Source: a candidate division FCPU426 bacterium
GTDB taxonomy: Bacteria > Oederibacteriota > Muellerivitia > Muellerivitales > Muellerivitaceae
Reading direction: 5' to 3'
Length of the DNA: 64,000 nt
Assembly (NCBI GenBank): GCA_963847625.1
Contig: CAWKAR010000022.1
Coordinates: 1 to 64,000 of the forward strand
The notes below the pieces were generated by a model, which had not been told where the DNA came from, ran no database searches, and saw only the letters and a program-made list of their open reading frames with translations. Position numbers and translations under genes: made by a program. This document shows, in pieces, positions 1 to 64,000 of this stretch. Every line of letters starts with the position of its first letter. The first letter of the stretch is position 1.

Positions 1-88
1 TAACAAAAGTCTTTCCGTATTTTTTGTGTAGCGGCGATGGTAATTCCGCCTCTCAAGCCGGGAAATAAGCCCCGGCAGGAGGGGTAAA

Positions 89-1882
89 ATGGACGAAAAG
101 CAGCAGCAATCAGATCAAGCAGAAGCAGTTCCTTCACTTAGCACACCCATACAAATCAATTCGCATAACCCACCTTTGATGCCAACACAGGGAGAAGAAC
201 CTGTGGACAGCCTTGAAAAGCGTCTGTTTTTGGTCAAGGAATACCTGAAAATCGGTGGTTCCCAGCGATCCTTTTGCATCACCCATGGAATAAATGGTTC
301 GACCTTTAATTGCTGGCTAAAGAAGTATCGGATTGAGGGCAAGGAGTGGATGAGAAAGCGGCACAACCAATATCTCGTATCAGGACACCACGATGGGCCA
401 TTCAAGCCGGAAGAACGTCGACAGGCTGTGGAAATGTTCATGAAATCTGGATCGTCAGTCCATGATTTCGCAAGAGTATGGGGCGTAAGCGAAAACACAC
501 TGGAAGGTTGGCTTCAGAAGTACCGAACTGGAGGGCCTAAAGCCCTTGAGGGCAGAAAACCCGGTGGCCGACCCCGGCGAAAAGGAGTGCGGGAACTCAT
601 TGAGAAGGTAAAACAAGAAAATCCGGATTTTGGTTTGAGGAAAGTGAAAAATTTTCTAGGCCGAATCGCCGGCGTCAGGGTAAGTACCAGCAGTGTCCGT
701 AACGCTCTCAAAGGCAAAGGATATCCAAGCGGGAGGATGAAGAGAAGACGGGAAAAGTCACAACTACCTCGGCGTTTTGAGCGGTCTCGCGCGGGGGACT
801 TGTGGCAAAGCGACATCACGAGTTTCGTCCTCCCTCGATACGGGCAACGGGTTTACTTGACTGTGTTCCTGGATGACTACAGTCGGTACATTGTTTCTTG
901 GAGACTGGCCTTTCAACAAAAACAAGAAATCGTGGTTGAGGCTCTTCTTTCGGGAATAGACCGGTTTGGGCAACCCAAGGAAGTTCTCACAGACCAAGGG
1001 CGGCAGTATTTCGCTTGGCGCGGGAAAGGCGATTTCCAACGGCTCTTGCGTAAAAAAGGTATCCAGCACGTGGTTGCGCGTACTCATCATCCACAGACGG
1101 TTGGAAAGACTGAGCGTTTCTGGGCAACGGTCATGGAAGAATTCTGGGGACGATATCAGCCACAGGATTTAGCCGAGGCAAAGGAACGATTGGGGCATTT
1201 CATCAACCACTACAATCATTTTCGGCCACATCAGGGAATCGATGGAATGGTGCCAGCGGATCGGTTTTTCGGGGTGGAAAATGAGGTCAGAAAAGCGCTG
1301 GAAGCGGCCATGCAAAAGAACGAATTGCGTTTGGCTGTAGGTGAAGAACCAAGGAAGCCGGTATATTTGGTGGGTCAAATTGGGGACCAACAAGTGTCCA
1401 TGCATGGGGAGAAAGGGAAAGTAGTTATCCAGACGCCGGATGGACGTGTACAAGAACTAGGGTTGAATGGTTTGGGCGTGAAAATCCAGGAGGATACCAA
1501 TGGAAGAGGCCGAGAAGGGCGAAAAGAAACGGATTTCCAAGGGCCGCATGAAGAGAAAATTCAAGTTTCAAATGAATGTGGCATTGCCAATGAAGGCCTT
1601 GTGGGAAACGGCAAGTCTGCAGGAGAAGGAGAAAGCGCACCAAACGGCGGCGGTGATGTTGGAATATTGGATGGGTCGCGTCACGAAGGAGGAAGCGGCG
1701 CAGAAACTGGAAATACCACCGTTGCGAGTGTGGCAATTGTCCCAACAAGCGTTGGCGGGCCTGGCGGCGGGGTTGGTGAAGCAACCCAAGGCAGGCAAGA
1801 AAAAGATGAGGGAGGCCTTGCCACCGGAGGAGGACCCGAAGCAACTGAACAAAAAAATCCAGAACCTAGAACGGGACCTTGA
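89..1882 (+). CDS. IS481-family DDE transposase (tandem HTHs + rve core + low-complexity C-terminal tail)
   Basis: Catalytic motifs WQSDIT, LTDQGRQY and PQTVGKTERF are present, as is YNHFRPHQGI. SD GGAGGGG precedes the ATG. Confidence 0.9.
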   Translation: MDEKQQQSDQAEAVPSLSTPIQINSHNPPLMPTQGEEPVDSLEKRLFLVKEYLKIGGSQRSFCITHGINGSTFNCWLKKYRIEGKEWMRKRHNQYLVSGHHDGPFKPEERRQAVEMFMKSGSSVHDFARVWGVSENTLEGWLQKYRTGGPKALEGRKPGGRPRRKGVRELIEKVKQENPDFGLRKVKNFLGRIAGVRVSTSSVRNALKGKGYPSGRMKRRREKSQLPRRFERSRAGDLWQSDITSFVLPRYGQRVYLTVFLDDYSRYIVSWRLAFQQKQEIVVEALLSGIDRFGQPKEVLTDQGRQYFAWRGKGDFQRLLRKKGIQHVVARTHHPQTVGKTERFWATVMEEFWGRYQPQDLAEAKERLGHFINHYNHFRPHQGIDGMVPADRFFGVENEVRKALEAAMQKNELRLAVGEEPRKPVYLVGQIGDQQVSMHGEKGKVVIQTPDGRVQELGLNGLGVKIQEDTNGRGREGRKETDFQGPHEEKIQVSNECGIANEGLVGNGKSAGEGESAPNGGGDVGILDGSRHEGGSGAETGNTTVASVAIVPTSVGGPGGGVGEATQGRQEKDEGGLATGGGPEATEQKNPEPRTGP

Positions 1883-2072
1883 TCTAATGAAAGACCTGGT
1901 GAAGCTATTGAGGGAGCTGCCGGGTAATCGGGAAGTGTTAAAAAAAGCGGAGGAGTTGGGAGGGAAAAAAAAGAAGCCCAAGGTGGTTCGCCCGGCAAGC
2001 GGGAATGTTGTTGGGGAAGAAAAATTGCCGGGGCCAACGGAAGCTTCTATCCAGCCAACTTCAGGTGAGTGA
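1500..2072 (+). CDS. Overlapping HTH + coiled-coil (IS OrfA-like) protein
   Basis: HTH-like VTKEEAAQKLEIPPLRVWQL and heptad LNKKIQNLERDLDLMKDLVKLL. Strong SD AGGAGG lies 6 nt before the ATG. Confidence 0.7.
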   Translation: MEEAEKGEKKRISKGRMKRKFKFQMNVALPMKALWETASLQEKEKAHQTAAVMLEYWMGRVTKEEAAQKLEIPPLRVWQLSQQALAGLAAGLVKQPKAGKKKMREALPPEEDPKQLNKKIQNLERDLDLMKDLVKLLRELPGNREVLKKAEELGGKKKKPKVVRPASGNVVGEEKLPGPTEASIQPTSGE

Positions 2073-3015
2073 GAGGACGCTGAATAATTGGATTCGCGGG
2101 GCGCATAATCAAAAAAGAAAACAGGGACGCCCCGCGTATTCCGCGAGTGCAAGGTATCGGGCTAAGTTGGCAGTAAGGCGTCAAGTGAGGGATTTTGGTT
2201 GGACTACAGGATGGAGATCTATTGCGGCCATCCTTCGCGGCAAAGTATCGACGAGGTTGGTGCAGGAAAGCCTGTCCCAAATAAAGGCGAGACACAGGAA
2301 AAAGTTGAGGGAGTTGGCCGAGAAAAACCGGGTGAGCGTAGAGGTGTTGGCAAAAGATGTGATCTGGGCGCAGGACGCGGCGCACATTGGGCGTGTTGGA
2401 AAAGTAGCATTGCAGGCAGAAGTAATCAAAGATCGAGCGACTTTGGGTTTTAAGGGTCTGGCAGTCGGACCCGCTGCTAAAGCAGAAAATATATTGACCA
2501 TGTTGGAGCTGCAAAAAAAGAAAACAGGACTGCCTTTGGTTTGGTCGACCGACAATGGTTCGGCCTACAAAAACGAAAAATTAACAGACTACCTACGACA
2601 CGAAAAAGTGATTCATCTGCTTTCTCGACCCCGAACACCGCAGGACAATGGGGCCGCTGAGCGAGGAATCGGCGAAATAAAGGCGGAATCCAGCCTGGAA
2701 AAAGGGGTTGGATTTCGTGCTGTGCAAGAAGCAGTATCGTGCTTAGCGAAAACGTGGCACCTGCTAGATGGCCGACCTAGGGCCAACAAAGGTTATCAGA
2801 GCGCCCAGCAGCTTGAAAACAGCCTTGTGAAAGGCCCTTCGCTGGTTGATCGGGAGACTTTCTACCTGGAAGCTTGCAGGAATATTAAAAAAGCGGTACA
2901 AGGAGGTGAAACACCCAGAGAAAAACGAAAAGCGGAGCGGTTAGCTATTTACGAAACACTTGAGAAAAATCACTTGATTAACATTCTGAGGGGCGGAAAA
3001 AATTGTCGTGCTTAA
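2005..3015 (+). CDS. Second DDE integrase/transposase (rve) of the same element
   Basis: Catalytic triad motifs WAQDAAH, STDNGSAY and PQDNGAAERGIGEIK are present. N-terminal HTH VSERTLNNW. Confidence 0.85.
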   Translation: MLLGKKNCRGQRKLLSSQLQVSERTLNNWIRGAHNQKRKQGRPAYSASARYRAKLAVRRQVRDFGWTTGWRSIAAILRGKVSTRLVQESLSQIKARHRKKLRELAEKNRVSVEVLAKDVIWAQDAAHIGRVGKVALQAEVIKDRATLGFKGLAVGPAAKAENILTMLELQKKKTGLPLVWSTDNGSAYKNEKLTDYLRHEKVIHLLSRPRTPQDNGAAERGIGEIKAESSLEKGVGFRAVQEAVSCLAKTWHLLDGRPRANKGYQSAQQLENSLVKGPSLVDRETFYLEACRNIKKAVQGGETPREKRKAERLAIYETLEKNHLINILRGGKNCRA

Positions 3016-3050
3016 CAGGAAATTCCGGAAGATATTTTGTGAACACTACA

Positions 3051-3526
3051 AACTTAGCCCCAAACGGCGCGCGAATTCGTTGTACAACACCATTTACATT
3101 AAGGGTCAGGATTTGGGCAGTACGTGTATCTGACAAAACATCAACAATATAATCATGCACGGAACCAGAATCTGGCAAACGCGAATAATGTTGATGTGTT
3201 GAAGGAAGTCGAGGGTTATCAAACGTACCGGTTCTTGAATTAGCAACATTATCGTGGGCTAGCATTGAAAGAGCAAAAATAGCCTGTGCTTTAAAACCTT
3301 CTGTTAAAGAAGCGGACCGGCTATCATTTTCGCCTGCCCATGTTTTCCCAATTTCTTGATAAAGCACACCCTCTATGTATCGCGTAATAGAAATAACTTT
3401 AGTTGAATCGTCTGGGTCCTCTACATAACTTCCGGAACCAAACATTTGAAGTTGAACATCTGCGAATAAGCAAAGATTTCCGTAAAAAAACAGGAATAAA
3501 ATACCCAAAAATATTTTTCGGATCAT
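3051..3526 (-). pseudogene. Secreted SpoIID/LytB-domain-like protein, truncated by IS insertion
   Basis: Signal peptide MIRKIFLGILFLFF...FA. RYIEGVLYQEIG..W...EGFKAQAIFALS resembles the SpoIID motif YLxGVVxxEM..W..EALKAQAVAAR. The frame runs into the IS end at 3050. Confidence 0.65.
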
Positions 3527-3533
3527 CAGTGCC

Positions 3534-4574
3534 TCACCAATAAATTGGCAAATGATATATTTCCATTCCTTCAATCGTGTCAAAAAGGTAATAAACATCG
3601 CCTTTGGCGTCTATGGCGGGGAGAATATATGCGCTGGCGTAATAGTCTTTTTCAGGAGGGAACAGGAAAAATTGCCATTTACTCGTTTGGATGTTTTGAA
3701 CATATATGCCGTAATGACCTGTACGGCCTTCCTTTACGCCATATAAAAAACCATATAGATTTCCATAACCTTTACCCAGTGTTAAAAGAACCGTACCCCA
3801 AACTTTTTTATTGGTAATATCTGAAATATTTTTTTTAATTTCAGAATGTTTCTTCATTGACGCAAATTCAGGCAAGTCATAGTTAGTCTCGAAATATTTT
3901 TTTTCTATTTCCACTTTATCGTTAGATAACAATGAATCGATTTTTTGATTTTCTTTTGTACGGTCAGAATGGTGATAGATACTTCCGGTAGACAATCCAA
4001 CGTTAAATTCGCTACCCCCTTCCGGTATTTCGATTCTTTTTTTATTTGTTATTTTATTTGAAGAATTAATTATGAGAGACCAAACTCCCTTGTCTCCGCT
4101 TCTTTTATGGTACTTTGACAATAATCCGATATTTCCGTTGAAATAGTTCTCCACATTATAAGGAGAGATAGAACCTCCAATTTCATTTTCGTTTATTTCT
4201 TTGATGAATTTCCCTGTTGAATCAAAAAAGTAAATCCCCGCACTGAAAACCACACAGAATTCACCGACTGGTCGAACCAGCAATTTATTTGGGCCGTAAA
4301 AAATTTTTCCGCTGCCGTGCAAAGGCAATTTATACGAATCTGTCTTCCATGGAATTTTGACCACTAATCTTGAAGATGATTCTGGGATTAACGTTTGGGA
4401 AAATGCTCCCGTTGTCGGCTCTAATAACAAAATAAAAAATAAAAATAAGATATGGATTCGGAAACCATTTACATGATTTCTTAATAATCTATCCGGACGG
4501 ATCGTATTTGATTTTTCCATTCGATCCTCTTTCGTCTTATTAGCATGCTTTTTATTGTCATATTTGATGTTCAT
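3534..4574 (-). CDS. Hypothetical secreted protein, possibly beta-propeller
   Basis: 346-aa AT-rich ORF with SD GGAGG, a hydrophobic signal segment ending GAFSQ and a beta-rich mature region. Confidence 0.65.
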   Translation of the reverse strand: MNIKYDNKKHANKTKEDRMEKSNTIRPDRLLRNHVNGFRIHILFLFFILLLEPTTGAFSQTLIPESSSRLVVKIPWKTDSYKLPLHGSGKIFYGPNKLLVRPVGEFCVVFSAGIYFFDSTGKFIKEINENEIGGSISPYNVENYFNGNIGLLSKYHKRSGDKGVWSLIINSSNKITNKKRIEIPEGGSEFNVGLSTGSIYHHSDRTKENQKIDSLLSNDKVEIEKKYFETNYDLPEFASMKKHSEIKKNISDITNKKVWGTVLLTLGKGYGNLYGFLYGVKEGRTGHYGIYVQNIQTSKWQFFLFPPEKDYYASAYILPAIDAKGDVYYLFDTIEGMEIYHLPIYW

Positions 4575-4723
4575 GAAATTCCTCCAAAGGTTGGTTTATG
4601 TTTAATAGTTGTCAATTTTAAAATTGGATGTAAAGCTTGATGATTATTTTTCCAGGAAAGAGGTAAAGTCTTAAGGGTTAACGGGAATGAAAATCTTGTT
4701 TCAAACGTTTTTAGAAATTTCAC
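4571..4723 (-). CDS. 50-aa leader ORF, copy 1 (MKFLKTFETRFSFPLTLK...GGIS)
   Basis: SD GGGAGG + GTG start. Its stop overlaps the next ATG (ATGA). A same-length paralog lies at 8257-8409. Confidence 0.6.
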   Translation of the reverse strand: MKFLKTFETRFSFPLTLKTLPLSWKNNHQALHPILKLTTIKHKPTFGGIS

Positions 4724-4828
4724 TTAATACGCCTCCCTGCTACTAACTGGTGGGTGGAGGGTGGGGATTGAAAAAATGTTTAAAGAGTCGTTGTGTGAAA
4801 AATAATGGCGAAAAATTATGCAAGATTT

Positions 4829-4857
4829 ACTCTAGATATACTGATTCAATAGGTCAA
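4829..4857 (-). promoter_or_regulatory. sigma70-type promoter TTGACC-N17-TAGAGT
   Basis: The hexamers and 17-nt spacing are conserved in both repeat copies, upstream of the leader ORF. Confidence 0.6.
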
Positions 4858-5158
4858 CAAAAATACCGGTAAAATTTATTTTGCTTTAATAATCCACCAC
4901 TAATGGCGTGAAGTATTTTGACACCTCAAAATTGGAACTAGGCTGGGAAATACACGTTTTTTTAACAAAGAATGAATCGTTGGTTTTATAGGTTAAAAAT
5001 TATTTTTGCGTGAAAGTCCAAGGGTATTTTAGAGGTAAAGTGGGTTAGGAAATGTGCTATTTCTTAAAAAATAAGGAATTATTGGGTCGAATTAACCGAA
5101 AAGCCACGGGCGATTAAAAAAAGGTGACTATACCTTCACGACACGTAAAGAAATTTAT

Positions 5159-6208
5159 TTATCGCAGATAACGACCGATAAACGCCGATAACAGCTTATA
5201 GTTTATGGCTTTCTCAAACTTATCGGCGTCCATCGGATTTGATCGGCGGTTCCATGTCTTTTTGCTTTTACTTTCTGTTAATTTCCGAGCGAACTTCTCG
5301 TCTTCCACCAACCTCTTTTTTATCTTCATCCATCGGTTCCCAATCGCGCTTGCCCCCACCCCCATTTTCTTCCCTATTGCCTTGTAACCCATTCCCGATT
5401 TCCTTTTCAACAAATAGATCGCCACATCCCGTGCTTCCGATTCCCTTTTACCAGCTCTCAAGATTTCTTCGGGTTTTTCACCATACATCCTGCCTACCTT
5501 CGCCAATACTTCTTTCGAATCTTGCTTTACCACGTGTTTCTGGTACTTGGGGATATCCAAATGCTTGTGTCGTTGGCCTACTTCGTGGACTTTATCTAAA
5601 AACTCCTTCCCGCCCAGGTATAGCCTTGAATACAAGTCCTCCCATGGCTTTTCTTTCTTTCCCATCCCCTCATTTACGAATTTCCTATATTCTTTCTGTG
5701 CCCTTTTTCTATTCTTTCCAAACTGTCCCAATAACCAGTCCACTTCCAGCCATTCCCCCCCCTTTTCAAGCCCCGCTGTCGCCCGATAACTGCTCCATTT
5801 CCAATCTTGTGGGTGTTTCACCATCCGGGCCCTGACCGGATTCAAAACCACATACCGGCTCAATTCCTTTAAATAGCTGTCTTTCTCCACGATGATCGCC
5901 TTATACCGCCCCTGAAACAAATGGCCATTCCGATGGTGCTTTTTGTTGAATTTCTGTGTGTATTGGGCATTTAAATGCTTCATAGCTACCGACAAATTCG
6001 CGTTTGGGGTTTCCAACATCAAATGGTAATGATTGTCCATCAACACCCAGGCGTGGCATAACACACCGTTTTCTTCAACCATTTCCCCCAACAATCGCGT
6101 GAACATCTTGCGGTCGGCGTCATTCGTTACGATTTTTCGCCGTTCATTACCACGTGAGGTCACATGGTAAACAGCCCCTTCATAATGTATCCGCTTGGGT
6201 CTTGGCAT
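5159..6208 (-). CDS. Y1 HUH tyrosine transposase (IS200/RAYT-like) with C-terminal DnaA-C-like HTH
   Basis: Motifs YHVTSRGN, LMDNHYHL (HUH), GHLFQGRYK, RYVVLNPVRA and WKWSSY are present. Confidence 0.9.
   Translation of the reverse strand: MPRPKRIHYEGAVYHVTSRGNERRKIVTNDADRKMFTRLLGEMVEENGVLCHAWVLMDNHYHLMLETPNANLSVAMKHLNAQYTQKFNKKHHRNGHLFQGRYKAIIVEKDSYLKELSRYVVLNPVRARMVKHPQDWKWSSYRATAGLEKGGEWLEVDWLLGQFGKNRKRAQKEYRKFVNEGMGKKEKPWEDLYSRLYLGGKEFLDKVHEVGQRHKHLDIPKYQKHVVKQDSKEVLAKVGRMYGEKPEEILRAGKRESEARDVAIYLLKRKSGMGYKAIGKKMGVGASAIGNRWMKIKKRLVEDEKFARKLTESKSKKTWNRRSNPMDADKFEKAINYKLLSAFIGRYLR
5161..5251. repeat. REP-like imperfect palindrome with 10-nt periodic arms
   Basis: ATCGCAGAT-AACGACCGAT-AAACGCCGAT ... 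ATCGGCGTCC-ATCGGATTTG-ATCGGCGGTT. Confidence 0.75.
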
Positions 6209-6313
6209 AAGGGCATTGTAAACAACTCATCCCATTTGTAAAGTGTTGAATGTTGGCCTGACCCCTTTTTTTGTTTGACCAACTATGCTCAATGTAACTT
6301 ATAGAATCTTTAT

Positions 6314-6391
6314 TTATAAATCGCCACGTGCAATAGAAGGCAATAAAATCAAAATGAAAAAAAGAATTTTTAATGCTTGAAACTTGATCAA
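6314..6391 (-). pseudogene. Signal-peptide-only remnant (MIKFQALKILFFILILLPSIARGDL*)
   Basis: SD AAGGA + TTG start, a typical signal peptide, then an immediate stop. It occupies the second-gene position of cassette copy 2. Confidence 0.4.
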
Positions 6392-6437
6392 TTTTTTCCT
6401 TAGAAGTTTAATAACTTCCTGAATTATTTATTTCATT

Positions 6438-7492
6438 GCCGAATTCACGGAGTAAGTGCAACACTTCGCCGGAAGACTTCCGCCGGAGTTTTAAAGCCCA
6501 AACATTTCCTGGGCCTGTTATTGAGCCATCTTTCTATGGTCCTGAATTCTTTGAAGGACACTTTAGCAAGATCAGTCTTTTTAGGCAAATGGCGGCGGAC
6601 AAGACCGATAGTATTTTCCACCGTACCTTTTTCCCAACTGTGGAAAGGGGCGCAGAAAAAGGATTTTGTACCAAGCACGTGGTTGGTTTCCAAGTGGTTG
6701 GTGTTTTCGGTTCCGTTGTCATAGGTCAGACTCAGGCGGGCGTCTTGAGGGAAGCGGCATAAAGCGCGGTTGAGGCTATGACTCATTTGGCGAGCGGTCT
6801 TTCGTTTGAGCTTTCCCAACTTGGAAAAACGGCTTTGACGCTCGACGAGAGCCCGCATAGCCACTTTACTCTGACGAGAGACCATGGTGTCGGTTTCCCA
6901 ATGGCCGAATTGCTTGCGTTGATTGGCGATCTCGGAGCGCTTATCGATGGAAACACGGCCTGGGATATGGTTTTTGGCGTGCTTACGGCTATGGCCAAAT
7001 GAGAATCGTCGCCGGTGATGTCGAACTAGGCAAGGAATCAGCTCAGTGGCTTCAGCATAAACCCACTGATAGATAGCTTCAGGACCAATGGTTTGCTTAG
7101 GCCGTAGGTGACCTAATCGACCTGAAATGAGTTCTGGAGACCAGCCTCGTTTCAATTGACGACGGACGTAGGCACGAATTCGTTTTGTTTTCAGGCGTAA
7201 ACGGCGTGCTCGTTGTTGGTTGCGGTCAACATACCGTTGATGGGCTCGATGAGAAAGATAATAACCAGAACGGATAGGGGGAGCATTGCGCTTGAGTTCC
7301 CTGGAGAGGGTGGAAGGAGACCTCTTCAAGGCGCGTGAAATTGCTCGAAGGCTAAGACCCTTTCCTTTCAAGACGGATAAATGATCTCTTTCTTCAACGC
7401 TTAAATGCTTGTATTTCTTTTTCATAGCCGCATATCCTATTCATGCGGCCTTCTTCAGACACTAAGTGTTGCACTTACTTATGGAACTCGGG
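6438..7492 (-). mobile_element. IS30-family element (1055 bp)
   Basis: 27-bp imperfect terminal IRs with core AAGTGCAACAC. 3-bp target duplication ATT at 6435-6437 and 7493-7495. Confidence 0.9.
6445..7425 (-). CDS. IS30-family transposase
   Basis: Motifs HLSVEER, GHWETDT, TYDNGTE, WEKGTVEN and LNNRPRKCLGFKTP are present. Confidence 0.95.
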   Translation of the reverse strand: MKKKYKHLSVEERDHLSVLKGKGLSLRAISRALKRSPSTLSRELKRNAPPIRSGYYLSHRAHQRYVDRNQQRARRLRLKTKRIRAYVRRQLKRGWSPELISGRLGHLRPKQTIGPEAIYQWVYAEATELIPCLVRHHRRRFSFGHSRKHAKNHIPGRVSIDKRSEIANQRKQFGHWETDTMVSRQSKVAMRALVERQSRFSKLGKLKRKTARQMSHSLNRALCRFPQDARLSLTYDNGTENTNHLETNHVLGTKSFFCAPFHSWEKGTVENTIGLVRRHLPKKTDLAKVSFKEFRTIERWLNNRPRKCLGFKTPAEVFRRSVALTP

Positions 7493-8260
7493 ATTTAATA
7501 TTTCTTTCCTTTTTCGCTTTAACTTTTGCGCATTAATATTTTTTGAGTTCCAACCGCCCACTGGTTTTTGATTTTCATATAGCTCATGCAAAATTCTCAA
7601 TTTCAAGACTTTATCGTGGTTGGAAAAATATTTATCGGCGGAGCCGCCTGCTTTCACTGCAGTGGTTTTATCTTTCTTATATTTCGCATAAGATTTCGAA
7701 TCTTTAATTTCCTTTAATAACTGATCGGCCAAGTTATCTGTATTGTTTAAATCGGAGTTTTTACGCAACAACCTATAAGTTGATTTAAAAATAACTAAGT
7801 CTTCCCAAGCCCATTCGCAGAAATCGTCAAACTTTTCGTTGCCAAGTGTGTTTCGCAATTGGATCGCTCCTTCAACACACTCACCAAGTAAAGGGTTTCC
7901 CTTATAGGGATCATCTAAGTGTGATTCGACTTCTCTATATCTTTCGTAAAGATCACTGAGACTCTTTATCGCTTCCATTTCTTTATCCGTCAAATTCAAA
8001 GATGCCTTTAATGCAGGAAACGATTCAGGTCGTAAAAAATCCGGGAAACCATGTAACCACAAAACTCTCATCCACCAATCTCTGTTTACAGGTTTTGTTG
8101 TCCAAGACGAAGAAGTGGGTGTCTGTCCCATCGCAAGTTTTATAGGTATAGAATTAAAAATAATTCCCAAACCTAAAACAAATAAAAAAGAGCTTATACC
8201 ACCATTAATCACTTTTTTTAGCCACCCCATCTCAAAGCGGGTTCTGTTTTCTTTTTTCAT
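7475..8260 (-). CDS. Hypothetical secreted/membrane-anchored helical protein; 3' end replaced by IS30
   Basis: 261 aa, SD GGAGG and an N-terminal hydrophobic segment. Empty-site reconstruction gives the native end ILNEINNSGSY*. Confidence 0.65.
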   Translation of the reverse strand: MKKENRTRFEMGWLKKVINGGISSFLFVLGLGIIFNSIPIKLAMGQTPTSSSWTTKPVNRDWWMRVLWLHGFPDFLRPESFPALKASLNLTDKEMEAIKSLSDLYERYREVESHLDDPYKGNPLLGECVEGAIQLRNTLGNEKFDDFCEWAWEDLVIFKSTYRLLRKNSDLNNTDNLADQLLKEIKDSKSYAKYKKDKTTAVKAGGSADKYFSNHDKVLKLRILHELYENQKPVGGWNSKNINAQKLKRKRKEILNPEFHK

Positions 8261-8409
8261 GCAATTCCTCCAGAGAATTTTTGATGCTTCATGATATTCA
8301 ATTTAATAAATGAGTAAAGGTAACGATGTTGAATTATCCAAGGAGGAAGGAAAGTTTTAAGAGCCAACGGACATGAAGAATTCGATTCAAACGTTTTTAG
8401 AAATTTCAC
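8257..8409 (-). CDS. 50-aa leader ORF, copy 2 (MKFLKTFESNSSCPLALK...GGIA)
   Basis: SD GGGAGG + GTG start and ATGA overlap with the next gene. 24/50 aa are identical to copy 1 with no indels. Confidence 0.6.
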   Translation of the reverse strand: MKFLKTFESNSSCPLALKTFLPPWIIQHRYLYSFIKLNIMKHQKFSGGIA

Positions 8410-8513
8410 TTAATATACCTCCCTGCTGCTAAAAGGTGGGTGGAGGAGAGGGTTGAATAAATGTTAAAAGAGTCGATGTATGAAAAATAATGGCGAAAAA
8501 TTATGCAAGATTT

Positions 8514-8542
8514 ACTCTAGATATACTGATTCAATTGGTCAA
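8514..8542 (-). promoter_or_regulatory. sigma70-type promoter TTGACC-N17-TAGAGT
   Basis: Same motif as 4829-4857. Confidence 0.6.
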
Positions 8543-8880
8543 TAAAAATGCAGGTAAAATATCCTTTGGTTTTGAAAAATACCATTAGTTGTATGACTTG
8601 ATATGAAAACCCTATTTAGGATATTAAGGTGGGAAATTCACAACTTATCAACAAAAGCGCGGATCATTAATTGGTTCGTTTTAAAGAATTAGAACAGTTT
8701 TCTCGTGAAATATTAGGGTAAAACAGCGTCAGAAATTGTGCTATTTAATCAAATTGTGGGTCAAAAAATCGGTGTTTAAAAAACCCTTTCCGGTTATCGA
8801 GATTACATTCTATATCTGGTACTAGTGAAGTGGTTCAAACCACTTATACGTGCGAGGCTATTAGGGATGTCTATTTCCAC

Positions 8881-8918
8881 ACCCTCTAGACGGCGAAACG
8901 GCCGATTTAATCCAAAAA
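8881..8918 (-). promoter_or_regulatory. Repeated bipartite motif, putative ECF-sigma promoter (GGATTA-N16-GTCTA)
   Basis: ACCCTCTAGACGGCGAAA-N6-ATTTAATCCAAAAA recurs at 62241 with an N5 spacer. Confidence 0.5.
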
Positions 8919-8967
8919 TAAATAGGCATAAAAGGCCGGTTTTATTGGTTTTTTGAAGACGAATAAC

Positions 8968-10863
8968 TTAGGGCTTGGGCTGGACCCCGAGGGATTTCAT
9001 GTATTGAATGGTTTGGGGGTCGGTGGGATTCACCTGATGCGCCCTTTGCCAGGCGGCCAGGGCATCCGTCTTGCTCCCCAGCTTTATGTCGCAAACCCCC
9101 AGGTCCAGCAGGGCCTGGAAATCATAGGGGTTATAAGCCAGGCACTGCTCGAAAGCCTTGGCCGATTCCCCGAGCTTCCCCGTCTGGAAATAACCGACTC
9201 CCAGGGGAAAATACAAAGCCGCGTAATTGGGCACGACCGCCAGTCCCTTTTGAGCGGTGTCCAAGGCCTGGTCGAAACGTCCCAGCCCCACCTGCAATTC
9301 CGCCATGGCCCAATCGTTCTCCACGAAGTTGGGATTGAGATCCAAGGATTTCCCGTAGGCTTCCAGGGCCGTGTCCTTTTGGCCCGCCAATTCCAGCGCC
9401 TTGCCGAAGACGTTCCAGGCCTTGGGGTTCAAAGGAGAGAGTCCTGTCAATCTCGTCCCGAAATAAAAGGCGTTGTTGCCTTTGCCCAGGTTTGTTTCCC
9501 CGACAGTGTTACGGAAGGCGATGGAAGCTCCCACAGCACGGATGCCGATCATTCCCACAATCAGGGGCGCCAAGACCAACGCCGCCTTAAGGATTGCCGG
9601 AATTTTTCCGGAAGGGTTCGGAACTGTTCCATGCTTGAGGGCCAGGGGAGCCGCCAGGTATAGGCCGAATAAAACCGCCGTGGGGGCCACCTGCAACGGG
9701 AAGTTGCTCAAGGATTGAACCAACAGGGCCACGAGACCCCCCACCACCCCGATCGAGAGTTCCTTGTCCTCCTGCCGGGTTTCCGGGTTAAGCAGAAACT
9801 TGACCAGGGACCAGCCGAAAGCCGCAAGCAATCCCAGGAACAGCAAAAGCCCCGGCAGTCCCCCCTCCACCCAGAACTGGAGGAACTCGTTGTGGATATG
9901 CTCGGTGTAAACATAAGGATGGCGGGGATAATCCGCCGGCACATAAGGCTTGAATTGGTACCGGGGATACTGGACCCCGACTTGGCCCAACCCGATTCCG
10001 AACCAGGTATTTTCTTTTATCATTTCCCAGGCCACCTTGTAGGTTTCCACCCGCTGTTGGACGGAAGCCTGCGAAACGCTGAATGCCGACCACCCGCCGT
10101 GCCGTTCCAGGTAAGCCCCAGCCCCCACTACCAGGATGCCGAAAGAGATGACGATGAAAATAACGTTCCGCTTGAAAAGGGCGCGCCCCCAGGGGAGAAG
10201 AAAAGCCAGGACCATCAGGAGCGCCGAGGCGCCCAGGGCCAGGTAGGACCCCCGAGCCCGGGTCAGCAGAAGAGCGGCGAATACCGCCAAGGTCAAGGCC
10301 CGGAAAAGAAGCCAACGTTCCCGGAAAGGCGTCCTCAAGGTCAGGATAAACGAGAGGGGAAGCAGGCCGGCCAGGTAGCCTCCCAGGTAATCGGGGTTTC
10401 CCAGGGTGGCGAAAGCCCTCTGCTCGAATTTGGTGTCCCAATGGGACCTGTCGAGTCCCAGGCTTTGGGCGATTCCGTAAAGGGCCAGGATTCCTCCCGC
10501 CAGAAGGGCCAGGTGGAGAAGTTTCACGTAGGAAGTTCCGCGGGAACAGGCATAAACCACCGCCAGGAACGTGCCCACCAAAAGAATGAGGTGGACCGAG
10601 CCCTTCAACACTTCCATTTTCAATAAACCCACCGCGAGGGAATCCCCGGCCATCCAGGCCAGGAATAAAAGCGCCCATTGGAAAGGGGAAAGGCGCAGAA
10701 GGCCGCGCCCTTGGGCCGCCACCAGAACCGCGAAGTAAGCCAGGGCCAACGCCGCCGGCACTTCCTTGGTCAAGGTGAAGCCGTCCGCCGCGCGGTAAAA
10801 GAAAGCCACCGGGACCCAGGCCACCAGGATCCCCAGGAATATTTGATTGATCCTTTCAACCAT
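8968..10863 (-). CDS. O-antigen ligase (Wzy_C/WaaL-like) family membrane protein with C-terminal TPRs
   Basis: Multi-TM protein with motifs ATLGNPDYLG, LLTRARGSYL, GIGLG and HIHNEFLQ, followed by TPR helices. Confidence 0.85.
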   Translation of the reverse strand: MVERINQIFLGILVAWVPVAFFYRAADGFTLTKEVPAALALAYFAVLVAAQGRGLLRLSPFQWALLFLAWMAGDSLAVGLLKMEVLKGSVHLILLVGTFLAVVYACSRGTSYVKLLHLALLAGGILALYGIAQSLGLDRSHWDTKFEQRAFATLGNPDYLGGYLAGLLPLSFILTLRTPFRERWLLFRALTLAVFAALLLTRARGSYLALGASALLMVLAFLLPWGRALFKRNVIFIVISFGILVVGAGAYLERHGGWSAFSVSQASVQQRVETYKVAWEMIKENTWFGIGLGQVGVQYPRYQFKPYVPADYPRHPYVYTEHIHNEFLQFWVEGGLPGLLLFLGLLAAFGWSLVKFLLNPETRQEDKELSIGVVGGLVALLVQSLSNFPLQVAPTAVLFGLYLAAPLALKHGTVPNPSGKIPAILKAALVLAPLIVGMIGIRAVGASIAFRNTVGETNLGKGNNAFYFGTRLTGLSPLNPKAWNVFGKALELAGQKDTALEAYGKSLDLNPNFVENDWAMAELQVGLGRFDQALDTAQKGLAVVPNYAALYFPLGVGYFQTGKLGESAKAFEQCLAYNPYDFQALLDLGVCDIKLGSKTDALAAWQRAHQVNPTDPQTIQYMKSLGVQPKP

Positions 10864-13138
10864 GGAACATCTCCCCCCAGTTGCGGTCGAAATCCGCCTT
10901 TTGTTTTTTCCAGAAATTCGAGAAGGAGTAAAGCCCCAGGGCCTGGTTCAAATCATCCTTGGCCTCGTTCCAATTATGTTTTCGCAATTGGAGGATGTAT
11001 TGGGAGGCGGGTTTGGAAAAAAACATCAGCAGGTCGGGGATTTCTTCAGCAGCCTTTTCCTTCGGCTGTTCCCGGACCCGGTAAACCGCCTGGAAATCCC
11101 GGGAATAAACCAGGTCCGTGCGGGTTTGGATGAAGCCGTCCAATTTTTCCCACTCGGCGGTGGACAGGTCGTAATGGCCGTAATCGGGGGAAACCCGGAT
11201 GCCCTCCAGGCCGTTCACCACGATGTGGTCCACGCCCAGTTCTCGGACCCGCCTGGCGACACCGGAGGGGTCCTTTTCCTCCCGCGCCATCTTCGCCAGG
11301 GCCTGCTCGTCGAAAACCGTGTTGGTCAGGAATTCCCTCTCATAATAAAGCCCCCTCGCGTCCCCGGCTACCAACAGGCGCGCATCGCCAGGCAACTGGG
11401 CGTTGACCCACTGGGCCATGGGGTAATAGGGCGTGATGTTCCCCGGGTTGGACAGGTATTCCCCCCGGGTTTGAACCCCGTACCAGATCCCTGAGGCGGG
11501 ATAATAGTAATGGCTGATGGCGGTGACGTTCGCGAAACAAAGCACCGCCACAAGCGCCGAAACCAGGGAAACCCCTTTCCCCCAATCCGAACGGTTGCCT
11601 CCCCAAAGAGCGGCCGCGAGTAGAACATACAGGAACACGAAATCGGGAACGATGAATTTCAGGATGTGGGTGACCGAAAGGCCCAACACCAGGAACAGGG
11701 GGACCAGCCATGCCAATTTTTTTAAAACGGGATGCCGCAGGCGGAAAAGGAACAGGAAGGGAGCCAGGGCCAAGGCAATCGGTCCGCAGAAGTTGTAACT
11801 GTCCGGGTTGGACATGGTCAGGGTCCAGGGCAGCAGAAGCCAGGAGAGCGGGTCATGGGCCGAGCGGGCGTGCTGTTCGGCCAGGAGCCGTTGGTAACCC
11901 GCCTCCGGCAGGTGCCGGCCCGGAAAATGGGACATCAGGTAGGGAAAAATGGGGTTGCCGGTATACAGGAGGTTTTTCACCACCCAGGGCCCGAACAACA
12001 AGGCCGCCGCGAGGAAGAACCAAATCCAGGCCTTCCAGTTGGAGGGCTTGAAAAACGAGGATTTGCCAAAGGCCAGGACCGCCAGGACGCTTCCCATGGA
12101 CAAGAGGGCCGTGTATTTGGTGGATAGGGCCAGGCCCGCGAAAAGGCCCGCCAGAATGGCATCCCTGGGGGAGAGGTTCCCTTCCCGAAGGCCGCGAAAC
12201 AAGGTATAGGCGAATAGCGCCACGGCCAGGGTCATCAAACCCTCCACCTGGGTGGCCCAGGTATTGACCGCGAAAAGGGGGAATGTCAGGGTCAAGCCCA
12301 ATGCCATCCATCCCGCCCTCTCCCCGCCCAGTTCCCTGGCCCATCCCCCAGCCAGGAGGGCGCAGGCCCCGAAGCAAACCACGTGAAGCATCTTCGCGGC
12401 CTCGGTTCCCTGCCAGACCAGCCCGTTCAGGAAATAAAGTTCCCCCCCGAAGGGATAGTTGGAGAAAAAGTTGGTGGAAAAATCACGGATGCCGTGATGG
12501 ATAAGCCAATAGTTGGGAACCGCCAGGTGGTACACCATGGAGTCGTAAAAAGTCTCCGGAGTGAGGTCCAGGAATAGGGAAAAAAAACAATAAAAAAGCC
12601 CCGCACCGAAAAGGAACCGGGAGAAGGCGTCACCGGGGATCAGGTCGTTGAACGTTCCCGGACGGCGTTCTTTCCAGACGCGAAATCCGTCCCAAAGGGC
12701 GATGGCTAATAGCGCGCCCTGGCCCCAAACCCAGATGGGACGGTACCAGACGCGGTCGAGGCCGGTGCCCATCCAAAAAAGGCCCAGGAAACTGATCCCC
12801 AGCCCGAAATTGAACGCCATGCGGACCCAGGCGTCGGAAGGCCTGAAGCCGATAAAGCGGCGCAACCGGCTTCCCCACGCTACCGTTAAGAAGGACAAAG
12901 CCAGGACGCATAGGAGACAAACCAGGGATTGTCCCCATACGGCGGAGCACTGTTGAAGGCTGGGCGAGGGAAAAGAACCCGGGTTAAACATTTCTCCGAC
13001 ATAGGGAAAGACGCGTCCGATATCCCGGAAGTACCAGGCCAGGACGAAGAGAGCCCAAGCGGAAACGATGAAGAACGCGGGCATTCCGCCGCGGCTTTCG
13101 GCTGTAGGTTTCGCTGGGGCCGATATTCCTATTTTCAT
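10856..13138 (-). CDS. GT-C fold (ArnT/PMT-like) membrane glycosyltransferase
   Basis: Multi-TM protein with PETFYDSMVYHLAVP, GLALSTKYT and KNLLYTGNPIFPY. ATGA overlap with the upstream gene. Confidence 0.75.
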   Translation of the reverse strand: MKIGISAPAKPTAESRGGMPAFFIVSAWALFVLAWYFRDIGRVFPYVGEMFNPGSFPSPSLQQCSAVWGQSLVCLLCVLALSFLTVAWGSRLRRFIGFRPSDAWVRMAFNFGLGISFLGLFWMGTGLDRVWYRPIWVWGQGALLAIALWDGFRVWKERRPGTFNDLIPGDAFSRFLFGAGLFYCFFSLFLDLTPETFYDSMVYHLAVPNYWLIHHGIRDFSTNFFSNYPFGGELYFLNGLVWQGTEAAKMLHVVCFGACALLAGGWARELGGERAGWMALGLTLTFPLFAVNTWATQVEGLMTLAVALFAYTLFRGLREGNLSPRDAILAGLFAGLALSTKYTALLSMGSVLAVLAFGKSSFFKPSNWKAWIWFFLAAALLFGPWVVKNLLYTGNPIFPYLMSHFPGRHLPEAGYQRLLAEQHARSAHDPLSWLLLPWTLTMSNPDSYNFCGPIALALAPFLFLFRLRHPVLKKLAWLVPLFLVLGLSVTHILKFIVPDFVFLYVLLAAALWGGNRSDWGKGVSLVSALVAVLCFANVTAISHYYYPASGIWYGVQTRGEYLSNPGNITPYYPMAQWVNAQLPGDARLLVAGDARGLYYEREFLTNTVFDEQALAKMAREEKDPSGVARRVRELGVDHIVVNGLEGIRVSPDYGHYDLSTAEWEKLDGFIQTRTDLVYSRDFQAVYRVREQPKEKAAEEIPDLLMFFSKPASQYILQLRKHNWNEAKDDLNQALGLYSFSNFWKKQKADFDRNWGEMFHG

Positions 13139-15582
13139 CTTTTCTCCCCCGAAGAGGCGTAGACCCATTCCATTTTTCGCAAGGCGTATCCCCGGGTTTT
13201 AAAATCCTTGGCCCTGCCGGCCAAACCGGCCCAGGCCCTGTAACCTTCCAGGGTCAAAATACCGCGGGAGTCACCGGCGCGGAAAGCCGAATCCGCCTCT
13301 ACGTCTTTGGCAAGCGACATTTCGGCCATCGCCTTTTTCTCCCACCAAAAAGATTCGCGGGGAAAAATCGAGAGGACCTTGTCCGCATCTTTTTCCGCCA
13401 CGGCGGGATTCCCGCCTTGTTTCATGAACCAATCATAAGCCGGGGGATAAAAAAAGGAAAAAGGGTTCACCAGATAAGGTCCTTCCGGCTCCGATAATGC
13501 GGGCTTGACCCGGTAAACCGCCAGGAAATTCTTGTAATACACCGGCTCCAACCCCGTCCGGACGAACTCGTTCAAGTTACCCCACTGGCCGGGGTTGAGG
13601 AGATATTGACCGTAGGATTCCGCGATTCTCATTCCCTCGGGAATGTTCAAAGCCACATGGGTGATTCCCAAACGGCGCAGGCTTTTCAAAATATCCCGGG
13701 GTCCGTTTCCCGTTCGCGCCGCTTCCTGGAAAAAGGGCTCGTCAAAAGCGGAGTTGGCGAGAAAGTCGCGGGGATAATAGACCCCCCGGGAATCCCCCAC
13801 CAATAAAAGCCGCGCGTCTTGGGGCAGGTTTCCCCCAATCCAACCCGCCATGGGTTCATAGGAATTTAAAAGTTTCCTGTTCAAATATTCTTCCGCCGTT
13901 TCCCGGCCGGACAAAACACCGGCGGGATCATAATAGACGGCGCTCAAATGGATGAAGGCCGGCAGGCTCAGCAGGGCCGAGAGAAAGACCGCAAAAAGCC
14001 AAAGGCGGCGCCAGTTCCTTTTCTCTGGCACTCCCAAAGCCGCCGACAAAAGGATAAACGCCGTTAAAAAAGCGGGCAGGATGAAACGAAGCATATGGGA
14101 CAAGCAAAGTCCCAGGAGAAAATATGCGGCTGTGGCCCGCGCCAACTTCTGGTGGATGGGTTCCTTGAATTTCACGAGAAGGAGGAGCGGGCAAAAAGCC
14201 AATAGAAGAGGGCCGATGAACTGGCCGTCTCCCGCCTGGGGCATGGTCAGGCGCCATGGCAGGCTGAGGATCGACCAAAGGCCATGGTTCATCGGCAGGT
14301 ACTGGGTGTTTTCCACCCAAAGACGATGGTAACCGGATTCGGGATAGGCCCGGTTTCCTAAAAGGTGGATAGCGTATGGATAAAAAGGATTACCGGTATA
14401 AACATAATTTTTTAAAAACCAAGGGCCGATCAAAAAACAAATGGAAAAGACCCAGCTGAGCCAAAAACCTCTCTTCCATAAAATCTTGGGTTTGGCCACC
14501 CAGATCCACGCGATAAACCCCGCAGCAATCGCGGTGACAGCGGAAGGCTTTACGGAAATCGCCAAGCCGGCTAATAGCGCCGTGACAAGAATCAAAGAAA
14601 AAGCCGGTGTCTTTTCGGCGGGATTTTTTTTTGCAAGGAAAAGGAAATAAAAAAATAAAAGGATGATGAAACTGATCAGTCCATCGACCCGCACGGCCCA
14701 GCCATTCAGGTAAAGAAGGGGGAAAGTCAAAGAAACCGCGAAAATACCCCAGGTATTCCCTCCCGGGGAATTTTCCCGGACCCACGCGCAAGCGCACAAA
14801 GCGCAAAGAACCAGCACAAAAGCGTTTAAGATTTTCGCCCCTTCGGTCCCCCCGAAAACATAGCCGTTCATGAAAAAAAGTGACCCACCGTGGAAATAAC
14901 CCGAGAGAATTTGGGTCGGGTAATCGGAGATACCGTGGTGGAACAGCCAATAACAAGGCATACCCAGGAAATAATTCAAGGAATCGTAGAATGTTTCGGG
15001 TAAAAGGCATTGAAAGAGAATAAATAAGAGGTAAAAAACCGCTAATAGAATCAAAATAAAATCCAAAAACCCTGGAAGCGGAACTTTCCATAAAAACCCA
15101 AATTTATGTTCCCTAAGGTTAAAGATTTTCCCAATCAAGAATATTGAGAAAAACAAGGCGCCAAACCACCATAAAGCGGGAAACCACAATCCCGTTAAGC
15201 CCAATCCCAGCCAAATTCCGTTGAAATAGATAATCCCTAAACCAAAATCAAGGCATAAAGCCATGAGCGTGTTATCAAGGTTGATACCCAACCATTTTCG
15301 AAGCCTTTTACCACAGTCCCATAAAAGAGCCATAATCCAAAGGCCCAAAAGGAAATTTGATAATAGGCGGAACCAAACTAGGATTTTCTTGGAATAAAGG
15401 ACATCAGGAAATCGGTCTATTCGCGTGAGATAATGAAGTTCTGGCAAGGGATTCAATAAGGGTGAGAAAAAATGTATAAAAACAAAAACAATCCATGAAA
15501 TAACAACGATATTAAATAATCCCTTTTTATTCCAAGTTATCGGGAGTTGGGAAAATGGGCGCATAAAATTTTCTAAATCCAC
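13135..15582 (-). CDS. GT-C fold membrane glycosyltransferase, paralog of the adjacent gene
   Basis: Shares the motifs PETFYDSLNYFLGMP, GLAISVKP, KNYVYTGNPFYPY and DARLLLVGDSRG. Confidence 0.75.
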   Translation of the reverse strand: MDLENFMRPFSQLPITWNKKGLFNIVVISWIVFVFIHFFSPLLNPLPELHYLTRIDRFPDVLYSKKILVWFRLLSNFLLGLWIMALLWDCGKRLRKWLGINLDNTLMALCLDFGLGIIYFNGIWLGLGLTGLWFPALWWFGALFFSIFLIGKIFNLREHKFGFLWKVPLPGFLDFILILLAVFYLLFILFQCLLPETFYDSLNYFLGMPCYWLFHHGISDYPTQILSGYFHGGSLFFMNGYVFGGTEGAKILNAFVLVLCALCACAWVRENSPGGNTWGIFAVSLTFPLLYLNGWAVRVDGLISFIILLFFYFLFLAKKNPAEKTPAFSLILVTALLAGLAISVKPSAVTAIAAGFIAWIWVAKPKILWKRGFWLSWVFSICFLIGPWFLKNYVYTGNPFYPYAIHLLGNRAYPESGYHRLWVENTQYLPMNHGLWSILSLPWRLTMPQAGDGQFIGPLLLAFCPLLLLVKFKEPIHQKLARATAAYFLLGLCLSHMLRFILPAFLTAFILLSAALGVPEKRNWRRLWLFAVFLSALLSLPAFIHLSAVYYDPAGVLSGRETAEEYLNRKLLNSYEPMAGWIGGNLPQDARLLLVGDSRGVYYPRDFLANSAFDEPFFQEAARTGNGPRDILKSLRRLGITHVALNIPEGMRIAESYGQYLLNPGQWGNLNEFVRTGLEPVYYKNFLAVYRVKPALSEPEGPYLVNPFSFFYPPAYDWFMKQGGNPAVAEKDADKVLSIFPRESFWWEKKAMAEMSLAKDVEADSAFRAGDSRGILTLEGYRAWAGLAGRAKDFKTRGYALRKMEWVYASSGEKR

Positions 15583-15678
15583 TAGAACAGCTTAACGGGA
15601 ATAACTCACGAAATCCCGCGCAAATCCGATGATCAAGTTCAGAAAAAACAAGAAAGGCAATTTGTTCTTATTGGGTCT

Positions 15679-15718
15679 AAAAAAAAAGCACCCGGGTATA
15701 AGGTCCGGGTGCTTTTTT
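15679..15718. terminator. Intrinsic terminator after hup (bidirectional shape)
   Basis: A-run, AAGCACCCGG-loop-CCGGGTGCTT stem, then T-run. Confidence 0.8.
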
Positions 15719-15733
15719 CAAATAAAGTGAATA

Positions 15734-16009
15734 TTACGACAAAACTTGCTCTTTTAAATCCTTCAAAACGCGGAACTTGACAACTTTCTTGGCCGGAACA
15801 CTTACCATTTCACCAGTCCGAGGATTCCGGGCCATTCTGGCTTTCCGGTCCTTCAACTGAAACACCCCAAGGCCATCCAATTTGATCTTATGTTCAGTCT
15901 TTAACGTTTTATAAATCGTGTTCCTCAAAACTTGAAGAACATTATCAACATCTTTCTTTTTCATACCTGTTTCATTCGCCAAAGTCCCCAGCAGTTCGCT
16001 TTTGGTCAA
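15734..16009 (-). CDS. hup: HU family DNA-binding protein
   Basis: Motifs MTKSELL, GLGVF and RKARMARNPRTGE...PAKKVVKFR. SD GGAGG + TTG start. Confidence 0.92.
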   Translation of the reverse strand: MTKSELLGTLANETGMKKKDVDNVLQVLRNTIYKTLKTEHKIKLDGLGVFQLKDRKARMARNPRTGEMVSVPAKKVVKFRVLKDLKEQVLS

Positions 16010-16118
16010 CGTCCACCTCCTGGATCTTGAAATCCGGCCTATTTATATCAGGAAAAACCGACCCTTGGCAAGGATTTTCTGCATATTTAAAGGGTTTTTG
16101 CGGTCATTTTAACAAAAA

Positions 16119-16736
16119 CTAAGTGTATAAATAACGTCTGAGGGTCTTGGAACTAATATCCAGGATTGTCGCGATCTGACCCTTTCGGAATTTTCCATGA
16201 TCAAGCAATTGTTGTAGAAAAACCCTTGAGAACTCTCTTCTGGCTTGAAAAAGAGTGTTTTTTTGGTGATAAGCCTTTTCAGTCAATAAATTCGCAATAT
16301 AACCAGGGAAAGAATGATCATATTTTTTAGATTTCAAATCATTCAGTGAATTCCTGATCTTTTTTTTAAGAATGGATTTAGGGTGGCCTACCCAAAGAAT
16401 GTCCCGAACTCCTGACTTCATCGCCTTTACAACATTCGGTAAATCCAGTGCGGAAAATAAAGCCAGGCGTTCAACTTTTGGTTGGAAATTATCAATTTCC
16501 GAAAATAGAAAAGTCCCACTCCCTAACTGAAGGCTGAGGTGCCAATCTAACAACAAGAGATCGTAAGCCTGACTGGTTAATATAGGAATAGCAGAATCGA
16601 CGTTTCCCACAACGGTAGTATCGCCGATCTGGGAACACACCTTTTTAAGGATTGCGCGGAAACAAGCATCATCCTCAAGGATGAAGATTCTAGGTTTTTT
16701 GGACTTTCGCGAATTAATTTTCGCCTCTTCCATCAT
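16119..16736 (-). CDS. Response regulator (receiver + Fis-type HTH), atypical
   Basis: ILEDD and LLLLDW are present, with a C-terminal IATILDISSKTLRRY HTH. The conserved receiver Lys-Pro is absent. Confidence 0.75.
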   Translation of the reverse strand: MMEEAKINSRKSKKPRIFILEDDACFRAILKKVCSQIGDTTVVGNVDSAIPILTSQAYDLLLLDWHLSLQLGSGTFLFSEIDNFQPKVERLALFSALDLPNVVKAMKSGVRDILWVGHPKSILKKKIRNSLNDLKSKKYDHSFPGYIANLLTEKAYHQKNTLFQARREFSRVFLQQLLDHGKFRKGQIATILDISSKTLRRYLYT

Positions 16737-16806
16737 ATGTTGGTAGCTATAAATTACTAAAAAAATGTTAAAAACACATCTTATTTTTTAAAGACTAATT
16801 CATTAT

Positions 16807-17858
16807 CCCCAGTTCAATAACGAAGTGCAACACTTAGACCCGGCAGAACCCGGGGGTTATCCTAAGTGCTATGAAATCATCCTACAAGCATCTGTCGTTA
16901 GCCGAACGTGAAGAAATTTCAGTTTGGAATGCTGAAGGCCTCTCCCTTCGGGAAATCGCACGCCGTCTGGGCCGTGATGTATCCAGCATTTCCCGAGAAC
17001 TGAAGCGCAACGCCCCTCCTATACGATCTCGCCGCTACCTGCCCGCCAGAGCTCACATGCGTGCAGAACACCGAAACCGTCTTTCACGTACTCATTTAAG
17101 GCTTAAAAATCCTGAGATTCGCCGTTTAGTACTGCGAGAAATACCTCGTGGACTCTCGCCCGAGCAAATTGCCGGTTTTCTTCGCCGGGAGAAACCAAAA
17201 CTTTCCGTTTCCCATGAAGCCATCTATCAATTCATCTACTGCGAAGCTCGAAACCTCATTCCTCATCTAGCCCGGGCCCATCGAAAACGTTTGCGACGTT
17301 GGCACACTCAAAAACATCGCAAAAGCCATATTCCTCAACGTACTCCCATTACCCAACGACCAGCTATCGTTGAAACAAGACAGCAATTCGGGCACTGGGA
17401 GGCCGACACCATCATCTCCCGGAAAAGCAAACCCTCACTTCTGGTTATGGTCGAGCGCAAAAGTCGTCTGGTGAAACTGGCTTGGCTACCTCAAAAATCA
17501 GCTTTCCACACTAGAGCCGCAATCAACCGTCGGTTGGTTCGGATTTCAAAAGGCCTCCGCCGTACCATCACATACGACAATGGCTCCGAAAACGTCGAAC
17601 ATCTCCAGGTGAATCGTGTTTCAGGCACTCGTTCATTCTTTTGTTTGCCCTTCCACAGTTGGGAGAAAGGTTGTGTTGAAAATACTGCAGGTCTTGTTCG
17701 TCGCTTCTATCCCAAGAAAACGGATTTTGCTACTATAACCCCAGCGAATGTACGACGCGTGGAACGGATCCTAAACCATCGTCCTCGCAAGTGCCTTCGT
17801 TTCAAAACGCCGGAGCAGGTCTTTAGTCAAGGTGTTGCACTTACTGGTTGAATTCAGC
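16807..17858 (+). mobile_element. IS30-family element (1052 bp), distinct from the one at 6438
   Basis: 27-bp imperfect IRs with core AAGTGCAACAC. 3-bp target duplication TAT at 16804-16806 and 17859-17861. Confidence 0.9.
16871..17851 (+). CDS. IS30-family transposase
   Basis: Motifs HLSLAER, GHWEADT, TYDNGSE, WEKGCVEN and LNHRPRKCL are present. Confidence 0.95.
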   Translation: MKSSYKHLSLAEREEISVWNAEGLSLREIARRLGRDVSSISRELKRNAPPIRSRRYLPARAHMRAEHRNRLSRTHLRLKNPEIRRLVLREIPRGLSPEQIAGFLRREKPKLSVSHEAIYQFIYCEARNLIPHLARAHRKRLRRWHTQKHRKSHIPQRTPITQRPAIVETRQQFGHWEADTIISRKSKPSLLVMVERKSRLVKLAWLPQKSAFHTRAAINRRLVRISKGLRRTITYDNGSENVEHLQVNRVSGTRSFFCLPFHSWEKGCVENTAGLVRRFYPKKTDFATITPANVRRVERILNHRPRKCLRFKTPEQVFSQGVALTG

Positions 17859-17920
17859 TATTAGAAATTGTTAATAAATTCAAAGTTTGGAAGAAAGTAC
17901 ATGCATTGAGCATTTAATAC

Positions 17921-19333
17921 TTACAAATCCCTGAACCCGATACCGCCTTCGCGGCGCTTTTTAACGATCTTTTTATAATCTTCCTCCAAATTGAGTTCTT
18001 TTAATTTCCAAATGAGGGTATTGCGGTGTAGCCCCAGGGTGGCGGCGGTTCGGGTCTGGTTTCCCCTGGTCCGTTCCAGGACTTTGCGGATGTATTGGCG
18101 TTCAAATTGACGGCGAACCCTCCGAAGTGAAATCTTCGCTTCTGCCTTTGTTTTTGCCAAATCAATTTGCTTTACCAGGATGTCCAAGGGAATATCTTCG
18201 AGGGCAAGGTTATCCTTGCCGGCAAATATTGTCATCATTTCGATACTGTTTTGCAGTTCCGTCAAGTTTCCGGGCCAGTTGTATCCGGTTAAAAAACGAA
18301 CAGCGTCTTTATGAATATTTTTAACCGGTATTTTGGCTTTTTGGTTTGCCACTTTCAGAAAATGATCGATCAACCCTGGAATGTCTTCACGACGATCCCT
18401 CAAGGGCGGTACCAGGATGGAATAGGAACTTAAAAATTGGTAAAAATCTTTTCTAAACCGCCCGGCTTCAACCTCGGGAATTAAATCAACCTCGCAGGAA
18501 GCGATGACCCTAAAATCCAGTGATATTGCCATCGGGCCATTTCCCCTGTTGAGCTTTCTTTCCAAAAAAATTTTTGTCATCTCCCCCTGGGTTTCCAGAG
18601 GAAGGCGTTCCACTTTTTCCAGATAGAGAGTCCCTTTTTCCGCAAACTCCAGCTTCCCGATTTGGGCCGATTTATTTTTTTCCTCATCCCCTTCCTGCCC
18701 GAATAATTCGACGTTTAATTGGCCTCTTGACAAGGCACCGCAAGGGATGACCACAAAAGACTCATTTTGCCGCTGGCTTTGCCGATGGATTTCCTGGGCC
18801 ACATCCTCATTCCCGCTCCCCATTTCCCCCCGAATCAGGACCGGTGCGTCCGCCATGGCAATTTCCTTGATTCTCCTCAGAACTTCCCGAATAACCTTGC
18901 TGTTTCCGATTAGGCTCACCGGTGTTTGTGAAAAGCATTCACCCTTCAAAAAGCGGTTTTCCCTTTCGATGGCCCTCTTGTTCAAGACTCGTTTGATTAT
19001 TTCCAGGAGTTCATTCACTTGAAAAGGCTTGCTGATGTAATCGCAAGCTCCAAGTTTCATGGCTTCCAACGCTGTGTCAACGTTTTGTAAAGCCGTTACC
19101 ATAATGACCTCCAACGATTCATCACGGCGTTTGATCTGGCGCAGGAGGTCGATACCGGAATCATCCGGCAACATGAGATCCAAGAGGCAAAGGTTAAAGG
19201 CCGTTGATTTTAGTATCCGGAGGGTGGATTTGGCATCCTCGGCGAAAACCAGGTCATACTCCTCTTCCAGAATCAATTGAAGGGAATCCCGGGAGCTTTC
19301 CTCAGCATCAACAATTAACAGGGTGGGTTTCAA
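17921..19333 (-). CDS. NtrC/AtoC-family regulator (receiver-AAA-Fis HTH) with degenerate ATPase motifs
   Basis: Domain order is intact (GRFRKDFY, YNWPGNLTEL, GNQTRTAATLGLHRNTL). Walker A reads GEMGSGNE, GAFTGA is absent and Walker B reads LYLEK. Confidence 0.88.
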   Translation of the reverse strand: MKPTLLIVDAEESSRDSLQLILEEEYDLVFAEDAKSTLRILKSTAFNLCLLDLMLPDDSGIDLLRQIKRRDESLEVIMVTALQNVDTALEAMKLGACDYISKPFQVNELLEIIKRVLNKRAIERENRFLKGECFSQTPVSLIGNSKVIREVLRRIKEIAMADAPVLIRGEMGSGNEDVAQEIHRQSQRQNESFVVIPCGALSRGQLNVELFGQEGDEEKNKSAQIGKLEFAEKGTLYLEKVERLPLETQGEMTKIFLERKLNRGNGPMAISLDFRVIASCEVDLIPEVEAGRFRKDFYQFLSSYSILVPPLRDRREDIPGLIDHFLKVANQKAKIPVKNIHKDAVRFLTGYNWPGNLTELQNSIEMMTIFAGKDNLALEDIPLDILVKQIDLAKTKAEAKISLRRVRRQFERQYIRKVLERTRGNQTRTAATLGLHRNTLIWKLKELNLEEDYKKIVKKRREGGIGFRDL

Positions 19334-19461
19334 TCGTTTTTCCTATGCAGAACGTTTAACCTATGTTATCCGCTATTTTTATATTTTTTTAAAGTGTTTA
19401 TCCATCCGATTGGGGGATTAAATTAAACCCGGAAGTTACTCGGTCTTATGACTTTCATTCC

Positions 19462-20409
19462 TCAAATCGATTGGACCAAAAAACCGCAAAAAGGCGCCAA
19501 CTCCTCCCGGAGCTTTTTATCCTTCTGCATTCTGAAAAATAAAAAAAGGTATTCCCCCGCTAATCCGCAATGATTTCCGAAGTAAAATCTTGCCTTTTCT
19601 ACAATCTTTGCGTACTGGCTCGGGGTTAATGTTTCTTTTTCAGGTTTATCAAACCTTAATGAAGGGAAAAAACGTTTCATGGCCCTTAAAACCCATCGAT
19701 CCACCGGAAAAGCTGATAACTGTTCCATGGAAAAAAGCAGGATACAATCGGCGATTTTGGGACCGATACCATCAAAGGTCATCAGTATTTTCCGGGCTTC
19801 ATCGCAAGGAAGGTTTTTCATATTCTCAAGGTCAACTGACCTATTATGCACTGCCCGGGCTAAACGGATGATCCGGTCGGCTCGAGCCCTGTAATTATTG
19901 GTAAAAGGTTTTAAAACATCGGGAGAAAGATGGGCCAAGTCTCTTGATTCCGGAAATGCCTTGTAACCTCTGTCACCCGATAGGGGTTTACCGAATTTCG
20001 AGCAAAACCGGTCAAGAGCATGGCGGATGACTTCCACGGATAAGCCTTGGGCAAACATGTAAGAAACCGCGCATTCCCAAGGTTCTTGCCGAAGAAGCCG
20101 TAACCCTTTCAGCGCTAAGAATGGTTGAACCATCTCAGGCAGTGAGGCGATTTCCTTTAAACTTTCATGGAAACCATCATCCAAGTTCAAGTAACGGCAT
20201 AGCCAGTCTCCGGGGGATTCGCCTCGCACAAGGGAAATATTGCATTTCCATTGCAGGTGATTCCCCATTTGACGGACTTTCCATAAAGCCTGACCAACTA
20301 CCCCCTCAAACCAACCATTGGCATCAGGCCCAACCCACCGAAAACACTGTCCGCATAATAATGTCAAAGGGAGGGAAAAAGGGCCCGACCAAGTTAAATG
20401 TCCTTCCAT
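19462..20409 (-). CDS. 8-oxoguanine DNA glycosylase (OGG_N + HhH-GPD)
   Basis: Motifs TLLCGQCFRW, GLRLLRQEPWE, GIGPKIADCILLF and FPVDRWV are present. Confidence 0.88.
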   Translation of the reverse strand: MEGHLTWSGPFSLPLTLLCGQCFRWVGPDANGWFEGVVGQALWKVRQMGNHLQWKCNISLVRGESPGDWLCRYLNLDDGFHESLKEIASLPEMVQPFLALKGLRLLRQEPWECAVSYMFAQGLSVEVIRHALDRFCSKFGKPLSGDRGYKAFPESRDLAHLSPDVLKPFTNNYRARADRIIRLARAVHNRSVDLENMKNLPCDEARKILMTFDGIGPKIADCILLFSMEQLSAFPVDRWVLRAMKRFFPSLRFDKPEKETLTPSQYAKIVEKARFYFGNHCGLAGEYLFLFFRMQKDKKLREELAPFCGFLVQSI

Positions 20410-20416
20410 CTTTCTT

Positions 20417-20779
20417 TTATTCCATCTTTCGGTAATAGAACCAACCGGCAATCGTTATAGCGGCTAAGAGGATCAGGGCTTGGGCGTTCCAACGGCCTAA
20501 AACCACGTATACTAGTTGATCAACAACAAAATATAAGCTGATTCCCCAAACGGCTTTTTTGCGCATCATCCACAACCCCCCCAAACAAAGGATCAAGAAT
20601 AATGTGGATAGGGATAAATAAATCGGATACCAGGGCGCAACCGCTGCAGCCGGGGGGGAAATGACCATCAAGATTCTCAGGAAGCATCCGATGAAGCCAA
20701 AGGTACAGAGAATATTCAAAAAAGGTGGTGTGGGTTGTCTCATTTTGTATTCCGGCTTTCTATTGGCCATTTCAAGCAT
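20417..20779 (-). CDS. Small 4-TM membrane protein
   Basis: 120 aa with four hydrophobic segments. Confidence 0.6.
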   Translation of the reverse strand: MLEMANRKPEYKMRQPTPPFLNILCTFGFIGCFLRILMVISPPAAAVAPWYPIYLSLSTLFLILCLGGLWMMRKKAVWGISLYFVVDQLVYVVLGRWNAQALILLAAITIAGWFYYRKME

Positions 20780-20872
20780 GGCATGGGGATTTTGCCTTAA
20801 ATTAAAGAAAAAACCAAGTTTCGACTGTAGAAATGCATTAAAATGCCGTTAATCAATTCATAGAGGTTCCTA

Positions 20873-21880
20873 TTGAGAAAAATACCGCTGGCTTTCTTAA
20901 TCTTTTTCGCATTTTGCGAACTGACTGGTTGTTCGAGCTCCCCGACCAGCCCGGGAGGAAGCGGTGGTTCCTGGCAGGAAGCCACTGACAACGCTTTTTC
21001 CTCCGGCCGTTACGGGCTGGCCGGCACGGTTTATAACGGCTCCATGTGGGCAGTCGGAGGCGCCTCCGGTAGCGGAACCACCCAATTCTACGGCGATGTA
21101 TATTCCTCCGGAAACGGGTCCAATTGGACTACAACAAAAAGTGACAATGACAATTATTTCGGCAAGAGGTACGGGGCCCAACTCGTTTCCTTCAATGGAT
21201 TGCTTTGGCTGATCGGCGGAAATAACAAGGGCACTTTGAAAAATGACGTCTGGAATTCAAGCGATGGTGCAACTTGGACACCCGTCACCATCACCAGTCC
21301 AACGATGTTTTCCGGCCGCGAGGATTTTTCAGCGGTCGTGTTGAACGGCGCCATGTATGTCATCGGGGGTTGGGATGGGGGTTCGCAAAATGATGTTTGG
21401 AGTTCCACTGACGGGGCCAACTGGATCCAGGTCCTACCCAGCGGCCCGGCGTCTCCCACTCAATTCGGGCCTCGCTGGGGTTTCGCATCAGTTGTTTACA
21501 ACAACTTGATTTGGGTATTCGCCGGCGCTAAAAACGGGCCGAATCCTACCGCCCCCTTGTTTGAAGATGTGTGGTCTTCGCCCGACGGAGCCAACTGGTC
21601 ACTGGTTTCTTCAACTGGCGATCCCCTCTATTACCACCAAATGGTTGTTAATAATAACCAAATGGTTTTTTCGGGAGGAAGGTGCTTGCCCTGTGAAATT
21701 GCACCTCAGATCTGGGTCTACGGGACAAGCGACTGGACGCATTATACCCAATACACAAACTTGCCCACGGCCCGCTTCGGGCACCTGAGCCTTTCATTCA
21801 ACAACGAAATTTGGATCATCGGCGGCTGCAACAACTATGATGGGCTTGTTTATTACAATGATGTTTGGCATCTTCCATAA
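20873..21880 (+). CDS. Kelch-like beta-propeller lipoprotein
   Basis: Lipobox LTGC. Repeated W-x-x-GG...NDVWSSxDGxNW units. Confidence 0.8.
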   Translation: MRKIPLAFLIFFAFCELTGCSSSPTSPGGSGGSWQEATDNAFSSGRYGLAGTVYNGSMWAVGGASGSGTTQFYGDVYSSGNGSNWTTTKSDNDNYFGKRYGAQLVSFNGLLWLIGGNNKGTLKNDVWNSSDGATWTPVTITSPTMFSGREDFSAVVLNGAMYVIGGWDGGSQNDVWSSTDGANWIQVLPSGPASPTQFGPRWGFASVVYNNLIWVFAGAKNGPNPTAPLFEDVWSSPDGANWSLVSSTGDPLYYHQMVVNNNQMVFSGGRCLPCEIAPQIWVYGTSDWTHYTQYTNLPTARFGHLSLSFNNEIWIIGGCNNYDGLVYYNDVWHLP

Positions 21881-21902
21881 AATCGGATGATGAAATAAAT
21901 CT

Positions 21903-22085
21903 TTAGCCCCTCCGTTTCCTTTTTCTTCTTTCCCTTTTCCTTCTTGGATCTTTCAGGACCCTCGGATTTTCCCGATGGGGCCCCATCCATCTTCTTTCAT
22001 CCTTCCGTCTCTCATCTTTTTTGCGGTCCACAATTGGGGAGTCAATTAAGTTAAGTTTTATAAGTATTTTCTTAAGCCAGCCCAT
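21903..22085 (-). CDS. Small basic protein with (D/E)RR repeats
   Basis: SD AAGGAG + ATG. Sequence DRKKDERRKDERR...DPRRKRERR. Confidence 0.55.
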   Translation of the reverse strand: MGWLKKILIKLNLIDSPIVDRKKDERRKDERRWMGPHRENPRVLKDPRRKRERRKRKRRG

Positions 22086-22148
22086 AATATCTCCTTGGGG
22101 ATGAGGTAAATTCAAGAGAAACTTGTACGGATTTTTTATTTCTTATAG

Positions 22149-22247
22149 GTACCCACGGGCATAGCCCGTGGTACTAAAATCAAAATTCAAGCTTTGCTTG
22201 CCGTGCTTTCAACCCGGTGGCCTTTCACCCACGGGCGAAGCCCGTGG
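22149..22247. repeat. Pair of CCCACGGGC-NNA-GCCCGTGG hairpins (REP / IS200-IS605-end-like)
   Basis: Near-identical hairpins at 22151-22171 and 22227-22247. Confidence 0.75.
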
Positions 22248-22580
22248 AACTCAAAGCGGCCTGATTAGATTCCCCGGGACCCATACTGCCAATCAGTTTT
22301 TTAGTGAGTAAACAAAAAAATCATTATTCGAAACACAATCACTGAAAACAGCATTATTAAACCGGGTCAAGAAAACAACACTTTTAATTTTTTGGCCAAA
22401 ATAAATGAAAAAAAACTTACAACTACTAGTTAAGAACTTAACGTTTATTCCTATATTTCTTGTAATGCATGTTGAAATTTAAACATAAAGGTAATTTTAA
22501 CGAGAAACTAATCAAAGTTTCTTCCGGGAATCTTAACATTAAACTAAAACCATTAATAACAACAAACTTACCCCCTCATC

Positions 22581-22596
22581 CGGCACAGAAAATGCA
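22581..22596 (+). promoter_or_regulatory. Candidate sigma54 promoter CGGCAC-N5-ATGCA
   Basis: GG-N10-GC spacing within a long AT-rich intergenic region. Confidence 0.35.
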
Positions 22597-22792
22597 GATT
22601 TAATTTAGTGGATTTTAATTCTCCCCCTTCTCCAAGGGTAATTGAAGTTACCCTTCATTCCTTAAAAAACCTTTCTTTAATTTTACGGTCTTCTGAAAAA
22701 AACCTAAAAAAGCTTCTGATACACACAGATTAAAGAGTTTCCTTTATTACTTGTTACTGGATCCAGGAACTCGGCCCACTTTGGAGGACTTA

Positions 22793-23122
22793 ATGCGGTT
22801 TATTGTACGAATCCCGGAATTGGATTCCGCCCTTTACGAGAGTGATGGGCGTGAATCTCACGAGGAACTTTTCCATCTGGTCGGGAAACTATTCCGTTCT
22901 GGGAAGTTGGTGGATGGCGGTTTGTTGGCTGACGACCGGGGTGGGTTTCTTTTAATGGAGGCTGACTCCTGCTCCGAACATGAGGCCCTTCTCAAGGCCA
23001 CTTTTGATTCCAGCCGCTACCACGTGGAAAGCCACCCTATCCTTTCGCTTTCAAATTTAAAGGACCTTTTTAAGAATCTTGCGGATACCCAAGATCCGCT
23101 AAAACCCAGGTTTTCAAACTAA
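22793..23122 (+). CDS. Small YCII/muconolactone-isomerase-like protein
   Basis: SD GGAGG + ATG. Dimeric alpha-beta-barrel-like pattern GKLVDGGLLADDRGGFLLMEADS...HPI. Confidence 0.55.
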   Translation: MRFIVRIPELDSALYESDGRESHEELFHLVGKLFRSGKLVDGGLLADDRGGFLLMEADSCSEHEALLKATFDSSRYHVESHPILSLSNLKDLFKNLADTQDPLKPRFSN

Positions 23123-23327
23123 ATAGTCTGTCCTTCATGACCCGCTGAATCGAATATACCAATCCCATCATTTCATCCATGACCGCCCAGATCCGATTTG
23201 AAATAAAACCTTCAATACGAGCCATATACAAATTCAAATGAGCGGGCCGTTTTTATGTTAAAGTCATTACTGGATAGATGAAACCATTGGCTAGGCTTTT
23301 TACACTTTAGCCGTTTCAGGAGGAATT

Positions 23328-23663
23328 ATGGCTGACTCCCGTTATCTCAAACTCACCGGTAATTATTACTTTGACCCCATTCGCAAGGAAATACTTAAAA
23401 AGCAAGGGGGTCAATTCGCGCTCGTACTTCATGACCGCCGGCGATTCAACCAACCCGTGGTCAAAGACCGCCGAAGCCGCTATGAATCCCTTCCAATCCA
23501 CTTGAAGCCGATGGCTCGGGGTCTTTTTTGGGACGAGGAAAATATGAACGTCTATCGTAAAATCAAAGATAACTTTGTTCTTTACTCCAGGGACCGCCGT
23601 AAGGCGCTAAGCTCCAGCCCGATCGGATTGAACCGTCGAAATCCCGCCAAAAAACCCAAGTGA
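23328..23663 (+). CDS. Hypothetical protein with internal duplication and DRR motifs
   Basis: SD AGGAGG. YYFDP..KEILKK...FALVLHDRRR is repeated as LFWDE..MNVYRK...FVLYSRDRRK. Confidence 0.65.
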   Translation: MADSRYLKLTGNYYFDPIRKEILKKQGGQFALVLHDRRRFNQPVVKDRRSRYESLPIHLKPMARGLFWDEENMNVYRKIKDNFVLYSRDRRKALSSSPIGLNRRNPAKKPK

Positions 23664-23726
23664 TTCACTTTTGATACCGGATTTTGTCTTTTATTGGAAT
23701 GGCTTTTAAAACTGAATAAAGCAAGC

Positions 23727-24578
23727 TCATTTTACCAGCATGAGGAAGGCGCCCACCCGGCCCGTAGCCCGTTGCGCGGAAGTTTCGGCGCGGTGGGAAT
23801 AAAAAAGGCCGATATTCTCGATGGTGCAAAGCTTAGGGCGGATAAGGTTCTCCGGTTTTAAGCCGATTTCCACAAGCTGTCTGGCGTTTGCTTCCGGAAG
23901 GTCCAGCTTCCATTGCATTTCCCCGCATTTCCGCAAGACTTCCCCGCCCCAGGGAAAAACGCACCCCAGTTCGGTCTTCACGTTCTCACCAACTTCGTAG
24001 CAACAGGGCCCAACGCAAGGCCCCATCGCGGCGCGGACTTCCCCGGGCCTGGTTCCAAAGGCTTCGGACATGGCTAAAAGGGTCTTGGCGGCCACGTGGC
24101 CGACCGTGCCCCTCCAACCTGCGTGGGCCAAACCGATGGCTTTATGGGTGGGGTCGTAAAAAAAGACCGGCAGGCAGTCCGCGACGAGAATGGCCAGGGG
24201 AATGCCCGGTTCCGAGGTGATCAAACCGTCCCCGTCGCCCAATAATTCCCCGACTTTTGGCCAATTGGATAAATTAACTTTCAGGACCTTGTTCCCGTGA
24301 ACTTGGTTGACCTGGACGAGCCGGCTCAAGTCCATATCTAGGGCATAGGAAAGAAGCATCCGGTTTTCTTTCACCCTCAGGGGTTCGTCCCCCACACGAT
24401 AACTCAAGTTGAGTGAATCGTAAGGTCCCCGGCTGACGCCCCCCACACGCGTGGAAACCGCGTGTTTGACGACCCTGGAGTCGGCCAAACGGGGAAAAGT
24501 GAGGGTGACCACACCCCCGTTTTCGGTTTTGACGGTCTCAGCGCCGAGCTTGGCGGTTTTCAAGATTCCCCTCCGCAT
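23727..24578 (-). CDS. pgeF: Peptidoglycan editing factor PgeF/YfiH
   Basis: Motifs STRVGGVS, NQVHG, ADCLPV, HAGWRG, GPCCYEVG and FYSHR are present. Confidence 0.92.
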   Translation of the reverse strand: MRRGILKTAKLGAETVKTENGGVVTLTFPRLADSRVVKHAVSTRVGGVSRGPYDSLNLSYRVGDEPLRVKENRMLLSYALDMDLSRLVQVNQVHGNKVLKVNLSNWPKVGELLGDGDGLITSEPGIPLAILVADCLPVFFYDPTHKAIGLAHAGWRGTVGHVAAKTLLAMSEAFGTRPGEVRAAMGPCVGPCCYEVGENVKTELGCVFPWGGEVLRKCGEMQWKLDLPEANARQLVEIGLKPENLIRPKLCTIENIGLFYSHRAETSAQRATGRVGAFLMLVK

Positions 24579-25953
24579 TTCCCTCTACCAGGTCCCGATA
24601 ATCCAGGATCCCATCGGCAATGGATCCAGCGATCTGGTCCCTCCAATAGGGGTCACGAAGTTTGATTTCTTCTCTTTGGTTGCTGATAAACGCCGTTTCG
24701 ATGAGAATCGAAGGCATGTCCACCCGGCATAGGACGTAAAAGGGGGCCTGTTGTACACGCCTCAGTTGTTGTCCTAACCTTTTTTTTATTTGTTCTTCGA
24801 CTTTATCAGCTAAATCGTAACTGCGTCTTACATAAATTCTTTGATGAAGATCGTTTAGTAGTGAGCCCGTATAATCTCTTCGCCCATTTTCCCGTCTAGC
24901 TGCGCCTGCCGCGAAATTATTGGAAGCCTTTAATCCATAAACGTAAGTCTCAGTGCCGGTAGCCCGGCTGTGCCGGTTGGAATTGCAATGAATGGAGACA
25001 AAAAGATCAGCTTTATGCCGGTTAGCGAAATCCGTCCGGCCCCTCAGGCTGACGTAATAGTCCGCAGTCCGAGTCATCAAGACTTCCAGTTTAGGATCCT
25101 TTTTTAAGAGCTCCGCCACCCTTCTGGCAATTTCGAGAGTGGCTTGTTTTTCGAAATAATTTCTGTCAAAACCACTAGCGCCGATGTCCCGCCCTCCGTG
25201 GCCGGGATCGATAATGATTCTTCGGACATGAAAAGCCTGGTTGGAAGGAGGCGCTTCTTCCTCAACTTTTCTCGGCACTACAGCAGGTGCGGCGGATTCT
25301 ACGGCTTTTTCACCATTTTCCCCTCCTCCAGAGGGCGTTGATTCGGCTTTTTGAACCGCATTGGAGACCTTTTCCTGGGCTGTTGTCTCGGGTACCGCGG
25401 TTGAAACCGCCACGGTGTCTTTTTCCTTTCCTTGCGCCAAAATTTCATCCCGGATTTCGTCTCTTGGAATTCCACCGACAACCAATGCCTGCTGTTCAGG
25501 TTCCCAACGGGCTAAGACGTTTAATATCGCCATCAAGATATCCACAGCCGCCTCGGGGGGAATACCCAATTGACCCGAAACTACCTCGGCCGGTTCCATA
25601 GGAAAGGCACTAATGGGATCACCAGTTAAAAATACGGGTTGGGAAAGAACGGTCTTGATTTGGCTTTTTCCCTTCCCCAGGGTAACTCTTCGGGTTTGGG
25701 AGTCGAAATTTAGTTGGATTCCATAAAATTGTGCTACATCTTGCAGTGGTAAATATACATTTCCCTTTATATCTTTAAGAAGGACAACCTCGTTTTGATC
25801 CGGCCGGTAGGTATACTTGAGAACCGCGTCTTCTCCGGCGTTGGCGCCAACCGGAAAGATGAAAAAGAGGGGGCCGCAAAGCCACAGAGAAATAAGAAAA
25901 ATTTGAAATGGGTTTTTAACCCACCCTGGGCATTTGTTATTAATAAGCGTCAT
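24538..25953 (-). CDS. N-acetylmuramoyl-L-alanine amidase (Amidase_3) with N-terminal stalk/Cu-amine-oxidase-N-like domain
   Basis: Motifs IIIDPGHGG, EK..TL, FVSIHCNS and PSILIETAF. Signal peptide present. Confidence 0.92.
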   Translation of the reverse strand: MTLINNKCPGWVKNPFQIFLISLWLCGPLFFIFPVGANAGEDAVLKYTYRPDQNEVVLLKDIKGNVYLPLQDVAQFYGIQLNFDSQTRRVTLGKGKSQIKTVLSQPVFLTGDPISAFPMEPAEVVSGQLGIPPEAAVDILMAILNVLARWEPEQQALVVGGIPRDEIRDEILAQGKEKDTVAVSTAVPETTAQEKVSNAVQKAESTPSGGGENGEKAVESAAPAVVPRKVEEEAPPSNQAFHVRRIIIDPGHGGRDIGASGFDRNYFEKQATLEIARRVAELLKKDPKLEVLMTRTADYYVSLRGRTDFANRHKADLFVSIHCNSNRHSRATGTETYVYGLKASNNFAAGAARRENGRRDYTGSLLNDLHQRIYVRRSYDLADKVEEQIKKRLGQQLRRVQQAPFYVLCRVDMPSILIETAFISNQREEIKLRDPYWRDQIAGSIADGILDYRDLVEGNAEGNLENRQARR

Positions 25954-27130
25954 TCGTTTCTTCTTTTTGGACTTTTAGGTTTTTGTGTTTCAACCTGAAA
26001 TACCATGTGTATATCCGGTGGTTTCCCTCGTCGTCCTTGGCCGTCAAGATCAACATGTGTCCTCCCGGCCTCAATTTGGATTTAATCTGGTGGGTCAATA
26101 TTTTCGTCTGGGGGTTGTAACGGAAAACCATTCGATGGTCCCCCAGGTGTAAATCCAGGGAGTCCGGAACAATCTCGTCCAATATTTTCGTGGAGATCTT
26201 AGGAAAAGCGTTCGAAATCACCTCCCCATCGTAGGGAAACATTTTTTCCAAATGAAGCACTTTGGTTTCGAATATTTTCCCGAATTTATCGTGGCCCAGT
26301 GGATAGAGGATCAGGTAGCGGCGCAACTTCAGAGCTGAAACGGTTCTGTCATTCGGGCCCTTATTGACGGTAAAGGCCATTTGATATCCCTTTTCCTGGG
26401 TTTTTTTGACTATGGTATCGTCGTAGACCCCGTATGGGTAAGCCAAGATGGTTGCTTTTCGATTGAATTTTTCACTGATAAAAGATAAGGGTTCGCTCAA
26501 TTCCTCGTCCAGAATCCGGTTGAAATCCGCCGGTTCTCTTTTCTCCTCCTCCAAACCGAGGTTCAAGTGGCTCTTGGTGTGGGATTCCACTGCCATTCCT
26601 TTCCGTTGCATGGCCTCTATTTCCGTGTAACGAAGGGATTTATTCTGTCCCCGGATGAAATCGGTGTAAAGAAAGAGAACCCCCGGATAGCCGAATTTCC
26701 GGAACACGGGATAAGCTTTGTGGTAAATGCTGTTGAACCCGTCGTCGAAAGTCAAAAGAACCGCTTTGTCGGGGAGGGGTTTCCCTTCAAACCAGTATGC
26801 TTTCAATTGTTCGAGCGAAATGGGCACGATCCCGTGTTCCTTCAAGTATTTCATTTGCCAGCTAAATTCGGTCACCGGGAGCCGGTACATCGACAGCGTG
26901 GATTTCTGCCATTCCGGATGTGAAACAAACCGGTGATAGCACAACACCGTGAAGCCGTTGTCCGGCGGCTCCGGCGTAGGCGTGAAAGCAACGGTGGCCT
27001 TGGGCGTTTCCATTGGAGTCGCCTTGAGCAAAGCCTTTTCCCCGGCCAGCGCGGGCGCTAAACTTGCCAGCGCCAACGCCACCGTTCCAATGAAAAAATT
27101 TTGGTTTTTTTTCCGCCGACTTCCCGGCAT
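25940..27130 (-). CDS. Polysaccharide deacetylase (NodB/CE4), secreted
   Basis: Motifs VLCYHRF, LLTFDDG, ESHTKSH and LAYPYG are present. Confidence 0.9.
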   Translation of the reverse strand: MPGSRRKKNQNFFIGTVALALASLAPALAGEKALLKATPMETPKATVAFTPTPEPPDNGFTVLCYHRFVSHPEWQKSTLSMYRLPVTEFSWQMKYLKEHGIVPISLEQLKAYWFEGKPLPDKAVLLTFDDGFNSIYHKAYPVFRKFGYPGVLFLYTDFIRGQNKSLRYTEIEAMQRKGMAVESHTKSHLNLGLEEEKREPADFNRILDEELSEPLSFISEKFNRKATILAYPYGVYDDTIVKKTQEKGYQMAFTVNKGPNDRTVSALKLRRYLILYPLGHDKFGKIFETKVLHLEKMFPYDGEVISNAFPKISTKILDEIVPDSLDLHLGDHRMVFRYNPQTKILTHQIKSKLRPGGHMLILTAKDDEGNHRIYTWYFRLKHKNLKVQKEETNDAY

Positions 27131-27192
27131 TTTCCCCGCCTTTCATCGTCATCCATCACCGCCAGCCCATACTGCAGTCGGCGGCAGTTTCC

Positions 27193-28359
27193 TCAGTTGT
27201 TTTGGAACGGCTTGCTGGCCAAGCGGCGGCGCAAATAAGCCGGGATGTCGTACTGCCCGTCAGATAGTTTCAAAGCCATATCCCCTACCTCTTCCTCGGT
27301 TGGCGCCGGGTTGGAGGAGGAAGCTTTGGCGGTATTGAAACTGGGCGTAACGAAATTTTTTAGGTCGATCACCGTCGCCATCTCGGCCGGATCCTTCGGT
27401 TGGTCGAAACCAGTGGCGATGATGGTTACCCGGATCCCATCCTTCAGGTTCTCGTCTCGAACGATGCCGGGAACGATTTCGGCGCCGGGACGAGCCGCTT
27501 TCTGGAGGAAACCGTTGATCTGGTTGAACTCGTTCAAGGTGAAGTTTGCCCCAGCGGTAACCTGCGCTAGAACTGCAGTTGCTCCTGCAATATCCACGTC
27601 CTCCAGAAGGGGACTGTTGACGGCCTTCTGGACTGCTTTCAAGGCCCGGTCCTCACCCGTACCATAGCCGGTTCCCATGAGCACCTTGCCCTTGGAGGTG
27701 AGAATGCGCTTCACGTCGGCAAAGTCGCGGTTGATGATGCCTTCCGAGTGAATGACCACTGAGATGCCCTGGATCGCCTGCACCAGTACCTCGTCCACGC
27801 GGGCGAATGCCGAGGTCAGTTCAACGTCCTGCTCGCAAACCAGGTTGATGCGCTCATTGGGAATGACCACAATGGCGTCCACGTGCGGCAGCATGGCTTG
27901 GAGACCATCTTCCGCTTGCGCTTTGCGCACCGGCCCCTCGTGCTCGAAGGGGCGGCTGACCACCCCGACCGTCAGGATGCCCAGTTTTTTGGAAACCTCG
28001 GCCACGATGGGCGCAGCGCCCGTGCCCGTGCCTCCGCCCATACCAGCCGCGATGACCACCATATCGGCCCCTTCCAGCATCTTCTGGATTTCCTCGGTGG
28101 ATTCCAAGGCGGCCTCCCTCCCAATGGTGGGATTACCCCCCGAACCCAGTCCCTTGGTCAGGTTCTTGCCCAGCTGGATTTTCTTGCTGCCCTTGGAGCG
28201 CCTGAGCGACTTATAGTCGGTGTTGGCCGCGATGCACTCCACTCCCTCAATGCCGGCCTCGATCATTTTGTTGATGGCGTTGCAACCGCCCCCGCCCACT
28301 CCGATTACTTTCAGATGGGCCAGGTACTGCGTGACATCATCTTCTGCGAATTCGATCAT
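27193..28359 (-). CDS. ftsZ: Cell division GTPase FtsZ
   Basis: Tubulin signature GGGTGTG and C-terminal DIPAYLRR. Confidence 0.99.
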   Translation of the reverse strand: MIEFAEDDVTQYLAHLKVIGVGGGGCNAINKMIEAGIEGVECIAANTDYKSLRRSKGSKKIQLGKNLTKGLGSGGNPTIGREAALESTEEIQKMLEGADMVVIAAGMGGGTGTGAAPIVAEVSKKLGILTVGVVSRPFEHEGPVRKAQAEDGLQAMLPHVDAIVVIPNERINLVCEQDVELTSAFARVDEVLVQAIQGISVVIHSEGIINRDFADVKRILTSKGKVLMGTGYGTGEDRALKAVQKAVNSPLLEDVDIAGATAVLAQVTAGANFTLNEFNQINGFLQKAARPGAEIVPGIVRDENLKDGIRVTIIATGFDQPKDPAEMATVIDLKNFVTPSFNTAKASSSNPAPTEEEVGDMALKLSDGQYDIPAYLRRRLASKPFQNN

Positions 28360-28494
28360 CTTAATCCCCCTCTTTTTACATCAAATTTTTACAGCTGCTT
28401 CCTAAAAACGTCCTTTCTCATCCTTGTATTTCTCTCGTCGCCTCTGCACCTCCTCCAAAATGTTTTAAAATCTAAATCCCAATTTTTAATTTTT

Positions 28495-29748
28495 TTAAAC
28501 TGAATCTCCGAACCACTTTTTCATCCGTCCAAGGATATTCTTGATGGAATCCCCGCTCGAAAAAATCCCGGCCCGGCGGCCCCCAGCAGCTTTTCCGGCT
28601 TGCACTCCCATCAAAACCAGGCCGACGGCCGTGGAATAGATGGGATTGGAAACCACGTCGGTCAGGCCACCCACTCTCTTGGGGGATCCGATGCGAACCG
28701 GCAGTTGCAGGATCTTTTCCGCCAGTTCGGCGGTCCCTTCCATGAGAGAAGTCCCGCCGGTGATGACCGCGCCGGCTGGAATCCGGTCCTCGAATCCGTG
28801 CCGCTTTAATTCGGCCGAAACCAGCTCAAATATTTCCTCCATTCGGGCCTCGATAATTTCGGAAAGAACCCTGCGGGGCATGCGGCGGTCGGGACGCCCG
28901 CCCACCCCGGGCACGCTGATTTCCTCCTCCTCCTTCACCATGGCTGTATAGGCGCATCCATATTGGATCTTGATGTTCTCGGCCTCGGTGTTGGGGGTGC
29001 GCAGCCCGACAGCCACATCGCTGGTCACGAGCGACCCACCCAAGGTGATGATTCCCGTGTACCAGAGCGAGCCGTTGATGAAAATCGCGATGTCGGAGGT
29101 CCCACCTCCGATGTCCACCAGCATCACTCCCAGTTCCTTTTCGTCGGCGGAAAGGATGGCCTCGGCGGAAGCCAGGGGCTGCAGGATGATGTCCGAAACG
29201 TGGATCCCGGCCCTTTCCACGCTGCGGACGATGTTCTGCACGCTGGTCACCGCGCCTGTCACCACGTGAACCTCGGCTTCCAACCGCACTCCTGACATTC
29301 CAACGGGGTTCTTGATCCCGTCCTGGTCGTCCACAATGTATTCCTGGGGAATGACGTGGATGATTTCCCGGTCCATGGGAATGGCGATGGCTTGGGCCGC
29401 GTCGATCACGCGTTCCCGGTCCTCCTCGGAGATTTCCCGGTCCTTGCGTGACACTGCGATGACACCCCGGCTGTTCAAGCCCTTGATGTGCCCGCCGGCC
29501 ACGCCCGCGAAGACGGAAGAAACTTCCACTCCTGCCATGCGTTCGGCGTCCGAGATGGATTTCTTGATGGAAGCGATGGTCTGCTCGATGTTGACAACCG
29601 ACCCCTTCTTGAGGCCCGTGGAGGGAGTCGTACCCACCCCGATGATGTGGACTTGCCCCTCGTCGTCTTGTTCCCCGATGATGGTGCAGACCTTGGTCGT
29701 CCCCAGGTCCAAGCCCACCACGATGTCCTGCTTGATTTCTTTAGCCAT
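28495..29748 (-). CDS. ftsA: Cell division protein FtsA
   Basis: GLDLGTTK, VDIGGGTSD and a C-terminal amphipathic helix. Confidence 0.98.
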   Translation of the reverse strand: MAKEIKQDIVVGLDLGTTKVCTIIGEQDDEGQVHIIGVGTTPSTGLKKGSVVNIEQTIASIKKSISDAERMAGVEVSSVFAGVAGGHIKGLNSRGVIAVSRKDREISEEDRERVIDAAQAIAIPMDREIIHVIPQEYIVDDQDGIKNPVGMSGVRLEAEVHVVTGAVTSVQNIVRSVERAGIHVSDIILQPLASAEAILSADEKELGVMLVDIGGGTSDIAIFINGSLWYTGIITLGGSLVTSDVAVGLRTPNTEAENIKIQYGCAYTAMVKEEEEISVPGVGGRPDRRMPRRVLSEIIEARMEEIFELVSAELKRHGFEDRIPAGAVITGGTSLMEGTAELAEKILQLPVRIGSPKRVGGLTDVVSNPIYSTAVGLVLMGVQAGKAAGGRRAGIFSSGDSIKNILGRMKKWFGDSV

Positions 29749-29799
29749 CCTTCCACCCCCTACCCCAATTTAAATTTCAAAATTCTTAATCGTTGCCGT

Positions 29800-30822
29800 T
29801 TATCTTGTCTTGACTAGAACCATGTCCTTGTAGCGGAAATCCATGGTTCCAACTTTTTTCCGCCTCTGGCTTAAATCGCTTAAAACTAGCGCCATGCGTC
29901 TCAACTCTTTCTCGGTCACCTCCGGGTTGAAAATAGAGGTGATCCCGTCGATAAATGTCACTTTCAATGAGTCCGGATCCGCGATGCTCATCTCGGATAT
30001 ATCCTGGGCCATAACCGGATCCCGTTGCCGGACGAATTCGAAGAAATCCAGGGCGGGTTTGACCGCCTCCGCCAAACGGGTGGTTCCCAATGCGTCTGGT
30101 TCCACACTCACCCCCGAAATGAGAGGCAAGTCCTCCTGAAGCAGGACATCCGAGGGGGAAAGCACCCGTCCGTTCCGATCCATTCCATATAGGGCCCCAG
30201 AATCCAAAAGCACTGCTGGCTTCCTTTCCACCACCGAGATCAAGACGGTCTGGGGTAACCGCCTTTCCATAAACACCCTTTCCACCCAATCCAGCCCCCT
30301 CACTTTTTGGGCGGCCTCGTCCAACTTCAACTTGAACATGTTCACGCCCAGGGGTAATCCCGCGACCCGGATTACCTGTTCCTCGGTTAAGTAATGGTTG
30401 CCTTGCACTATGACCCGGGAAAGCTTCAAACCCGCCATGTCTTGCAATAGGGCTGTGGATTTGTTTTTCGCCCATGCCACGACCAAACCGAGGGCTAGGA
30501 CCAACAAAATTTTCACAATCGGGTGTTTTCCCTTCCATGCCGGAACCCGGATAACCCGTTTTCTGGGTCTTTCCGGGAATCGGGGTAAATCTCTCCCCGG
30601 CGTAACCCCCGGCCTGTAAAAGGCATAAACCTTCTGCCGATCCGCCGCCTCGAGTGAATAAGATTTGGATTCCCTCTTTCCCCATCGGGTGAAGGTACCT
30701 CCTTTCCCCGGTTTCCAGAGCGAGGGGACTTTCCAAGCCACGCCAGTTTTTTCAACCTTTTTATCGCCGGGAAAGCCGGTTTTCCTCAAACCGGATGAGA
30801 CCTGGCTTCCGCGGTAGTACAT
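29800..30822 (-). CDS. ftsQ: Cell division protein FtsQ/DivIB (POTRA) with long basic N-terminus
   Basis: Single TM, POTRA motif VQGNHYLT, ERRLPQTVLISVVERKP and DFRY. Lies between ddl and ftsA. Confidence 0.9.
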   Translation of the reverse strand: MYYRGSQVSSGLRKTGFPGDKKVEKTGVAWKVPSLWKPGKGGTFTRWGKRESKSYSLEAADRQKVYAFYRPGVTPGRDLPRFPERPRKRVIRVPAWKGKHPIVKILLVLALGLVVAWAKNKSTALLQDMAGLKLSRVIVQGNHYLTEEQVIRVAGLPLGVNMFKLKLDEAAQKVRGLDWVERVFMERRLPQTVLISVVERKPAVLLDSGALYGMDRNGRVLSPSDVLLQEDLPLISGVSVEPDALGTTRLAEAVKPALDFFEFVRQRDPVMAQDISEMSIADPDSLKVTFIDGITSIFNPEVTEKELRRMALVLSDLSQRRKKVGTMDFRYKDMVLVKTR

Positions 30823-30827
30823 TTAAA

Positions 30828-31808
30828 TTACGCTCCCACTGCCAACTGAAAACCAATGCCGTTTCGGGTTTTCGACGCGGCTCTTTTCTTTTTCATGGCC
30901 ATGCGTGTCAGCGTCGCCAAGAGCCGGGGGAATGAAATTCCCGCGGCCTTGGCTGCGTCCGGCACCAGGCTCGTCGAGGTCATTCCCGGCACCGTATTCA
31001 CCTCCAAAATCTGCGGTTCGCCCTTTTTTGGAACGATGAAATCCACGCGGTAATAATCCCCACATCCCATGGCCTTCCCGGCCCGGACAGCGTATTTTTT
31101 CACTTTCCGGCCCTGTTCTTGGCTGATCCTCGCAGGAATGAGGTGATCGGACCGCCCTGGCGTGTACTTGGCGTCGAAATCGTAAAACTCGTTCTTAGGC
31201 ACGATTTCGATAACCGGCAGGGCTTTCTCTCCCAACACCGTTACGGTCACTTCCACACCGGGTATGAATTTCTCCACGATGGCCCACGAACTGAACTTGA
31301 AGGCCAGAGTGATTGCTTTGGCCAATTCCCCCCTGTCCCGGATAATGGTGACCCCGATCGCTGAACCCGTATCCGCGGGTTTCACCACTAACGGAGTGCC
31401 GAATTTGATCTCTTTCAACCAGTCCTTCCGGGTTGTGCTTTCATGGAGGGCCTGCCAGGGGGCCGTGGGAATCCTGTTGGCCTCGAATACCAGTTTCGAA
31501 CAACCCTTATGCATTGCCAAACCGCAGGCGAGTGCACCTGATCCGGTGTAAGGAATTTCCCACCGGTCCAAGAGAGCCTGCAGGCTTCCGTCTTCCCCGA
31601 ACCCCCCATGCAGCGCGATGAAAACAACGTCGAAATTCGCCGCCTTGAGGCGTTTTTCAAGACGCCTTTCATTCTTATCCGCCGGCCCCAGCATGAACGC
31701 GGTCGTGTTCAGGCCTGCGGCTCTCAATCCTTCCACCACGTTTCCGCCGGAAAGAAGAGAAATTTTTCTTTCCGGGCTCCAGCCGCCCATCAGGACTCCA
31801 ACTCTCAT
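30828..31808 (-). CDS. ddl: D-alanine-D-alanine ligase
   Basis: Motifs GGWSPER.ISL.SG, LHGGFGEDG and LEVNTVPGMT are present. Confidence 0.97.
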   Translation of the reverse strand: MRVGVLMGGWSPERKISLLSGGNVVEGLRAAGLNTTAFMLGPADKNERRLEKRLKAANFDVVFIALHGGFGEDGSLQALLDRWEIPYTGSGALACGLAMHKGCSKLVFEANRIPTAPWQALHESTTRKDWLKEIKFGTPLVVKPADTGSAIGVTIIRDRGELAKAITLAFKFSSWAIVEKFIPGVEVTVTVLGEKALPVIEIVPKNEFYDFDAKYTPGRSDHLIPARISQEQGRKVKKYAVRAGKAMGCGDYYRVDFIVPKKGEPQILEVNTVPGMTSTSLVPDAAKAAGISFPRLLATLTRMAMKKKRAASKTRNGIGFQLAVGA

Positions 31809-31921
31809 TGTGTTCCCCCTTCTATTCATCAAATGACTTGTCCACTTCCGGTTCCCAGCCTTGAAACTCGCTCATTCAACCATCTATGCGTCCTTAAACC
31901 CTTTTAAGGTCTGCCCAGTCT

Positions 31922-32893
31922 TTAACTCGTTTTTTGAGGATTCCCAAAAACGTCCCGGATCTCATCCCGGTCCCAGTCGCCCAAGGGCACGATCTCCGGC
32001 TCCAAGCGGACCAGGAATTTCTCGAAAACCCGCCTTTGAATTTCCCGCATCACGGCCACGACGTCATGGGCGGTCGCGTTTCCCTCGTTGTTGATGAAGT
32101 TGGCATGGATTTCGCTAACCCTCGCCCCACCCACTTGAAAGCTCTTTAAACCGGCGGTTTCGATCAACTTTCCCGCGGAATTTTTGTCGGGATTTTTAAA
32201 GACGCTTCCCGCGTTTTTCTCGGTCCGGGGCTGCTTTCCCCTGCGATTCCTGAAATACTCCTTTACTTTTTTCTCGATTTCCTCCGGGGGTTCCTTTTTC
32301 AACTTCAACACGGCTTCCACCAGGACGTTTCCACTGCCCTTGAGAGATGAGGTCCGGTAGCCATAGGCGTAATCCCCCTTTTCCAGCCGGCGGACTTCCC
32401 CCCTCGGGGTCACGACAGTGAGTTCCTGTACTAGGGGCCCGATCCAGGCTTTCTTGGCGCCTGCGTTTCCCACCACCGCACCTCCCAGGGTCCCCGGAAT
32501 TCCCGCGAAAAATTCAACGCCACCCAGGCCCGCTTCGCGGGTCTTCTCCAGCACGCTCACCAACCTTGTGCCGGCCTTAGCTCGCACCCGGTCGCCTTCG
32601 ATTCGAACACCCTGGAAATTCCGTCCCAGACGGATCACGGCACCGCGGTAGCCCTCATCCGCGAATAGCACGTTGCTTCCGCCGCCCAGCAATAAATAAG
32701 GAACTTGGGCGAGGGTCAGGCATCGCAAGAGAGTCTCGAGATCCTCAACCGACTGGGGCTCCACAAAAACCGCGGCCTTCCCCCCGATGTGGTAGGTGGT
32801 ATAGGGCGCAATGGATTGATCCATCTCCACCCGTCCCTTGATGAGATTTTGAAGTTCGCTAAAGTCCACGCCTTTCCTTTCCAGTACAAGCAT
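31922..32893 (-). CDS. murB: UDP-N-acetylenolpyruvoylglucosamine reductase (alternative GTG start 32869)
   Basis: Motifs GGGSNVL, GIPGTLGGA..NAGA, AGSVFKNP and HANF are present. Confidence 0.97.
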   Translation of the reverse strand: MLVLERKGVDFSELQNLIKGRVEMDQSIAPYTTYHIGGKAAVFVEPQSVEDLETLLRCLTLAQVPYLLLGGGSNVLFADEGYRGAVIRLGRNFQGVRIEGDRVRAKAGTRLVSVLEKTREAGLGGVEFFAGIPGTLGGAVVGNAGAKKAWIGPLVQELTVVTPRGEVRRLEKGDYAYGYRTSSLKGSGNVLVEAVLKLKKEPPEEIEKKVKEYFRNRRGKQPRTEKNAGSVFKNPDKNSAGKLIETAGLKSFQVGGARVSEIHANFINNEGNATAHDVVAVMREIQRRVFEKFLVRLEPEIVPLGDWDRDEIRDVFGNPQKTS

Positions 32894-32937
32894 TGTTTAC
32901 TTCCTTCTCACCGCCGACAGCGGCGGCCATCGTTTTC

Positions 32938-34344
32938 TTATCCTTTATGTTTCTGGATAAGGTCATTGCCGACTTTCCAGATATCCCCGGCGCCCATGGT
33001 CAAAAGAACGTATTTTTCAGTCAGGTGGTTCTTCAGGTAATCCAAAAGGCCCGGTCGGTCCTCCGCGTAAATGACATGGGGGTGGCCGTTCTCCCGCAGG
33101 GCTTCCACCAGGGTTTTACCCGTGACTCCTGCGATGGGTTTCTCGCGCGAGGGATAGATGGCCGTGATAATGACCTCATCCGCGTCCCCGAAGGCCTTAC
33201 CGAACTTGTCCCGAAGCAGCTGTGTCCGCGAGAAAAGGTGCGGTTGGAAGACCACCAGGACTTTTTTCGAGGGCCCGGCGAAATTCTTGGCCGCTTTCAG
33301 GGTTTCCGAAACGGCCGTCGGATGATGGGCGTAGTCATCCACGACCACGGCCCCCTTGAAGGAACCCTTGACCTCGAACCGGCGTTGGACGCCATGGAAT
33401 TTCGTCAACCCGCTCGCGATATTTTTAAAGGAAATCCTCAGTTCGAGCCCCACCGTGACTGCCGCGAGGGCATTCTTGACGTTAAACAGCCCCGGCACGT
33501 TGAGTTTGACCGTTCCCATTTTTTTCCCATGGACCACAGCCTCAAATGATGAACCGATTTTCTCCAGTCGGATCTTCCGGGCCGAAACCTGCGCCTTGGG
33601 TAAAATCCCATAAGTTGTCACCCGCCGTTGGATATGGGGAAGGATTTGCTGGACCTGTTTATCGTCGATTCCCAACACGACGCAGCCGTAAAAGGGGACC
33701 TTATTGGTGAATGTCACGAAGGCGTCCCGCACTTTTTCGATGGAGCCGTAGTAATCCAGGTGGTCATCGTCGATGTTGGTCACCACGGATATCATGGGAG
33801 AGAGCAGGAAAAATTCCCCGAAGGCCTCGCATGCTTCCGCGACCAAATAGGGGCTTTTCCCCAGTTTGGCATTGGATTTGAAAGCGTCCACCTGCCCCCC
33901 GATGACGAGGGTGGGGTCCAAACGGGCCTCGGTCATGACCAGCCCTACCATGGATGTAGTGGTGGTCTTGCCATGGGTGCCCGAAACGGCGATGCCGAAC
34001 TTCAAGCGCATAAGTTCCGCCAGCATCTCGGTGCGGGGGATGACGGGAATGGATCTCCTTCGGGCTTCCAGGATTTCCGGATTGTCCGGGGGAACTGCGG
34101 CCGAATAAACCACCACGTCCACGCCGGCCACGTTTCCGGCCTTGTGGCTGAAATGGATACGAGCCCCCATTTGGATAAGCCTTTGCGTTGTTTCGGAGGA
34201 TTTCAGATCTGAGCCGGTCACCTCGTATTTGAGGCTTAAAAGCACGGCGGCGATACCGCTCATGCCAGCGCCCCCGATGCCGATGAAATGCACCCGTTTC
34301 ACGGCCCCGAAAGGTTGGGTCAGGATTCCGAATGACGGTTTCAT
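32938..34344 (-). CDS. murC: UDP-N-acetylmuramate-L-alanine ligase
   Basis: Motifs GIGGAGMSG, GTHGKTTTT and DDYAHHP are present. Confidence 0.98.
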   Translation of the reverse strand: MKPSFGILTQPFGAVKRVHFIGIGGAGMSGIAAVLLSLKYEVTGSDLKSSETTQRLIQMGARIHFSHKAGNVAGVDVVVYSAAVPPDNPEILEARRRSIPVIPRTEMLAELMRLKFGIAVSGTHGKTTTTSMVGLVMTEARLDPTLVIGGQVDAFKSNAKLGKSPYLVAEACEAFGEFFLLSPMISVVTNIDDDHLDYYGSIEKVRDAFVTFTNKVPFYGCVVLGIDDKQVQQILPHIQRRVTTYGILPKAQVSARKIRLEKIGSSFEAVVHGKKMGTVKLNVPGLFNVKNALAAVTVGLELRISFKNIASGLTKFHGVQRRFEVKGSFKGAVVVDDYAHHPTAVSETLKAAKNFAGPSKKVLVVFQPHLFSRTQLLRDKFGKAFGDADEVIITAIYPSREKPIAGVTGKTLVEALRENGHPHVIYAEDRPGLLDYLKNHLTEKYVLLTMGAGDIWKVGNDLIQKHKG

Positions 34345-34415
34345 GATGGATTCCTCTTATTCATAAATGTCAACGCGGGTTCTTCCCCGTGTTTTTTCTT
34401 TAAATTGAGTTTCAT
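34341..34415 (-). CDS. 24-aa bridging ORF between murG and murC (MKLNLKKKHGEEPALTFMNKRNPS)
   Basis: ATGA overlap with the murG stop and ATGA overlap with the murC start. Confidence 0.5.
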   Translation of the reverse strand: MKLNLKKKHGEEPALTFMNKRNPS

Positions 34416-35530
34416 TTCTTTTCCGCCATTTCAAAGATTTCCCCGGCGATCTGACGGGCCGCTTCGGGTTTGGCTAGTAAGGCTGCCGCCTGTCCCATAG
34501 ATTTCAGCTTTTCCTCATCCGAGAGAAGGGAGATCAGGGTCCGGCTGAGCATTTCCTCTCCCAACTCCCTTTCCAAAATCACGACGGCCGCCCCCGCCGC
34601 CTCAAGGGCCCTGGCATTCTTCTCCTGGTGCCCGGAAGCGTGAGGATAGGGTATAAAGAGAACGGGCAGGCCTCGGCTGACCACTTCCGCGCAGGTCAAG
34701 GCCCCTGAACGGGCTACCACCAGATCCGCCACTGCGTAGGCCTCCTGGATGTTCCCGAAAAACGGCCGGACGACCATCCGAACCGGGCACTTTTCCAACT
34801 GGTCCACGGTTCTGCGGTAGTCGGCCGTTCCGGTCATCATGAGGACCTGGAACCGGTGACCCCCTTCGCCCAGGAAAAGGATGGCCTCGGCCATGATTTG
34901 GTTCAACATCCGGGCTCCCTGGCTTCCACCCAGCATCAGGATGTTTTTGACACCGGGAAAAAGTTTGAAGTTCTCGAGGGCCTTGGACCTCTCCGCCGCC
35001 CGGATTTCCTCCCTGACCGGAATTCCCGTCCATTGGGCCCTCCCCTTGGAAAAATGTCGAACCGTCTCTTCAAAACCCGCGAATATCTTCTTGGAAAACC
35101 TGCTGGAGAACCTTGCTCCCAAACCCGGAATGACGTTGGGTTCCAGCAATCCCACCGGGATGCCCTTCCAGGCCGCGGCCAGCGAAACAGGAACCGACAC
35201 GTACCCCCCCGTCGAGAAAACCGCGTCCGGCTTGAAGGAAGCCACCAATTCCCGGGCTTGTTTGAGTCCGGAAAAAAAGTCGTATCCGAAGGTGAAATAC
35301 TTCCAGGACGGTCGGCGGGGGAACCCGCTGGCCGGAATACCTTCGAATAGAAGCCCCGCCTCGGGTACCCATTTTTCCTCGGGTCCGTTTTTTTTACCCA
35401 CGTAAAGCACGACTACCTCCGGTTGTTTCATTAATTCTCTCGCCACTGCGATGCCGGGGAATACGTGTCCCCCCGTTCCACCGCCCGTGATGATGAATCG
35501 TTTAATCAAAATCGCCCGCCGTGAAAACAT
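34412..35530 (-). CDS. murG: Lipid II GlcNAc transferase MurG (probable TTG start 35509)
   Basis: Motifs TGGGTGGH, GGSQGA and HQEKNA are present. Confidence 0.97.
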   Translation of the reverse strand: MFSRRAILIKRFIITGGGTGGHVFPGIAVARELMKQPEVVVLYVGKKNGPEEKWVPEAGLLFEGIPASGFPRRPSWKYFTFGYDFFSGLKQARELVASFKPDAVFSTGGYVSVPVSLAAAWKGIPVGLLEPNVIPGLGARFSSRFSKKIFAGFEETVRHFSKGRAQWTGIPVREEIRAAERSKALENFKLFPGVKNILMLGGSQGARMLNQIMAEAILFLGEGGHRFQVLMMTGTADYRRTVDQLEKCPVRMVVRPFFGNIQEAYAVADLVVARSGALTCAEVVSRGLPVLFIPYPHASGHQEKNARALEAAGAAVVILERELGEEMLSRTLISLLSDEEKLKSMGQAAALLAKPEAARQIAGEIFEMAEKK

Positions 35531-35594
35531 ATTGAAAGGAACATATATCTCGAATGCAGCGTTGCTTTTTGCTTCCCTTTGAAAACAGTCTCAT
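35502..35594 (-). CDS. 30-aa bridging ORF between ftsW and murG (MRLFSKGSKKQRCIRDICSFQYVFTAGDFD)
   Basis: SD GGGGAGG and ATGA overlap with the ftsW stop. Its stop overlaps the murG TTG (TTGATTAA). Confidence 0.5.
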   Translation of the reverse strand: MRLFSKGSKKQRCIRDICSFQYVFTAGDFD

Positions 35595-36745
35595 CGGACG
35601 GCCTCCCCTGCTTGGCTTAAGGGTATTGGCAGTCTGGTTTCCCGGGAGATGTTGAGCAGGAATCCGATTGAAATCAGCGTAAAAACCATGGAAGAACCCC
35701 CATAGGATATGAGCGGAAGGGGAATTCCCTTGGTGGGAAGCAATCCCGTCACCACTCCCAAATTCACGAGGGCTTGGAACCCGATCAGCCCGGTGATGCC
35801 CGCCGCCATCATTCCTGGGAAAAAGCCGCCTTCCCTCCGGCTGACGGCCCGGGAGACTTTGAACCCCCTCAAGATGAAGAGGGCGAAAAGAAACACGAGG
35901 GCCCCGGCTCCCACCAGGCCCAATTCCTCCGCGATGATGGCGAATATGAAGTCCGTATGCGGCGCCGGGAGATAGAAAAGTTTCTGGGAACTGTTGGAGA
36001 GTCCCACGCCCAGGGGGCCGCCGTTGCCCACTGCGATCAGGCTTTGGATCAGCTGGAACCCCGCACCCTGAGGGTCGTCCCCGGGATGCAGAAAGGATAG
36101 GATACGGACCACCCGATAATGGACGGATTCCACCAGGAACACGAAAACCGGGACAAAGACAAAGAGAGGGATCAGGAAAAACTTCCATTCCATCCCAGCT
36201 AAAAACAGTGAAAGGATGGTGACCAGAGCCAGGAGTACCGCCGTCCCAAAGTCATGTTGCTTTTCCAAGAGCAACATGCAGATTCCCAGCAGGACCAAAT
36301 AGGGCATGAGCCCGGAAAAACTCCCCAAGGTCTGCCGGCGCCGGTCCAGGGAATCGGCTAGGTAAAAAACGAGAGCAATTTTCAGGATTTCAGAAGGTTG
36401 GAAAGAAAAGAACCCCAGCCGGAACCATCTTTGGGCCCCGCCGACCGTTCTCCCGATCCCGGGAACACAAACCAGGGCCATCAGGATCAAGGCCACGATT
36501 AGTCCCGGAATGGCCAAGGCCCTGAGTTCCTCCAAGTCAACCTTCGAGGCGAAGAAAAGGCCCAGGCTCCCCAGCGCCACCCAGAGGAGCTGGCGGAGGA
36601 AAAAATAGTAGGAATTTCCGAAACGATCGTGGGCCAGGATGGCCGAGGCGCTATAAACCATGATCAGCCCGGCTGTGACCAGAACGAGCGTTAAAAGAAA
36701 CAAGAAAAAATCAGGCGAGGCTTGTTTTTTGACATTAAAACTCAT
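35591..36745 (-). CDS. ftsW: SEDS peptidoglycan polymerase FtsW (alternative start 36808)
   Basis: Motifs FQPSE, LPAPHTDFIF and PTKGIPLPLISYGGSS are present. Confidence 0.97.
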   Translation of the reverse strand: MSFNVKKQASPDFFLFLLTLVLVTAGLIMVYSASAILAHDRFGNSYYFFLRQLLWVALGSLGLFFASKVDLEELRALAIPGLIVALILMALVCVPGIGRTVGGAQRWFRLGFFSFQPSEILKIALVFYLADSLDRRRQTLGSFSGLMPYLVLLGICMLLLEKQHDFGTAVLLALVTILSLFLAGMEWKFFLIPLFVFVPVFVFLVESVHYRVVRILSFLHPGDDPQGAGFQLIQSLIAVGNGGPLGVGLSNSSQKLFYLPAPHTDFIFAIIAEELGLVGAGALVFLFALFILRGFKVSRAVSRREGGFFPGMMAAGITGLIGFQALVNLGVVTGLLPTKGIPLPLISYGGSSMVFTLISIGFLLNISRETRLPIPLSQAGEAVR

Positions 36746-37037
36746 GAACTTCTCCAAAACATATTTTTTTACCCCGGTCTTCGTGATAAATCCCGGTTTT
36801 GGTTTCATCCTTCCGTTCGGATTCCGAGCGAAGTGTCGTAGACGTTGGAAGAGTGTCGGAAGTGTTGTTGTCAGAATCCGAACGCAGGGATGGAACCTCC
36901 TTTCCGGTTGTCACAACTCGAAGGACCGCCTTTTCCAATCGGAATACCACCAGCATCTCCGGCAGCTGGAGGCTTTCCAATTTGATGGCGGTGTTGTTGC
37001 GCTTCGTCCCACTCGGCTCCAACGGGTTGAAAAGCAT
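36735..37037 (-). CDS. 100-aa hypothetical ORF bridging murD and ftsW
   Basis: TGATG overlap with the murD stop. Its stop overlaps the ftsW ATG by 11 nt. Confidence 0.5.
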   Translation of the reverse strand: MLFNPLEPSGTKRNNTAIKLESLQLPEMLVVFRLEKAVLRVVTTGKEVPSLRSDSDNNTSDTLPTSTTLRSESERKDETKTGIYHEDRGKKICFGEVHEF

Positions 37038-38473
37038 CAGTTGTTCCCCCCTCTGGCGTCCGGCGGCTGAAGCCCCTCGTTTTTTTTCTGGCCCGCTTTC
37101 ATTTCAGCCAGCTTTTTCACCACGGCCTTGAACTTCCGGCCCCGGTCCTCGTAATTTTCGAACATATCATAGCTGGCGCAACCGGGTGAAAAGAGTACTA
37201 CCCCCCCTTTCCCGCAGGACGCGAAGGCCCCTTGGACCGTCTCTTCCAAGCCGCCTGCCTCCACCACCGTCGCAGCGTTTGACAATTGCTGAACCACCTT
37301 GCGTTTGCACTCCCCGAAGGCCACTACTCGCGTGACTTTCTCCTGGACCAAGGGGGCTAGACGGGTGAAATCCCCCGCCTTATCCCGGCCGCCGAGGATC
37401 AGCACGATGGGCGCCTTGAAGCTCTGCAGGGCCTTCACCACCGAATCGACGTTGGTTCCCTTGGAGTCGTTGACGAACATAACCCCTTCGACTTCCCCCG
37501 CCGGTTCCAGGCGGTGCTCGACTCCGGGGAATTCCGCCAGGGTCGAAGCGATGGCACCGTCAGGCACACCGCAGAGGGAGGCGGTCAGCGCCGCGGCACA
37601 GGCGTTTTCCAAATTGTGGGGACCGGGGATCTTCAATTCGGAAGTATGGATAAGGTGTCGTCCTAGAAGTTCGATCCGGTCCCCAACAACGTAACATCCG
37701 GGTTTCCCGGTATTACAGGCATTCTCAATAAAGCCGAACAAGTAAAGCCGGCTCTTCACCAGGCTGCTGTAGATGGGTGTGTACTTGTCGGATAGGTTCA
37801 AGAGAGCTGCATCCTCGGGTTTTTGGTTCGCGAAAATCCGACCCTTGGTTTCCACGTAGGCCTGCATCCCGGGATGCCGGTCCAGGTGGTCCGGCGTCAC
37901 GTTGAGAATGGAGGCCACCTGGGGTCGGAATTCTCGCATGGTCTCCAGCTGGAAACTCGAGACTTCCAGGACCGCCCAATCGTTGGCGGAAAGTTCGAAA
38001 ACCGCCTCCGCGAAAGCCTTGCCGATGTTGCCGCAGGCCACCGCTCCCTTTCCGGCGTTCTTGATCATGGCGGCAGTCAGAGTCGTAGTCGTGGTCTTGC
38101 CGTTTGTGCCGGTAATGGCCGCCATGGGCGCTGGACAGTAACCGAATGCCAGCTCCATTTCCCCGATCACGGGAATTCCTTTTTCACGGGCTCTTTCTAG
38201 GGCCGGATGGCAGTAGGGCACCCCCGGGGAGGTCACCACCAGATCCGAGTTAGTCACCGAGACCGGGTCGATTCCTCCCAGCATGAGCTTGGCGTGGGTA
38301 AGACCCATGGCCTTGTCCATCCAGGCTGTGAGTTTCTCGGGAGTTTTGTCGTCCAGGATAACGACCCGGGCTCCGTGCACGGTTAAGAGCCGCGCCGCAG
38401 CGTAACCCGACCTTCCCAATCCGATGACCGTCACTTGTTTTCCATGAACGTAGTACAAGTTGTTCTGCTCCAA
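37037..38473 (-). CDS. murD: UDP-MurNAc-L-Ala-D-Glu ligase
   Basis: Motifs GLGRSG, ITGTNGKTTT, NDSKGTN and FSPGCASYD are present. Confidence 0.98.
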   Translation of the reverse strand: MEQNNLYYVHGKQVTVIGLGRSGYAAARLLTVHGARVVILDDKTPEKLTAWMDKAMGLTHAKLMLGGIDPVSVTNSDLVVTSPGVPYCHPALERAREKGIPVIGEMELAFGYCPAPMAAITGTNGKTTTTTLTAAMIKNAGKGAVACGNIGKAFAEAVFELSANDWAVLEVSSFQLETMREFRPQVASILNVTPDHLDRHPGMQAYVETKGRIFANQKPEDAALLNLSDKYTPIYSSLVKSRLYLFGFIENACNTGKPGCYVVGDRIELLGRHLIHTSELKIPGPHNLENACAAALTASLCGVPDGAIASTLAEFPGVEHRLEPAGEVEGVMFVNDSKGTNVDSVVKALQSFKAPIVLILGGRDKAGDFTRLAPLVQEKVTRVVAFGECKRKVVQQLSNAATVVEAGGLEETVQGAFASCGKGGVVLFSPGCASYDMFENYEDRGRKFKAVVKKLAEMKAGQKKNEGLQPPDARGGNN

Positions 38474-38508
38474 TCCTTTTTTTATCGCGTCCTAGTGGAC
38501 GCTTTTAC

Positions 38509-39597
38509 TTAACGCAGTTTCAGCGTGCTCAAGGTTAGTAAGGTCAGGATGATGGCGACGATCCAGAACCTGACGATCAGCTTGGACTCGGGTATGCCGG
38601 ACAACTCGAAATGATGGTGCAGCGGAGCCATCTTAAACACCCTTTTCCCGCTCACCTTGAAGGAGGTCACTTGGATGATGACCGACAGGGCCTCCGCCAC
38701 GAAAATACCTCCTACGATGATCAGGAGAATCTCCTGTTTCACCATGACCGCAATCGTTCCCAGCAGGCCTCCCAGAGCCAGGGAGCCAGTGTCCCCCATG
38801 AAAACCTGGGCCGGATGGGCGTTAAACCAGAGGAACCCGAGGCCTGCTCCCGCCAGTGCCGCGCAGACCACGGTAAGCTCGCCGGCGCCGGGCACCATGA
38901 TGATCTTGAGGTATTCGCTGAACTTAATGTTCCCGGAAACGTAGGTGATGACCACAAAGGCCATGGCCGCGAAAATCGTGCAACCTACGGCGAGACCGTC
39001 CAAACCGTCGGTCAGGTTTACCGCGTTGGAGGCGCTCACGATCACCAAAACCGCGAAAAAGGGATAAACAACGTCCAGGTTCAGGGGGTGTTTGAAAAAC
39101 GGCAGGGTGATGGATGTCTTCAGGTGGAAATCGTCCGGGAGGACTGAAAGGTAGAAAAATACGATGATCATGGCCCCACAGGCCTGGAATATCAGTTTCC
39201 ACAAGCCGGGAATGCCCCGGCTTTTCCCGATGCCCTTGAGTTTCAGGAGATCGTCAACGATTCCCAACATCCCGTACCAGATAAGGGAGAAGACACACAG
39301 CCAGAAAAGTTTGGAATCCCACCGCACCCATAAAAGGATGCTCAAGAGGAGGGTCAGGAGGATCAGAATTCCACCCATCGTGGGGGTGCCAGCCTTGGAG
39401 GAATGGGCTGCTGGGCCATCGGAGCGGATTTTCTCGCCCAATTGGGCAGCTCGGATCCTGGCGATAACTGCGCTTCCGAAGAGAAGGCACAGTCCGAAAG
39501 ACGTTACCGCCGCGTACACGCTCCGGAAAGTGACGTAACGGAAAACATTGAATCCGATGAATTTTCCAGCCAACGGATAGAGTAGGTGGTATAACAC
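38509..39597 (-). CDS. mraY: Phospho-MurNAc-pentapeptide transferase
   Basis: Motifs KAGTPTMGG, NLTDGLDGL, FMGDTGS and MAPLHHH are present. Confidence 0.98.
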   Translation of the reverse strand: MLYHLLYPLAGKFIGFNVFRYVTFRSVYAAVTSFGLCLLFGSAVIARIRAAQLGEKIRSDGPAAHSSKAGTPTMGGILILLTLLLSILLWVRWDSKLFWLCVFSLIWYGMLGIVDDLLKLKGIGKSRGIPGLWKLIFQACGAMIIVFFYLSVLPDDFHLKTSITLPFFKHPLNLDVVYPFFAVLVIVSASNAVNLTDGLDGLAVGCTIFAAMAFVVITYVSGNIKFSEYLKIIMVPGAGELTVVCAALAGAGLGFLWFNAHPAQVFMGDTGSLALGGLLGTIAVMVKQEILLIIVGGIFVAEALSVIIQVTSFKVSGKRVFKMAPLHHHFELSGIPESKLIVRFWIVAIILTLLTLSTLKLR

Positions 39598-39623
39598 TTT
39601 TTCTCCTTAATTCCGGCCTTCGA

Positions 39624-40970
39624 TCAGAATGCCTTCAATACTTTTTCCAATCTCATGGCCCGCGATCCCTTCAATAAAACCGCGTCGCCTTTTTCGGCGA
39701 TTTCCGCTAAAAATTTCCCGGCTCGATCCGCTTGATCGAAGCAATGAATGACTCCCCCGGAGACCCCTGGCAAACCCCGTATAGCTTCCTGGAAGGCTTT
39801 TCCAACCAAAAGAAGGCAGTTTGGCTGCAAATCCAGGGCCCTTTGGAGGACCTGTTCATGAGCTTTCTTGGTAAATTCCCCCATTTCCAGCATGTCCCCT
39901 AATACTGCGATTTTGCGCCTGACGCCCTGAAGACTCCGGAAAGTATCCAATGCCGCCTCCATGGAGGTAGGCGAGGCGTTGTAGGCATCGTTGACGAAAA
40001 GAATGCCCTGCCGGTTTAGGATTTCCATGCGCATGGGAGCGCGGGGAATAAAGCTTCCCAACCTTTGCGCGAGGGCTTTTAGGGGCAAACCCAGGGCCAA
40101 TCCGGCCGCGACCGCAGCCAGGGCGTTTTTCACGTTATGCTCCCCCGGCATGGAAAGACGGACGGGAATTTCCGCGCCTTGCGCCTCCAGCAGGAAGCGG
40201 GTCTTCCACCCATCCACCTGGAGGTCCTTGGCTCTCACTTGTCCCACCTTGATCCCGAATGTGAACACATCGTCTCCTTTGCGGCCCAACAACGGGTCCT
40301 CTGCGTTTAAAACCACTTTTCTACCGGCCCGGAAGGCCGTTCCGATTTTTAATTTTTCCAATGCCAGATGCCTTTTGTCCCGGAAAAATCCCAAGTGGGC
40401 TTCCCCGATCGCCGTTACTACCGCCACGTCGGGCCTGGCTGTTTCGGACAACCGCTCCATTTCGCCCGGGTGGTTGATGCCCAGTTCCACCACTGCCGCC
40501 TCATGCCCCGGTTCCAAGCTCAACAAGGTCAAGGGAAGACCCCATTGGTTGTTCAAATTTCCCTCGGTCTTCAAGACTCTGAACTTCCCGGCCAACAAAT
40601 GGGCCGTCATGTCCTTGACCGTCGTTTTACCCACGCTCCCCGTGACCGCTACCACCGGCCCGTCCCACTGCAGCCGTTGGGCCCTTCCAAGTGCTCCCAG
40701 AGCTTGGGTGGTGTCCTTCACCCGGATGACGGGTACTCCAATCCCAGATACAGACTTGGAAACCACCGCCGCCCTCGCGCCCTTCACCGCCGCCGCCCTC
40801 AGGTAACGGTGACCATCCAGCTGATTTCCGATGATGGCGATGAACAAATCCCCTTTCCGGATTTTCCTGCTGTCGTGGCAAACACCCGTCACTTGGATTT
40901 TTCCATTTCCCGCCGTCAACCGCCCGTTCACGAGCGCTGTCGCTTCCCGCAGGGTCCATGGCAGCATCAA
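39624..40970 (-). CDS. murF: UDP-MurNAc-tripeptide-D-Ala-D-Ala ligase
   Basis: Motifs TGSVGKTT, GNLNN, NDAYNASP and LLKGSR are present. Confidence 0.97.
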   Translation of the reverse strand: MMLPWTLREATALVNGRLTAGNGKIQVTGVCHDSRKIRKGDLFIAIIGNQLDGHRYLRAAAVKGARAAVVSKSVSGIGVPVIRVKDTTQALGALGRAQRLQWDGPVVAVTGSVGKTTVKDMTAHLLAGKFRVLKTEGNLNNQWGLPLTLLSLEPGHEAAVVELGINHPGEMERLSETARPDVAVVTAIGEAHLGFFRDKRHLALEKLKIGTAFRAGRKVVLNAEDPLLGRKGDDVFTFGIKVGQVRAKDLQVDGWKTRFLLEAQGAEIPVRLSMPGEHNVKNALAAVAAGLALGLPLKALAQRLGSFIPRAPMRMEILNRQGILFVNDAYNASPTSMEAALDTFRSLQGVRRKIAVLGDMLEMGEFTKKAHEQVLQRALDLQPNCLLLVGKAFQEAIRGLPGVSGGVIHCFDQADRAGKFLAEIAEKGDAVLLKGSRAMRLEKVLKAF

Positions 40971-41044
40971 TTGCTCGGACAGCCGACAGATGACAGTCGG
41001 CAGCTACCGCCTCCCTCCCCGATCTGTATAGTTGCAGGGTTCAT
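40967..41044 (-). CDS. 25-aa bridging ORF between murE and murF (MNPATIQIGEGGGSCRLSSVGCPSN)
   Basis: SD GGAGGG and ATGA overlap with the murE stop. TGATG overlap with the murF ATG at 40967. Confidence 0.5.
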   Translation of the reverse strand: MNPATIQIGEGGGSCRLSSVGCPSN

Positions 41045-42515
41045 TGCTTAAGTCCCTCCAGCGCCAGTAGGACTTCCTTCCGATCGTCGAAAGGGCGTTT
41101 TTCATCGCCTATGATCTGGTATGTCTCATGCCCTTTGCCCGCGATCAAGACCAAGTCTCCTTTTTTAGCAATGGAAAGCGCTAGGCGGATGGCCGTCCCT
41201 CTTTCCTCTTCCACCCAAACCCGGCGGTGCCCGTTCTTGGAGAGCGGGGAGGGGATACCCTTGAGAATCTCGTTCAGGATGGCCTGGGCATTCTCCGTCC
41301 TGGGGTTGTCGGAAGTTAATACGGTCAAATCGGCTATCTGGGCCGAGATTCTTCCCATGATCGGCCGCTTGGTCCTGTCCCGGTCGCCTCCGCAGCCGAA
41401 TACCGAGATGACGCGGTGCCCTTTTTTAGGGTTCAAAATCCCCCGGGCCGCTATCAAGGCTTGTTTCAAGGCGTCCGGGGTATGGGCGTAATCCACCAAG
41501 ACCGTGAAATCCTGCCCCGCCGAGATTTCCTCGAAGCGTCCCGGGACGACCGGAGCCCGCATCAGGCCTTCCTGGATGGCTTCCCAGGAAAAACCCAGTT
41601 CCTTCGTCACCGAAAGGGCCGCAAGGCAATTGTAGACGTTGAAAATTCCAGTCAGGGGAACCTCGAATTTTTTTCCCCCACCCGGAAGGAAACACGGCCC
41701 GGAAGGGTCTTTACTTTTTCAGCGCGGTAGGTGCATTTGGAGCGGATACCGTAGCCAGCTGCCTTAGACTTCAATTCCTTCAACAGCCTTCGGCCGTAGG
41801 AGTCGTCGGCGTTAGCAACGCGGGCCTTGAGGCTTTTAAACTCGGTGAAGAGACGGCGTTTGGCCTGAAAATAGTTGGAAAAATTCTTGTGAAAATCCAA
41901 ATGGTCCCGCCCCAGGTTGGTAAAGACGGCCCCCTGGAATTCGACGCCTAAAACGCGCTTCATTTCCAGGGCGTGGGAGGAAACTTCCATGACGGCCCAC
42001 CCGCACTTTTGAAGCCTCATTTCATTCAATAATTCCACCACCGCTAAAGCCGAGGGGGTGGTGTTGGGGGCGACGTAGGTCTTGTTTCCGACCTGGTAGC
42101 TGATGGTGCCAATCAATCCGGCATCCTGTCCCGCAGCTTTCAGGATTGCGCGTAGGAGATAAGTCGTCGTCGTCTTGCCTTTGGTTCCGGTGACGCCAAC
42201 CACCCTCACGCGTCGGGAGGGATTCCCGAAAAAAGCGTGCGCCAGGCGGGCCAGGGCTTCCCGGCTATCCGGTACTGTCGCCTGTGGGACAGGAATGTTT
42301 TCCAAGGGTTTCCCTTCCGTCACTAGCGCACAAGCCCCAGCCTGGACGGCCTCACTTGCGAATTTCCGTCCATCCAACTTGGCACCCGGCACACAGACGA
42401 ATAGGTCGCCCGGATTGGTTTTTTTGGAATTCTCGGAAAGGCCCGTCACTTCGGGATTACCCTTTCCGATGGTTTTCACATGTTCCAATTTCCTCAGGAG
42501 GCTTTGGAATTTCAT
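41041..42515 (-). CDS. murE: UDP-MurNAc-dipeptide-mDAP ligase, split by a 1-nt frameshift at 41668-41679
   Basis: The N part has VTGTKGKTTT and MEVSSH. The C part has DYAHTPD, DNPR (mDAP-type) and AGKGHE. Adding one base in the G5/A7 run restores ..KKFEVPLTGIFNVYN. Confidence 0.93.
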
Positions 42516-44653
42516 GAGTTACCTCCCGCCGGGTTGCCCGACGACCGGGTAATCGGAAGGTTACAGTTGAGTTCGATGGCTGAGTCGACCTGGATTTTCC
42601 GTCCGGCCAATGGAAATTGGGCCCGCACCACTCCAGCCCCCTTGAAATTTACGCGGACCCCGATGGGCGCCAATAGAGCGAGGGCCTGACGCTTGGTCTT
42701 TCCCCTCAGGTCCGGCATCAGACCCTGACCCTCACCCAGGGGTGTTTCCACACCGAGGGTCAACAGGATCTTGCGGGTGTCCGGATCCATCGGCGAAGGC
42801 GATCCAGGGGAAGGATTTTGTTGGAACACTTTTTCGCCTTTCCCAGTAAATCCCAATTTCAAGTTATCGCGATCCGCCAGCCAGCGGCATTGGACTTTCG
42901 TCAAACCCAGGAATGATGGAATGGTTTTTCCGGGAATGGAAGGCACGGCGGATACTTGGGTTATCACCGGTGGCACGAGGTCATAAGCTAGAACCCGCTT
43001 GGTGACTTCCTTAAAGACGGGACCTGCGGTGTAACCACCCCAGTAAAGGCCCCGGGGATCATCCAAAGAGATATAAATGACCAGTCTTGGGTTATCCGCC
43101 GGGACGAACCCAACGAAGGAGGAAACATAGTTGTATTTGGAGTAACGCCCATTCATGAACTTGTAGGCTGTTCCGGTCTTCCCGGCGATGGAATAACTGG
43201 GAATAGAAACTGCGGTCCCAGTTCCCTTTTCCACGACCCATTTCAACATTTCAGTCAGGCGCCGGGCGGTTTTGGCCGAGCAAACCCGCCGAATCCTCTG
43301 AGGCGAGAAAACCTTGAGGGTCTTTCCATCGCGGGTTCGGAGTTCCTTGGCTAGGAATGGCTTCATCAGTACCCCGCCGTTAGCGATAGAAGCGTAGGCC
43401 GAAAGGATCTGGATGGGCGTGGCGGACACTTCGTATCCATAGGGAATGGTCGTCAAGGAGAGACCGCTCCACTTTGCCGGTTCCCGTAATAAGCCGAGCG
43501 CTTCTCCCGGCAGGTCGATGTGGGTGGCCTCGCCAAATCCGAGTCGCTTGGCATAGCGGTAGAGGTTTTCTTTCCCCAGCTTCGCCCCCACCTTCACCAT
43601 GCCGATATTGCTTGAATAGCCAAATACTTCCCTGAAAGTAAGCCAACCGTGTTTTTCATGGTCCGTCACGACTCGGCCGTATTGGGTTTTATAAGCACCG
43701 TTTTCGCAAAAAAACCTGTCTTCCTCGTTGACTACACCCTCTTCCAATGCCCCCAGGGCTGTCACCAGCTTGAAAGTGCTGCCGGGCTCGAACTCATCGT
43801 TCACTACGCGGTTTTTCCAAAATTCCGGGGGGTAATTGCCGAAATGGTTCGGGTCGAAGGTAGGGTAATTGGACATGGCCAATATCTCACCCGTCCTCGG
43901 GTCCATGACGACAGCCGAGGCAGCTTTGCAACGGTATTTTTCGAAGGCTTTCTGCAGTTCCACCTGGGTGATGTGCTGGATGGTCCTGTCCAGCGTGGTG
44001 ACCAGGTCCAAGCCGTCCTTGCTGGCCTTGACCAGCTGGCTGTCAGCCGCCACTACGCGGCCGCGCGCGTCCCTTTCCGTGATCAGCAGGCCCTTTTGGC
44101 CGGAGAGGAAGCGGTCGAAGTATTTCTCTAGTCCGTTCAAGCCCTGGTTATCGAGCCCGGCGAAACCCAGTGCGTGGGACGCCATGTCATGGTCGGGATA
44201 AAACCGCCTTTGCTCGCGGGAAGCCTCGATGCCGTCCAATTTCAGGTTTTCCACAGCCTGGGATCTTTCGTAAGGCACCTGCCGCGCTAGCCAGACGAAG
44301 GACTTGTTCTCGGACAACTTGGAAAGAAGTTCCCCGTAGGACATTCCCAAAGCCCGGGCCAGAACCGACGCCGTGTAGGACTTGTCGTGGATTTGGTCGG
44401 GATGTCCTGCCACGTTGTAGAGGTCGATATTCATCGCCAGTAGATCGTAATTGCGGTCCTCGATGAGACCGCGGGAAGGGCTGGTTTCCCTGGGTGAGAA
44501 CTGTTGACGGTAAGCCATCTGGCGGAAGTCGGAGTGTTTGAGGATCTGGAGGTAAACTAAGCGGACTTCCAACGTCAGGGCGGCCACGATAACGAAAGCC
44601 TCCAACAGGATGAGGCGGCTTTGGCTGAGGGCCGAGGGCCGTGAACCTTTCAT
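42512..44653 (-). CDS. ftsI: Class B PBP FtsI with C-terminal PASTA domains
   Basis: Motifs EPGSTFK, SSN and KTGTA, plus two PASTA-like repeats. ATGA overlap with ftsL. Confidence 0.95.
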   Translation of the reverse strand: MKGSRPSALSQSRLILLEAFVIVAALTLEVRLVYLQILKHSDFRQMAYRQQFSPRETSPSRGLIEDRNYDLLAMNIDLYNVAGHPDQIHDKSYTASVLARALGMSYGELLSKLSENKSFVWLARQVPYERSQAVENLKLDGIEASREQRRFYPDHDMASHALGFAGLDNQGLNGLEKYFDRFLSGQKGLLITERDARGRVVAADSQLVKASKDGLDLVTTLDRTIQHITQVELQKAFEKYRCKAASAVVMDPRTGEILAMSNYPTFDPNHFGNYPPEFWKNRVVNDEFEPGSTFKLVTALGALEEGVVNEEDRFFCENGAYKTQYGRVVTDHEKHGWLTFREVFGYSSNIGMVKVGAKLGKENLYRYAKRLGFGEATHIDLPGEALGLLREPAKWSGLSLTTIPYGYEVSATPIQILSAYASIANGGVLMKPFLAKELRTRDGKTLKVFSPQRIRRVCSAKTARRLTEMLKWVVEKGTGTAVSIPSYSIAGKTGTAYKFMNGRYSKYNYVSSFVGFVPADNPRLVIYISLDDPRGLYWGGYTAGPVFKEVTKRVLAYDLVPPVITQVSAVPSIPGKTIPSFLGLTKVQCRWLADRDNLKLGFTGKGEKVFQQNPSPGSPSPMDPDTRKILLTLGVETPLGEGQGLMPDLRGKTKRQALALLAPIGVRVNFKGAGVVRAQFPLAGRKIQVDSAIELNCNLPITRSSGNPAGGNS

Positions 44654-45090
44654 GGTTTCTCCGTATTCTTCATCTTGGTGGTCCATAAGGAAAGCCATCG
44701 GGGTATCAAAGGCGATCCCTCTTTCAGGATCACAATCTGGTCATTGGATGGGGTGACCATGCCCAGCTGTTCCCGCGCGATTTTTTCCACCCGAGGAAGG
44801 CTGTTCACGTCGTACATCTGGTACTTGAGGTAATAGTATTGGTTGACGAGTTGCTGTTTCTGGACCCTGAGCGCCTGCACCTCGTAGCCAAGCTTGACTA
44901 CCTGCATGTGCAGCCAAACGTATAGAAAGAGGAAAAGGCTCAGAAAAAGCACACCCCAGAGGGTTCCCCTGAAGTCGCGCCGGTGCACGGCCTTGGCTAG
45001 GTTTCCTCGCCAGAAAAAGCCGGCGTCCAAAGCGCGGTTGGCGGTGTCGAAAAACTGGTCCTTAATGGAATCGACTTGGTATCCGTTCAC
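44650..45090 (-). CDS. ftsL: Cell division protein FtsL
   Basis: TM + coiled coil + RVEKIAREQLGMVTP. Lies between rsmH and ftsI. Confidence 0.88.
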   Translation of the reverse strand: MNGYQVDSIKDQFFDTANRALDAGFFWRGNLAKAVHRRDFRGTLWGVLFLSLFLFLYVWLHMQVVKLGYEVQALRVQKQQLVNQYYYLKYQMYDVNSLPRVEKIAREQLGMVTPSNDQIVILKEGSPLIPRWLSLWTTKMKNTEKP

Positions 45091-46085
45091 GAGGCCGTCT
45101 CCACTCGCAATTTTTCCGCAACCCTCAGTTTGGCGCTACGAGCCCTCGGGTTTTGCGCTAGTTCCGCTTCCGAGGCCATGACTGGTTTTTTAGTCAGGAT
45201 CCGCAGGTTCGCCTTGTGCCCACAGACGCATTGGGGCAGATCGGGCGGGCAAAGGCAGTCGGTGCTTTCGGTCTTGAAGAATTCCTTGACAATCCGGTCT
45301 TCAAGGGAATGGAAGGTAATGACGGCGATCCGCCCGCTTTGAGCGAGAACCTTCAGGGCGGCCTGGAGCCCCTGGGAAAGAGCTTCCAGTTCCTTGTTCA
45401 CTTCGATTCGGAGGGCTTGGAAAAGACGCGTAGCGGGATGGTGTCGAAGTTTCCTCCCTTTTTTAAAGGTTTTCCCGCAAACACGTTTGGCCAATTGGGC
45501 GAGTTCAAGAGTCGTTTCGAAACCCTTTTGGTTACGGGCCTGTACGATGGCGCGGGCCAGGGCGCGGGCCTTGGGTTCCTCTCCGTATTCATAGATGATT
45601 TTGGAAAGCTTTCCTTCGGGATAGTTGTTGACGATCCAGGCGGCTGTGCGGCCGGCGGCCTGGTCCATACGCATGTCCAGCGGGCCGTCCTGAAGGAAGG
45701 AAAAACCGCGTTCGGCGGCGTCAAGTTGTAAGGAGGAAACCCCTATATCCATCAACACGCTGTTAACCTCGCTGATTGAAAGGTCTTTCAGCACCCACAG
45801 GAGGTCGGCGAAGTTAGCCTTGAAAAGAGAGACCCTTGGGTCTTTCTTGAGTGCTAGGCCAGCGTGTTGTAGGGCATCGACATCCTGGTCAATCCCAACC
45901 AAGCGGCCCTTTGGCAGGTGTTTCAAAAGCTCCTGCGAATGACCGCCCATCCCGACCGTCAAATCCAAGACCACCCCGTCGGGAGGGGGCGACAGCCATT
46001 CCACCGCCTCTTTTATAAGAACTGGTTGGTGGACGTTTTCAGGGTTCAAAGCGGGCGAGGGCTTCTTCCTCGCTCGATACCACAT
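45087..46085 (-). CDS. rsmH: 16S rRNA C1402 methyltransferase
   Basis: Motifs HQPVL, GVSSLQLD...RGFSF, FQALRIEVN and NPRARSAKLR are present. Confidence 0.98.
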   Translation of the reverse strand: MWYRARKKPSPALNPENVHQPVLIKEAVEWLSPPPDGVVLDLTVGMGGHSQELLKHLPKGRLVGIDQDVDALQHAGLALKKDPRVSLFKANFADLLWVLKDLSISEVNSVLMDIGVSSLQLDAAERGFSFLQDGPLDMRMDQAAGRTAAWIVNNYPEGKLSKIIYEYGEEPKARALARAIVQARNQKGFETTLELAQLAKRVCGKTFKKGRKLRHHPATRLFQALRIEVNKELEALSQGLQAALKVLAQSGRIAVITFHSLEDRIVKEFFKTESTDCLCPPDLPQCVCGHKANLRILTKKPVMASEAELAQNPRARSAKLRVAEKLRVETAS

Positions 46086-46377
46086 CGAAGTAGGAAAAAG
46101 CTCCCACGAGCTTGAATAGGTTCACCACGTAAGGGATCAAGCCGGCCAGCTTGATCTCCCCTCCTATGGATCTGAACCTCATATTTTTTTCGGACAAAAG
46201 AGATATCCCGTCCAGGGAGACGTGGGAGACATTCTTGAAATTCAAAACAACCTTGTTCTGGTTTTTCAACACCATGTCGGTAAGCAAGTTCAAGACCGAT
46301 TCCATGTCCCTTTTTCTGATATAGCCGGATAAGCGGATGACGGAGGCGGTTTCGGTCGGAGTCAGTGTGGCGTTCAT
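46039..46377 (-). CDS. STAS domain protein
   Basis: STAS pattern VVLNFKNVSHVS..GI..L and GGEIKLAGL. Confidence 0.82.
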   Translation of the reverse strand: MNATLTPTETASVIRLSGYIRKRDMESVLNLLTDMVLKNQNKVVLNFKNVSHVSLDGISLLSEKNMRFRSIGGEIKLAGLIPYVVNLFKLVGAFSYFDVVSSEEEALARFEP

Positions 46378-46742
46378 CAGTCCTCCTGTGCCGGCGCGTA
46401 AACCGGCATACGTCCAGTTTTCACCATCATTTCTTTGACGTCTAAATAAATTTCAAACGCCTTTTCGACTCCCATGGACCGGAATAAGTGCATGAGGCGA
46501 CTGGAAAGGCCTACGATTTTCAGGTCTCCTTTCCGGAATCGTATCTGGCCCCAATGGTTCAACAAGGCCCCCAAAACATTGGCGTTCATGAAAGAAACCC
46601 GGCTCAAGTCCAAAACCATGTGCCGGTAGCCTTTTTTGATCATGTTATCCATGGCTTCCCCGAGTTCCTGGATATCTAATTCACTTAGGTCCCCTTCAAG
46701 GGTAATCAGCGAAAATTTTTCTTTTATTTCAATGCCCACCAT
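46377..46742 (-). CDS. STAS domain protein
   Basis: STAS pattern LEGDL, VLDLSRVSFMN...LGAL and GDLKIVGL. Confidence 0.85.
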   Translation of the reverse strand: MVGIEIKEKFSLITLEGDLSELDIQELGEAMDNMIKKGYRHMVLDLSRVSFMNANVLGALLNHWGQIRFRKGDLKIVGLSSRLMHLFRSMGVEKAFEIYLDVKEMMVKTGRMPVYAPAQED

Positions 46743-46759
46743 CGGGTTACTCCTTTTCT

Positions 46760-47230
46760 TTACAATGGAATCGACTGGATACCCTTATCCGAAAGTTTCT
46801 GTCCCAACAGCTCGAGCGATTGCGATGTCTGGGCGTGGTAGTTTTCGTATTTAGCCTTGTCCCAAATCTCGATGCGGTGGAGCATTCCCACGATCACCAC
46901 GCTCTTACTGATGCCCGCCTCCTTGCGCAAGACCGGTGAGATCATGATGCGTCCCTGCTGGTCGATCTCCACTTCGTCGAAGGCTTTCAGAATCGCGCGT
47001 TGGAATTGCCTTTCCTCCGGGCTCAATGAGTTCAAAGAGGAGAGCTTCTCTTCGATTTTTTTCCATGCGTCCATGGGGTAAAGGAACAGGCACTGGTCGA
47101 ATCCCAGGTTGAGGATCATGGGCGTTTCATGCTCGGAGCGGATTTGTTCCCGAAACCGGGCTGGAATGCTCATCCGGCCCTTGTCGTCCACTGTGTTGTA
47201 GAAAATTCCTCTGAACACAAATTTCTCCAA
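46760..47230 (-). CDS. mraZ: Transcriptional repressor MraZ
   Basis: Duplicated DxKGR/DxQGR motifs and IEIWD. Confidence 0.96.
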   Translation of the reverse strand: MEKFVFRGIFYNTVDDKGRMSIPARFREQIRSEHETPMILNLGFDQCLFLYPMDAWKKIEEKLSSLNSLSPEERQFQRAILKAFDEVEIDQQGRIMISPVLRKEAGISKSVVIVGMLHRIEIWDKAKYENYHAQTSQSLELLGQKLSDKGIQSIPL

Positions 47231-47260
47231 ACCGTAAAAAATAAAGGTTTTTCGGGGCCT

Positions 47261-47322
47261 CCCACTTTATCCCACCGCTCCCCATTTCGCGCCATTATTA
47301 GGGTAAACAATGACCTAGTCAA
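47261..47322 (-). promoter_or_regulatory. dcw promoter (TTGACT-N17-AATAAT) with MraZ boxes
   Basis: TGG(G/C) repeats at a 10-nt period (47261, 47271, 47281, 47291) directly downstream of the -10 element. Confidence 0.8.
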
Positions 47323-47585
47323 GGTTTTTTTATTGAAAATAAAGGAATTCCTCGCTCATAAGCAGGCAGGGCAAGGGTAATTTCTAATGATTTATTGATA
47401 TTTATTGTTGAAACGGCCTATTTAGGATTTCTTCCAATGTTGATAAGAATGGGGGGAATATTGGAATTCCGGTGGGATTATCAAATTTTATGATGAATTA
47501 ATCCGGCTTCCCATCTCAAGAAATGTTCAGCAACACCATCCCGAATCATGACGGATTACTTTTAGTCTGAAAGTGTAACGGTAAT

Positions 47586-49709
47586 TTAATTGTTATACCC
47601 ATGTGGCTTCAAATCTCGGGTTTTAAGATTTGCATGAACAGATAGTATTCGGGCTATTTGCAGAGCCCTTTTTGATTCCTCACTTCGGCCCATGGCTTGT
47701 AAACAAATCCCTTTGCCGTAATACAAATGGGCAAAGGAGTAACCTTGTTGGATGGCTTGATGGTAGGCATCGACGGCTGCCGCATAATCCCCGCCCCAAA
47801 ATTTAAAACAAGCGAATTTTTCCCAATAAACCGCAGTGAGGAATCGGTCATCCTTCGCGATATCCTTCAATGGATCCAAGCGTTCCGAATAAATCCTCCA
47901 GGAATCCAGGGGGTTCTTGTTTTTTATCTCCAGGTTGATCTGGCGATGGATGCGGTCGGACCGAATCCAACGGTTTAGGAGCGTAGGTGTCATCTGGGAA
48001 ACGGGAATCAAGAAAATCCCAAAAGGGGGAGGATCGTTTGGTGAGGTTTTATCGGTCTTTAAGACTTCGAATTTCATCCCCGGGAAACATGCACCCAAAT
48101 AAGGGGCGTATTGGGCATTGAGAATCAGGACCGCCCACTGGGGTGTCTCTCCGTAAAGAGAAGGGTTTTGGAGAACATCAAAAGGATAACTGGCGATATC
48201 TAGCGTCTTATTGTCGTAATCGGGGTTGAATTCAGAAAAAATATAAAGAGGTCCTGATTCCTTTTGAAGTTTGTTGATGATTTGATAGGCACTATAGTAT
48301 TGCACACTACGCCATTGCCGTACGGATAGAACCCTCGTGATGTCGCAATAGGGCCCAGTGAAATTGTAGAAGTTTAGAGAAAGGGAAACAAGAACCAGTC
48401 CTCCTAACCCAAACCATATTTTTTTTCCAGACAATCGAGAAAGAAGACATTGAGCGCCGAATCCGGCCAATAACATCCAGAGGGGCAGTGAAGGCGTCAC
48501 CCGGTGCAATTCCAGACCGCTGGTGGTGATTCCGGGTAGCATGGAAACAAAAAGCACTAGGCTTAGGAATCCAAGCAATGCATTGCCGATTTTTTCAAAA
48601 GCATGGACCGTCCCGATCATAATTAAGGAGCCGGTCACAGGATCGAACATTCCCCCGAAATTGGGTGCAAAAGGAAAACTGTTTTTACTGTTCCAAAAAA
48701 GTCCGATAATATAGGTGAAATAGGATTGGATTGAAAAAAAGCCAATCCAAATGTTTCGGAGATATGTCAACCCACCTAGCTGAAGGCGGGCTATAAGCAG
48801 GGGTAAAATGAGGACCAGCTCTACAAGTTGAAAAAAACCAAAAAACATCTTACCCTTTTTACCGTTTTTCAAAGCGTAGATACCCAGGGCGAGAGTGATG
48901 AAAAACCAAACAGCCACCCAATTCACATAGGAATAAAATCCAAAAGCATTGCTCACGCATAGGCCCAACAACCATCGCCACCGGGCAGCTTCGCTCCTAG
49001 CCCTCAGAAACCCGCCCAATAAACCCAGGGATAATAGATGAAAAATTGGGATTAGGTCTTCTGGCGTGCAGAAACGCATGAGCGAGAATTCCCAAAAGGA
49101 AAAAGTGATGAAGCAAAGAAAAATAAAAGAGAAGTAAGGGGAAGAAAATCGTCGAATGGACCAGAAAGCGAGAAAAGCCGTCACGATGGAAAGCAGGGTA
49201 GGATAAAGCCTTAGGGCGAAAAGGGAAGGTTTTACGAAACGGAAAAAAAACCCCATGGACCATATCAATAGAGGTTCGTTCTTTCCTGAAGTCCACAACA
49301 GATTCCAGTGCCATTTTTTCATGAGGCCCATGGCTAGTATTGAAAAAATACCTTCATCACATAAAGGCCAGGAGGGAATGCCCGTAAGCTGGTAAAAACG
49401 AGTGAAAAAAAGAAAGAAGCCAAAAAGAAACCACAACCATAGAGGCGGAGATGGACCAGGAACATCTATGGAAAAGGAGTCATGGGAAAAGGTTGTAGAA
49501 GAGGAGCTTTTCAATCGTTTTTCCAGGACAGTCCAAAGGGCCGCGAGGAAAGGAAGCATTACGCCTAGTATACCAATCCAGAGTTTGGCCTGCAGAGGCA
49601 GTGTTGTGTAGGAAAGAAGAAATCCGGAGACTAGGAAGATCCCGAAATAAATAGGCGCATGGAATGGAATTTGAAGTCTTAGGCCCGAAAGAATTTCCTT
49701 TTTATTCAT
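47586..49709 (-). CDS. GT-C fold membrane protein with C-terminal TPR
   Basis: TRFYQL..IP.WPLCDEG DE-motif after the N-terminal TMs, then multiple TMs and terminal TPR helices. Confidence 0.7.
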   Translation of the reverse strand: MNKKEILSGLRLQIPFHAPIYFGIFLVSGFLLSYTTLPLQAKLWIGILGVMLPFLAALWTVLEKRLKSSSSTTFSHDSFSIDVPGPSPPLWLWFLFGFFLFFTRFYQLTGIPSWPLCDEGIFSILAMGLMKKWHWNLLWTSGKNEPLLIWSMGFFFRFVKPSLFALRLYPTLLSIVTAFLAFWSIRRFSSPYFSFIFLCFITFSFWEFSLMRFCTPEDLIPIFHLLSLGLLGGFLRARSEAARWRWLLGLCVSNAFGFYSYVNWVAVWFFITLALGIYALKNGKKGKMFFGFFQLVELVLILPLLIARLQLGGLTYLRNIWIGFFSIQSYFTYIIGLFWNSKNSFPFAPNFGGMFDPVTGSLIMIGTVHAFEKIGNALLGFLSLVLFVSMLPGITTSGLELHRVTPSLPLWMLLAGFGAQCLLSRLSGKKIWFGLGGLVLVSLSLNFYNFTGPYCDITRVLSVRQWRSVQYYSAYQIINKLQKESGPLYIFSEFNPDYDNKTLDIASYPFDVLQNPSLYGETPQWAVLILNAQYAPYLGACFPGMKFEVLKTDKTSPNDPPPFGIFLIPVSQMTPTLLNRWIRSDRIHRQINLEIKNKNPLDSWRIYSERLDPLKDIAKDDRFLTAVYWEKFACFKFWGGDYAAAVDAYHQAIQQGYSFAHLYYGKGICLQAMGRSEESKRALQIARILSVHANLKTRDLKPHGYNN

Positions 49710-49929
49710 TGAGCCTCCGCCAAACTAATAAGTTCTTATTATTTTATTACTATTCCAGCAGTTAATGGAACCTAAAGAGATCTTGCTTTTTATTTTTGAA
49801 TTTCGAATTAGCAAGTATTGTATGTTGAACCCCATAAAATATTTCTTGCGAAAGGTCACATTATTTAAATGGAAGCCTAGCTGGAATGGTTTGCCAATCA
49901 GAGTAATATAAAACTTTTTCGAAAAAAAC

Positions 49930-51420
49930 TTAGTTCTGGGTTAGGACCTGCCCCACGGCCCAAATCCAACCGGCCCATAATTTCTTTCGCACTGCTTCCT
50001 TCATCCTCGGTCGGTACAATTTGTCCACCTTGCGGATTTTCTGGATTTCAGCGCTGTCCTTCCAGAATCCGACTTGCAAGCCCGCCAGGAATGCCGCGCC
50101 CATGGCGGTAGTCTCCACCACTTTCGGCCGGTTGATCTTGACATTCAGAATGTCGGCCTGGAATTGCATCAACAGGTTGTTCTTGCAGGCACCCCCGTCC
50201 ACCCGCAACTCTTTCATCTTGAATTTTGAATCCTTCAGCATCGCATCCGCGACATCACGGCTTTGGTAAGCCAAGGATTCCAACGCGGCCCTTATCACAT
50301 GTTCCCTTTTAGTTCCCCGTGTTATCCCAACAAGACCGCCGCGTGCTTTGGCATCCCAATAAGGCGCTCCCAATCCCACGAAAGCCGGCACCAGGTAAAC
50401 CCCCCCGGTATCCGGTACTTTTCTGGCGGCCGCTTCTGATTCAGGTGAAGATTTAATCAATTGAAGTCCATCTCTAACCCATTGAATGGCCGCTCCCCCG
50501 ATGAAAACCGACCCTTCCAAGGCGTAAACCGGTTGCCCCCTTCCATCGCAGGCAAGTGTAGTCAATAACTTGTTTTTTGAACTGAAATGACGCTTGCCGA
50601 GGTTTAAAAGAAGGAAGCATCCGGTTCCATAGGTATTCTTCAGGGTTCCAGGCTCGTGGCACCCCTGTCCAAACAGGGCCGCCTGCTGGTCGCCCGCGAT
50701 TCCCGTAATGGGAACGCCGGCTCCCAAATAACTTTTCCGGGAAGTTTTTCCGAAGAGGCTTGCGGAAGCCTGAACCTTCGGAAGCAATGAGGAATGGATA
50801 TGCAGGAACTTCAGGAGTTGGGAATCCCACTTTTTAGTCTTGATGTTGAAAATTAAGGTCCGGGAAGCATTGGAAAAATCCGTGGCATGGGAACTGCCTC
50901 CTGTCAGGTTCCATAAAACCCAACTATCGATGGTGCCGAAAGCCAGTTGGCCCTTGGCCGCCCGCCGGGCGACACCCGGCACGTTTTTCAAGAGCCATTC
51001 CACCTTGGTGCCGGAAAAATAAGCGTCGATCACCAAACCTGTTTTGCTTCGAAACAACTTTTCTTTTCCCTGAGCCTTCAACTGGTCGCACCGGGGAGCC
51101 GTCCTGCGGCATTGCCAGACGATGGCCTTGTGAATGGGTTTTCCCGTTTGGCGGTCCCATAGGACCGTGGTTTCCCGTTGGTTGGTGATTCCGATTCCAG
51201 CGATTTGAGAAGGTTTTACTCCTGCGGTTTTTAATGCCTTTTTTCCTGTCTCCTCGACGGTTGCCCAGATCTCATTCGCGTCATGTTCCACCCAGCCCGG
51301 TTTTGGAAAATATTGAGTGAATTCCCGATAAGCGCTCCCCACGACTTTGCCCGAATGGTCGAAAAGATAAGACCTGGTTCCAGTCGTACCCTGGTCGATT
51401 GCAAGAATCAATTTTTCCAT
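49930..51420 (-). CDS. glpK: Glycerol kinase
   Basis: Motifs AIDQGTT, TNQRET, GDQQAALFG, KNTYGTG and VDGG are present. Confidence 0.98.
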   Translation of the reverse strand: MEKLILAIDQGTTGTRSYLFDHSGKVVGSAYREFTQYFPKPGWVEHDANEIWATVEETGKKALKTAGVKPSQIAGIGITNQRETTVLWDRQTGKPIHKAIVWQCRRTAPRCDQLKAQGKEKLFRSKTGLVIDAYFSGTKVEWLLKNVPGVARRAAKGQLAFGTIDSWVLWNLTGGSSHATDFSNASRTLIFNIKTKKWDSQLLKFLHIHSSLLPKVQASASLFGKTSRKSYLGAGVPITGIAGDQQAALFGQGCHEPGTLKNTYGTGCFLLLNLGKRHFSSKNKLLTTLACDGRGQPVYALEGSVFIGGAAIQWVRDGLQLIKSSPESEAAARKVPDTGGVYLVPAFVGLGAPYWDAKARGGLVGITRGTKREHVIRAALESLAYQSRDVADAMLKDSKFKMKELRVDGGACKNNLLMQFQADILNVKINRPKVVETTAMGAAFLAGLQVGFWKDSAEIQKIRKVDKLYRPRMKEAVRKKLWAGWIWAVGQVLTQN

Positions 51421-52883
51421 AAACCGCTCCCTGCCTGGACTTCGCTTGCTTCCAGTTCCCGGTTAACGATAAGCATTAAATCCTCGCCGCTTTTTACAGG
51501 ATACCACTTCTTGACACCCACTTGGATTTCCGGCAGGTCCTTCCGGTGGGCCAGACACAGTACCGTATCGCGGTTTTGAAAAACCCTTTCCAGGTCCTCC
51601 ACTTTTTGGAACAGGGGTTCGGCCGCGTGGTCAGAGAAAAACAAGAGAGCGTTGTTAAGCCCGTAAAATTCCTCATGCAAGGCTACGATCTTGGCCCCCC
51701 TGTCCCCGAAATATTTCACGTATGGCGCCAGGACGCGCGTATCCTTTTCCCGATCCTTGTCCAAACGGAACGGCAGAGCAGGCAATAAAACCGCGATGGA
51801 CACCCCGGCAGTTAGGAGAATTTTTGCTGTAGTGAAACGCCACTTGGAAGTGGAAATAATCCGATCAGCTGCGTAACCCGACAGGAGGGCCAAGGCCGGG
51901 AAGCAAGGCATGAAGTACCAAATAACCCTGGCTTTCAGCAGGCTGATGATGATGAAAATGAGACTGAACCAAATTAAAACGAAAAGGTTGTTCTCGTTTT
52001 TCCTGAGTTTGGTACGCGCCATCCATACCCCCCCTAAAACCGACAGGGGCAACCAAGGCCAATAATAGGTCGTTAAATCCAATAAAAAGCCCAGGTGGCG
52101 GTATAACGGCTCGGGATTTCCTTGGAACCCCCGTTGGAATATCAACCAGCTGAAATGAACTTCGATAAAATTCTGGCCGAAGGAAAGATATTCAACCGCA
52201 TACCAACTGCATCCCACGAAAAGTGAAATCGCCAAGCCAGAGAAAAAAAACGGATTAAGAGCTTTTTTCCATTGGGAAGTAGACAAGAGAAAGGCTCCGG
52301 AAATGGCCAGCGGAAACAAACCCAAAACACTTTTAACCAACATCGCCAACCCGATACAAAATCCCCACAATAGAAAGAACCGGCGGTCCTTCCGAAGGGC
52401 CAGAAGAAACAAGAAAAGGGCTGAAACCACGAAGAAAGTAAGGGTTACATCGACCATCGCGTGACGGGAATATTTAAGGAAAGGATAAGTGGTGGCCAGG
52501 ATAAAACCCGCGTATAAGCCGACTCGTCGGTGGAAAAGATATTTTCCCAGGTGATAGACCAACATGACGTTTAAAAAACCCATGAGGGCTGATGGAAACT
52601 TCGCGGCGAATACACCGATTCCGAAAATTTTGTAAGAAAGGGCGGCCAACCACATGTAAAAGGGGGGATTTTCAAAGGCGGGGTGATGGTTATAAGTCAG
52701 CGTCCACCACTTGTGGTTTTGAAGAATTTCCTTGGCTTTTTCTGCATAAAAGCAGTCGTCGAAATTGGCCATGCCGTTTAGGCCAAGTTTGGAGAAATAG
52801 ATAGACAGCGTAAAAAGGGCCAGAACTCCTAGTTGGATTCTTTCGCTTAATGCCAGGTCATCCAGGTCCTGACGCTGGGCCAT
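51408..52883 (-). CDS. ArnT/GT39-like glycosyltransferase
   Basis: Multi-TM protein with FDDCFYAEKAKEI, FENPPFYMW and LAMLVKS. Confidence 0.85.
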   Translation of the reverse strand: MAQRQDLDDLALSERIQLGVLALFTLSIYFSKLGLNGMANFDDCFYAEKAKEILQNHKWWTLTYNHHPAFENPPFYMWLAALSYKIFGIGVFAAKFPSALMGFLNVMLVYHLGKYLFHRRVGLYAGFILATTYPFLKYSRHAMVDVTLTFFVVSALFLFLLALRKDRRFFLLWGFCIGLAMLVKSVLGLFPLAISGAFLLSTSQWKKALNPFFFSGLAISLFVGCSWYAVEYLSFGQNFIEVHFSWLIFQRGFQGNPEPLYRHLGFLLDLTTYYWPWLPLSVLGGVWMARTKLRKNENNLFVLIWFSLIFIIISLLKARVIWYFMPCFPALALLSGYAADRIISTSKWRFTTAKILLTAGVSIAVLLPALPFRLDKDREKDTRVLAPYVKYFGDRGAKIVALHEEFYGLNNALLFFSDHAAEPLFQKVEDLERVFQNRDTVLCLAHRKDLPEIQVGVKKWYPVKSGEDLMLIVNRELEASEVQAGSGLWKN

Positions 52884-53638
52884 CAGGGTTTCGTCTTCTC
52901 AAAGGTAAAAAGTTTCGTTTTCCATAACCCCATCCGCGCCAGGCGGAACTGGAGGGCCGTCCAGAGGCATCCTAAGCCATAGTTTAGACTGCGCATGAAG
53001 TTGATGGAGGAAGCCTCGGGGAAATACTTGGTGGGACAAGTGACTTCAGCGATCCTGAACCTGAGAAAATGAATTTGCGAGAGCATCTGGTTATCGAAAA
53101 TAAAGTCGTCCGAGTCTTGTTGGATGGGCACGGTTTCAAGCACCTGGCGCGTAAAGACCCGATATCCTGTGTGGTATTCGGACAGCTTGGCCCCCATCAG
53201 GAAATTCTGGGTCAGGGTCAAGAAACGATTGCTGAGGTACTTGTAAAAAGGCATTCCCCCCTTAAGGGCTTGTCCCCCCAAAATACGGGAACCCAGCACC
53301 ACGTCGTAAAGGCCCGAGTCCAAAAGATAGGCCATGGATGAAATGAGTTTCGGGGTGTATTGGTAGTCCGGGTGGAGCATTACGACGATGTCGGCGCCGC
53401 TTTGCAAGGCGGCCTTATAACAGGTCTTTTGGTTTCCCCCGTAGCCCCGGTTTTCGGGATGCACGATGGTCTTGATTCCCAATTCCAGGGCCACCCGGGC
53501 CGTAAAATCCCGGCTGGCGTCGTCCACCAGGATGACCTCGTCCACGATGTCCTTGGGAACTTCCGCGTAAGTCTGTTCCAAGGTCTTTTCGGCATTATAG
53601 GCCGGCATGACAACGACTATTTTTTTTCCGTGGATCAC
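52883..53638 (-). CDS. GT2 polyprenol-phosphate glycosyltransferase-like
   Basis: Motifs VVMPAYNAE, LVDDAS, NRGYGG and HPDYQY are present. Confidence 0.92.
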   Translation of the reverse strand: MIHGKKIVVVMPAYNAEKTLEQTYAEVPKDIVDEVILVDDASRDFTARVALELGIKTIVHPENRGYGGNQKTCYKAALQSGADIVVMLHPDYQYTPKLISSMAYLLDSGLYDVVLGSRILGGQALKGGMPFYKYLSNRFLTLTQNFLMGAKLSEYHTGYRVFTRQVLETVPIQQDSDDFIFDNQMLSQIHFLRFRIAEVTCPTKYFPEASSINFMRSLNYGLGCLWTALQFRLARMGLWKTKLFTFEKTKP

Positions 53639-53711
53639 GCTTTTTCCTTTTTCCGTATAAGTTTTGCTAAATCACAAGACTGGATTTCTATGCTTTTCTT
53701 TTTTCTCTGGG

Positions 53712-53966
53712 TTATCGGGAAGGCCGCAAAAGCCGAATAACCACCAATAACACAACCGCCCCCAAGATTGAAATCGCGAGGTTTCCCAATAGTCCTTCAG
53801 CGATATGGATATGAAGGGTATTGGCCAAAAAGCCCCCGATCAAGGCCCCTAAAATACCCACCACCATATCGGGAAGGACGCCCATCCCCTTACCTTGAAC
53901 CAGGATACTGGCCAGCCAGCCGGTAACCAAACCCACCAAAGCTGTCCATATCAAATGATGTTCCAT
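53712..53966 (-). CDS. GlsB/YeaQ/YmgE stress-response membrane protein
   Basis: GWLAS....G.G...D.VVGILGALIGG pattern. Confidence 0.88.
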   Translation of the reverse strand: MEHHLIWTALVGLVTGWLASILVQGKGMGVLPDMVVGILGALIGGFLANTLHIHIAEGLLGNLAISILGAVVLLVVIRLLRPSR

Positions 53967-54022
53967 TCCAATCCTCCTTCAAGGTCTTAAGAAACCCAAC
54001 GAGTTAAACCGAAAAATTCAAA

Positions 54023-54805
54023 TTATCGGAGGGCCTTTAAGACTTGGTTGTGGGTCAGGCCGTTGCTGGAGACGGCATTCCCTCCATATATAGTGTTCCT
54101 GCCCGATAGATCGGTGAATTTACCGCCAGCTTCCTCCACGCAAATCTTGATAGCCGCTACGTCATAGGGTTTCACGAGCGGATCCACCATGGCTTCCACC
54201 ATCCCCTGGATCACCAGGGAATGCCCGAAGCAATCCCCGAAACCGCGGTCGTCATAGCATTTCGCGACTAACCGGCCCAGCTTGGGCCTGTAGGATAAAG
54301 GAACCAGTCTTAAACCTCCGTAAGTCAGGGTGCCCCCTTTCAAATGGGGAATTTTAGACACCCGGGATCTTTTTCCATTGGTGTAACAACCTATTCCCCT
54401 GGCCGCCTCAATCGTGAGCCGGTAGGCCGGATGATGGATTACCCCGGCAATGACTTCCCCCCGGTATTCCAAGGCCACCAATGTTCCCCAAAAAGGAATA
54501 CCCCGGATAAATTGCCTGGTTCCATCCACAGGGTCGATCCACCAGCGGAATTCCGCTTTCTGACGTTTATCCCAACCGTATTCCTCCCCACACAACTGGT
54601 GAGAAGGATGCGCCTTGCCGATGATCCGGCGGATCACTTGTTCAGCTTCCCGGTCAGCCCGAGTCACAGGAGACCGGTCGATCTTTTTGGAAATCGAAAC
54701 ATTTTTTCGGAAATACTTGAGCGCCCTTATCCCCCCCTGGCTTGTGGCCTGATGGGCAAGGGCCAGGAAAGTTTTTAATTGATCGCGGGAAAAGGATGAA
54801 GGCAT
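54023..54805 (-). CDS. hisN: Inositol monophosphatase family, HisN-like histidinol-phosphatase
   Basis: Motifs SPVTRADREAE, GEEYG, WWIDPVDGT and YDVAA are present. Confidence 0.8.
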   Translation of the reverse strand: MPSSFSRDQLKTFLALAHQATSQGGIRALKYFRKNVSISKKIDRSPVTRADREAEQVIRRIIGKAHPSHQLCGEEYGWDKRQKAEFRWWIDPVDGTRQFIRGIPFWGTLVALEYRGEVIAGVIHHPAYRLTIEAARGIGCYTNGKRSRVSKIPHLKGGTLTYGGLRLVPLSYRPKLGRLVAKCYDDRGFGDCFGHSLVIQGMVEAMVDPLVKPYDVAAIKICVEEAGGKFTDLSGRNTIYGGNAVSSNGLTHNQVLKALR

Positions 54806-54906
54806 GGCGGGGCTATTTTACAGGTGGGGTTGGGGGCGGAAAACAAAAAAGGACGCCCTTCTGCGCCTTCTTTTATGAATTATATTTCGTTTAGCAGTGA
54901 ATAATA

Positions 54907-55383
54907 TCAAGCCAGGCGGGAAATATCGTTCAAAGCCTTGGGAAAAAGCCTGATAAGTTCTTGTTTTTCTCCTAGGGTTAAGTCCTCGAATTCAAAACCC
55001 GGTGCCACGGTCATGCCCATCAACGCGAAATTGCCTCCCTCGTTCAAATAACCCCCGAACCAAGTTCCGGCTTTCACCACCGTTTGAAGTTGCTGGCCAT
55101 GCTCCACTAGGCTCCCCATGACGGTTTTCTCGGTCTTTCCGTTTTCCTTTAACAAAACCCAAGTAACCGGATCGCCCAGGTAGAAATGAATCACCTCGTC
55201 GGAAAGTAGTTTATGCAGTTTTGAAACCGATCCGGAAACCAGCAGATAATAAATGGATGTGGAATAAACCCGCTCCGGATTGATTCCCGGGATGGATACG
55301 GGGCTTTTATAGGTTTCCCGGAAAAACCCCCCCTCGGGATGGGGTTTTAAATTCAGGATTTTGACCAATTGATCTGCGGTCAT
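54907..55383 (-). CDS. Cupin (DUF985/Cupin_5) protein
   Basis: Motifs LKPHPEGGFFRET, TSIYYLL and VAPGFEFED are present. Confidence 0.92.
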   Translation of the reverse strand: MTADQLVKILNLKPHPEGGFFRETYKSPVSIPGINPERVYSTSIYYLLVSGSVSKLHKLLSDEVIHFYLGDPVTWVLLKENGKTEKTVMGSLVEHGQQLQTVVKAGTWFGGYLNEGGNFALMGMTVAPGFEFEDLTLGEKQELIRLFPKALNDISRLA

Positions 55384-55442
55384 TTAAATAAACCTCAGCC
55401 TCTCAGGTACTTATTCCAGGCAACTTTTTTAAAATAAAAAAT

Positions 55443-56540
55443 TCAAACCCCAAAGGAAACGTTGATTTTTTTGGCGGTCAGGACCAGCTCATGGCCCAGC
55501 GGAACCTTGCTTATTTTCCCACCCACTTCGGAAATAGGCACTGATCCCAAGACCCCATGATGCCAGGTGACCATCCGGCCGAAATGCCGTTTCAACACCA
55601 GTTCCATGGCCCGCACCCCGAAAAGGGTGGCCAATATCCTGTCAAAGGAAGTCGGCGTGCCCCCCCGAAGGACATGGCCCAGGATGACGGCCCTAGTTTC
55701 CATCCCCGACTTGGATTCCAAGCGCTCGGCGAGCACCCGGCTGATTCCGCCGAGGCGTATTTTTTCCGGGGACATCGGATTGACCCGGTCCACCACTATC
55801 TTGCCCTTGCGGGGATAAGCTCCCTCCGCCACCACGATGATGCTGCTTTTCCTCCCCCGGTTATACCGGTCTTCGATGACTTCGAGTATTTTCCCTTCAT
55901 CATAGGGGATCTCCGGGATGAGGATGATGTCCGCGCCTCCTGCGATTCCCGACCTCAAGGCCAACCAGCCGGCGTAGCGGCCCATCACCTCCACTACCAT
56001 GACCCGGTGGTGGGAAGCTGCGGTGGTATGGAGGCGGTCAATGGCCTCTGTGGCGATGTGGACCGCCGTATCGTGGCCGAAGGCCTGGTCCGTTCCGACC
56101 AAGTCGTTGTCGATGGTCTTGGGAACCCCCACGACGTGCAAACCCTTGCGGCTGAACCGCTCTGCCACGGTCATGGTGCCGTCCCCGCCCAAAACCACCA
56201 GGACTTCGATGCCATGGTTATTGAGGTTCTCGAGAACCTCATTGCTCCGATTCCGGCGGAGAATCCGGCCGTAAGGGTCCTTTTCCAGCATCCGGAAAGG
56301 GTCGTCCTTGTTGGAGGAGCCTAGGATGGTCCCGCCTAAAGTCAGGATATTGGAAACGTCGTCGTTTCCCAATATCTTGGTGGAATCTTGCATCATGCCC
56401 AGGAACCCGTCCCTGAACCCGATGACCTCGATTCCCTCACAAACCGCGCTTCGGACGACCGCCCGGATCACGGCGTTCAAACCAGGGCAATCGCCGCCGC
56501 CGGTTAGAATGCCGATTCGTTTGATGCGGGAGGGGGACAT
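55443..56540 (-). CDS. pfkA: 6-phosphofructokinase (PfkA family)
   Basis: Motifs TGGGDCPGLN, GGDGT, PKTIDND and EVMGR are present. Confidence 0.95.
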   Translation of the reverse strand: MSPSRIKRIGILTGGGDCPGLNAVIRAVVRSAVCEGIEVIGFRDGFLGMMQDSTKILGNDDVSNILTLGGTILGSSNKDDPFRMLEKDPYGRILRRNRSNEVLENLNNHGIEVLVVLGGDGTMTVAERFSRKGLHVVGVPKTIDNDLVGTDQAFGHDTAVHIATEAIDRLHTTAASHHRVMVVEVMGRYAGWLALRSGIAGGADIILIPEIPYDEGKILEVIEDRYNRGRKSSIIVVAEGAYPRKGKIVVDRVNPMSPEKIRLGGISRVLAERLESKSGMETRAVILGHVLRGGTPTSFDRILATLFGVRAMELVLKRHFGRMVTWHHGVLGSVPISEVGGKISKVPLGHELVLTAKKINVSFGV

Positions 56541-56542
56541 TT

Positions 56543-57058
56543 TTACTTGATGCCGAGAAGCTCGACGTCAAAGATCAAGGTGGCGTTCGGGGGAATGGCA
56601 TTGCCCGCGCCGCGTTCGCCGTAGCCCAATTCGGACGGAATGGTCAATTTGCGTTTTTCGCCGACCTTCATGCCAGCCACGCCCTCATCCCATCCCTTGA
56701 TGACATTCCCAGCCCCCAGGTTGAACTCGAAAGGTTGCCCCCGGTCCACCGAGCTGTCGAACTTGGTTCCGTTGGTCAGCCATCCGGTGTAATGAACCGA
56801 AACCGTTTGGCCGGCTTGGGCGGCGGGGCCCTTCCCTTTCTTCAAGATTTGGTATTTCAGGCCGGAAGCGGTCGTCACCACCTTGGAAGCAGCTTTGGCT
56901 TTCTTGGAAACGACTTTGGACGTCGAGGCAGTCGGGGTCTGCTTATCCGCCGGGGTTTTGCCCGCGGATGTATTGTCCTGCGCCTTCGAGTAACTGGCCA
57001 TAAAAGTTAATACTCCTATCAAAGAGATAAAGGCAAAAATGGCTTTACGGTAAAACAT
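56543..57058 (-). CDS. FKBP-type peptidyl-prolyl isomerase, secreted
   Basis: SD GGGAGG, signal peptide, [17 protein letters not shown] and LIFDVELL. Confidence 0.95.
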
Positions 57059-57210
57059 GTAAATCCTCCCTGGCGATGATTGAACAAACCGCAAGAAAGT
57101 ATAACCGAAGGAATAATCGAATGGACCGGGAAAATAGAGGCACAGAAAAACCTTTTGCTCATCTTCCTGACAGGATGCAGGAAGGTTCAAGTTCAGGCAA
57201 GTGAACCGCC

Positions 57211-57238
57211 TTGTCAAGCCCCTGAATATTATTATAAT
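57211..57238 (+). promoter_or_regulatory. sigma70-type promoter TTGTCA-N16-TATAAT
   Basis: Near-consensus hexamers upstream of the 57271 operon. Confidence 0.55.
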
Positions 57239-57270
57239 GTCACTCCCATTCATTATCGCGGAGACAGGTC

Positions 57271-57480
57271 ATGGCCATCCCAGGATATATCGACTACAAG
57301 CGCAGGGAATTTTGCAAGGACGTGAAGTGCCCTGTCCAGGTGGAAATGGACATAAAAAAAGAGGGTACAGAGGAATATGAAAAGCTGAGGCGGGACTGCC
57401 AGGTTGCCTGCCGCTACACCACCTATCAATTTCACCACTGGCTCATCAAAAAAGGCTATGAAATCGCAAGGCCGGCGTAA
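57271..57480 (+). CDS. Small Cys/His-rich protein
   Basis: SD GGAG. Pattern CxxxxC...CxxxC...HH. First gene of the operon. Confidence 0.7.
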   Translation: MAIPGYIDYKRREFCKDVKCPVQVEMDIKKEGTEEYEKLRRDCQVACRYTTYQFHHWLIKKGYEIARPA

Positions 57481-57501
57481 CTTCATTTCAGGAGGCGTGT
57501 T

Positions 57502-58297
57502 ATGGACTGGGGCAAAAAAAACCGACTTTCCAAACTGATCCAAAGGGACGGGCATTGTTTTTACATGCCCATTGACCACGGGTATTTTCTGGGGCCCACC
57601 CGCTACCTTGAAAAACCCGGGGAAACCATCAAGCCCCTGCTGGAATACTGCGACGCCCTCTTTCGTGACCAGGGGCGTCCTACGCGCCTGCGTGATCCCG
57701 GAAGGCAGCAAGCCGATCATCCTGAGGGTGTCGGGCGGCACGAGCGTGATTGGCAAGGACCTGGCCAACGAATCGATCACCACTTCCATCGAGGAAATCA
57801 TCCGCCTCAACGCGACCGCTGTCGGGCTTTCGGTATTCATTGGCAGCGATTATGAGAACCAGACCCTGATGAACCTCTCCAAGCTTGTCAATGAATGCGC
57901 AACCTACGGGATACCCGTGATGGCCGTGACAGCCGTGGGCAAGGAGTTGGAAAAACGGGATGCCCGCTACCTGGGTCTCTGCTGCCGCATCGCCGCCGAA
58001 TTGGGGGCCGACGTGGTGAAGACCTACTGGTGCCCCGATGGGTTCGACAAGGTCGTGGCTGGTTGCCCCGTGCCGGTGGTGATGGCCGGCGGGCCCAAAT
58101 GCGAGACCCAGAAGGAAGTCTTTGATTTCGTGTACGACGGCATGCAGAAAGGCGCCATCGGCCTCAACCTCGGCCGGAACGTCTGGCAGGACCCGCATCC
58201 GGTCGCGGTCGAGAGGGCATTGTGGGGTATCATCCATGAAAAAAAGAACGCCAAGCAGGCATTTGATCTTTACAACGAAGTCAAGAACTCGAAATAA
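57502..58297 (+). CDS. lsrF: LsrF-like class I aldolase/thiolase, 1-nt frameshift near 57661
   Basis: PIDHGYFLGP is in the first frame; TRGVLR, RIAAELGADVVKTY and GRNVWQ are in the second. Removing one T joins them. Confidence 0.85.
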
Positions 58298-58309
58298 GAG
58301 CGGTTTAAA

Positions 58310-59336
58310 ATGCGCGTAGCGATGTATTACAAAAACAACGATGTTCGCCTGCAGGAAATGCCAGCTCCGAAAATCGGGCCCTGGGGAAATGCTCGTGAAG
58401 ATACAAGCCAGCGGCATCTGCGGCAGCGACGTCCTGGAATGGTACCGCATCAAGAAGGCCCCCCTCGTGCTCGGGCATGAGGTCACAGGGGATGTCACCG
58501 AAGTGGGCGCGGGAGTGGAAAAATACAAGGTCGGGGACCGGGTCGCCGTTTCCCACCATGTCCCCTGCAACACCTGCCGATATTGCCTCAGCGGCAACCA
58601 CACCGTCTGCGAAACCCTTCACACCACCCATTTTGACCCCGGCGGCTTTTCGGAATATGTCCGGGTACCCAAGATCAACGTGGACCGGGGGGTCTTTTTA
58701 CTTCCTCCCGAAGTCTCCTACGAAGAGGGCTCCTTCATGGAACCGCTGGGATGCGTCCTGAGGGGGCAGAGGCTGGCGCGCCTGATGCCCGGGCAGACGG
58801 TGCTGGTGATGGGCAGCGGAATCTCAGGCCTCCTCCACGTGATGCTGGCAAAAGCCCTCGGTGCGGGCAGGGTTATCGCCACCGACGTTAGCCAGTACCG
58901 CCTGAACGCCGCCAGGAATCTGGGAGCCGACGCTCTCATCAACGCCAAGGAAGACGTGCCTTCGCGCCTGCTCGAGCTTAACGAAGGCAGACGGGCCGAT
59001 CTTGTCATCGTTTGCACGGGAGCCATGCCGGCGTTCACGCAGGCCCTGAAGTCAGTGGACCATGGCGGTACCCTCATGTATTTCGCCACCACCGGCCCCG
59101 GGGAGACCCTGCCGGTGCCGATCAATGATTACTGGCGCAACGGCATCACCCTCCTGCCGTCCTACGGCAACAGCCCTTATGACGGCGAGGTCGCTATTTC
59201 GCTGATCCATTCGGGCAGGGTTCCGGTCAAAAAAATGATTACCCACCGCCTAGGCCTGGCGGAAGCGGCTCAGGGGTTTCAACTCGTCGCCAGCGCCGGG
59301 GAATCAATCAAAGTGATTATCGAACCCCAGAGATAG
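58310..59336 (+). CDS. Zn-dependent alcohol/sugar-alcohol dehydrogenase, 1-nt frameshift near 58379
   Basis: MRVAMYY start, GICGSD, LGHE, CxxCxxC and GSGISG. Removing one C joins the frames. Confidence 0.9.
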
Positions 59337-59350
59337 ATATCCGCCTCACG

Positions 59351-59379
59351 TTGACAGGCCCTCCTCCCGCGCCTAAGAT
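59351..59379 (+). promoter_or_regulatory. sigma70-type promoter TTGACA-N17-TAAGAT
   Basis: Consensus -35 and 17-nt spacer upstream of the ABC ATPase. Confidence 0.65.
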
Positions 59380-59397
59380 GCACCCTTTATATTCACC

Positions 59398-60414
59398 ATG
59401 AAAACAGCCATCCGGGTTCAAAACCTATCGAAAAGCTTCAAGCGCCGCATCCGCCAGCCGGGCCTGGCCGGTGCTTTCAAGGCCCTTTTTTCCAGCCGTA
59501 GCGAGGAGCTTTACGCCGTCAGGAACCTCTCCTTTTCCATCCAACGGGGTGAGCGGGTGGGGTTGATCGGCGAGAATGGGGCGGGAAAATCCACTACCCT
59601 CAAGATGCTCACGGGCATCCTAGTCCCCACCGGGGGAGAGTTGGAGGTCCTGGACCTCGTCCCCTGGAAGGAAAGGTCCCAGCTGGCCCTGAACATCGGG
59701 GTGGTCTTCGGCCAGCGACCCCAGCTTTTGTGGGATATCCCGGTTCGTGAGACCTTCCAGCTGTTGAAAACCATGTACCGGATCCCCTCCGACGTTTACG
59801 AGGCGGTTTACGGCGAGGCCTTGAAAAGATTGGGCCTGGAGCCCCTTCTGTCCACTCCCGTACGCCACCTTTCCCTCGGACAGCGCATGCGCTGTGACCT
59901 GACCGCGGCTCTCCTTCACGCGCCCGCCGTGGCCTTCCTCGACGAACCCACCATCGGATTGGATCTTTCCGTCCGGGAACAGGTCCGGGAATTTATCACC
60001 GATATCCAGGAAAAATTCGGCACCACCCTCTTGATCACCACCCACGACCTGAAGGACATCACCGAAACCTGCGACCGCCTTCTGTTGCTGGACAATGGAA
60101 AATTGCTTTTCGACGGTTCCCTCCTGGCCTTCGAGAAGAAGTACGCGAGCGACCGCCGCATCGTGGCCGAACTTCAAAAGCCGGTGAGTGCGGAGGAAGT
60201 CCGAAACCTTTCCAAGGAAATCGCCTCTCTGGGAGGCACCCTCAAGGAAGCCCTGGGCCACCGGATCATCGTGGAACATAAGGAAGAAACCTCCGTTCCG
60301 GCGCTGACCCAGCTTCTTTTAAGCCGGCTCCCCGTGGTGGACCTGAACCTGGAAAAGACCGACATCGAGACCATTGTCACCCGGATATACCGTCAACCGG
60401 ACGGGGAGGACTGA
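59398..60414 (+). CDS. ABC-2-type exporter ATP-binding protein
   Basis: Motifs GENGAGKST, LSLGQRMR and FLDEPTIGLD are present. Confidence 0.95.
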   Translation: MKTAIRVQNLSKSFKRRIRQPGLAGAFKALFSSRSEELYAVRNLSFSIQRGERVGLIGENGAGKSTTLKMLTGILVPTGGELEVLDLVPWKERSQLALNIGVVFGQRPQLLWDIPVRETFQLLKTMYRIPSDVYEAVYGEALKRLGLEPLLSTPVRHLSLGQRMRCDLTAALLHAPAVAFLDEPTIGLDLSVREQVREFITDIQEKFGTTLLITTHDLKDITETCDRLLLLDNGKLLFDGSLLAFEKKYASDRRIVAELQKPVSAEEVRNLSKEIASLGGTLKEALGHRIIVEHKEETSVPALTQLLLSRLPVVDLNLEKTDIETIVTRIYRQPDGED

Positions 60415-60416
60415 CC

Positions 60417-61247
60417 ATGAGGGCCCTCGCCTCTCCCCTGAACTTTTCGGAAAAAATCTTCGGTTATTTCGCCCTCTTGAACCGGGCCCTCAAGGCCAAT
60501 TTCGCCTATCGTTCCACCACGTTTCTCGGCCTTTTCACGGCCTCCCTGAGCTATGGGATCACGGTACTGGTCTGGAACCACGTCTACGTCCAGAGAGGGT
60601 CCACCCTGGCCTTGCCCAAGGCTGAGATGTTCTCCTACCTGGCTCTGGCCTTTTGCCTCAACTACGTCCTTTCCATCAACATCGACCAGAGGGTGGGCCA
60701 GCGTATCCGGATGGGTCTGATCGCCACCGACCTGTTGAAACCCGTTGATTTTCAGTTGTCCCAGGCGGTCCAAGCCTTGAGCGACAGCCTTTTCAATAGT
60801 TTCGTGGGTCTGGGCATCCTGGCGGTGGTGGCTTTCCTGTTAGGCCCCATGATCCTTCCCAAAAGCCCAGAGGCTTTTTGCTTGTTCTTCATCAGCCTTT
60901 TTCTGGCTTTCCTGGTCCAATACTCCATTGTTTTCATCTTTATTCAGGGGGCTTTTTACACCTACAGCGGCTACGGAATTTTCGCCTCCCGCATCGCCCT
61001 CCACCAAACTTTTTCAGGTTTGCAGGCGCCCCTCACCCTTTATCCCCCCATCCTTTTTTCCATCGGCCGTTGGCTTCCCTTCCAGCACGTCGTTTACACG
61101 CCGATCTCCCTTTACATGGGAAAGGTGCAGGGGGAGGCGGCGTGGAACCTTTTGGGCGAGCAGGCCCTTTGGGCCTTTGGCCTATATTTCACCGGAAAAT
61201 GGGTCTTGCGAAAGGCTTTAGGGCAGTTGGAAATTCAGGGCGGTTGA
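60417..61247 (+). CDS. ABC-2 family permease
   Basis: Multi-TM protein with IRMGLIATDLLKPVD, LPFQ...YTP and C-terminal QGG. Confidence 0.88.
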   Translation: MRALASPLNFSEKIFGYFALLNRALKANFAYRSTTFLGLFTASLSYGITVLVWNHVYVQRGSTLALPKAEMFSYLALAFCLNYVLSINIDQRVGQRIRMGLIATDLLKPVDFQLSQAVQALSDSLFNSFVGLGILAVVAFLLGPMILPKSPEAFCLFFISLFLAFLVQYSIVFIFIQGAFYTYSGYGIFASRIALHQTFSGLQAPLTLYPPILFSIGRWLPFQHVVYTPISLYMGKVQGEAAWNLLGEQALWAFGLYFTGKWVLRKALGQLEIQGG

Positions 61248-61270
61248 AGAAAAATTCGTTCTGGAGTTTT

Positions 61271-62056
61271 ATGTTATCGGAATTGAAAATTTACTGGGCG
61301 ACCTTTAACGCTTCGCTTCAGGCAAAGCTGGAGTACAAGCTGGATTTCCTGTTGGGTATCTTCACCTCCACCATGCTCCAATTGGCCGCGTTGGGTTTCC
61401 TTTGGGTCGTCTTCCACCAAACAACCAGCCTCCAAGGTTGGAACCAGACTCAGGTCCTGCTGCTCTTCGGCCTGACCGCCATGTCCCTGGGTCTATCTGA
61501 GCTTTTTTTCAACCATATTTGGATGGTGCCTTATTACATCGTCATGGGAGACCTGGACCGGCTGTTGGTTTATCCCGTGAAATCCCTTCCCTTTCTTTTG
61601 ATTTCCCGGCCGGAGCTTCACTCCTTCGGAAACATGGCCACCGGATTGATCTTTACCGCAGTCTCCTTGGGAGCCCAACACATGCCCTGGTGGGATTGGG
61701 CCCTTGTTCCCCTTTGGGTCCTCAGTGGTTCGCTTATTTATACCTCGGTGTTGGTGATTTTTTGCAGCCTTTCCTTCAAGTTCGTGGGGCCCTATAGCTA
61801 TACCCTGATGGTTCCCCACACCCTGCTCCAGGCCAGCCGCTACCCCTTGAGTATTTTTCCCGCTTGGGTGCATTACACGCTTTTGTTCCTGGTTCCTTAC
61901 GGCGTTTTCAACTACCTGCCTGGTAACTGGGTATTCGGGAAGATCCTCTCGCCCGGTTACGTCCTCATCACGCCCCTGGTGGCCATCCTTTGCATGACCG
62001 TGGCCCAAAAAGCATGGACCTGGGGACTCACGCACTACCAAAGTACGGGCTCCTAA
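61271..62056 (+). CDS. ABC-2 family permease
   Basis: Multi-TM protein with GW, GDLDRLLVYP, RYPLSIF and C-terminal YQSTGS. Confidence 0.88.
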   Translation: MLSELKIYWATFNASLQAKLEYKLDFLLGIFTSTMLQLAALGFLWVVFHQTTSLQGWNQTQVLLLFGLTAMSLGLSELFFNHIWMVPYYIVMGDLDRLLVYPVKSLPFLLISRPELHSFGNMATGLIFTAVSLGAQHMPWWDWALVPLWVLSGSLIYTSVLVIFCSLSFKFVGPYSYTLMVPHTLLQASRYPLSIFPAWVHYTLLFLVPYGVFNYLPGNWVFGKILSPGYVLITPLVAILCMTVAQKAWTWGLTHYQSTGS

Positions 62057-62075
62057 ATAAAACCGGCCTGAAAAT

Positions 62076-62109
62076 AAAAAAACCCGGGGACCAACTGCTT
62101 CCCCGGGTT
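62076..62109 (-). terminator. Intrinsic terminator for a minus-strand transcript
   Basis: AACCCGGGGA-N9-TCCCCGGGTT followed by a T-run on the minus strand. Confidence 0.8.
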
Positions 62110-62240
62110 GCCTACCTATACTTACTTTTGCTCATGGCCTGGGGATCATTCCCCGGGCAGGAAGGCCATAAAACTCTCTGATAAGGTTTTTTTTCATACC
62201 GGAAAGGGTCCGGCGTTTCAGATTGCCGTGTTACCTTTCT

Positions 62241-62277
62241 ACCCTCTAGACGGCGAAAGTGAAATTTAATCCAAAAA
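62241..62277 (-). promoter_or_regulatory. Second copy of the bipartite motif (putative ECF promoter)
   Basis: 18-bp and 14-bp blocks are identical to 8881-8918. Confidence 0.5.
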
Positions 62278-62387
62278 AAGTGAATTTTTTTATCAAACCC
62301 ATATTTAAAATTCAGGGATTTGCTTAATACCCCCGGTTTTATTGAGGTTTAACCTGAAAAAAGGGGCTTCTACAAATGACTTCCGAG

Positions 62388-63737
62388 TTATTTTTCGCGA
62401 TGATTATTCTCTAGCCATTCCCTCAAGGAGTCATTATCCGGATCCATATCCAGGATTTTTTGATAGGCTTCCATTGATTTATCATAATAGATATGCGCCA
62501 ACTTATCCCATGCCGGTTTAAAACCAGGTTCCTTTTTAGTGGCTTTGATATACAAATCCAATGCCTCCAAGATCTCTCCTTCTTTTTCTTTTTTCTTACC
62601 CAAGTCAAGCAGTTGGCGGGCGCTCATATTCTCCTCATTCACAACTTTAAATTTGAGCAGAACAGGTTTTAAGGTTTCTTTGTTTGATAAGGATGAAACT
62701 GATTTGGGGTGGTCCCTGGACTGGTCAGTCTCTTGTTTGGAGTTTCGAGGGTTTTCATACGGGGGGAAAGACAGGGTCAGAGAAAGGCGCTGGACGTTTC
62801 CCATATCTCCCTCGAAGGTGAAGGAATAATCCAGTTGAAACCGGCCCAGGGCCGCGCCGGCTCCAAATCCCAGTCCATTCACGTCCCCCAAGTAGTTATC
62901 CTGCAAATCGGAGGAACAACCGGCCCGAATAAAGTAACTCCCCTGAAATGCGTACTCGAACCCGGCCTTAACGCTACTGACACCCTGGAATGCATTATCC
63001 AACTCGGCCGAGAGTAACAGCCTGTGGCGATCCCCCTCCGTCAACTCAATTCGGTAAGCCGCTCCCAATAGCAATTCCAAAGGAAGTTGATAAAACCCGC
63101 TTACATCCCCGATATTTTTCAGGTTCAATCCGAAGGATAGATCCGGGAGGGGTTTGGAGAGTAAACCCATGTCCCAAACCAAGCTCGAATAATCGTTGCC
63201 GCCGATTTCCTGCTGGATCCATTGCGTTCGGAATCCGGCGAAAAGGAAATCCGCTATCGGGAAGCCGAAAGCGCCGCCAAAACTAAGGTCATAGGGGTCG
63301 TAACTCCCCAATAAGATTCCTCCGGAATCCCTTTTTTCAATGGCTCCATAGTCGAAATAATTGAAGCCGAAGGCCAAAGTGCCGAGGTCGGATAAGGGAT
63401 AAGCGACTTCGGCGGTTTCGTAATATCCGTTGGCGAGGTAGCTGTCATGCGTCAGGGATAATTCCGGGTGCCAAATTTGGGCCAAACCCGCAGGGTTATA
63501 GTGGTAAGCCGCTAAATCGTCCGCCACTGCGGCGAAGCTCTCCCCCATTCCTACCGCTCGGGCGCCCAATCCAATTGAAAGAACCGGAAAGGCGGTGGAA
63601 CTGGATGAATAAACGGTTTGCGCGGCCACTGGCATGGCCGCCAGGATCGCCAAGGGTAAGAACCAGGCAACAAGGACCCTGGAAAATTTTATTTTGGGGC
63701 AATATTTAAATAACCATTTCAGGATTCGATAGTCCAT
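62388..63737 (-). CDS. PorV/PorQ (UPF0164)-like outer-membrane beta-barrel with C-terminal TPR
   Basis: Signal peptide, LSIGLGARAVGMGESFAAVADD...YNPAGL, amphipathic beta strands and a TPR tail. Confidence 0.82.
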   Translation of the reverse strand: MDYRILKWLFKYCPKIKFSRVLVAWFLPLAILAAMPVAAQTVYSSSSTAFPVLSIGLGARAVGMGESFAAVADDLAAYHYNPAGLAQIWHPELSLTHDSYLANGYYETAEVAYPLSDLGTLAFGFNYFDYGAIEKRDSGGILLGSYDPYDLSFGGAFGFPIADFLFAGFRTQWIQQEIGGNDYSSLVWDMGLLSKPLPDLSFGLNLKNIGDVSGFYQLPLELLLGAAYRIELTEGDRHRLLLSAELDNAFQGVSSVKAGFEYAFQGSYFIRAGCSSDLQDNYLGDVNGLGFGAGAALGRFQLDYSFTFEGDMGNVQRLSLTLSFPPYENPRNSKQETDQSRDHPKSVSSLSNKETLKPVLLKFKVVNEENMSARQLLDLGKKKEKEGEILEALDLYIKATKKEPGFKPAWDKLAHIYYDKSMEAYQKILDMDPDNDSLREWLENNHREK

Positions 63738-63750
63738 CTTTTTACCCCAA

Positions 63751-64000
63751 TCAAGGCCGAATGATTGCGAATTTCACCGGTTTCGTCTTGTAGGTTCCGG
63801 AAATCGAGGTCATTTGCAACAAGTAATAATAGATGCCGTGGGAAAAACCCGAGATATCCAGAGTTTCGGTGTTAGGTCCCGTAAGACCCTGGAATGAGTA
63901 AGTGGCCGCCAATCCTAAGCTGACGTTATAAATAGATACCTGGACCACCCCGGTTTCACACAAGGTGAAGGATAATGATAAATTCGGCTCGCTGACGGGG
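63751..64000 (-). CDS. C-terminus of a protein with a T9SS type-A/FlgD-Ig-like sorting domain (partial)
   Basis: The frame is open to the window edge. PV...SFTL...VQVSIYN...SHGIYYYLL...KFAIIRP matches the CTD pattern. Confidence 0.7.
   Translation of the reverse strand, partial: PVSEPNLSLSFTLCETGVVQVSIYNVSLGLAATYSFQGLTGPNTETLDISGFSHGIYYYLLQMTSISGTYKTKPVKFAIIRP

Follow-up and report, generated by a model that had tools for sequence, protein, structure and literature searches.

To our knowledge, known insertion sequences (IS) work with homo-oligomers of a single DDE enzyme, and their fixed target duplication follows from the symmetry of that assembly. A Lys or Arg seven residues after the catalytic Glu (E+7) is an IS3 motif. 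In Tn7, Tn5053 and IS21, the partner protein is an AAA+ ATPase, and the second nuclease of Tn7, TnsA, is not a DDE enzyme. IS481 elements carry one transposase and make duplications of 2-15 bp, mostly 6 bp, and IS3 elements make duplications of 3-5 bp (PMC10045372). IS6/IS26 elements generally create 8-bp repeats (PMC7986276).

Here we describe the element that opens the window, a 64,000-nucleotide stretch from a candidate division FCPU426 bacterium. It encodes two DDE enzymes, ORF1 and ORF3, with an HTH gene, ORF2, between them (Table 1). Like IS481, it has TGT...ACA ends, and ORF1 groups with three annotated IS481 transposases. However, both enzymes fall under the 224-bit cut-off of the IS481 model NF033577, ORF1 narrowly at 211.4 bits and ORF3 at 63.1 bits, and the family also differs in its second DDE and HTH genes, its three selected ORFs and the lack of a duplication in 53 copies. 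The resemblance to IS3, especially to its IS1447 subgroup, lies in ORF2 (HTH, coiled coil) overlapping ORF3 (DDE) in the +1 frame with a run of A7-A10, in the K/R of ORF3 at E+7 (71/71), and in the TG...CA ends. Unlike IS3, the family has an extra DDE gene (ORF1) upstream and shows no duplication, and its ORF3 carries an additional HTH at the N-terminus, reaches 57 bits where the IS3 cut-off is 160, and falls in a separate long-branch clade. The two-DDE family is not a member of either IS481 or IS3 as these are defined. With Tn7, Tn5053 and IS21 it shares the use of several proteins per element, and the fold of ORF3 is the same as that of IstA and TnsB, but it has no ATPase and both of its enzymes are DDE. 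IS6/IS26 and other adjacent-deletion IS also have copies at deletion junctions without matching repeats, but they have one transposase and their repeat loss is secondary and partial. No description of the two-DDE layout was found in the literature searched.

The element, its ends and its copies

The element is 3,059 bp long, as measured on the complete copy in a second genome of the same genus (G001, 93% identical). The window begins at the first base of its contig, C22, which lies 9 bp inside the left end, and the G001 copy has TGTAGGGTG ahead of that base. The earlier note had drawn one pair of inverted repeats around the three ORFs and suggested looking for copies with the same ends. The source genome (G000) holds five such intact copies, four of them 2-3 SNPs apart, all of which end at the same base (3050, ...CACTACA) and then diverge into five different right flanks; together with the complete G001 copy, they confirm the single pair. 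The element is a real, multi-copy insertion sequence whose copies multiply as a unit.

Like the earlier note, we saw no internal inverted repeat. Complete elements contain no internal end-like site (best inner end-matrix score at most 15.3, against 15-40 for true ends), and the element is therefore not a nested insertion. The left end differs from the right in a conserved way: TTCC stands at offset 21 in 48/58 left ends and at offset 20 in 47/58 right ends. This asymmetry is slight (19.1 for left against distant left ends, 18.2 for an element's own left against right, 16.3 for left against distant right ends), and unlike ends are also common among single-enzyme IS. The left flank of the window's copy is unassembled, with no contig end carrying it, and sparse public-run contigs covering the element in pieces showed neither this flank nor a circle joint (joined ends). 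All five G000 copies meet a contig end on their left side, and none of their five right flanks has a usable empty site in G001.

Table 1 Features of the two-DDE element and its right flank, in window positions.
Feature	Position	Strand	Details
Left terminal inverted repeat, inner part	1..17	+	Outermost 9 bp, in G001 TGTAGGGTG, precede the contig start
Stem-loop pairing the ORF1 ribosome-binding site	48..85	+	Site is AGGAGGGG, 77-84; fold computed over 30-100
ORF1, IS481-like DDE transposase	89..1882	+	597 aa; N-terminal HTHs; rve E 2e-22
ORF2 ribosome-binding site	1488-1493	+	AGGAGG
ORF2, predicted OrfA-like DNA-binding subunit	1500..2072	+	190 aa; HTH ~31-93; long helix/coiled coil 113-139
Gly-rich ORF1 tail overprinted on ORF2	1500..1882	+	Open frame kept family-wide; amino acids unconserved
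ORF3, second DDE transposase	1942..3015	+	Frame open from 1942; ATG 2005, 336 aa (2005-3015)
A8 run, candidate +1 slippage site in ORF2/ORF3 overlap	1965..1972	+	
Right terminal inverted repeat	3025..3050	-	TGTAGTGTTCACAAAATATCTTCCGG when read on the - strand
Host gene truncated by the right end, outside the element	3051..3598	-	182 codons; weak SpoIID-like match, E 0.017

Two DDE enzymes in one conserved unit

The three ORFs and the ORF2 ribosome-binding site lie where the earlier note placed them, and the ORFs occupy all three + frames. Both enzymes have the full triad that it reported, ORF1 at D242/D302/E342 (codons at 812, 992 and 1112, with W at E+3) and ORF3 at D124/D183/E219 (codons at 2374, 2551 and 2659, with K226 at E+7). 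Both triads are intact in 71/71 distinct elements, a count for which the search pattern had fixed only the second D of ORF3. The E+7 position, which contacts the element end in integrases, is K/R in 71/71 ORF3 sequences versus 3/71 for ORF1, the window's ORF1 being without it. The acidic triad of ORF3 and its K/R at E+7 are also kept in distant sister clades. The rve match of ORF3 is weak (E 5e-5). Its predicted model (pLDDT 91.8) has the full RNase H/integrase fold and matches integrase, IstA and TnsB, with 9bw1, 8b4h, 8q4d and 7svw among the matches; we take these to be Tn7/Tn5053/IS21-type multi-protein transposase structures.

We surveyed 122 loci with an ORF3 of at least 200 bits, restricting the counts to loci with room upstream. 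ORF2 lies upstream of ORF3 in 100/102 such loci (101 counting an in-frame fusion, L184) and ORF1 in 78/80, and the frames step +1,+1 along ORF1-ORF2-ORF3 in 77/80, element counts that are not mutually independent across loci. The two loci without ORF1 upstream, L070 and L171, are cut remnants. In an ORF1-led search of 37 loci, many being elements already in the ORF3-led set, an ORF3-type DDE follows in 36/36 loci with room.

Over 15 pairs, dN/dS was 0.08 for the ORF1 core, 0.19 for ORF2 and 0.17 for ORF3, all values of purifying selection. Separate trees of the two DDE domains, as the earlier note had proposed, place ORF1 in a clade supported at 98/96 among IS481 references and ORF3 in a separate long-branch clade (99/98), with the same three sub-lineages in both. 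The trees correlate (Spearman 0.83, a value reached in 0/300 permutations); of the 28 strong ORF1 splits, 22 reappear in the ORF3 tree, and there are ten conflicting pairs of strongly supported splits. Tree length is 37.0 for ORF3 versus 19.5 for the ORF1 core, making ORF3 about 1.9 times faster. ORF1-ORF2-ORF3 is one conserved family unit with an ancient and stable pairing, and both DDE enzymes are very probably functional parts of one element.

There is no ATPase gene between the ends, and none of the three ORFs has an ATPase domain, in agreement with the earlier note. A single-protein scan of genome contigs gave no match, and viral contigs gave none. ORF2 had no match in 72,556 plasmids, and the plasmid search with ORF3 returned only four weak IS3-type matches.

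Overprinting and expression

The earlier note had regarded the OrfA-like ORF2 as the overprinted gene, and here the relation is reversed. The dN/dS is 1.65 for the overlapping tail of ORF1 in its own frame versus 0.19 for ORF2, and the tail frame holds 8 stops versus 272 expected, with none in 66/69 elements. ORF2 is the selected gene, and the ORF1 tail is an overprint kept stop-free without amino-acid conservation. At the start of ORF1, the region 30-100 has a folding energy of -27.2 kcal/mol (z -3.0, 0/200 shuffles as stable), and the stem-loop within it likely shields ORF1 from read-in transcripts. A sigma-70 promoter scan gave chance-level results.

The fold search with ORF2 returned HTH-type folds with only middling scores, the best (Z 6.3) being a Mu end-binding domain. 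For ORF3, the reading frame given by the earlier note holds, but the ATG at 2005 lacks conservation, the C18 copy having ACG there. Judging from the sequence, ORF3 of the window's copy is probably made as an ORF2-ORF3 +1 fusion at the A8 run, where a slip would join ~155 ORF2 codons to ~349 ORF3-frame codons. A precedent is IS1447, with +1 transcriptional slippage at A9 (PMC6211511). Runs of at least seven A occur in 40/69 ORF2/ORF3 overlaps (3.4 expected), 34 at one position, mostly where an SD-led start is missing (28 overlaps have just the run, 25 just the start, 12 both and 4 neither), and at L184 the two ORFs are fused in frame in the genome. Candidate stimulatory hairpins around the A8 run did not exceed shuffles (z -0.7 and -0.4).

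A -1 ribosomal shift from ORF2 into ORF3 was rejected as giving the wrong frame, that of ORF3 being +1 in 79/80. A double-DDE protein made by a -1 shift from ORF1 to ORF3 was likewise rejected for the window's copy, where ORF1 stops at 1882 and the ORF3 frame opens at 1942. ORF1 overlaps the open frame of ORF3 in 53/69 elements, and no shared slip site for this shift was seen across the 69; lineages other than the window's may make such a fusion. Complex prediction with ORF1 (100-470) and ORF3 scored 0.00 and gave no answer.

Flanks and target duplications

The target duplication that the earlier note expected is absent from the family. Direct repeats were tested up to 600 bp in 53 complete copies, whose flanks share 0 bp in 34, 1 bp in 16, 2 bp in two and 3 bp in one; 0/53 have a duplication of at least 4 bp, and repeats of 2-3 bp are at chance level. 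Long duplications in the style of IS1202 (15-29 bp) were also absent from this test. Flank matches of 5-6 bp across copies numbered 8 in 6,552 pairs versus 6.4 expected, and in a 3-contig genome, three identical copies from a sister clade showed no flank repeat within or across copies. Less than 900 bp is available on at least one side in 31 of the 53 copies and more in 22, and short-read assemblies can pair flanks from different copies. Because of such mispairing and three 3-bp coincidences (two cross-sample matches among L143-L147 and one repeat in L129), a 3-bp duplication may occur in some lineages.

Unrelated cut genes lie on the two flanks of 12 copies (L024, L028, L029, L040, L043, L050, L064, L132, L133, L142, L283 and L285), and in six others (L038, L054, L058, L163, L164 and L165) an open frame runs on either side, and the two may or may not be related. 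Complete copies without a target duplication are thus shown to join unrelated cut genes where the flank gene is readable. A blunt insertion at L050 had looked in frame and was rejected: the left part belongs to the beginning of a 2,000-aa PKD protein family, which the right part does not resemble. No empty sites were found in relatives of L025, L029, L043, L158 and L176, nor a near-identical-strain empty-site allele for any copy, and at L028 the genomes G000 and G001 were too divergent to size the lost DNA. Flanks in G035 and G499 have no duplicate elsewhere in those genomes, and the only junction with a 100% repeat has the cut end of a group II intron there (L029). Cut right ends occur in clusters at L070 and in G001 (C12).

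A two-enzyme model and its alternatives

We propose that the element is an autonomous IS that belongs to an unnamed family and depends on two different DDE enzymes, and give the two-enzyme, two-site model as a whole a probability of roughly 50%. One mRNA would give ORF1, ORF2 and the ORF2-ORF3 fusion, with the ribosome-binding site of ORF1 hidden in the hairpin. The fusion would arise when transcription drops one A from the A8 run, and in lineages without an A run ORF3 would be translated separately, with an SD and start of its own. The fusion and ORF1 would then share one transpososome, each enzyme serving one of the two unlike ends. Since the active sites would lack the symmetry of a homodimer, which holds its pair a few bases from each other on a single target, the two ends would be joined to separate target sites; the new copy would replace or rearrange the intervening DNA, and hence no duplication would appear. 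The odds that such uncoupled joining is the main route of insertion are slightly short of even. The earlier note had offered a heteromeric element or a stable IS481/IS3-like fusion, and each holds in part: the pairing is stable and the layout IS3-like, and we infer the heteromeric assembly. More tentatively, the family could be a new transposon class in which each of two unrelated DDE enzymes integrates one end, the target sites being independent, every event deletes or rearranges host DNA in a programmed way, a duplication is never made, and the ORF1 tail and the slippage or start switch tune the enzyme ratio.

The missing duplications could also arise in series, with one enzyme freeing or circularising the element, the other integrating it, and a short duplication soon being lost because intramolecular replicative transposition often deletes neighbouring DNA. 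The shared donor cuts of TnsA and TnsB in Tn7 offer an analogy, and both the clusters of cut right ends and the three 3-bp coincidences are consistent with this route. Duplications usually go missing through adjacent deletion and recombination, and fusing orfA to orfB artificially makes adjacent deletions more frequent (PMC11708052, PMC7986276). Adjacent deletion after a normal insertion also erases duplications, all 14 deletion-linked LTEE IS150 events being two-step (PMC11708052). However, nearly every one of the 53 copies would have to be hit, and the identical young copies in the 3-contig genome lack the cross-copy repeat that inversion or recombination would leave, which makes the serial route somewhat unlikely. 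Insertion into breaks left by other processes (deletion or duplication intermediates), with the second DDE helping to join ends to broken DNA, would account for the missing duplication. This has been proposed for single IS481 and IS5 events without a duplication (PMC11708052), but there it is the exception among duplication-bearing copies and here it would have to be the sole route. The unduplicated flanks in G035 and G499, and the intron end as the only perfect junction repeat, also argue against it, and we consider it very improbable.

It is improbable, too, that ORF1 is the sole transposase and ORF2-ORF3 a captured IS3-like regulator, scaffold or target-capture module whose DDE is kept for DNA or metal binding. 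The faster evolution of ORF3 and its score far under the family cut-off (63 bits versus 224) would fit such a role, but non-catalytic subunits usually lose their catalytic residues, and ORF3 retains its complete fold and, even in the sister clades, its triad and K/R at E+7. That an independent IS481 and an IS3-like element are nested or chance neighbours is scarcely credible despite the likeness of ORF2-ORF3 to IS3 OrfA/OrfB. There are no inner ends, the sub-lineages are common to both enzymes, the frame of ORF1 is held open over ORF2, and neither half was found alone where room existed, apart from the two cut remnants; an independent ORF2-ORF3, which the earlier note had named as evidence against its own reading, was looked for and not found.

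If the two-enzyme model is true, a widespread family with two DDE enzymes and no duplication would provide a natural asymmetric transpososome. The coupling of transposon ends, the reason some IS copies lack duplications, and the share of IS-driven genome loss in environmental bacteria would become testable. If each end has its own enzyme, the element could become a tool for oriented insertion or deletion.

Members of the family, 2.7-3.5 kb in size, are found across many uncultured bacteria. Annotation pipelines split the element into "IS481/IS3 transposase", "hypothetical" and "InsO family" genes, and it is therefore missed as a unit.

Element structure, copies and ends

Judged from its sequence, the two-DDE element at the window start is real, active-looking and widespread, and it is apparently uncatalogued, as judged from the papers searched. 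A full-text search, mostly of journals open without subscription and of main texts, returned no description of an insertion sequence with two DDE transposases. The three genes occupy the three forward frames, as an earlier note had read them. The element lies at the beginning of contig C22 of genome G000, and BLAST against this genome identified four near-identical copies (C22, C28, C29, and C30), which differ by 2-3 SNPs, and a fifth copy on C18 at 94.5% identity. All three ORFs are intact in all five. The note had also proposed looking for further copies with the same ends; all five stop at CACTACA with five different flanks beyond, which fixes the right end and demonstrates repeated movement of the whole unit.

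On the left, all five copies start at a contig edge 9-16 bp inside the left end, so the left flank of the window copy is unreadable. The bases that the window copy lacks, TGTAGGGTG, were read from a complete 3,059-bp copy, 93% identical, in the same-genus genome G001. These contig breaks may be an assembler effect or may reflect left flanks that vary in the population. Another element of G000, with a transposase gene in the window that we take to be IS30-like from its motifs, has 33 copies that were assembled through, unlike the five two-DDE copies at contig edges. To the right of the C28, C29, and C30 copies, the flank starts in sequence of which G000 has further copies, either REP-like palindromes or paralogous genes. 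Remnants of related elements in G000 comprise a truncated right end and two isolated left ends without ORF1 behind them; at locus L070 and in G001, two or three truncated right ends lie side by side.

Coordinates of the element, its neighbors and related features
Feature	Sequence	Position	Strand	Remark
ORF1	window	89-1882	+	HTH and integrase-core domains (Pfam, NCBIfam)
ORF1 stop, four young copies	window	1880-1882	+	15 codons earlier than in the C18 and G001 copies
ORF2	window	1500-2072	+	nothing clear in Pfam/NCBIfam
A8 run	window	1965-1972	+	in the ORF2/ORF3 overlap
ORF3	window	2005-3015	+	C18 copy has ACG in place of the ATG at 2005
Right end (CACTACA)	window	3050
349-aa ORF	window	5159-6208	-	by its motifs presumably resembles a REP-associated tyrosine (HUH) transposase
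IS30-like transposase gene	window	6445-7425
Related-element remnant	G000, C25	55830-56116
Related-element remnant	G000, C25	58088
Related-element remnant	G000, C19	134360
Cut right-end cluster	G001, C12	298671-300167
L026, two copies	G035, C1	1402000-1421000		direct orientation, about 4 kb apart, composite-like; no outer duplication beyond 2 bp

Family spread and relation to known elements

Word-indexed protein searches found 126 homologues of ORF3 and 44 of ORF2, and an ORF2 profile drew 371 clusters at 50% identity. An alignment search with ORF3 gave 54 genome loci, whose record titles name Bacteriovoracaceae and further Bdellovibrionota, Planctomycetota, Acidobacteriota, Coatesbacteria, Desulfobacterales, and other groups; it also gave 227 metagenome matches, of which the 80 best were used. 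The three-ORF layout recurs among the 122 loci whose ORF3 scores at least 200 bits: where there is room, ORF2 lies upstream of ORF3 in 100/102 and ORF1 in 78/80, with successive +1 frame steps in 77/80. One of the two loci missing ORF2, L184, holds an in-frame ORF2-ORF3 fusion. The reverse search from ORF1 (401 and 99 genomes) found 37 loci, many of them elements already counted, and an ORF3-type DDE gene lies downstream in all 36 with room, more distant sister lineages included. A search for internal ends, with matrices built from 20 elements, recovered the two true ends and no comparable site between them (inner scores did not exceed 15.3), as the note had seen by eye. Together with the synteny counts in both directions, this rules out a nested or chance pairing of two insertion sequences.

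The same two-DDE plan is found in sister lineages (L288/L289 in G300; L284-L287 in G499 and G485; L075-L080), which differ in having two small HTH genes, ends of TTA...ACA, or a much longer ORF3 without the ORF1 tail. Two proteins of 478 and 501 aa (P0206, P0253) join the ORF1 core in frame to ORF2 and could be rare variants or frameshift errors. The elements at L050 and L176 are 100% identical, and the L176 flanks are absent from G061, the genome of L050, which suggests recent transfer between hosts.

ORF1 scores 211 bits against the IS481 model, short of the cut-off of 224, and 172 bits against the IS3 model (cut-off 160); ORF3 matches both weakly (63 and 57 bits). The likeness to IS481 and IS3 lies in the DDE working mode, but the family unit departs from each of them in defining features. 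IS21 and Tn7-like elements carry an ATPase, whereas a Pfam/NCBIfam scan of the three ORFs found none here, as the note had supposed.

Two DDE enzymes and an overlapping gene

After identical ORF3s were dropped (80 to 71 elements), the full D-D-E triad is present in 71/71 ORF1s and in 71/71 ORF3s, for which the search pattern fixed the second D only. Estimated from 15 disjoint close pairs, dN/dS comes to 0.08 in the core of ORF1, 0.19 in ORF2, and 0.17 in ORF3. Both ORF1 and ORF3 look like live enzymes. The predicted ORF3 structure (pLDDT 91.8) has a fold matching retroviral integrases, IstA, and TnsB, and by profile comparison (hhalign 97.5%, 18% identity) ORF1 and ORF3 are distant paralogues. 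A K or R at E+7 is found in 71/71 ORF3s and 3/71 ORF1s; ORF1 has W at E+3 in 71/71. In integrases, the E+7 lysine touches the terminal CA of the element.

Separate phylogenies of the two DDE domains broadly agree (Spearman 0.83), with 38/68 splits in common and 22/28 strong ORF1 splits recurring in ORF3. Ten strong split pairs conflict; they concern close relatives and suggest that sister elements have recombined. The ORF3 tree is 1.9 times as long. A tree of 57 DDE cores, in which the annotated references number only six and a single IS30-like protein is the outlier, groups the ORF1s in one clade among IS481 proteins (98/96) and the ORF3s in one long-branch clade (99/98); the three sub-lineages of one clade recur in the other, and the tree fixes neither the root nor the closest family of ORF3.

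ORF2, predicted to fold as an HTH plus a long helix, had been read as overprinted on ORF1. The opposite holds: within the overlap dN/dS is 0.19 in the frame of ORF2 and 1.65 in that of ORF1, making ORF2 the selected gene. The ORF1 frame is nevertheless stop-free over the first 115 ORF2 codons in 66/69 elements, with 8 stops where the codon use of the individual elements predicts 272; two elements whose frame step differs were excluded, and relatedness makes the independent cases fewer. The third frame has about 7 stops per element over this stretch. The open tail could keep ribosomes covering the mRNA as far as the region where ORF3 starts, or could be a linker selected for length only.

Expression of ORF3

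A run of at least seven A residues occurs in the ORF2/ORF3 overlap of 40/69 elements against 3.4 expected (one more could not be anchored). Of these runs, 34 sit 42-48 codons ahead of the conserved tryptophan of ORF3, the position that an SD-led start occupies in other lineages; 28 elements have the run only, 25 the start only, 12 both, and 4 neither. Eight run-bearing elements have no ATG, GTG, or TTG at that site. In IS1447, as described in PMC6211511, loss of one A fuses the ORFs and seven A are enough. By analogy, loss of one A at the A8 run would fuse ORF2 to ORF3. In L184, a single contig, the run is one shorter and the two frames are fused.

Target sites and a possible two-site mechanism

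Direct repeats up to 600 bp were sought around 53 complete copies flanked by 12 bp or more on each side. There was none at 34 copies, and the longest repeat measured 1 bp at 16, 2 bp at 2, and 3 bp at 1; 22 of the 53 have at least 900 bp on both sides, and short contigs may mix the flanks of different copies. Cross-copy matches of 5-6 bp numbered 8 in 6,552 pairs (6.4 expected), and L143-L147 gave two cross-sample 3-bp matches. According to PMC10045372, duplications are 2-15 bp, mostly 6 bp, for IS481 members and 3-5 bp for IS3 members. In G499, an assembly of 3 contigs, three sister copies of 2,766 bp, identical to one another, show no repeat within or across copies, which agrees with the missing duplication despite the short-contig caveat.

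Among copies whose flanks were examined, no clear simple insertion was found. The two flanks of L028 belong to different loci, each uninterrupted in G000 and separate from the other there; both continuations are absent from G001. In the single-contig G035, the flanks of the L026 copies match different paralogous loci, ending at the junction. On the two sides of L043 lie the start of a PKD gene and the middle part of an Ig-domain gene; on those of L283, a cut pcrA paralogue and an RHS-like end. Pfam domains are cut at 141 of 307 and 119 of 288 in L132 and L064 with nothing opposite; long frames are truncated on just one flank at L040, L024, L133, and L142, and at L285 a frame of 836 codons is cut. 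Six copies have open frames on both sides, and the remaining copies have no readable gene at the junction. L050 had appeared to be an in-frame blunt junction, and two different genes are joined there instead. L029 adjoins the cut end of what its motif leads us to take for a group II intron.

We propose, at a probability of about 0.45-0.5, a two-enzyme transposase that joins its ends at separate sites. ORF1 and ORF2-ORF3 would each serve one of two slightly unlike ends (the TTCC offset is 21 in 48/58 left ends and 20 in 47/58 right ends), and the ends would be joined to separate target sites, making insertion and deletion one event. The main rival, itself doubtful, is a serial division of labor, in which normal insertion is followed by very frequent adjacent deletion. 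Adjacent deletion is a known cause of missing duplications (PMC11708052, PMC7986276), but in the cases cited there it hits only a minority of copies. Two other readings are less likely: a non-catalytic ORF3 is improbable, and insertion into existing breaks very improbable. The two-DDE family is a variant of the DDE insertion sequence, and would be a new class if the two-site mechanism is true.

Large secreted repeat-protein genes form many of the family's flanks, perhaps as regions that tolerate loss.

Follow-up and report, generated by a model that had tools for sequence, protein, structure and literature searches.

We have found that short open reading frames (ORFs) join the stop codon of one gene to the start codon of the next across several spacers of a bacterial dcw cluster. 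Comparison with relatives suggests that these bridges are probably the scars of small insertions that occurred repeatedly at junctions where the genes once overlapped, and that were filtered by selection for translational coupling. The evidence that carries this reading is the excess of bridges at such junctions across the family, where the frame entered from the overlapping start stays open through unrelated inserts.

Bridge ORFs in the window

The window is the whole stretch of DNA that we analysed, 64,000 nucleotides from a genome (G000) of 52% GC that belongs to an uncultured lineage; all features given below lie on its reverse strand. The first bridge (40967..41044, 25 aa) starts on the stop codon of murE, whose C-terminal part lies at 41041..41610 and whose TGA overlaps the bridge's ATG, and it runs to murF (39624..40967) with ATGA at the entry and TGATG at the exit; murF has a weak Shine-Dalgarno sequence (SD; -2.2 kcal/mol), and the spacer carries a 6-bp direct repeat, AGCAAT, with one copy at each end. 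Between murD (37037..38473, its start uncertain by a few codons) and ftsW (35591..36745, starting at the ATG at 36745 with GGAG) lies a 100-aa ORF (36735..37037) that is entered through TGATG, where the murD TGA overlaps its ATG, and left through an 11-nt overlap. A 30-aa ORF (35502..35594), with ATGA in and TTGATTAA out, connects ftsW with murG (34412..35509; probable start TTG at 35509, alternative ATG at 35530), and a 24-aa ORF (34341..34415), with ATGA at both ends, connects murG with murC (32938..34344) across a spacer that has a 7-bp direct repeat, ATGAAAC, one copy at each end. Good SDs precede the 100-aa and 30-aa ORFs.

A first-pass annotation had described these four ORFs, and their coordinates, strand and stop/start overlaps are confirmed, as is the identity of the neighbouring dcw genes. 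The starts of the downstream genes agree with homologous starts in relatives, the murG TTG aligning with an ATG in the same-genus genome G001. Since only four of the nine spacers of at least 30 nt in the window's cluster are bridged, however, micro-ORFs do not fill all of its dcw spacers, as had been proposed. Two further ORFs named as weaker cases exist without acting as bridges: the murC-murB ORF (32859..32930, 23 aa) is not supported as one, as it starts 7 nt past the murC stop and ends 35 nt within murB (with loose rules, the shuffle p is about 0.4), and G001 has ACG in place of its ATG; the murB-ddl ORF (31822..31875, 17 aa) begins 46 nt beyond the stop of murB and finishes 13 nt short of the ddl start (ATG at 31808, with an SD of its own), thus touching neither.

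Bridges across the family

Shuffling makes single short spacers weak evidence: the p values for bridging at murE-murF, murD-ftsW, ftsW-murG and murG-murC are 0.44, 0.06, 0.38 and 0.42 for same-length shuffles, and 0.12, 0.05, 0.25 and 0.13 when the phase is random. The family-wide count, on the other hand, is far above chance. Our comparison set comprised 21 related dcw clusters; from the 24 family relatives, G007, G008, G014, G015 and G017 were left out, their ftsW loci being missing or fragmentary. At six overlap junctions, a class defined post hoc with the data already inspected as those with direct overlap (ATGA, TGATG) in at least three genomes, strict stop-to-start bridges span 23 of 42 spacers, where shuffles give 8.5 at the same length (maximum 15 in 300) and 3.8 at random phase (maximum 10). 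Excluding the window leaves 20/39 bridged against 7.2 or 3.2 expected, and the other dcw junctions have 5 bridges in 85 spacers against 3.2 or 2.1. At murD-ftsW, 7 of 19 genomes have a strict bridge (0.9 expected), and 9 have one under loose rules. The remaining 19 of the 42 overlap-junction spacers lack a strict bridge, and 11 have none even by loose rules. A control outside the family drew on a MurC scan of named genomes, in which at least one family member was among the matches listed; 0 of 11 murG-murC spacers shorter than 320 nt from other phyla, among the matches listed, are bridged.

Orthologous spacers point to what is retained and what is not. Neither the peptides nor the spacers themselves are conserved, but the open frame at the overlap is kept across unrelated inserts, most of the bridged ones being 60-200 nt long. 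Of 17 genomes, 8 have a direct overlap at murE-murF and 9 a spacer, and at murG-murC the corresponding numbers are 10 and 11; similar inserts were found between genomes at the same junction for one pair at murG-murC and for none at the other five junctions. One relative (G013) has a chain of two ORFs. A tree made by a quick method from 20 of the 21 genomes served solely to name sister genomes. Among inserts at overlap junctions, the frame entered from the overlapping start is open in 26/30, as compared with 22/72 for the other sense frames and 31/102 (about 30%) for the antisense frames of the same inserts; at other junctions the entry frame is open in 6/33.

In G001, which belongs to the same genus, the murE-murF and murG-murC junctions lack a spacer, and the 3' end of the window's murG-murC bridge corresponds to an in-frame tail of murG. 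G001 does have a murD-ftsW bridge equal to the window's in length and overlaps, and a 27-aa ftsW-murG bridge that lies in partly homologous DNA, reads another frame than that of G000 and leaves through ATGA. Thus the proposal of a ribosome relay gains comparative support from the entry frames that stay open, but not in the form of a design that spans the whole 23-kb operon, given the two spacers absent from G001 and an ftsA-ftsZ junction without a bridge in any of 17 genomes.

Origin of the inserts

Judged by their matches, most dcw inserts in relatives are empty, gene-less forms of two types of cassette, which carry either a GxxExxY gene (TIGR04256, PF13366) or a four-helix-bundle gene (TIGR02436). 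Inverted arms frame 29 of 30 GxxExxY genes and 22 of 25 four-helix-bundle genes, filled and empty forms have in common inverted arms made of tandem 7-9-mers, and of the 34 long spacers that the family has at overlap junctions, 22 match such cassette flanks. As closest kin we list, beside these arm cassettes, the REP/REPIN-RAYT systems reportedly treated by Di Nocera in 2013. The likeness is to the inserts of relatives; among the window's four main spacers a recognisable arm is present in murE-murF alone. This remnant (40979..41003) matches a four-helix-bundle (TIGR02436) cassette of G016 (L161), being identical to each of its two arms at 22 of 25 positions (score 35, shuffle maximum 23), and the ftsW-murG and murG-murC spacers give no clear arm match (scores 28 and 23; shuffle maxima 25 and 26). 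Inserts of many relatives fold at z of -3 to -12, the murE-murF, ftsW-murG and murG-murC spacers of the window at 0.2, -0.9 and -2.8, and none of these three window spacers has both arms and a strong hairpin. A repeat family within G000 was also considered and rejected, as BLASTN of ten spacers against this genome returned short matches (35 nt at most) and no second full copy; a scan for the arm motif found two elements in G000.

These observations suggest the following course of events. Many relatives have a direct overlap at these junctions, where others carry unrelated inserts. Most of the inserts are GxxExxY or four-helix-bundle arms that lie just past stop codons; this is seen in relatives and at murE-murF of the window, and may hold for ftsW-murG and murG-murC of the window as well. 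The old overlapping start would remain beneath the upstream stop, while a short duplication or a later mutation could make stop and start overlap afresh at the far side of the insert. The connecting frame then stays free of stops and in phase, as the counts indicate statistically, and the peptide drifts. A ribosome would terminate, reinitiate on the bridge, melt the hairpin and cover the mRNA, and reinitiate on the next mur or fts gene, for which termination-reinitiation is the established basis. The gain may lie in stoichiometry, in melting of the hairpin or in shelter from Rho. Inserts may later decay or be deleted, and a bridge may fuse with the upstream gene, as murG of G001 suggests.

The bridge ORF looks to be imposed by the site and not brought by the insert: outside dcw, elements with the same types of arm are bridged in 1 case out of 20 (15 of the 20 from one genome), so that the open frame would not be built into the element. 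Outside dcw the bridging effect is weak or absent altogether. A general rule for overlap junctions fails there (comparable junctions give 0/10 strict bridges and 2 loose ones), the ribosomal-protein cluster has one bridge in 31 spacers, and a genome-wide relay design in G000 is weak at best (27/247 against 54/769, p = 0.058, with a crude gene caller).

A conserved hairpin upstream of ftsW

Family comparison identifies a hairpin within the murD-ftsW bridge (36801..36897), with a stem of about 25 bp and a C/A-rich loop of 45-50 nt in which four AC(A/G)C words follow one another at intervals of about 10 nt. It is present in single copy, always upstream of ftsW where checked (19/19 aligned), in 25 of 30 other family genomes and in 0 of 68 genomes outside the family. 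The stem covaries (93.5% of cells pair, and both partners change in 12 of 25 pairs) and has many U-G pairs on the mRNA strand. We regard it as a candidate for a cis-acting RNA regulator of FtsW/MurG synthesis, absent from Rfam; nine loci searched at E up to 1 gave four matches, all below the gathering scores and none in the window's locus. The loop words are unlike the TGGG repeats upstream of mraZ, which we take to be the MraZ motif, and MraZ sites in the loop were rejected accordingly.

It is possible, if on balance doubtful, that the murD-ftsW bridge is a regulatory leader, in which translation over the hairpin and its C-rich loop controls ftsW-murG-murC through Rho-dependent attenuation, RNase III cleavage or protein binding, with plain scars at the remaining three bridged junctions. 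The conservation, position and covariation of the hairpin are consistent with such a role, as are the C-rich, G-poor loop and the presence of a rho gene. On the other hand, the junction is strictly bridged in so few genomes (7 of 19) that the hairpin is evidently kept independently of the bridge, and we found no sense-strand promoter or terminator in the bridged spacers, including that at murD-ftsW. This reading is compatible with an origin of the bridges as filtered insertion scars. A bolder combination of the two, which we consider somewhat less probable still, is that selfish hairpin insertions of unrelated kinds are sieved by the dcw operon and made into obligatory relays, many times anew, and that at murD-ftsW the relay has become wired to an undescribed, family-wide structured RNA, the translation of a disposable ORF gating ftsW-murG-murC. 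If true, cell-wall synthesis would have a control point not described before, and parasitic DNA a general route by which to persist in essential operons.

By-products, microproteins and selection

We think it rather unlikely that the bridges arose without selection, as look-alikes of a relay that have no function, through insertions that duplicate an ATGA or GTGA overlap and bring stop-poor palindromic arms that are open by composition. A 4-bp duplication alone yields both an entry start and an exit stop, and direct repeats of 6, 7 and 15 bp occur at three sites, the last a duplication of the junction in G023 that also fits our preferred reading. Most junction duplications are of 3-5 bp, no more than chance, which counts against that reading. 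The open fraction of antisense frames in these inserts also fits such an origin, and so does the survival of the 86-codon frame over the divergence of G000 and G001, which has a p of 0.15 by chance. SD strength is alike in bridged and unbridged genes, the former having SDs no weaker than the latter (35 versus 111, p = 0.70), where weaker ones had been predicted. Against this stand the excess of open entry frames over other frames of the very same inserts and over entry frames at other junctions, and the rarity of bridges on the same types of arm outside dcw; both point to selection for coupling at these sites.

That the ORFs encode hidden microproteins of cell division or cell-wall synthesis, another suggestion of the first-pass annotation, is very improbable, and for three of the ORFs it is largely refuted. 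The good SDs, the retention of the 100-aa frame in G001, a motif-like peptide stretch over the hairpin that recurs in 8 genomes, and the existence of conserved small ORFs at other dcw junctions in the family could all be taken in its favour. However, the 100-aa ORF evolves neutrally, to judge from a dN/dS of 1.3-1.5 as compared with 0.05-0.15 for the flanking genes, and the hairpin arms are read in varying frames as the loop length varies. Peptides at the same junction are unrelated between genomes, the frame switches at ftsW-murG, two of the spacers are missing in G001, and none of five ORFs tested matches Pfam or NCBIfam (the 17-aa ORF was too short to scan).

Relation to known systems

One parallel is offered by the MIRUs (mycobacterial interspersed repetitive units), which the relevant parts of PMC12548453 and PMC3184786, citing Supply et al. 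1997, describe as short intergenic inserts in operons, with an ORF that overlaps the adjacent genes and is proposed to limit insertion damage by translational coupling; these parts present one repeat family of 40-50 copies with tetranucleotide direct repeats and its own ORF. The dcw bridges likewise overlap adjacent operon genes, are of similar size, and have empty and filled sites among relatives. Unlike a MIRU, each of the window's spacers is without a second copy in its genome, the dcw inserts belong to many unrelated types, and the cassette arms are mostly unbridged elsewhere, whereas a MIRU brings its ORF along. Short ORFs at integron attC/attI1 sites (ORF-11, ORF-17) are described, in the part of PMC8876359 that deals with them, as encoding a non-functional peptide and allowing the ribosome to reinitiate, melt a stem-loop and reach the next gene. 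The dcw bridges resemble them in crossing an inserted stem-loop before the next gene by means of a short ORF that lacks a peptide function, but they sit among essential housekeeping genes; the dcw genes that could be named include no integrase, nor is an attC core site or a cassette array known there. Termination-reinitiation at -4 and -1 overlaps, delivery by upstream ORFs and bicistronic designs are covered in part of PMC12548453. Each dcw bridge has this overlap geometry at both ends of its sequence; what would differ is that two coupling events occur in series via a disposable ORF, with many independent origins at the same junctions. Literature drawn mostly from outside subscription journals holds, among the papers listed, no report of bridging ORFs in dcw spacers and none on GxxExxY arms.

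The dcw junctions amount to a natural experiment of about 20 independent insertions, which suggests that an open frame can be selected for preserving stop/start coupling in an essential operon and not for its peptide; the worth of coupling in dcw is therefore testable with simple reporters. Such filtering could explain how small selfish cassettes are tolerated within operons. We also note that surveys of small ORFs will count such relays as microproteins.

Assembly quality

Frame breaks in murE, fusA and tuf indicate that the window's assembly is indel-prone, and no stop interrupts the murG frame as far back as the end of ftsW; yet it is exceedingly improbable that homopolymer indels made separate ORFs by cutting N-terminal extensions off the downstream genes, given in-frame stops 15 nt upstream of the murC ATG and 39 nt upstream of the murF ATG, gap-free short-read contigs over most of the murD-ftsW spacer, the bridges of G001 and the 20 strict bridges at overlap junctions of other assemblies. 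The short-read contigs are independent of the assembly and cover 36738-37023 and 36622-36832, none of the listed pieces covering the other three bridges. The N-terminal part of murE (41652-42515) is split off where the frame breaks in a homopolymer run near 41670, and murE is unbroken as a single ORF in the 16 relatives whose loci cover it.

Results

The dcw cluster is complete in the window, where it runs on the minus strand from mraZ to ftsZ and continues to pgeF. The first-pass annotation had proposed that its spacers are filled by small ORFs that overlap both the upstream stop and the downstream start (bridges), and that observation is real, though partly as described. All six of the small ORFs translate as it stated, and four of them, each on the minus strand, overlap their neighbors at both ends: those between murE and murF (25 aa), murD and ftsW (100 aa), ftsW and murG (30 aa), and murG and murC (24 aa). 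The starts of the genes downstream of these four are consistent with those in relatives. The two weaker cases it listed do not qualify as bridges. At murC-murB the ORF begins 7 nt past the stop, and a relative of the same genus (G001) has ACG in place of its ATG; at murB-ddl the ORF has no overlap with either the murB stop or the ddl ATG. Four of the nine spacers of at least 30 nt are bridged and the other five are not. When spacers were shuffled at the same length, as had been suggested, bridging arose with p = 0.44 (murE-murF), 0.06 (murD-ftsW), 0.38 (ftsW-murG) and 0.42 (murG-murC), and with randomized phase the corresponding values were 0.12, 0.05, 0.25 and 0.13; each short window bridge, taken alone, is unremarkable.

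Because the window's assembly carries frame breaks in murE, fusA and tuf, indel errors had to be considered as a source of bridges. They do not account for them, as shown by in-frame stops shortly upstream of the murC and murF starts, by short-read contigs from other runs that are gap-free over 36738-37023 and 36622-36832 (the three short bridges lie outside the listed pieces), and by G001, which has bridges of its own at murD-ftsW and ftsW-murG. The breaks themselves are probably sequencing indels. murE (41041-42515), which is a single ORF in all 16 relatives with loci covering it, is split at a G/A homopolymer run near 41670, and that fusA and tuf are broken in the same assembly argues that this break, too, is probably such an error.

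We compared the cluster in 19 of 24 relatives from the family, plus one genome from the same order, and found that dcw junctions are in flux across the family. Genes overlap directly (ATGA, TGATG) in 8 genomes and are spaced in 9 at murE-murF; the respective counts are 10 and 11 at murG-murC, and 12 and 4 at ftsI-murE. G001 lacks a spacer at both murE-murF and murG-murC; what forms the 3' end of the murG-murC bridge in the window is, in G001, the in-frame tail of murG. At the junctions where direct overlap recurs (overlap junctions), spacer pairs from different genomes reach a local score of at least 40 never at five and once at murG-murC, in contrast to 169 of 171 pairs at murD-ftsW. Since spacers at the same junction are unrelated between genomes, they are mostly independent insertions. 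We note that in one relative (G013, locus L048) a single genome-specific palindromic repeat occupies five spacers (ftsL-ftsI, ftsI-murE, murF-mraY, murD-ftsW and ftsW-murG), twice in tandem. Its ftsI-murE spacer is crossed by a chain of two ORFs, and its murG-murC spacer holds a 268-aa gene with an ATGA entry whose end lies 2 nt short of the murC start.

To count as strict, a bridge had to open 1-11 nt ahead of the upstream stop's end and reach 1-11 nt into the homologous start. At the six junctions with direct overlap in at least three genomes, a class chosen after the data were seen, 23 of 42 spacers are strictly bridged, against 8.5 expected from same-length shuffles (maximum 15 in 300 runs) and 3.8 from random-phase shuffles (maximum 10). 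Without the window the count is 20 of 39 (7.2 and 3.2 expected), and with murF-mraY and murC-murB added (overlap in 2 and 1 genomes) it is 23 of 64 (8.8 and 4.2). Bridges span 7 of 19 spacers at murD-ftsW, where 0.9 were expected, and 5 of 85 at the six other junctions (3.2 and 2.1 expected), among which ftsA-ftsZ has none of 17. A control within inserts of at least 55 nt agrees with this excess: of the frames entered via the overlapping start, 26 of 30 are open, against 22 of 72 other sense frames and 31 of 102 antisense frames of the same inserts, and 6 of 33 entry frames at other junctions (Fisher p = 2e-7 and 4e-8 for these contrasts, values that kinship makes optimistic).

Outside dcw, the results count against bridging as a general feature. 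Among 31 spacers of the ribosomal-protein cluster one is strictly bridged (adk-map, a direct overlap in 11 genomes), and ten comparable overlap junctions in 1.18 Mb from six relatives yielded no strict and two loose bridges. Across the window's own genome we see a small excess (27/247 vs 54/769, p = 0.058; home-made gene caller, 70% of the genome), and bridged genes do not differ from unbridged ones in Shine-Dalgarno strength (p = 0.70). The dcw cluster thus shows the bridging filter clearly, and beyond it the filter is unproven. Among 66 murG-murC junctions from other phyla there are 17 spacers, of which three are bridged, all by long inserted genes, and none of the 11 shorter than 320 nt. 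Six Ignavibacteria/Bacteroidetes records (L217, L218, L223, L227, L240 and L253) carry a membrane-protein-like gene of about 150 aa between murG and murC; in three of them both of its ends are coupled.

Many of the relatives' spacers fold as strong hairpins (z -3 to -12), their arms built of tandem 7-9-mers. These arms, inverted and palindromic, also frame GxxExxY genes (TIGR04256, PF13366) at 29 of 30 loci and four-helix-bundle genes (TIGR02436) at 22 of 25 scored (30 fetched). Cassette flanks match the long spacers in 22 of 34 cases at overlap junctions and in 36 of 76 at the others. Arm elements are bridged in 1 of 20 cases outside dcw (15 of the 20 from G004, a further genome compared), against 8 of 30 strictly and 18 of 30 loosely within it. 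In the window, 25 nt of the murE-murF spacer are 22/25 identical to each arm of one four-helix-bundle cassette; the ftsW-murG and murG-murC spacers show no clear match to cassette flanks, and these inserts may have decayed. In the window, junction duplications measure 7 bp at murG-murC and 6 bp at murE-murF; another relative (G023) has one of 15 bp, and most are 3-5 bp. The window's ftsQ-ftsA spacer (29749-29799), which is unbridged and precedes an ftsA with a very strong Shine-Dalgarno sequence, contains a word, AATTTTGAAATTTAAATT, that recurs at about ten further genomic places and resembles four-helix-bundle arms. Elsewhere in this genome, a four-helix-bundle cassette (L171, G000:C25:179400-180000) sits inside an operon, where in-frame reading from an ATGA overlap turns its right arm into an N-terminal extension of the next gene, presumably pdxA by motif, and the sole GxxExxY gene (L145, G000:C49:65123-65800) has a doubled left arm and a single right arm.

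Discussion

Most likely, cassette arms insert directly behind a stop codon. Where the junction is an overlap, such an insertion would leave a start under the stop, and the hairpin would part the downstream gene from its ribosome supply; the operon being essential, variants whose open, in-phase frame reaches a new overlap would then survive. For reinitiation, this model draws on established knowledge (PMC12548453). Bridges resemble MIRUs and the short ORFs of integron attC sites in their way of working, yet belong to neither, since dcw bridges have no repeat family in the genome, their inserts are of many unrelated types and the ORF depends on the site. The accessible part of PMC1480536, which treats operon spacing, does not mention such bridges, and our literature searches listed no description of them for dcw clusters.

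The peptide sequence of the bridges does not appear to matter. Evidence against the suggestion that they are hidden microproteins comes from peptides that are unrelated at any one junction, save where the DNA itself is common; from homologous ftsW-murG DNA that the window's genome and G001 read in different frames and exit by different overlaps; and from the dN/dS of the 100-aa ORF between these genomes (1.3-1.5, against 0.05-0.15 for seven dcw genes). That ORF would stay open over this distance with a chance probability of 0.15, so its openness alone is weak evidence. None of five peptides tested matched a Pfam or NCBIfam family.

Two other small ORFs, both absent from the window, are conserved. 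A basic ORF of 40-51 aa with a KVCF(G/S)xCRCF motif, found in 10 of 15 spaced relatives listed at ftsQ-ftsA (L032, L033, L034, L036, L037, L038, L040, L041, L047 and L048), is a real candidate for a dcw microprotein. At murF-mraY, 5 of 10 spaced relatives (L034, L036, L038, L047 and L048) carry an ORF of 54-64 aa with LKxFLDxLAGxDHPFxKG.

Within the 100-aa ORF lies a hairpin (36801-36897, z -4.1) that is present in all 19 family loci aligned. By pattern search, 25 of 30 other genomes of the family have a single copy and none of 68 genomes outside it has any; by covariance model, the window's genome, G001 and G004 each have one locus, and two genomes from outside have none. In the alignment 93.5% of cells pair and both partners change in 12 of the 25 pairs (0/500 shuffles); U-G pairs point to the mRNA strand. 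Four AC(A/G)C words, spaced by about 10 nt, lie in a C/A-rich loop of variable length. Because this variation shifts the reading frame, the constraint is on the nucleic acid. Rfam holds no match to the hairpin. For ftsW-murG-murC it may act as a signal read by Rho, RNase III or a binding protein; a rho gene is present.

Two tandem STAS/anti-sigma-factor-antagonist genes lie between mraZ and rsmH (46039-46742), a pair kept in the family and not found at that site in the out-of-family genome G025. Upstream of mraZ (47240-47290) are three TGGG words at about 10-nt spacing, which we take to resemble MraZ binding sites.
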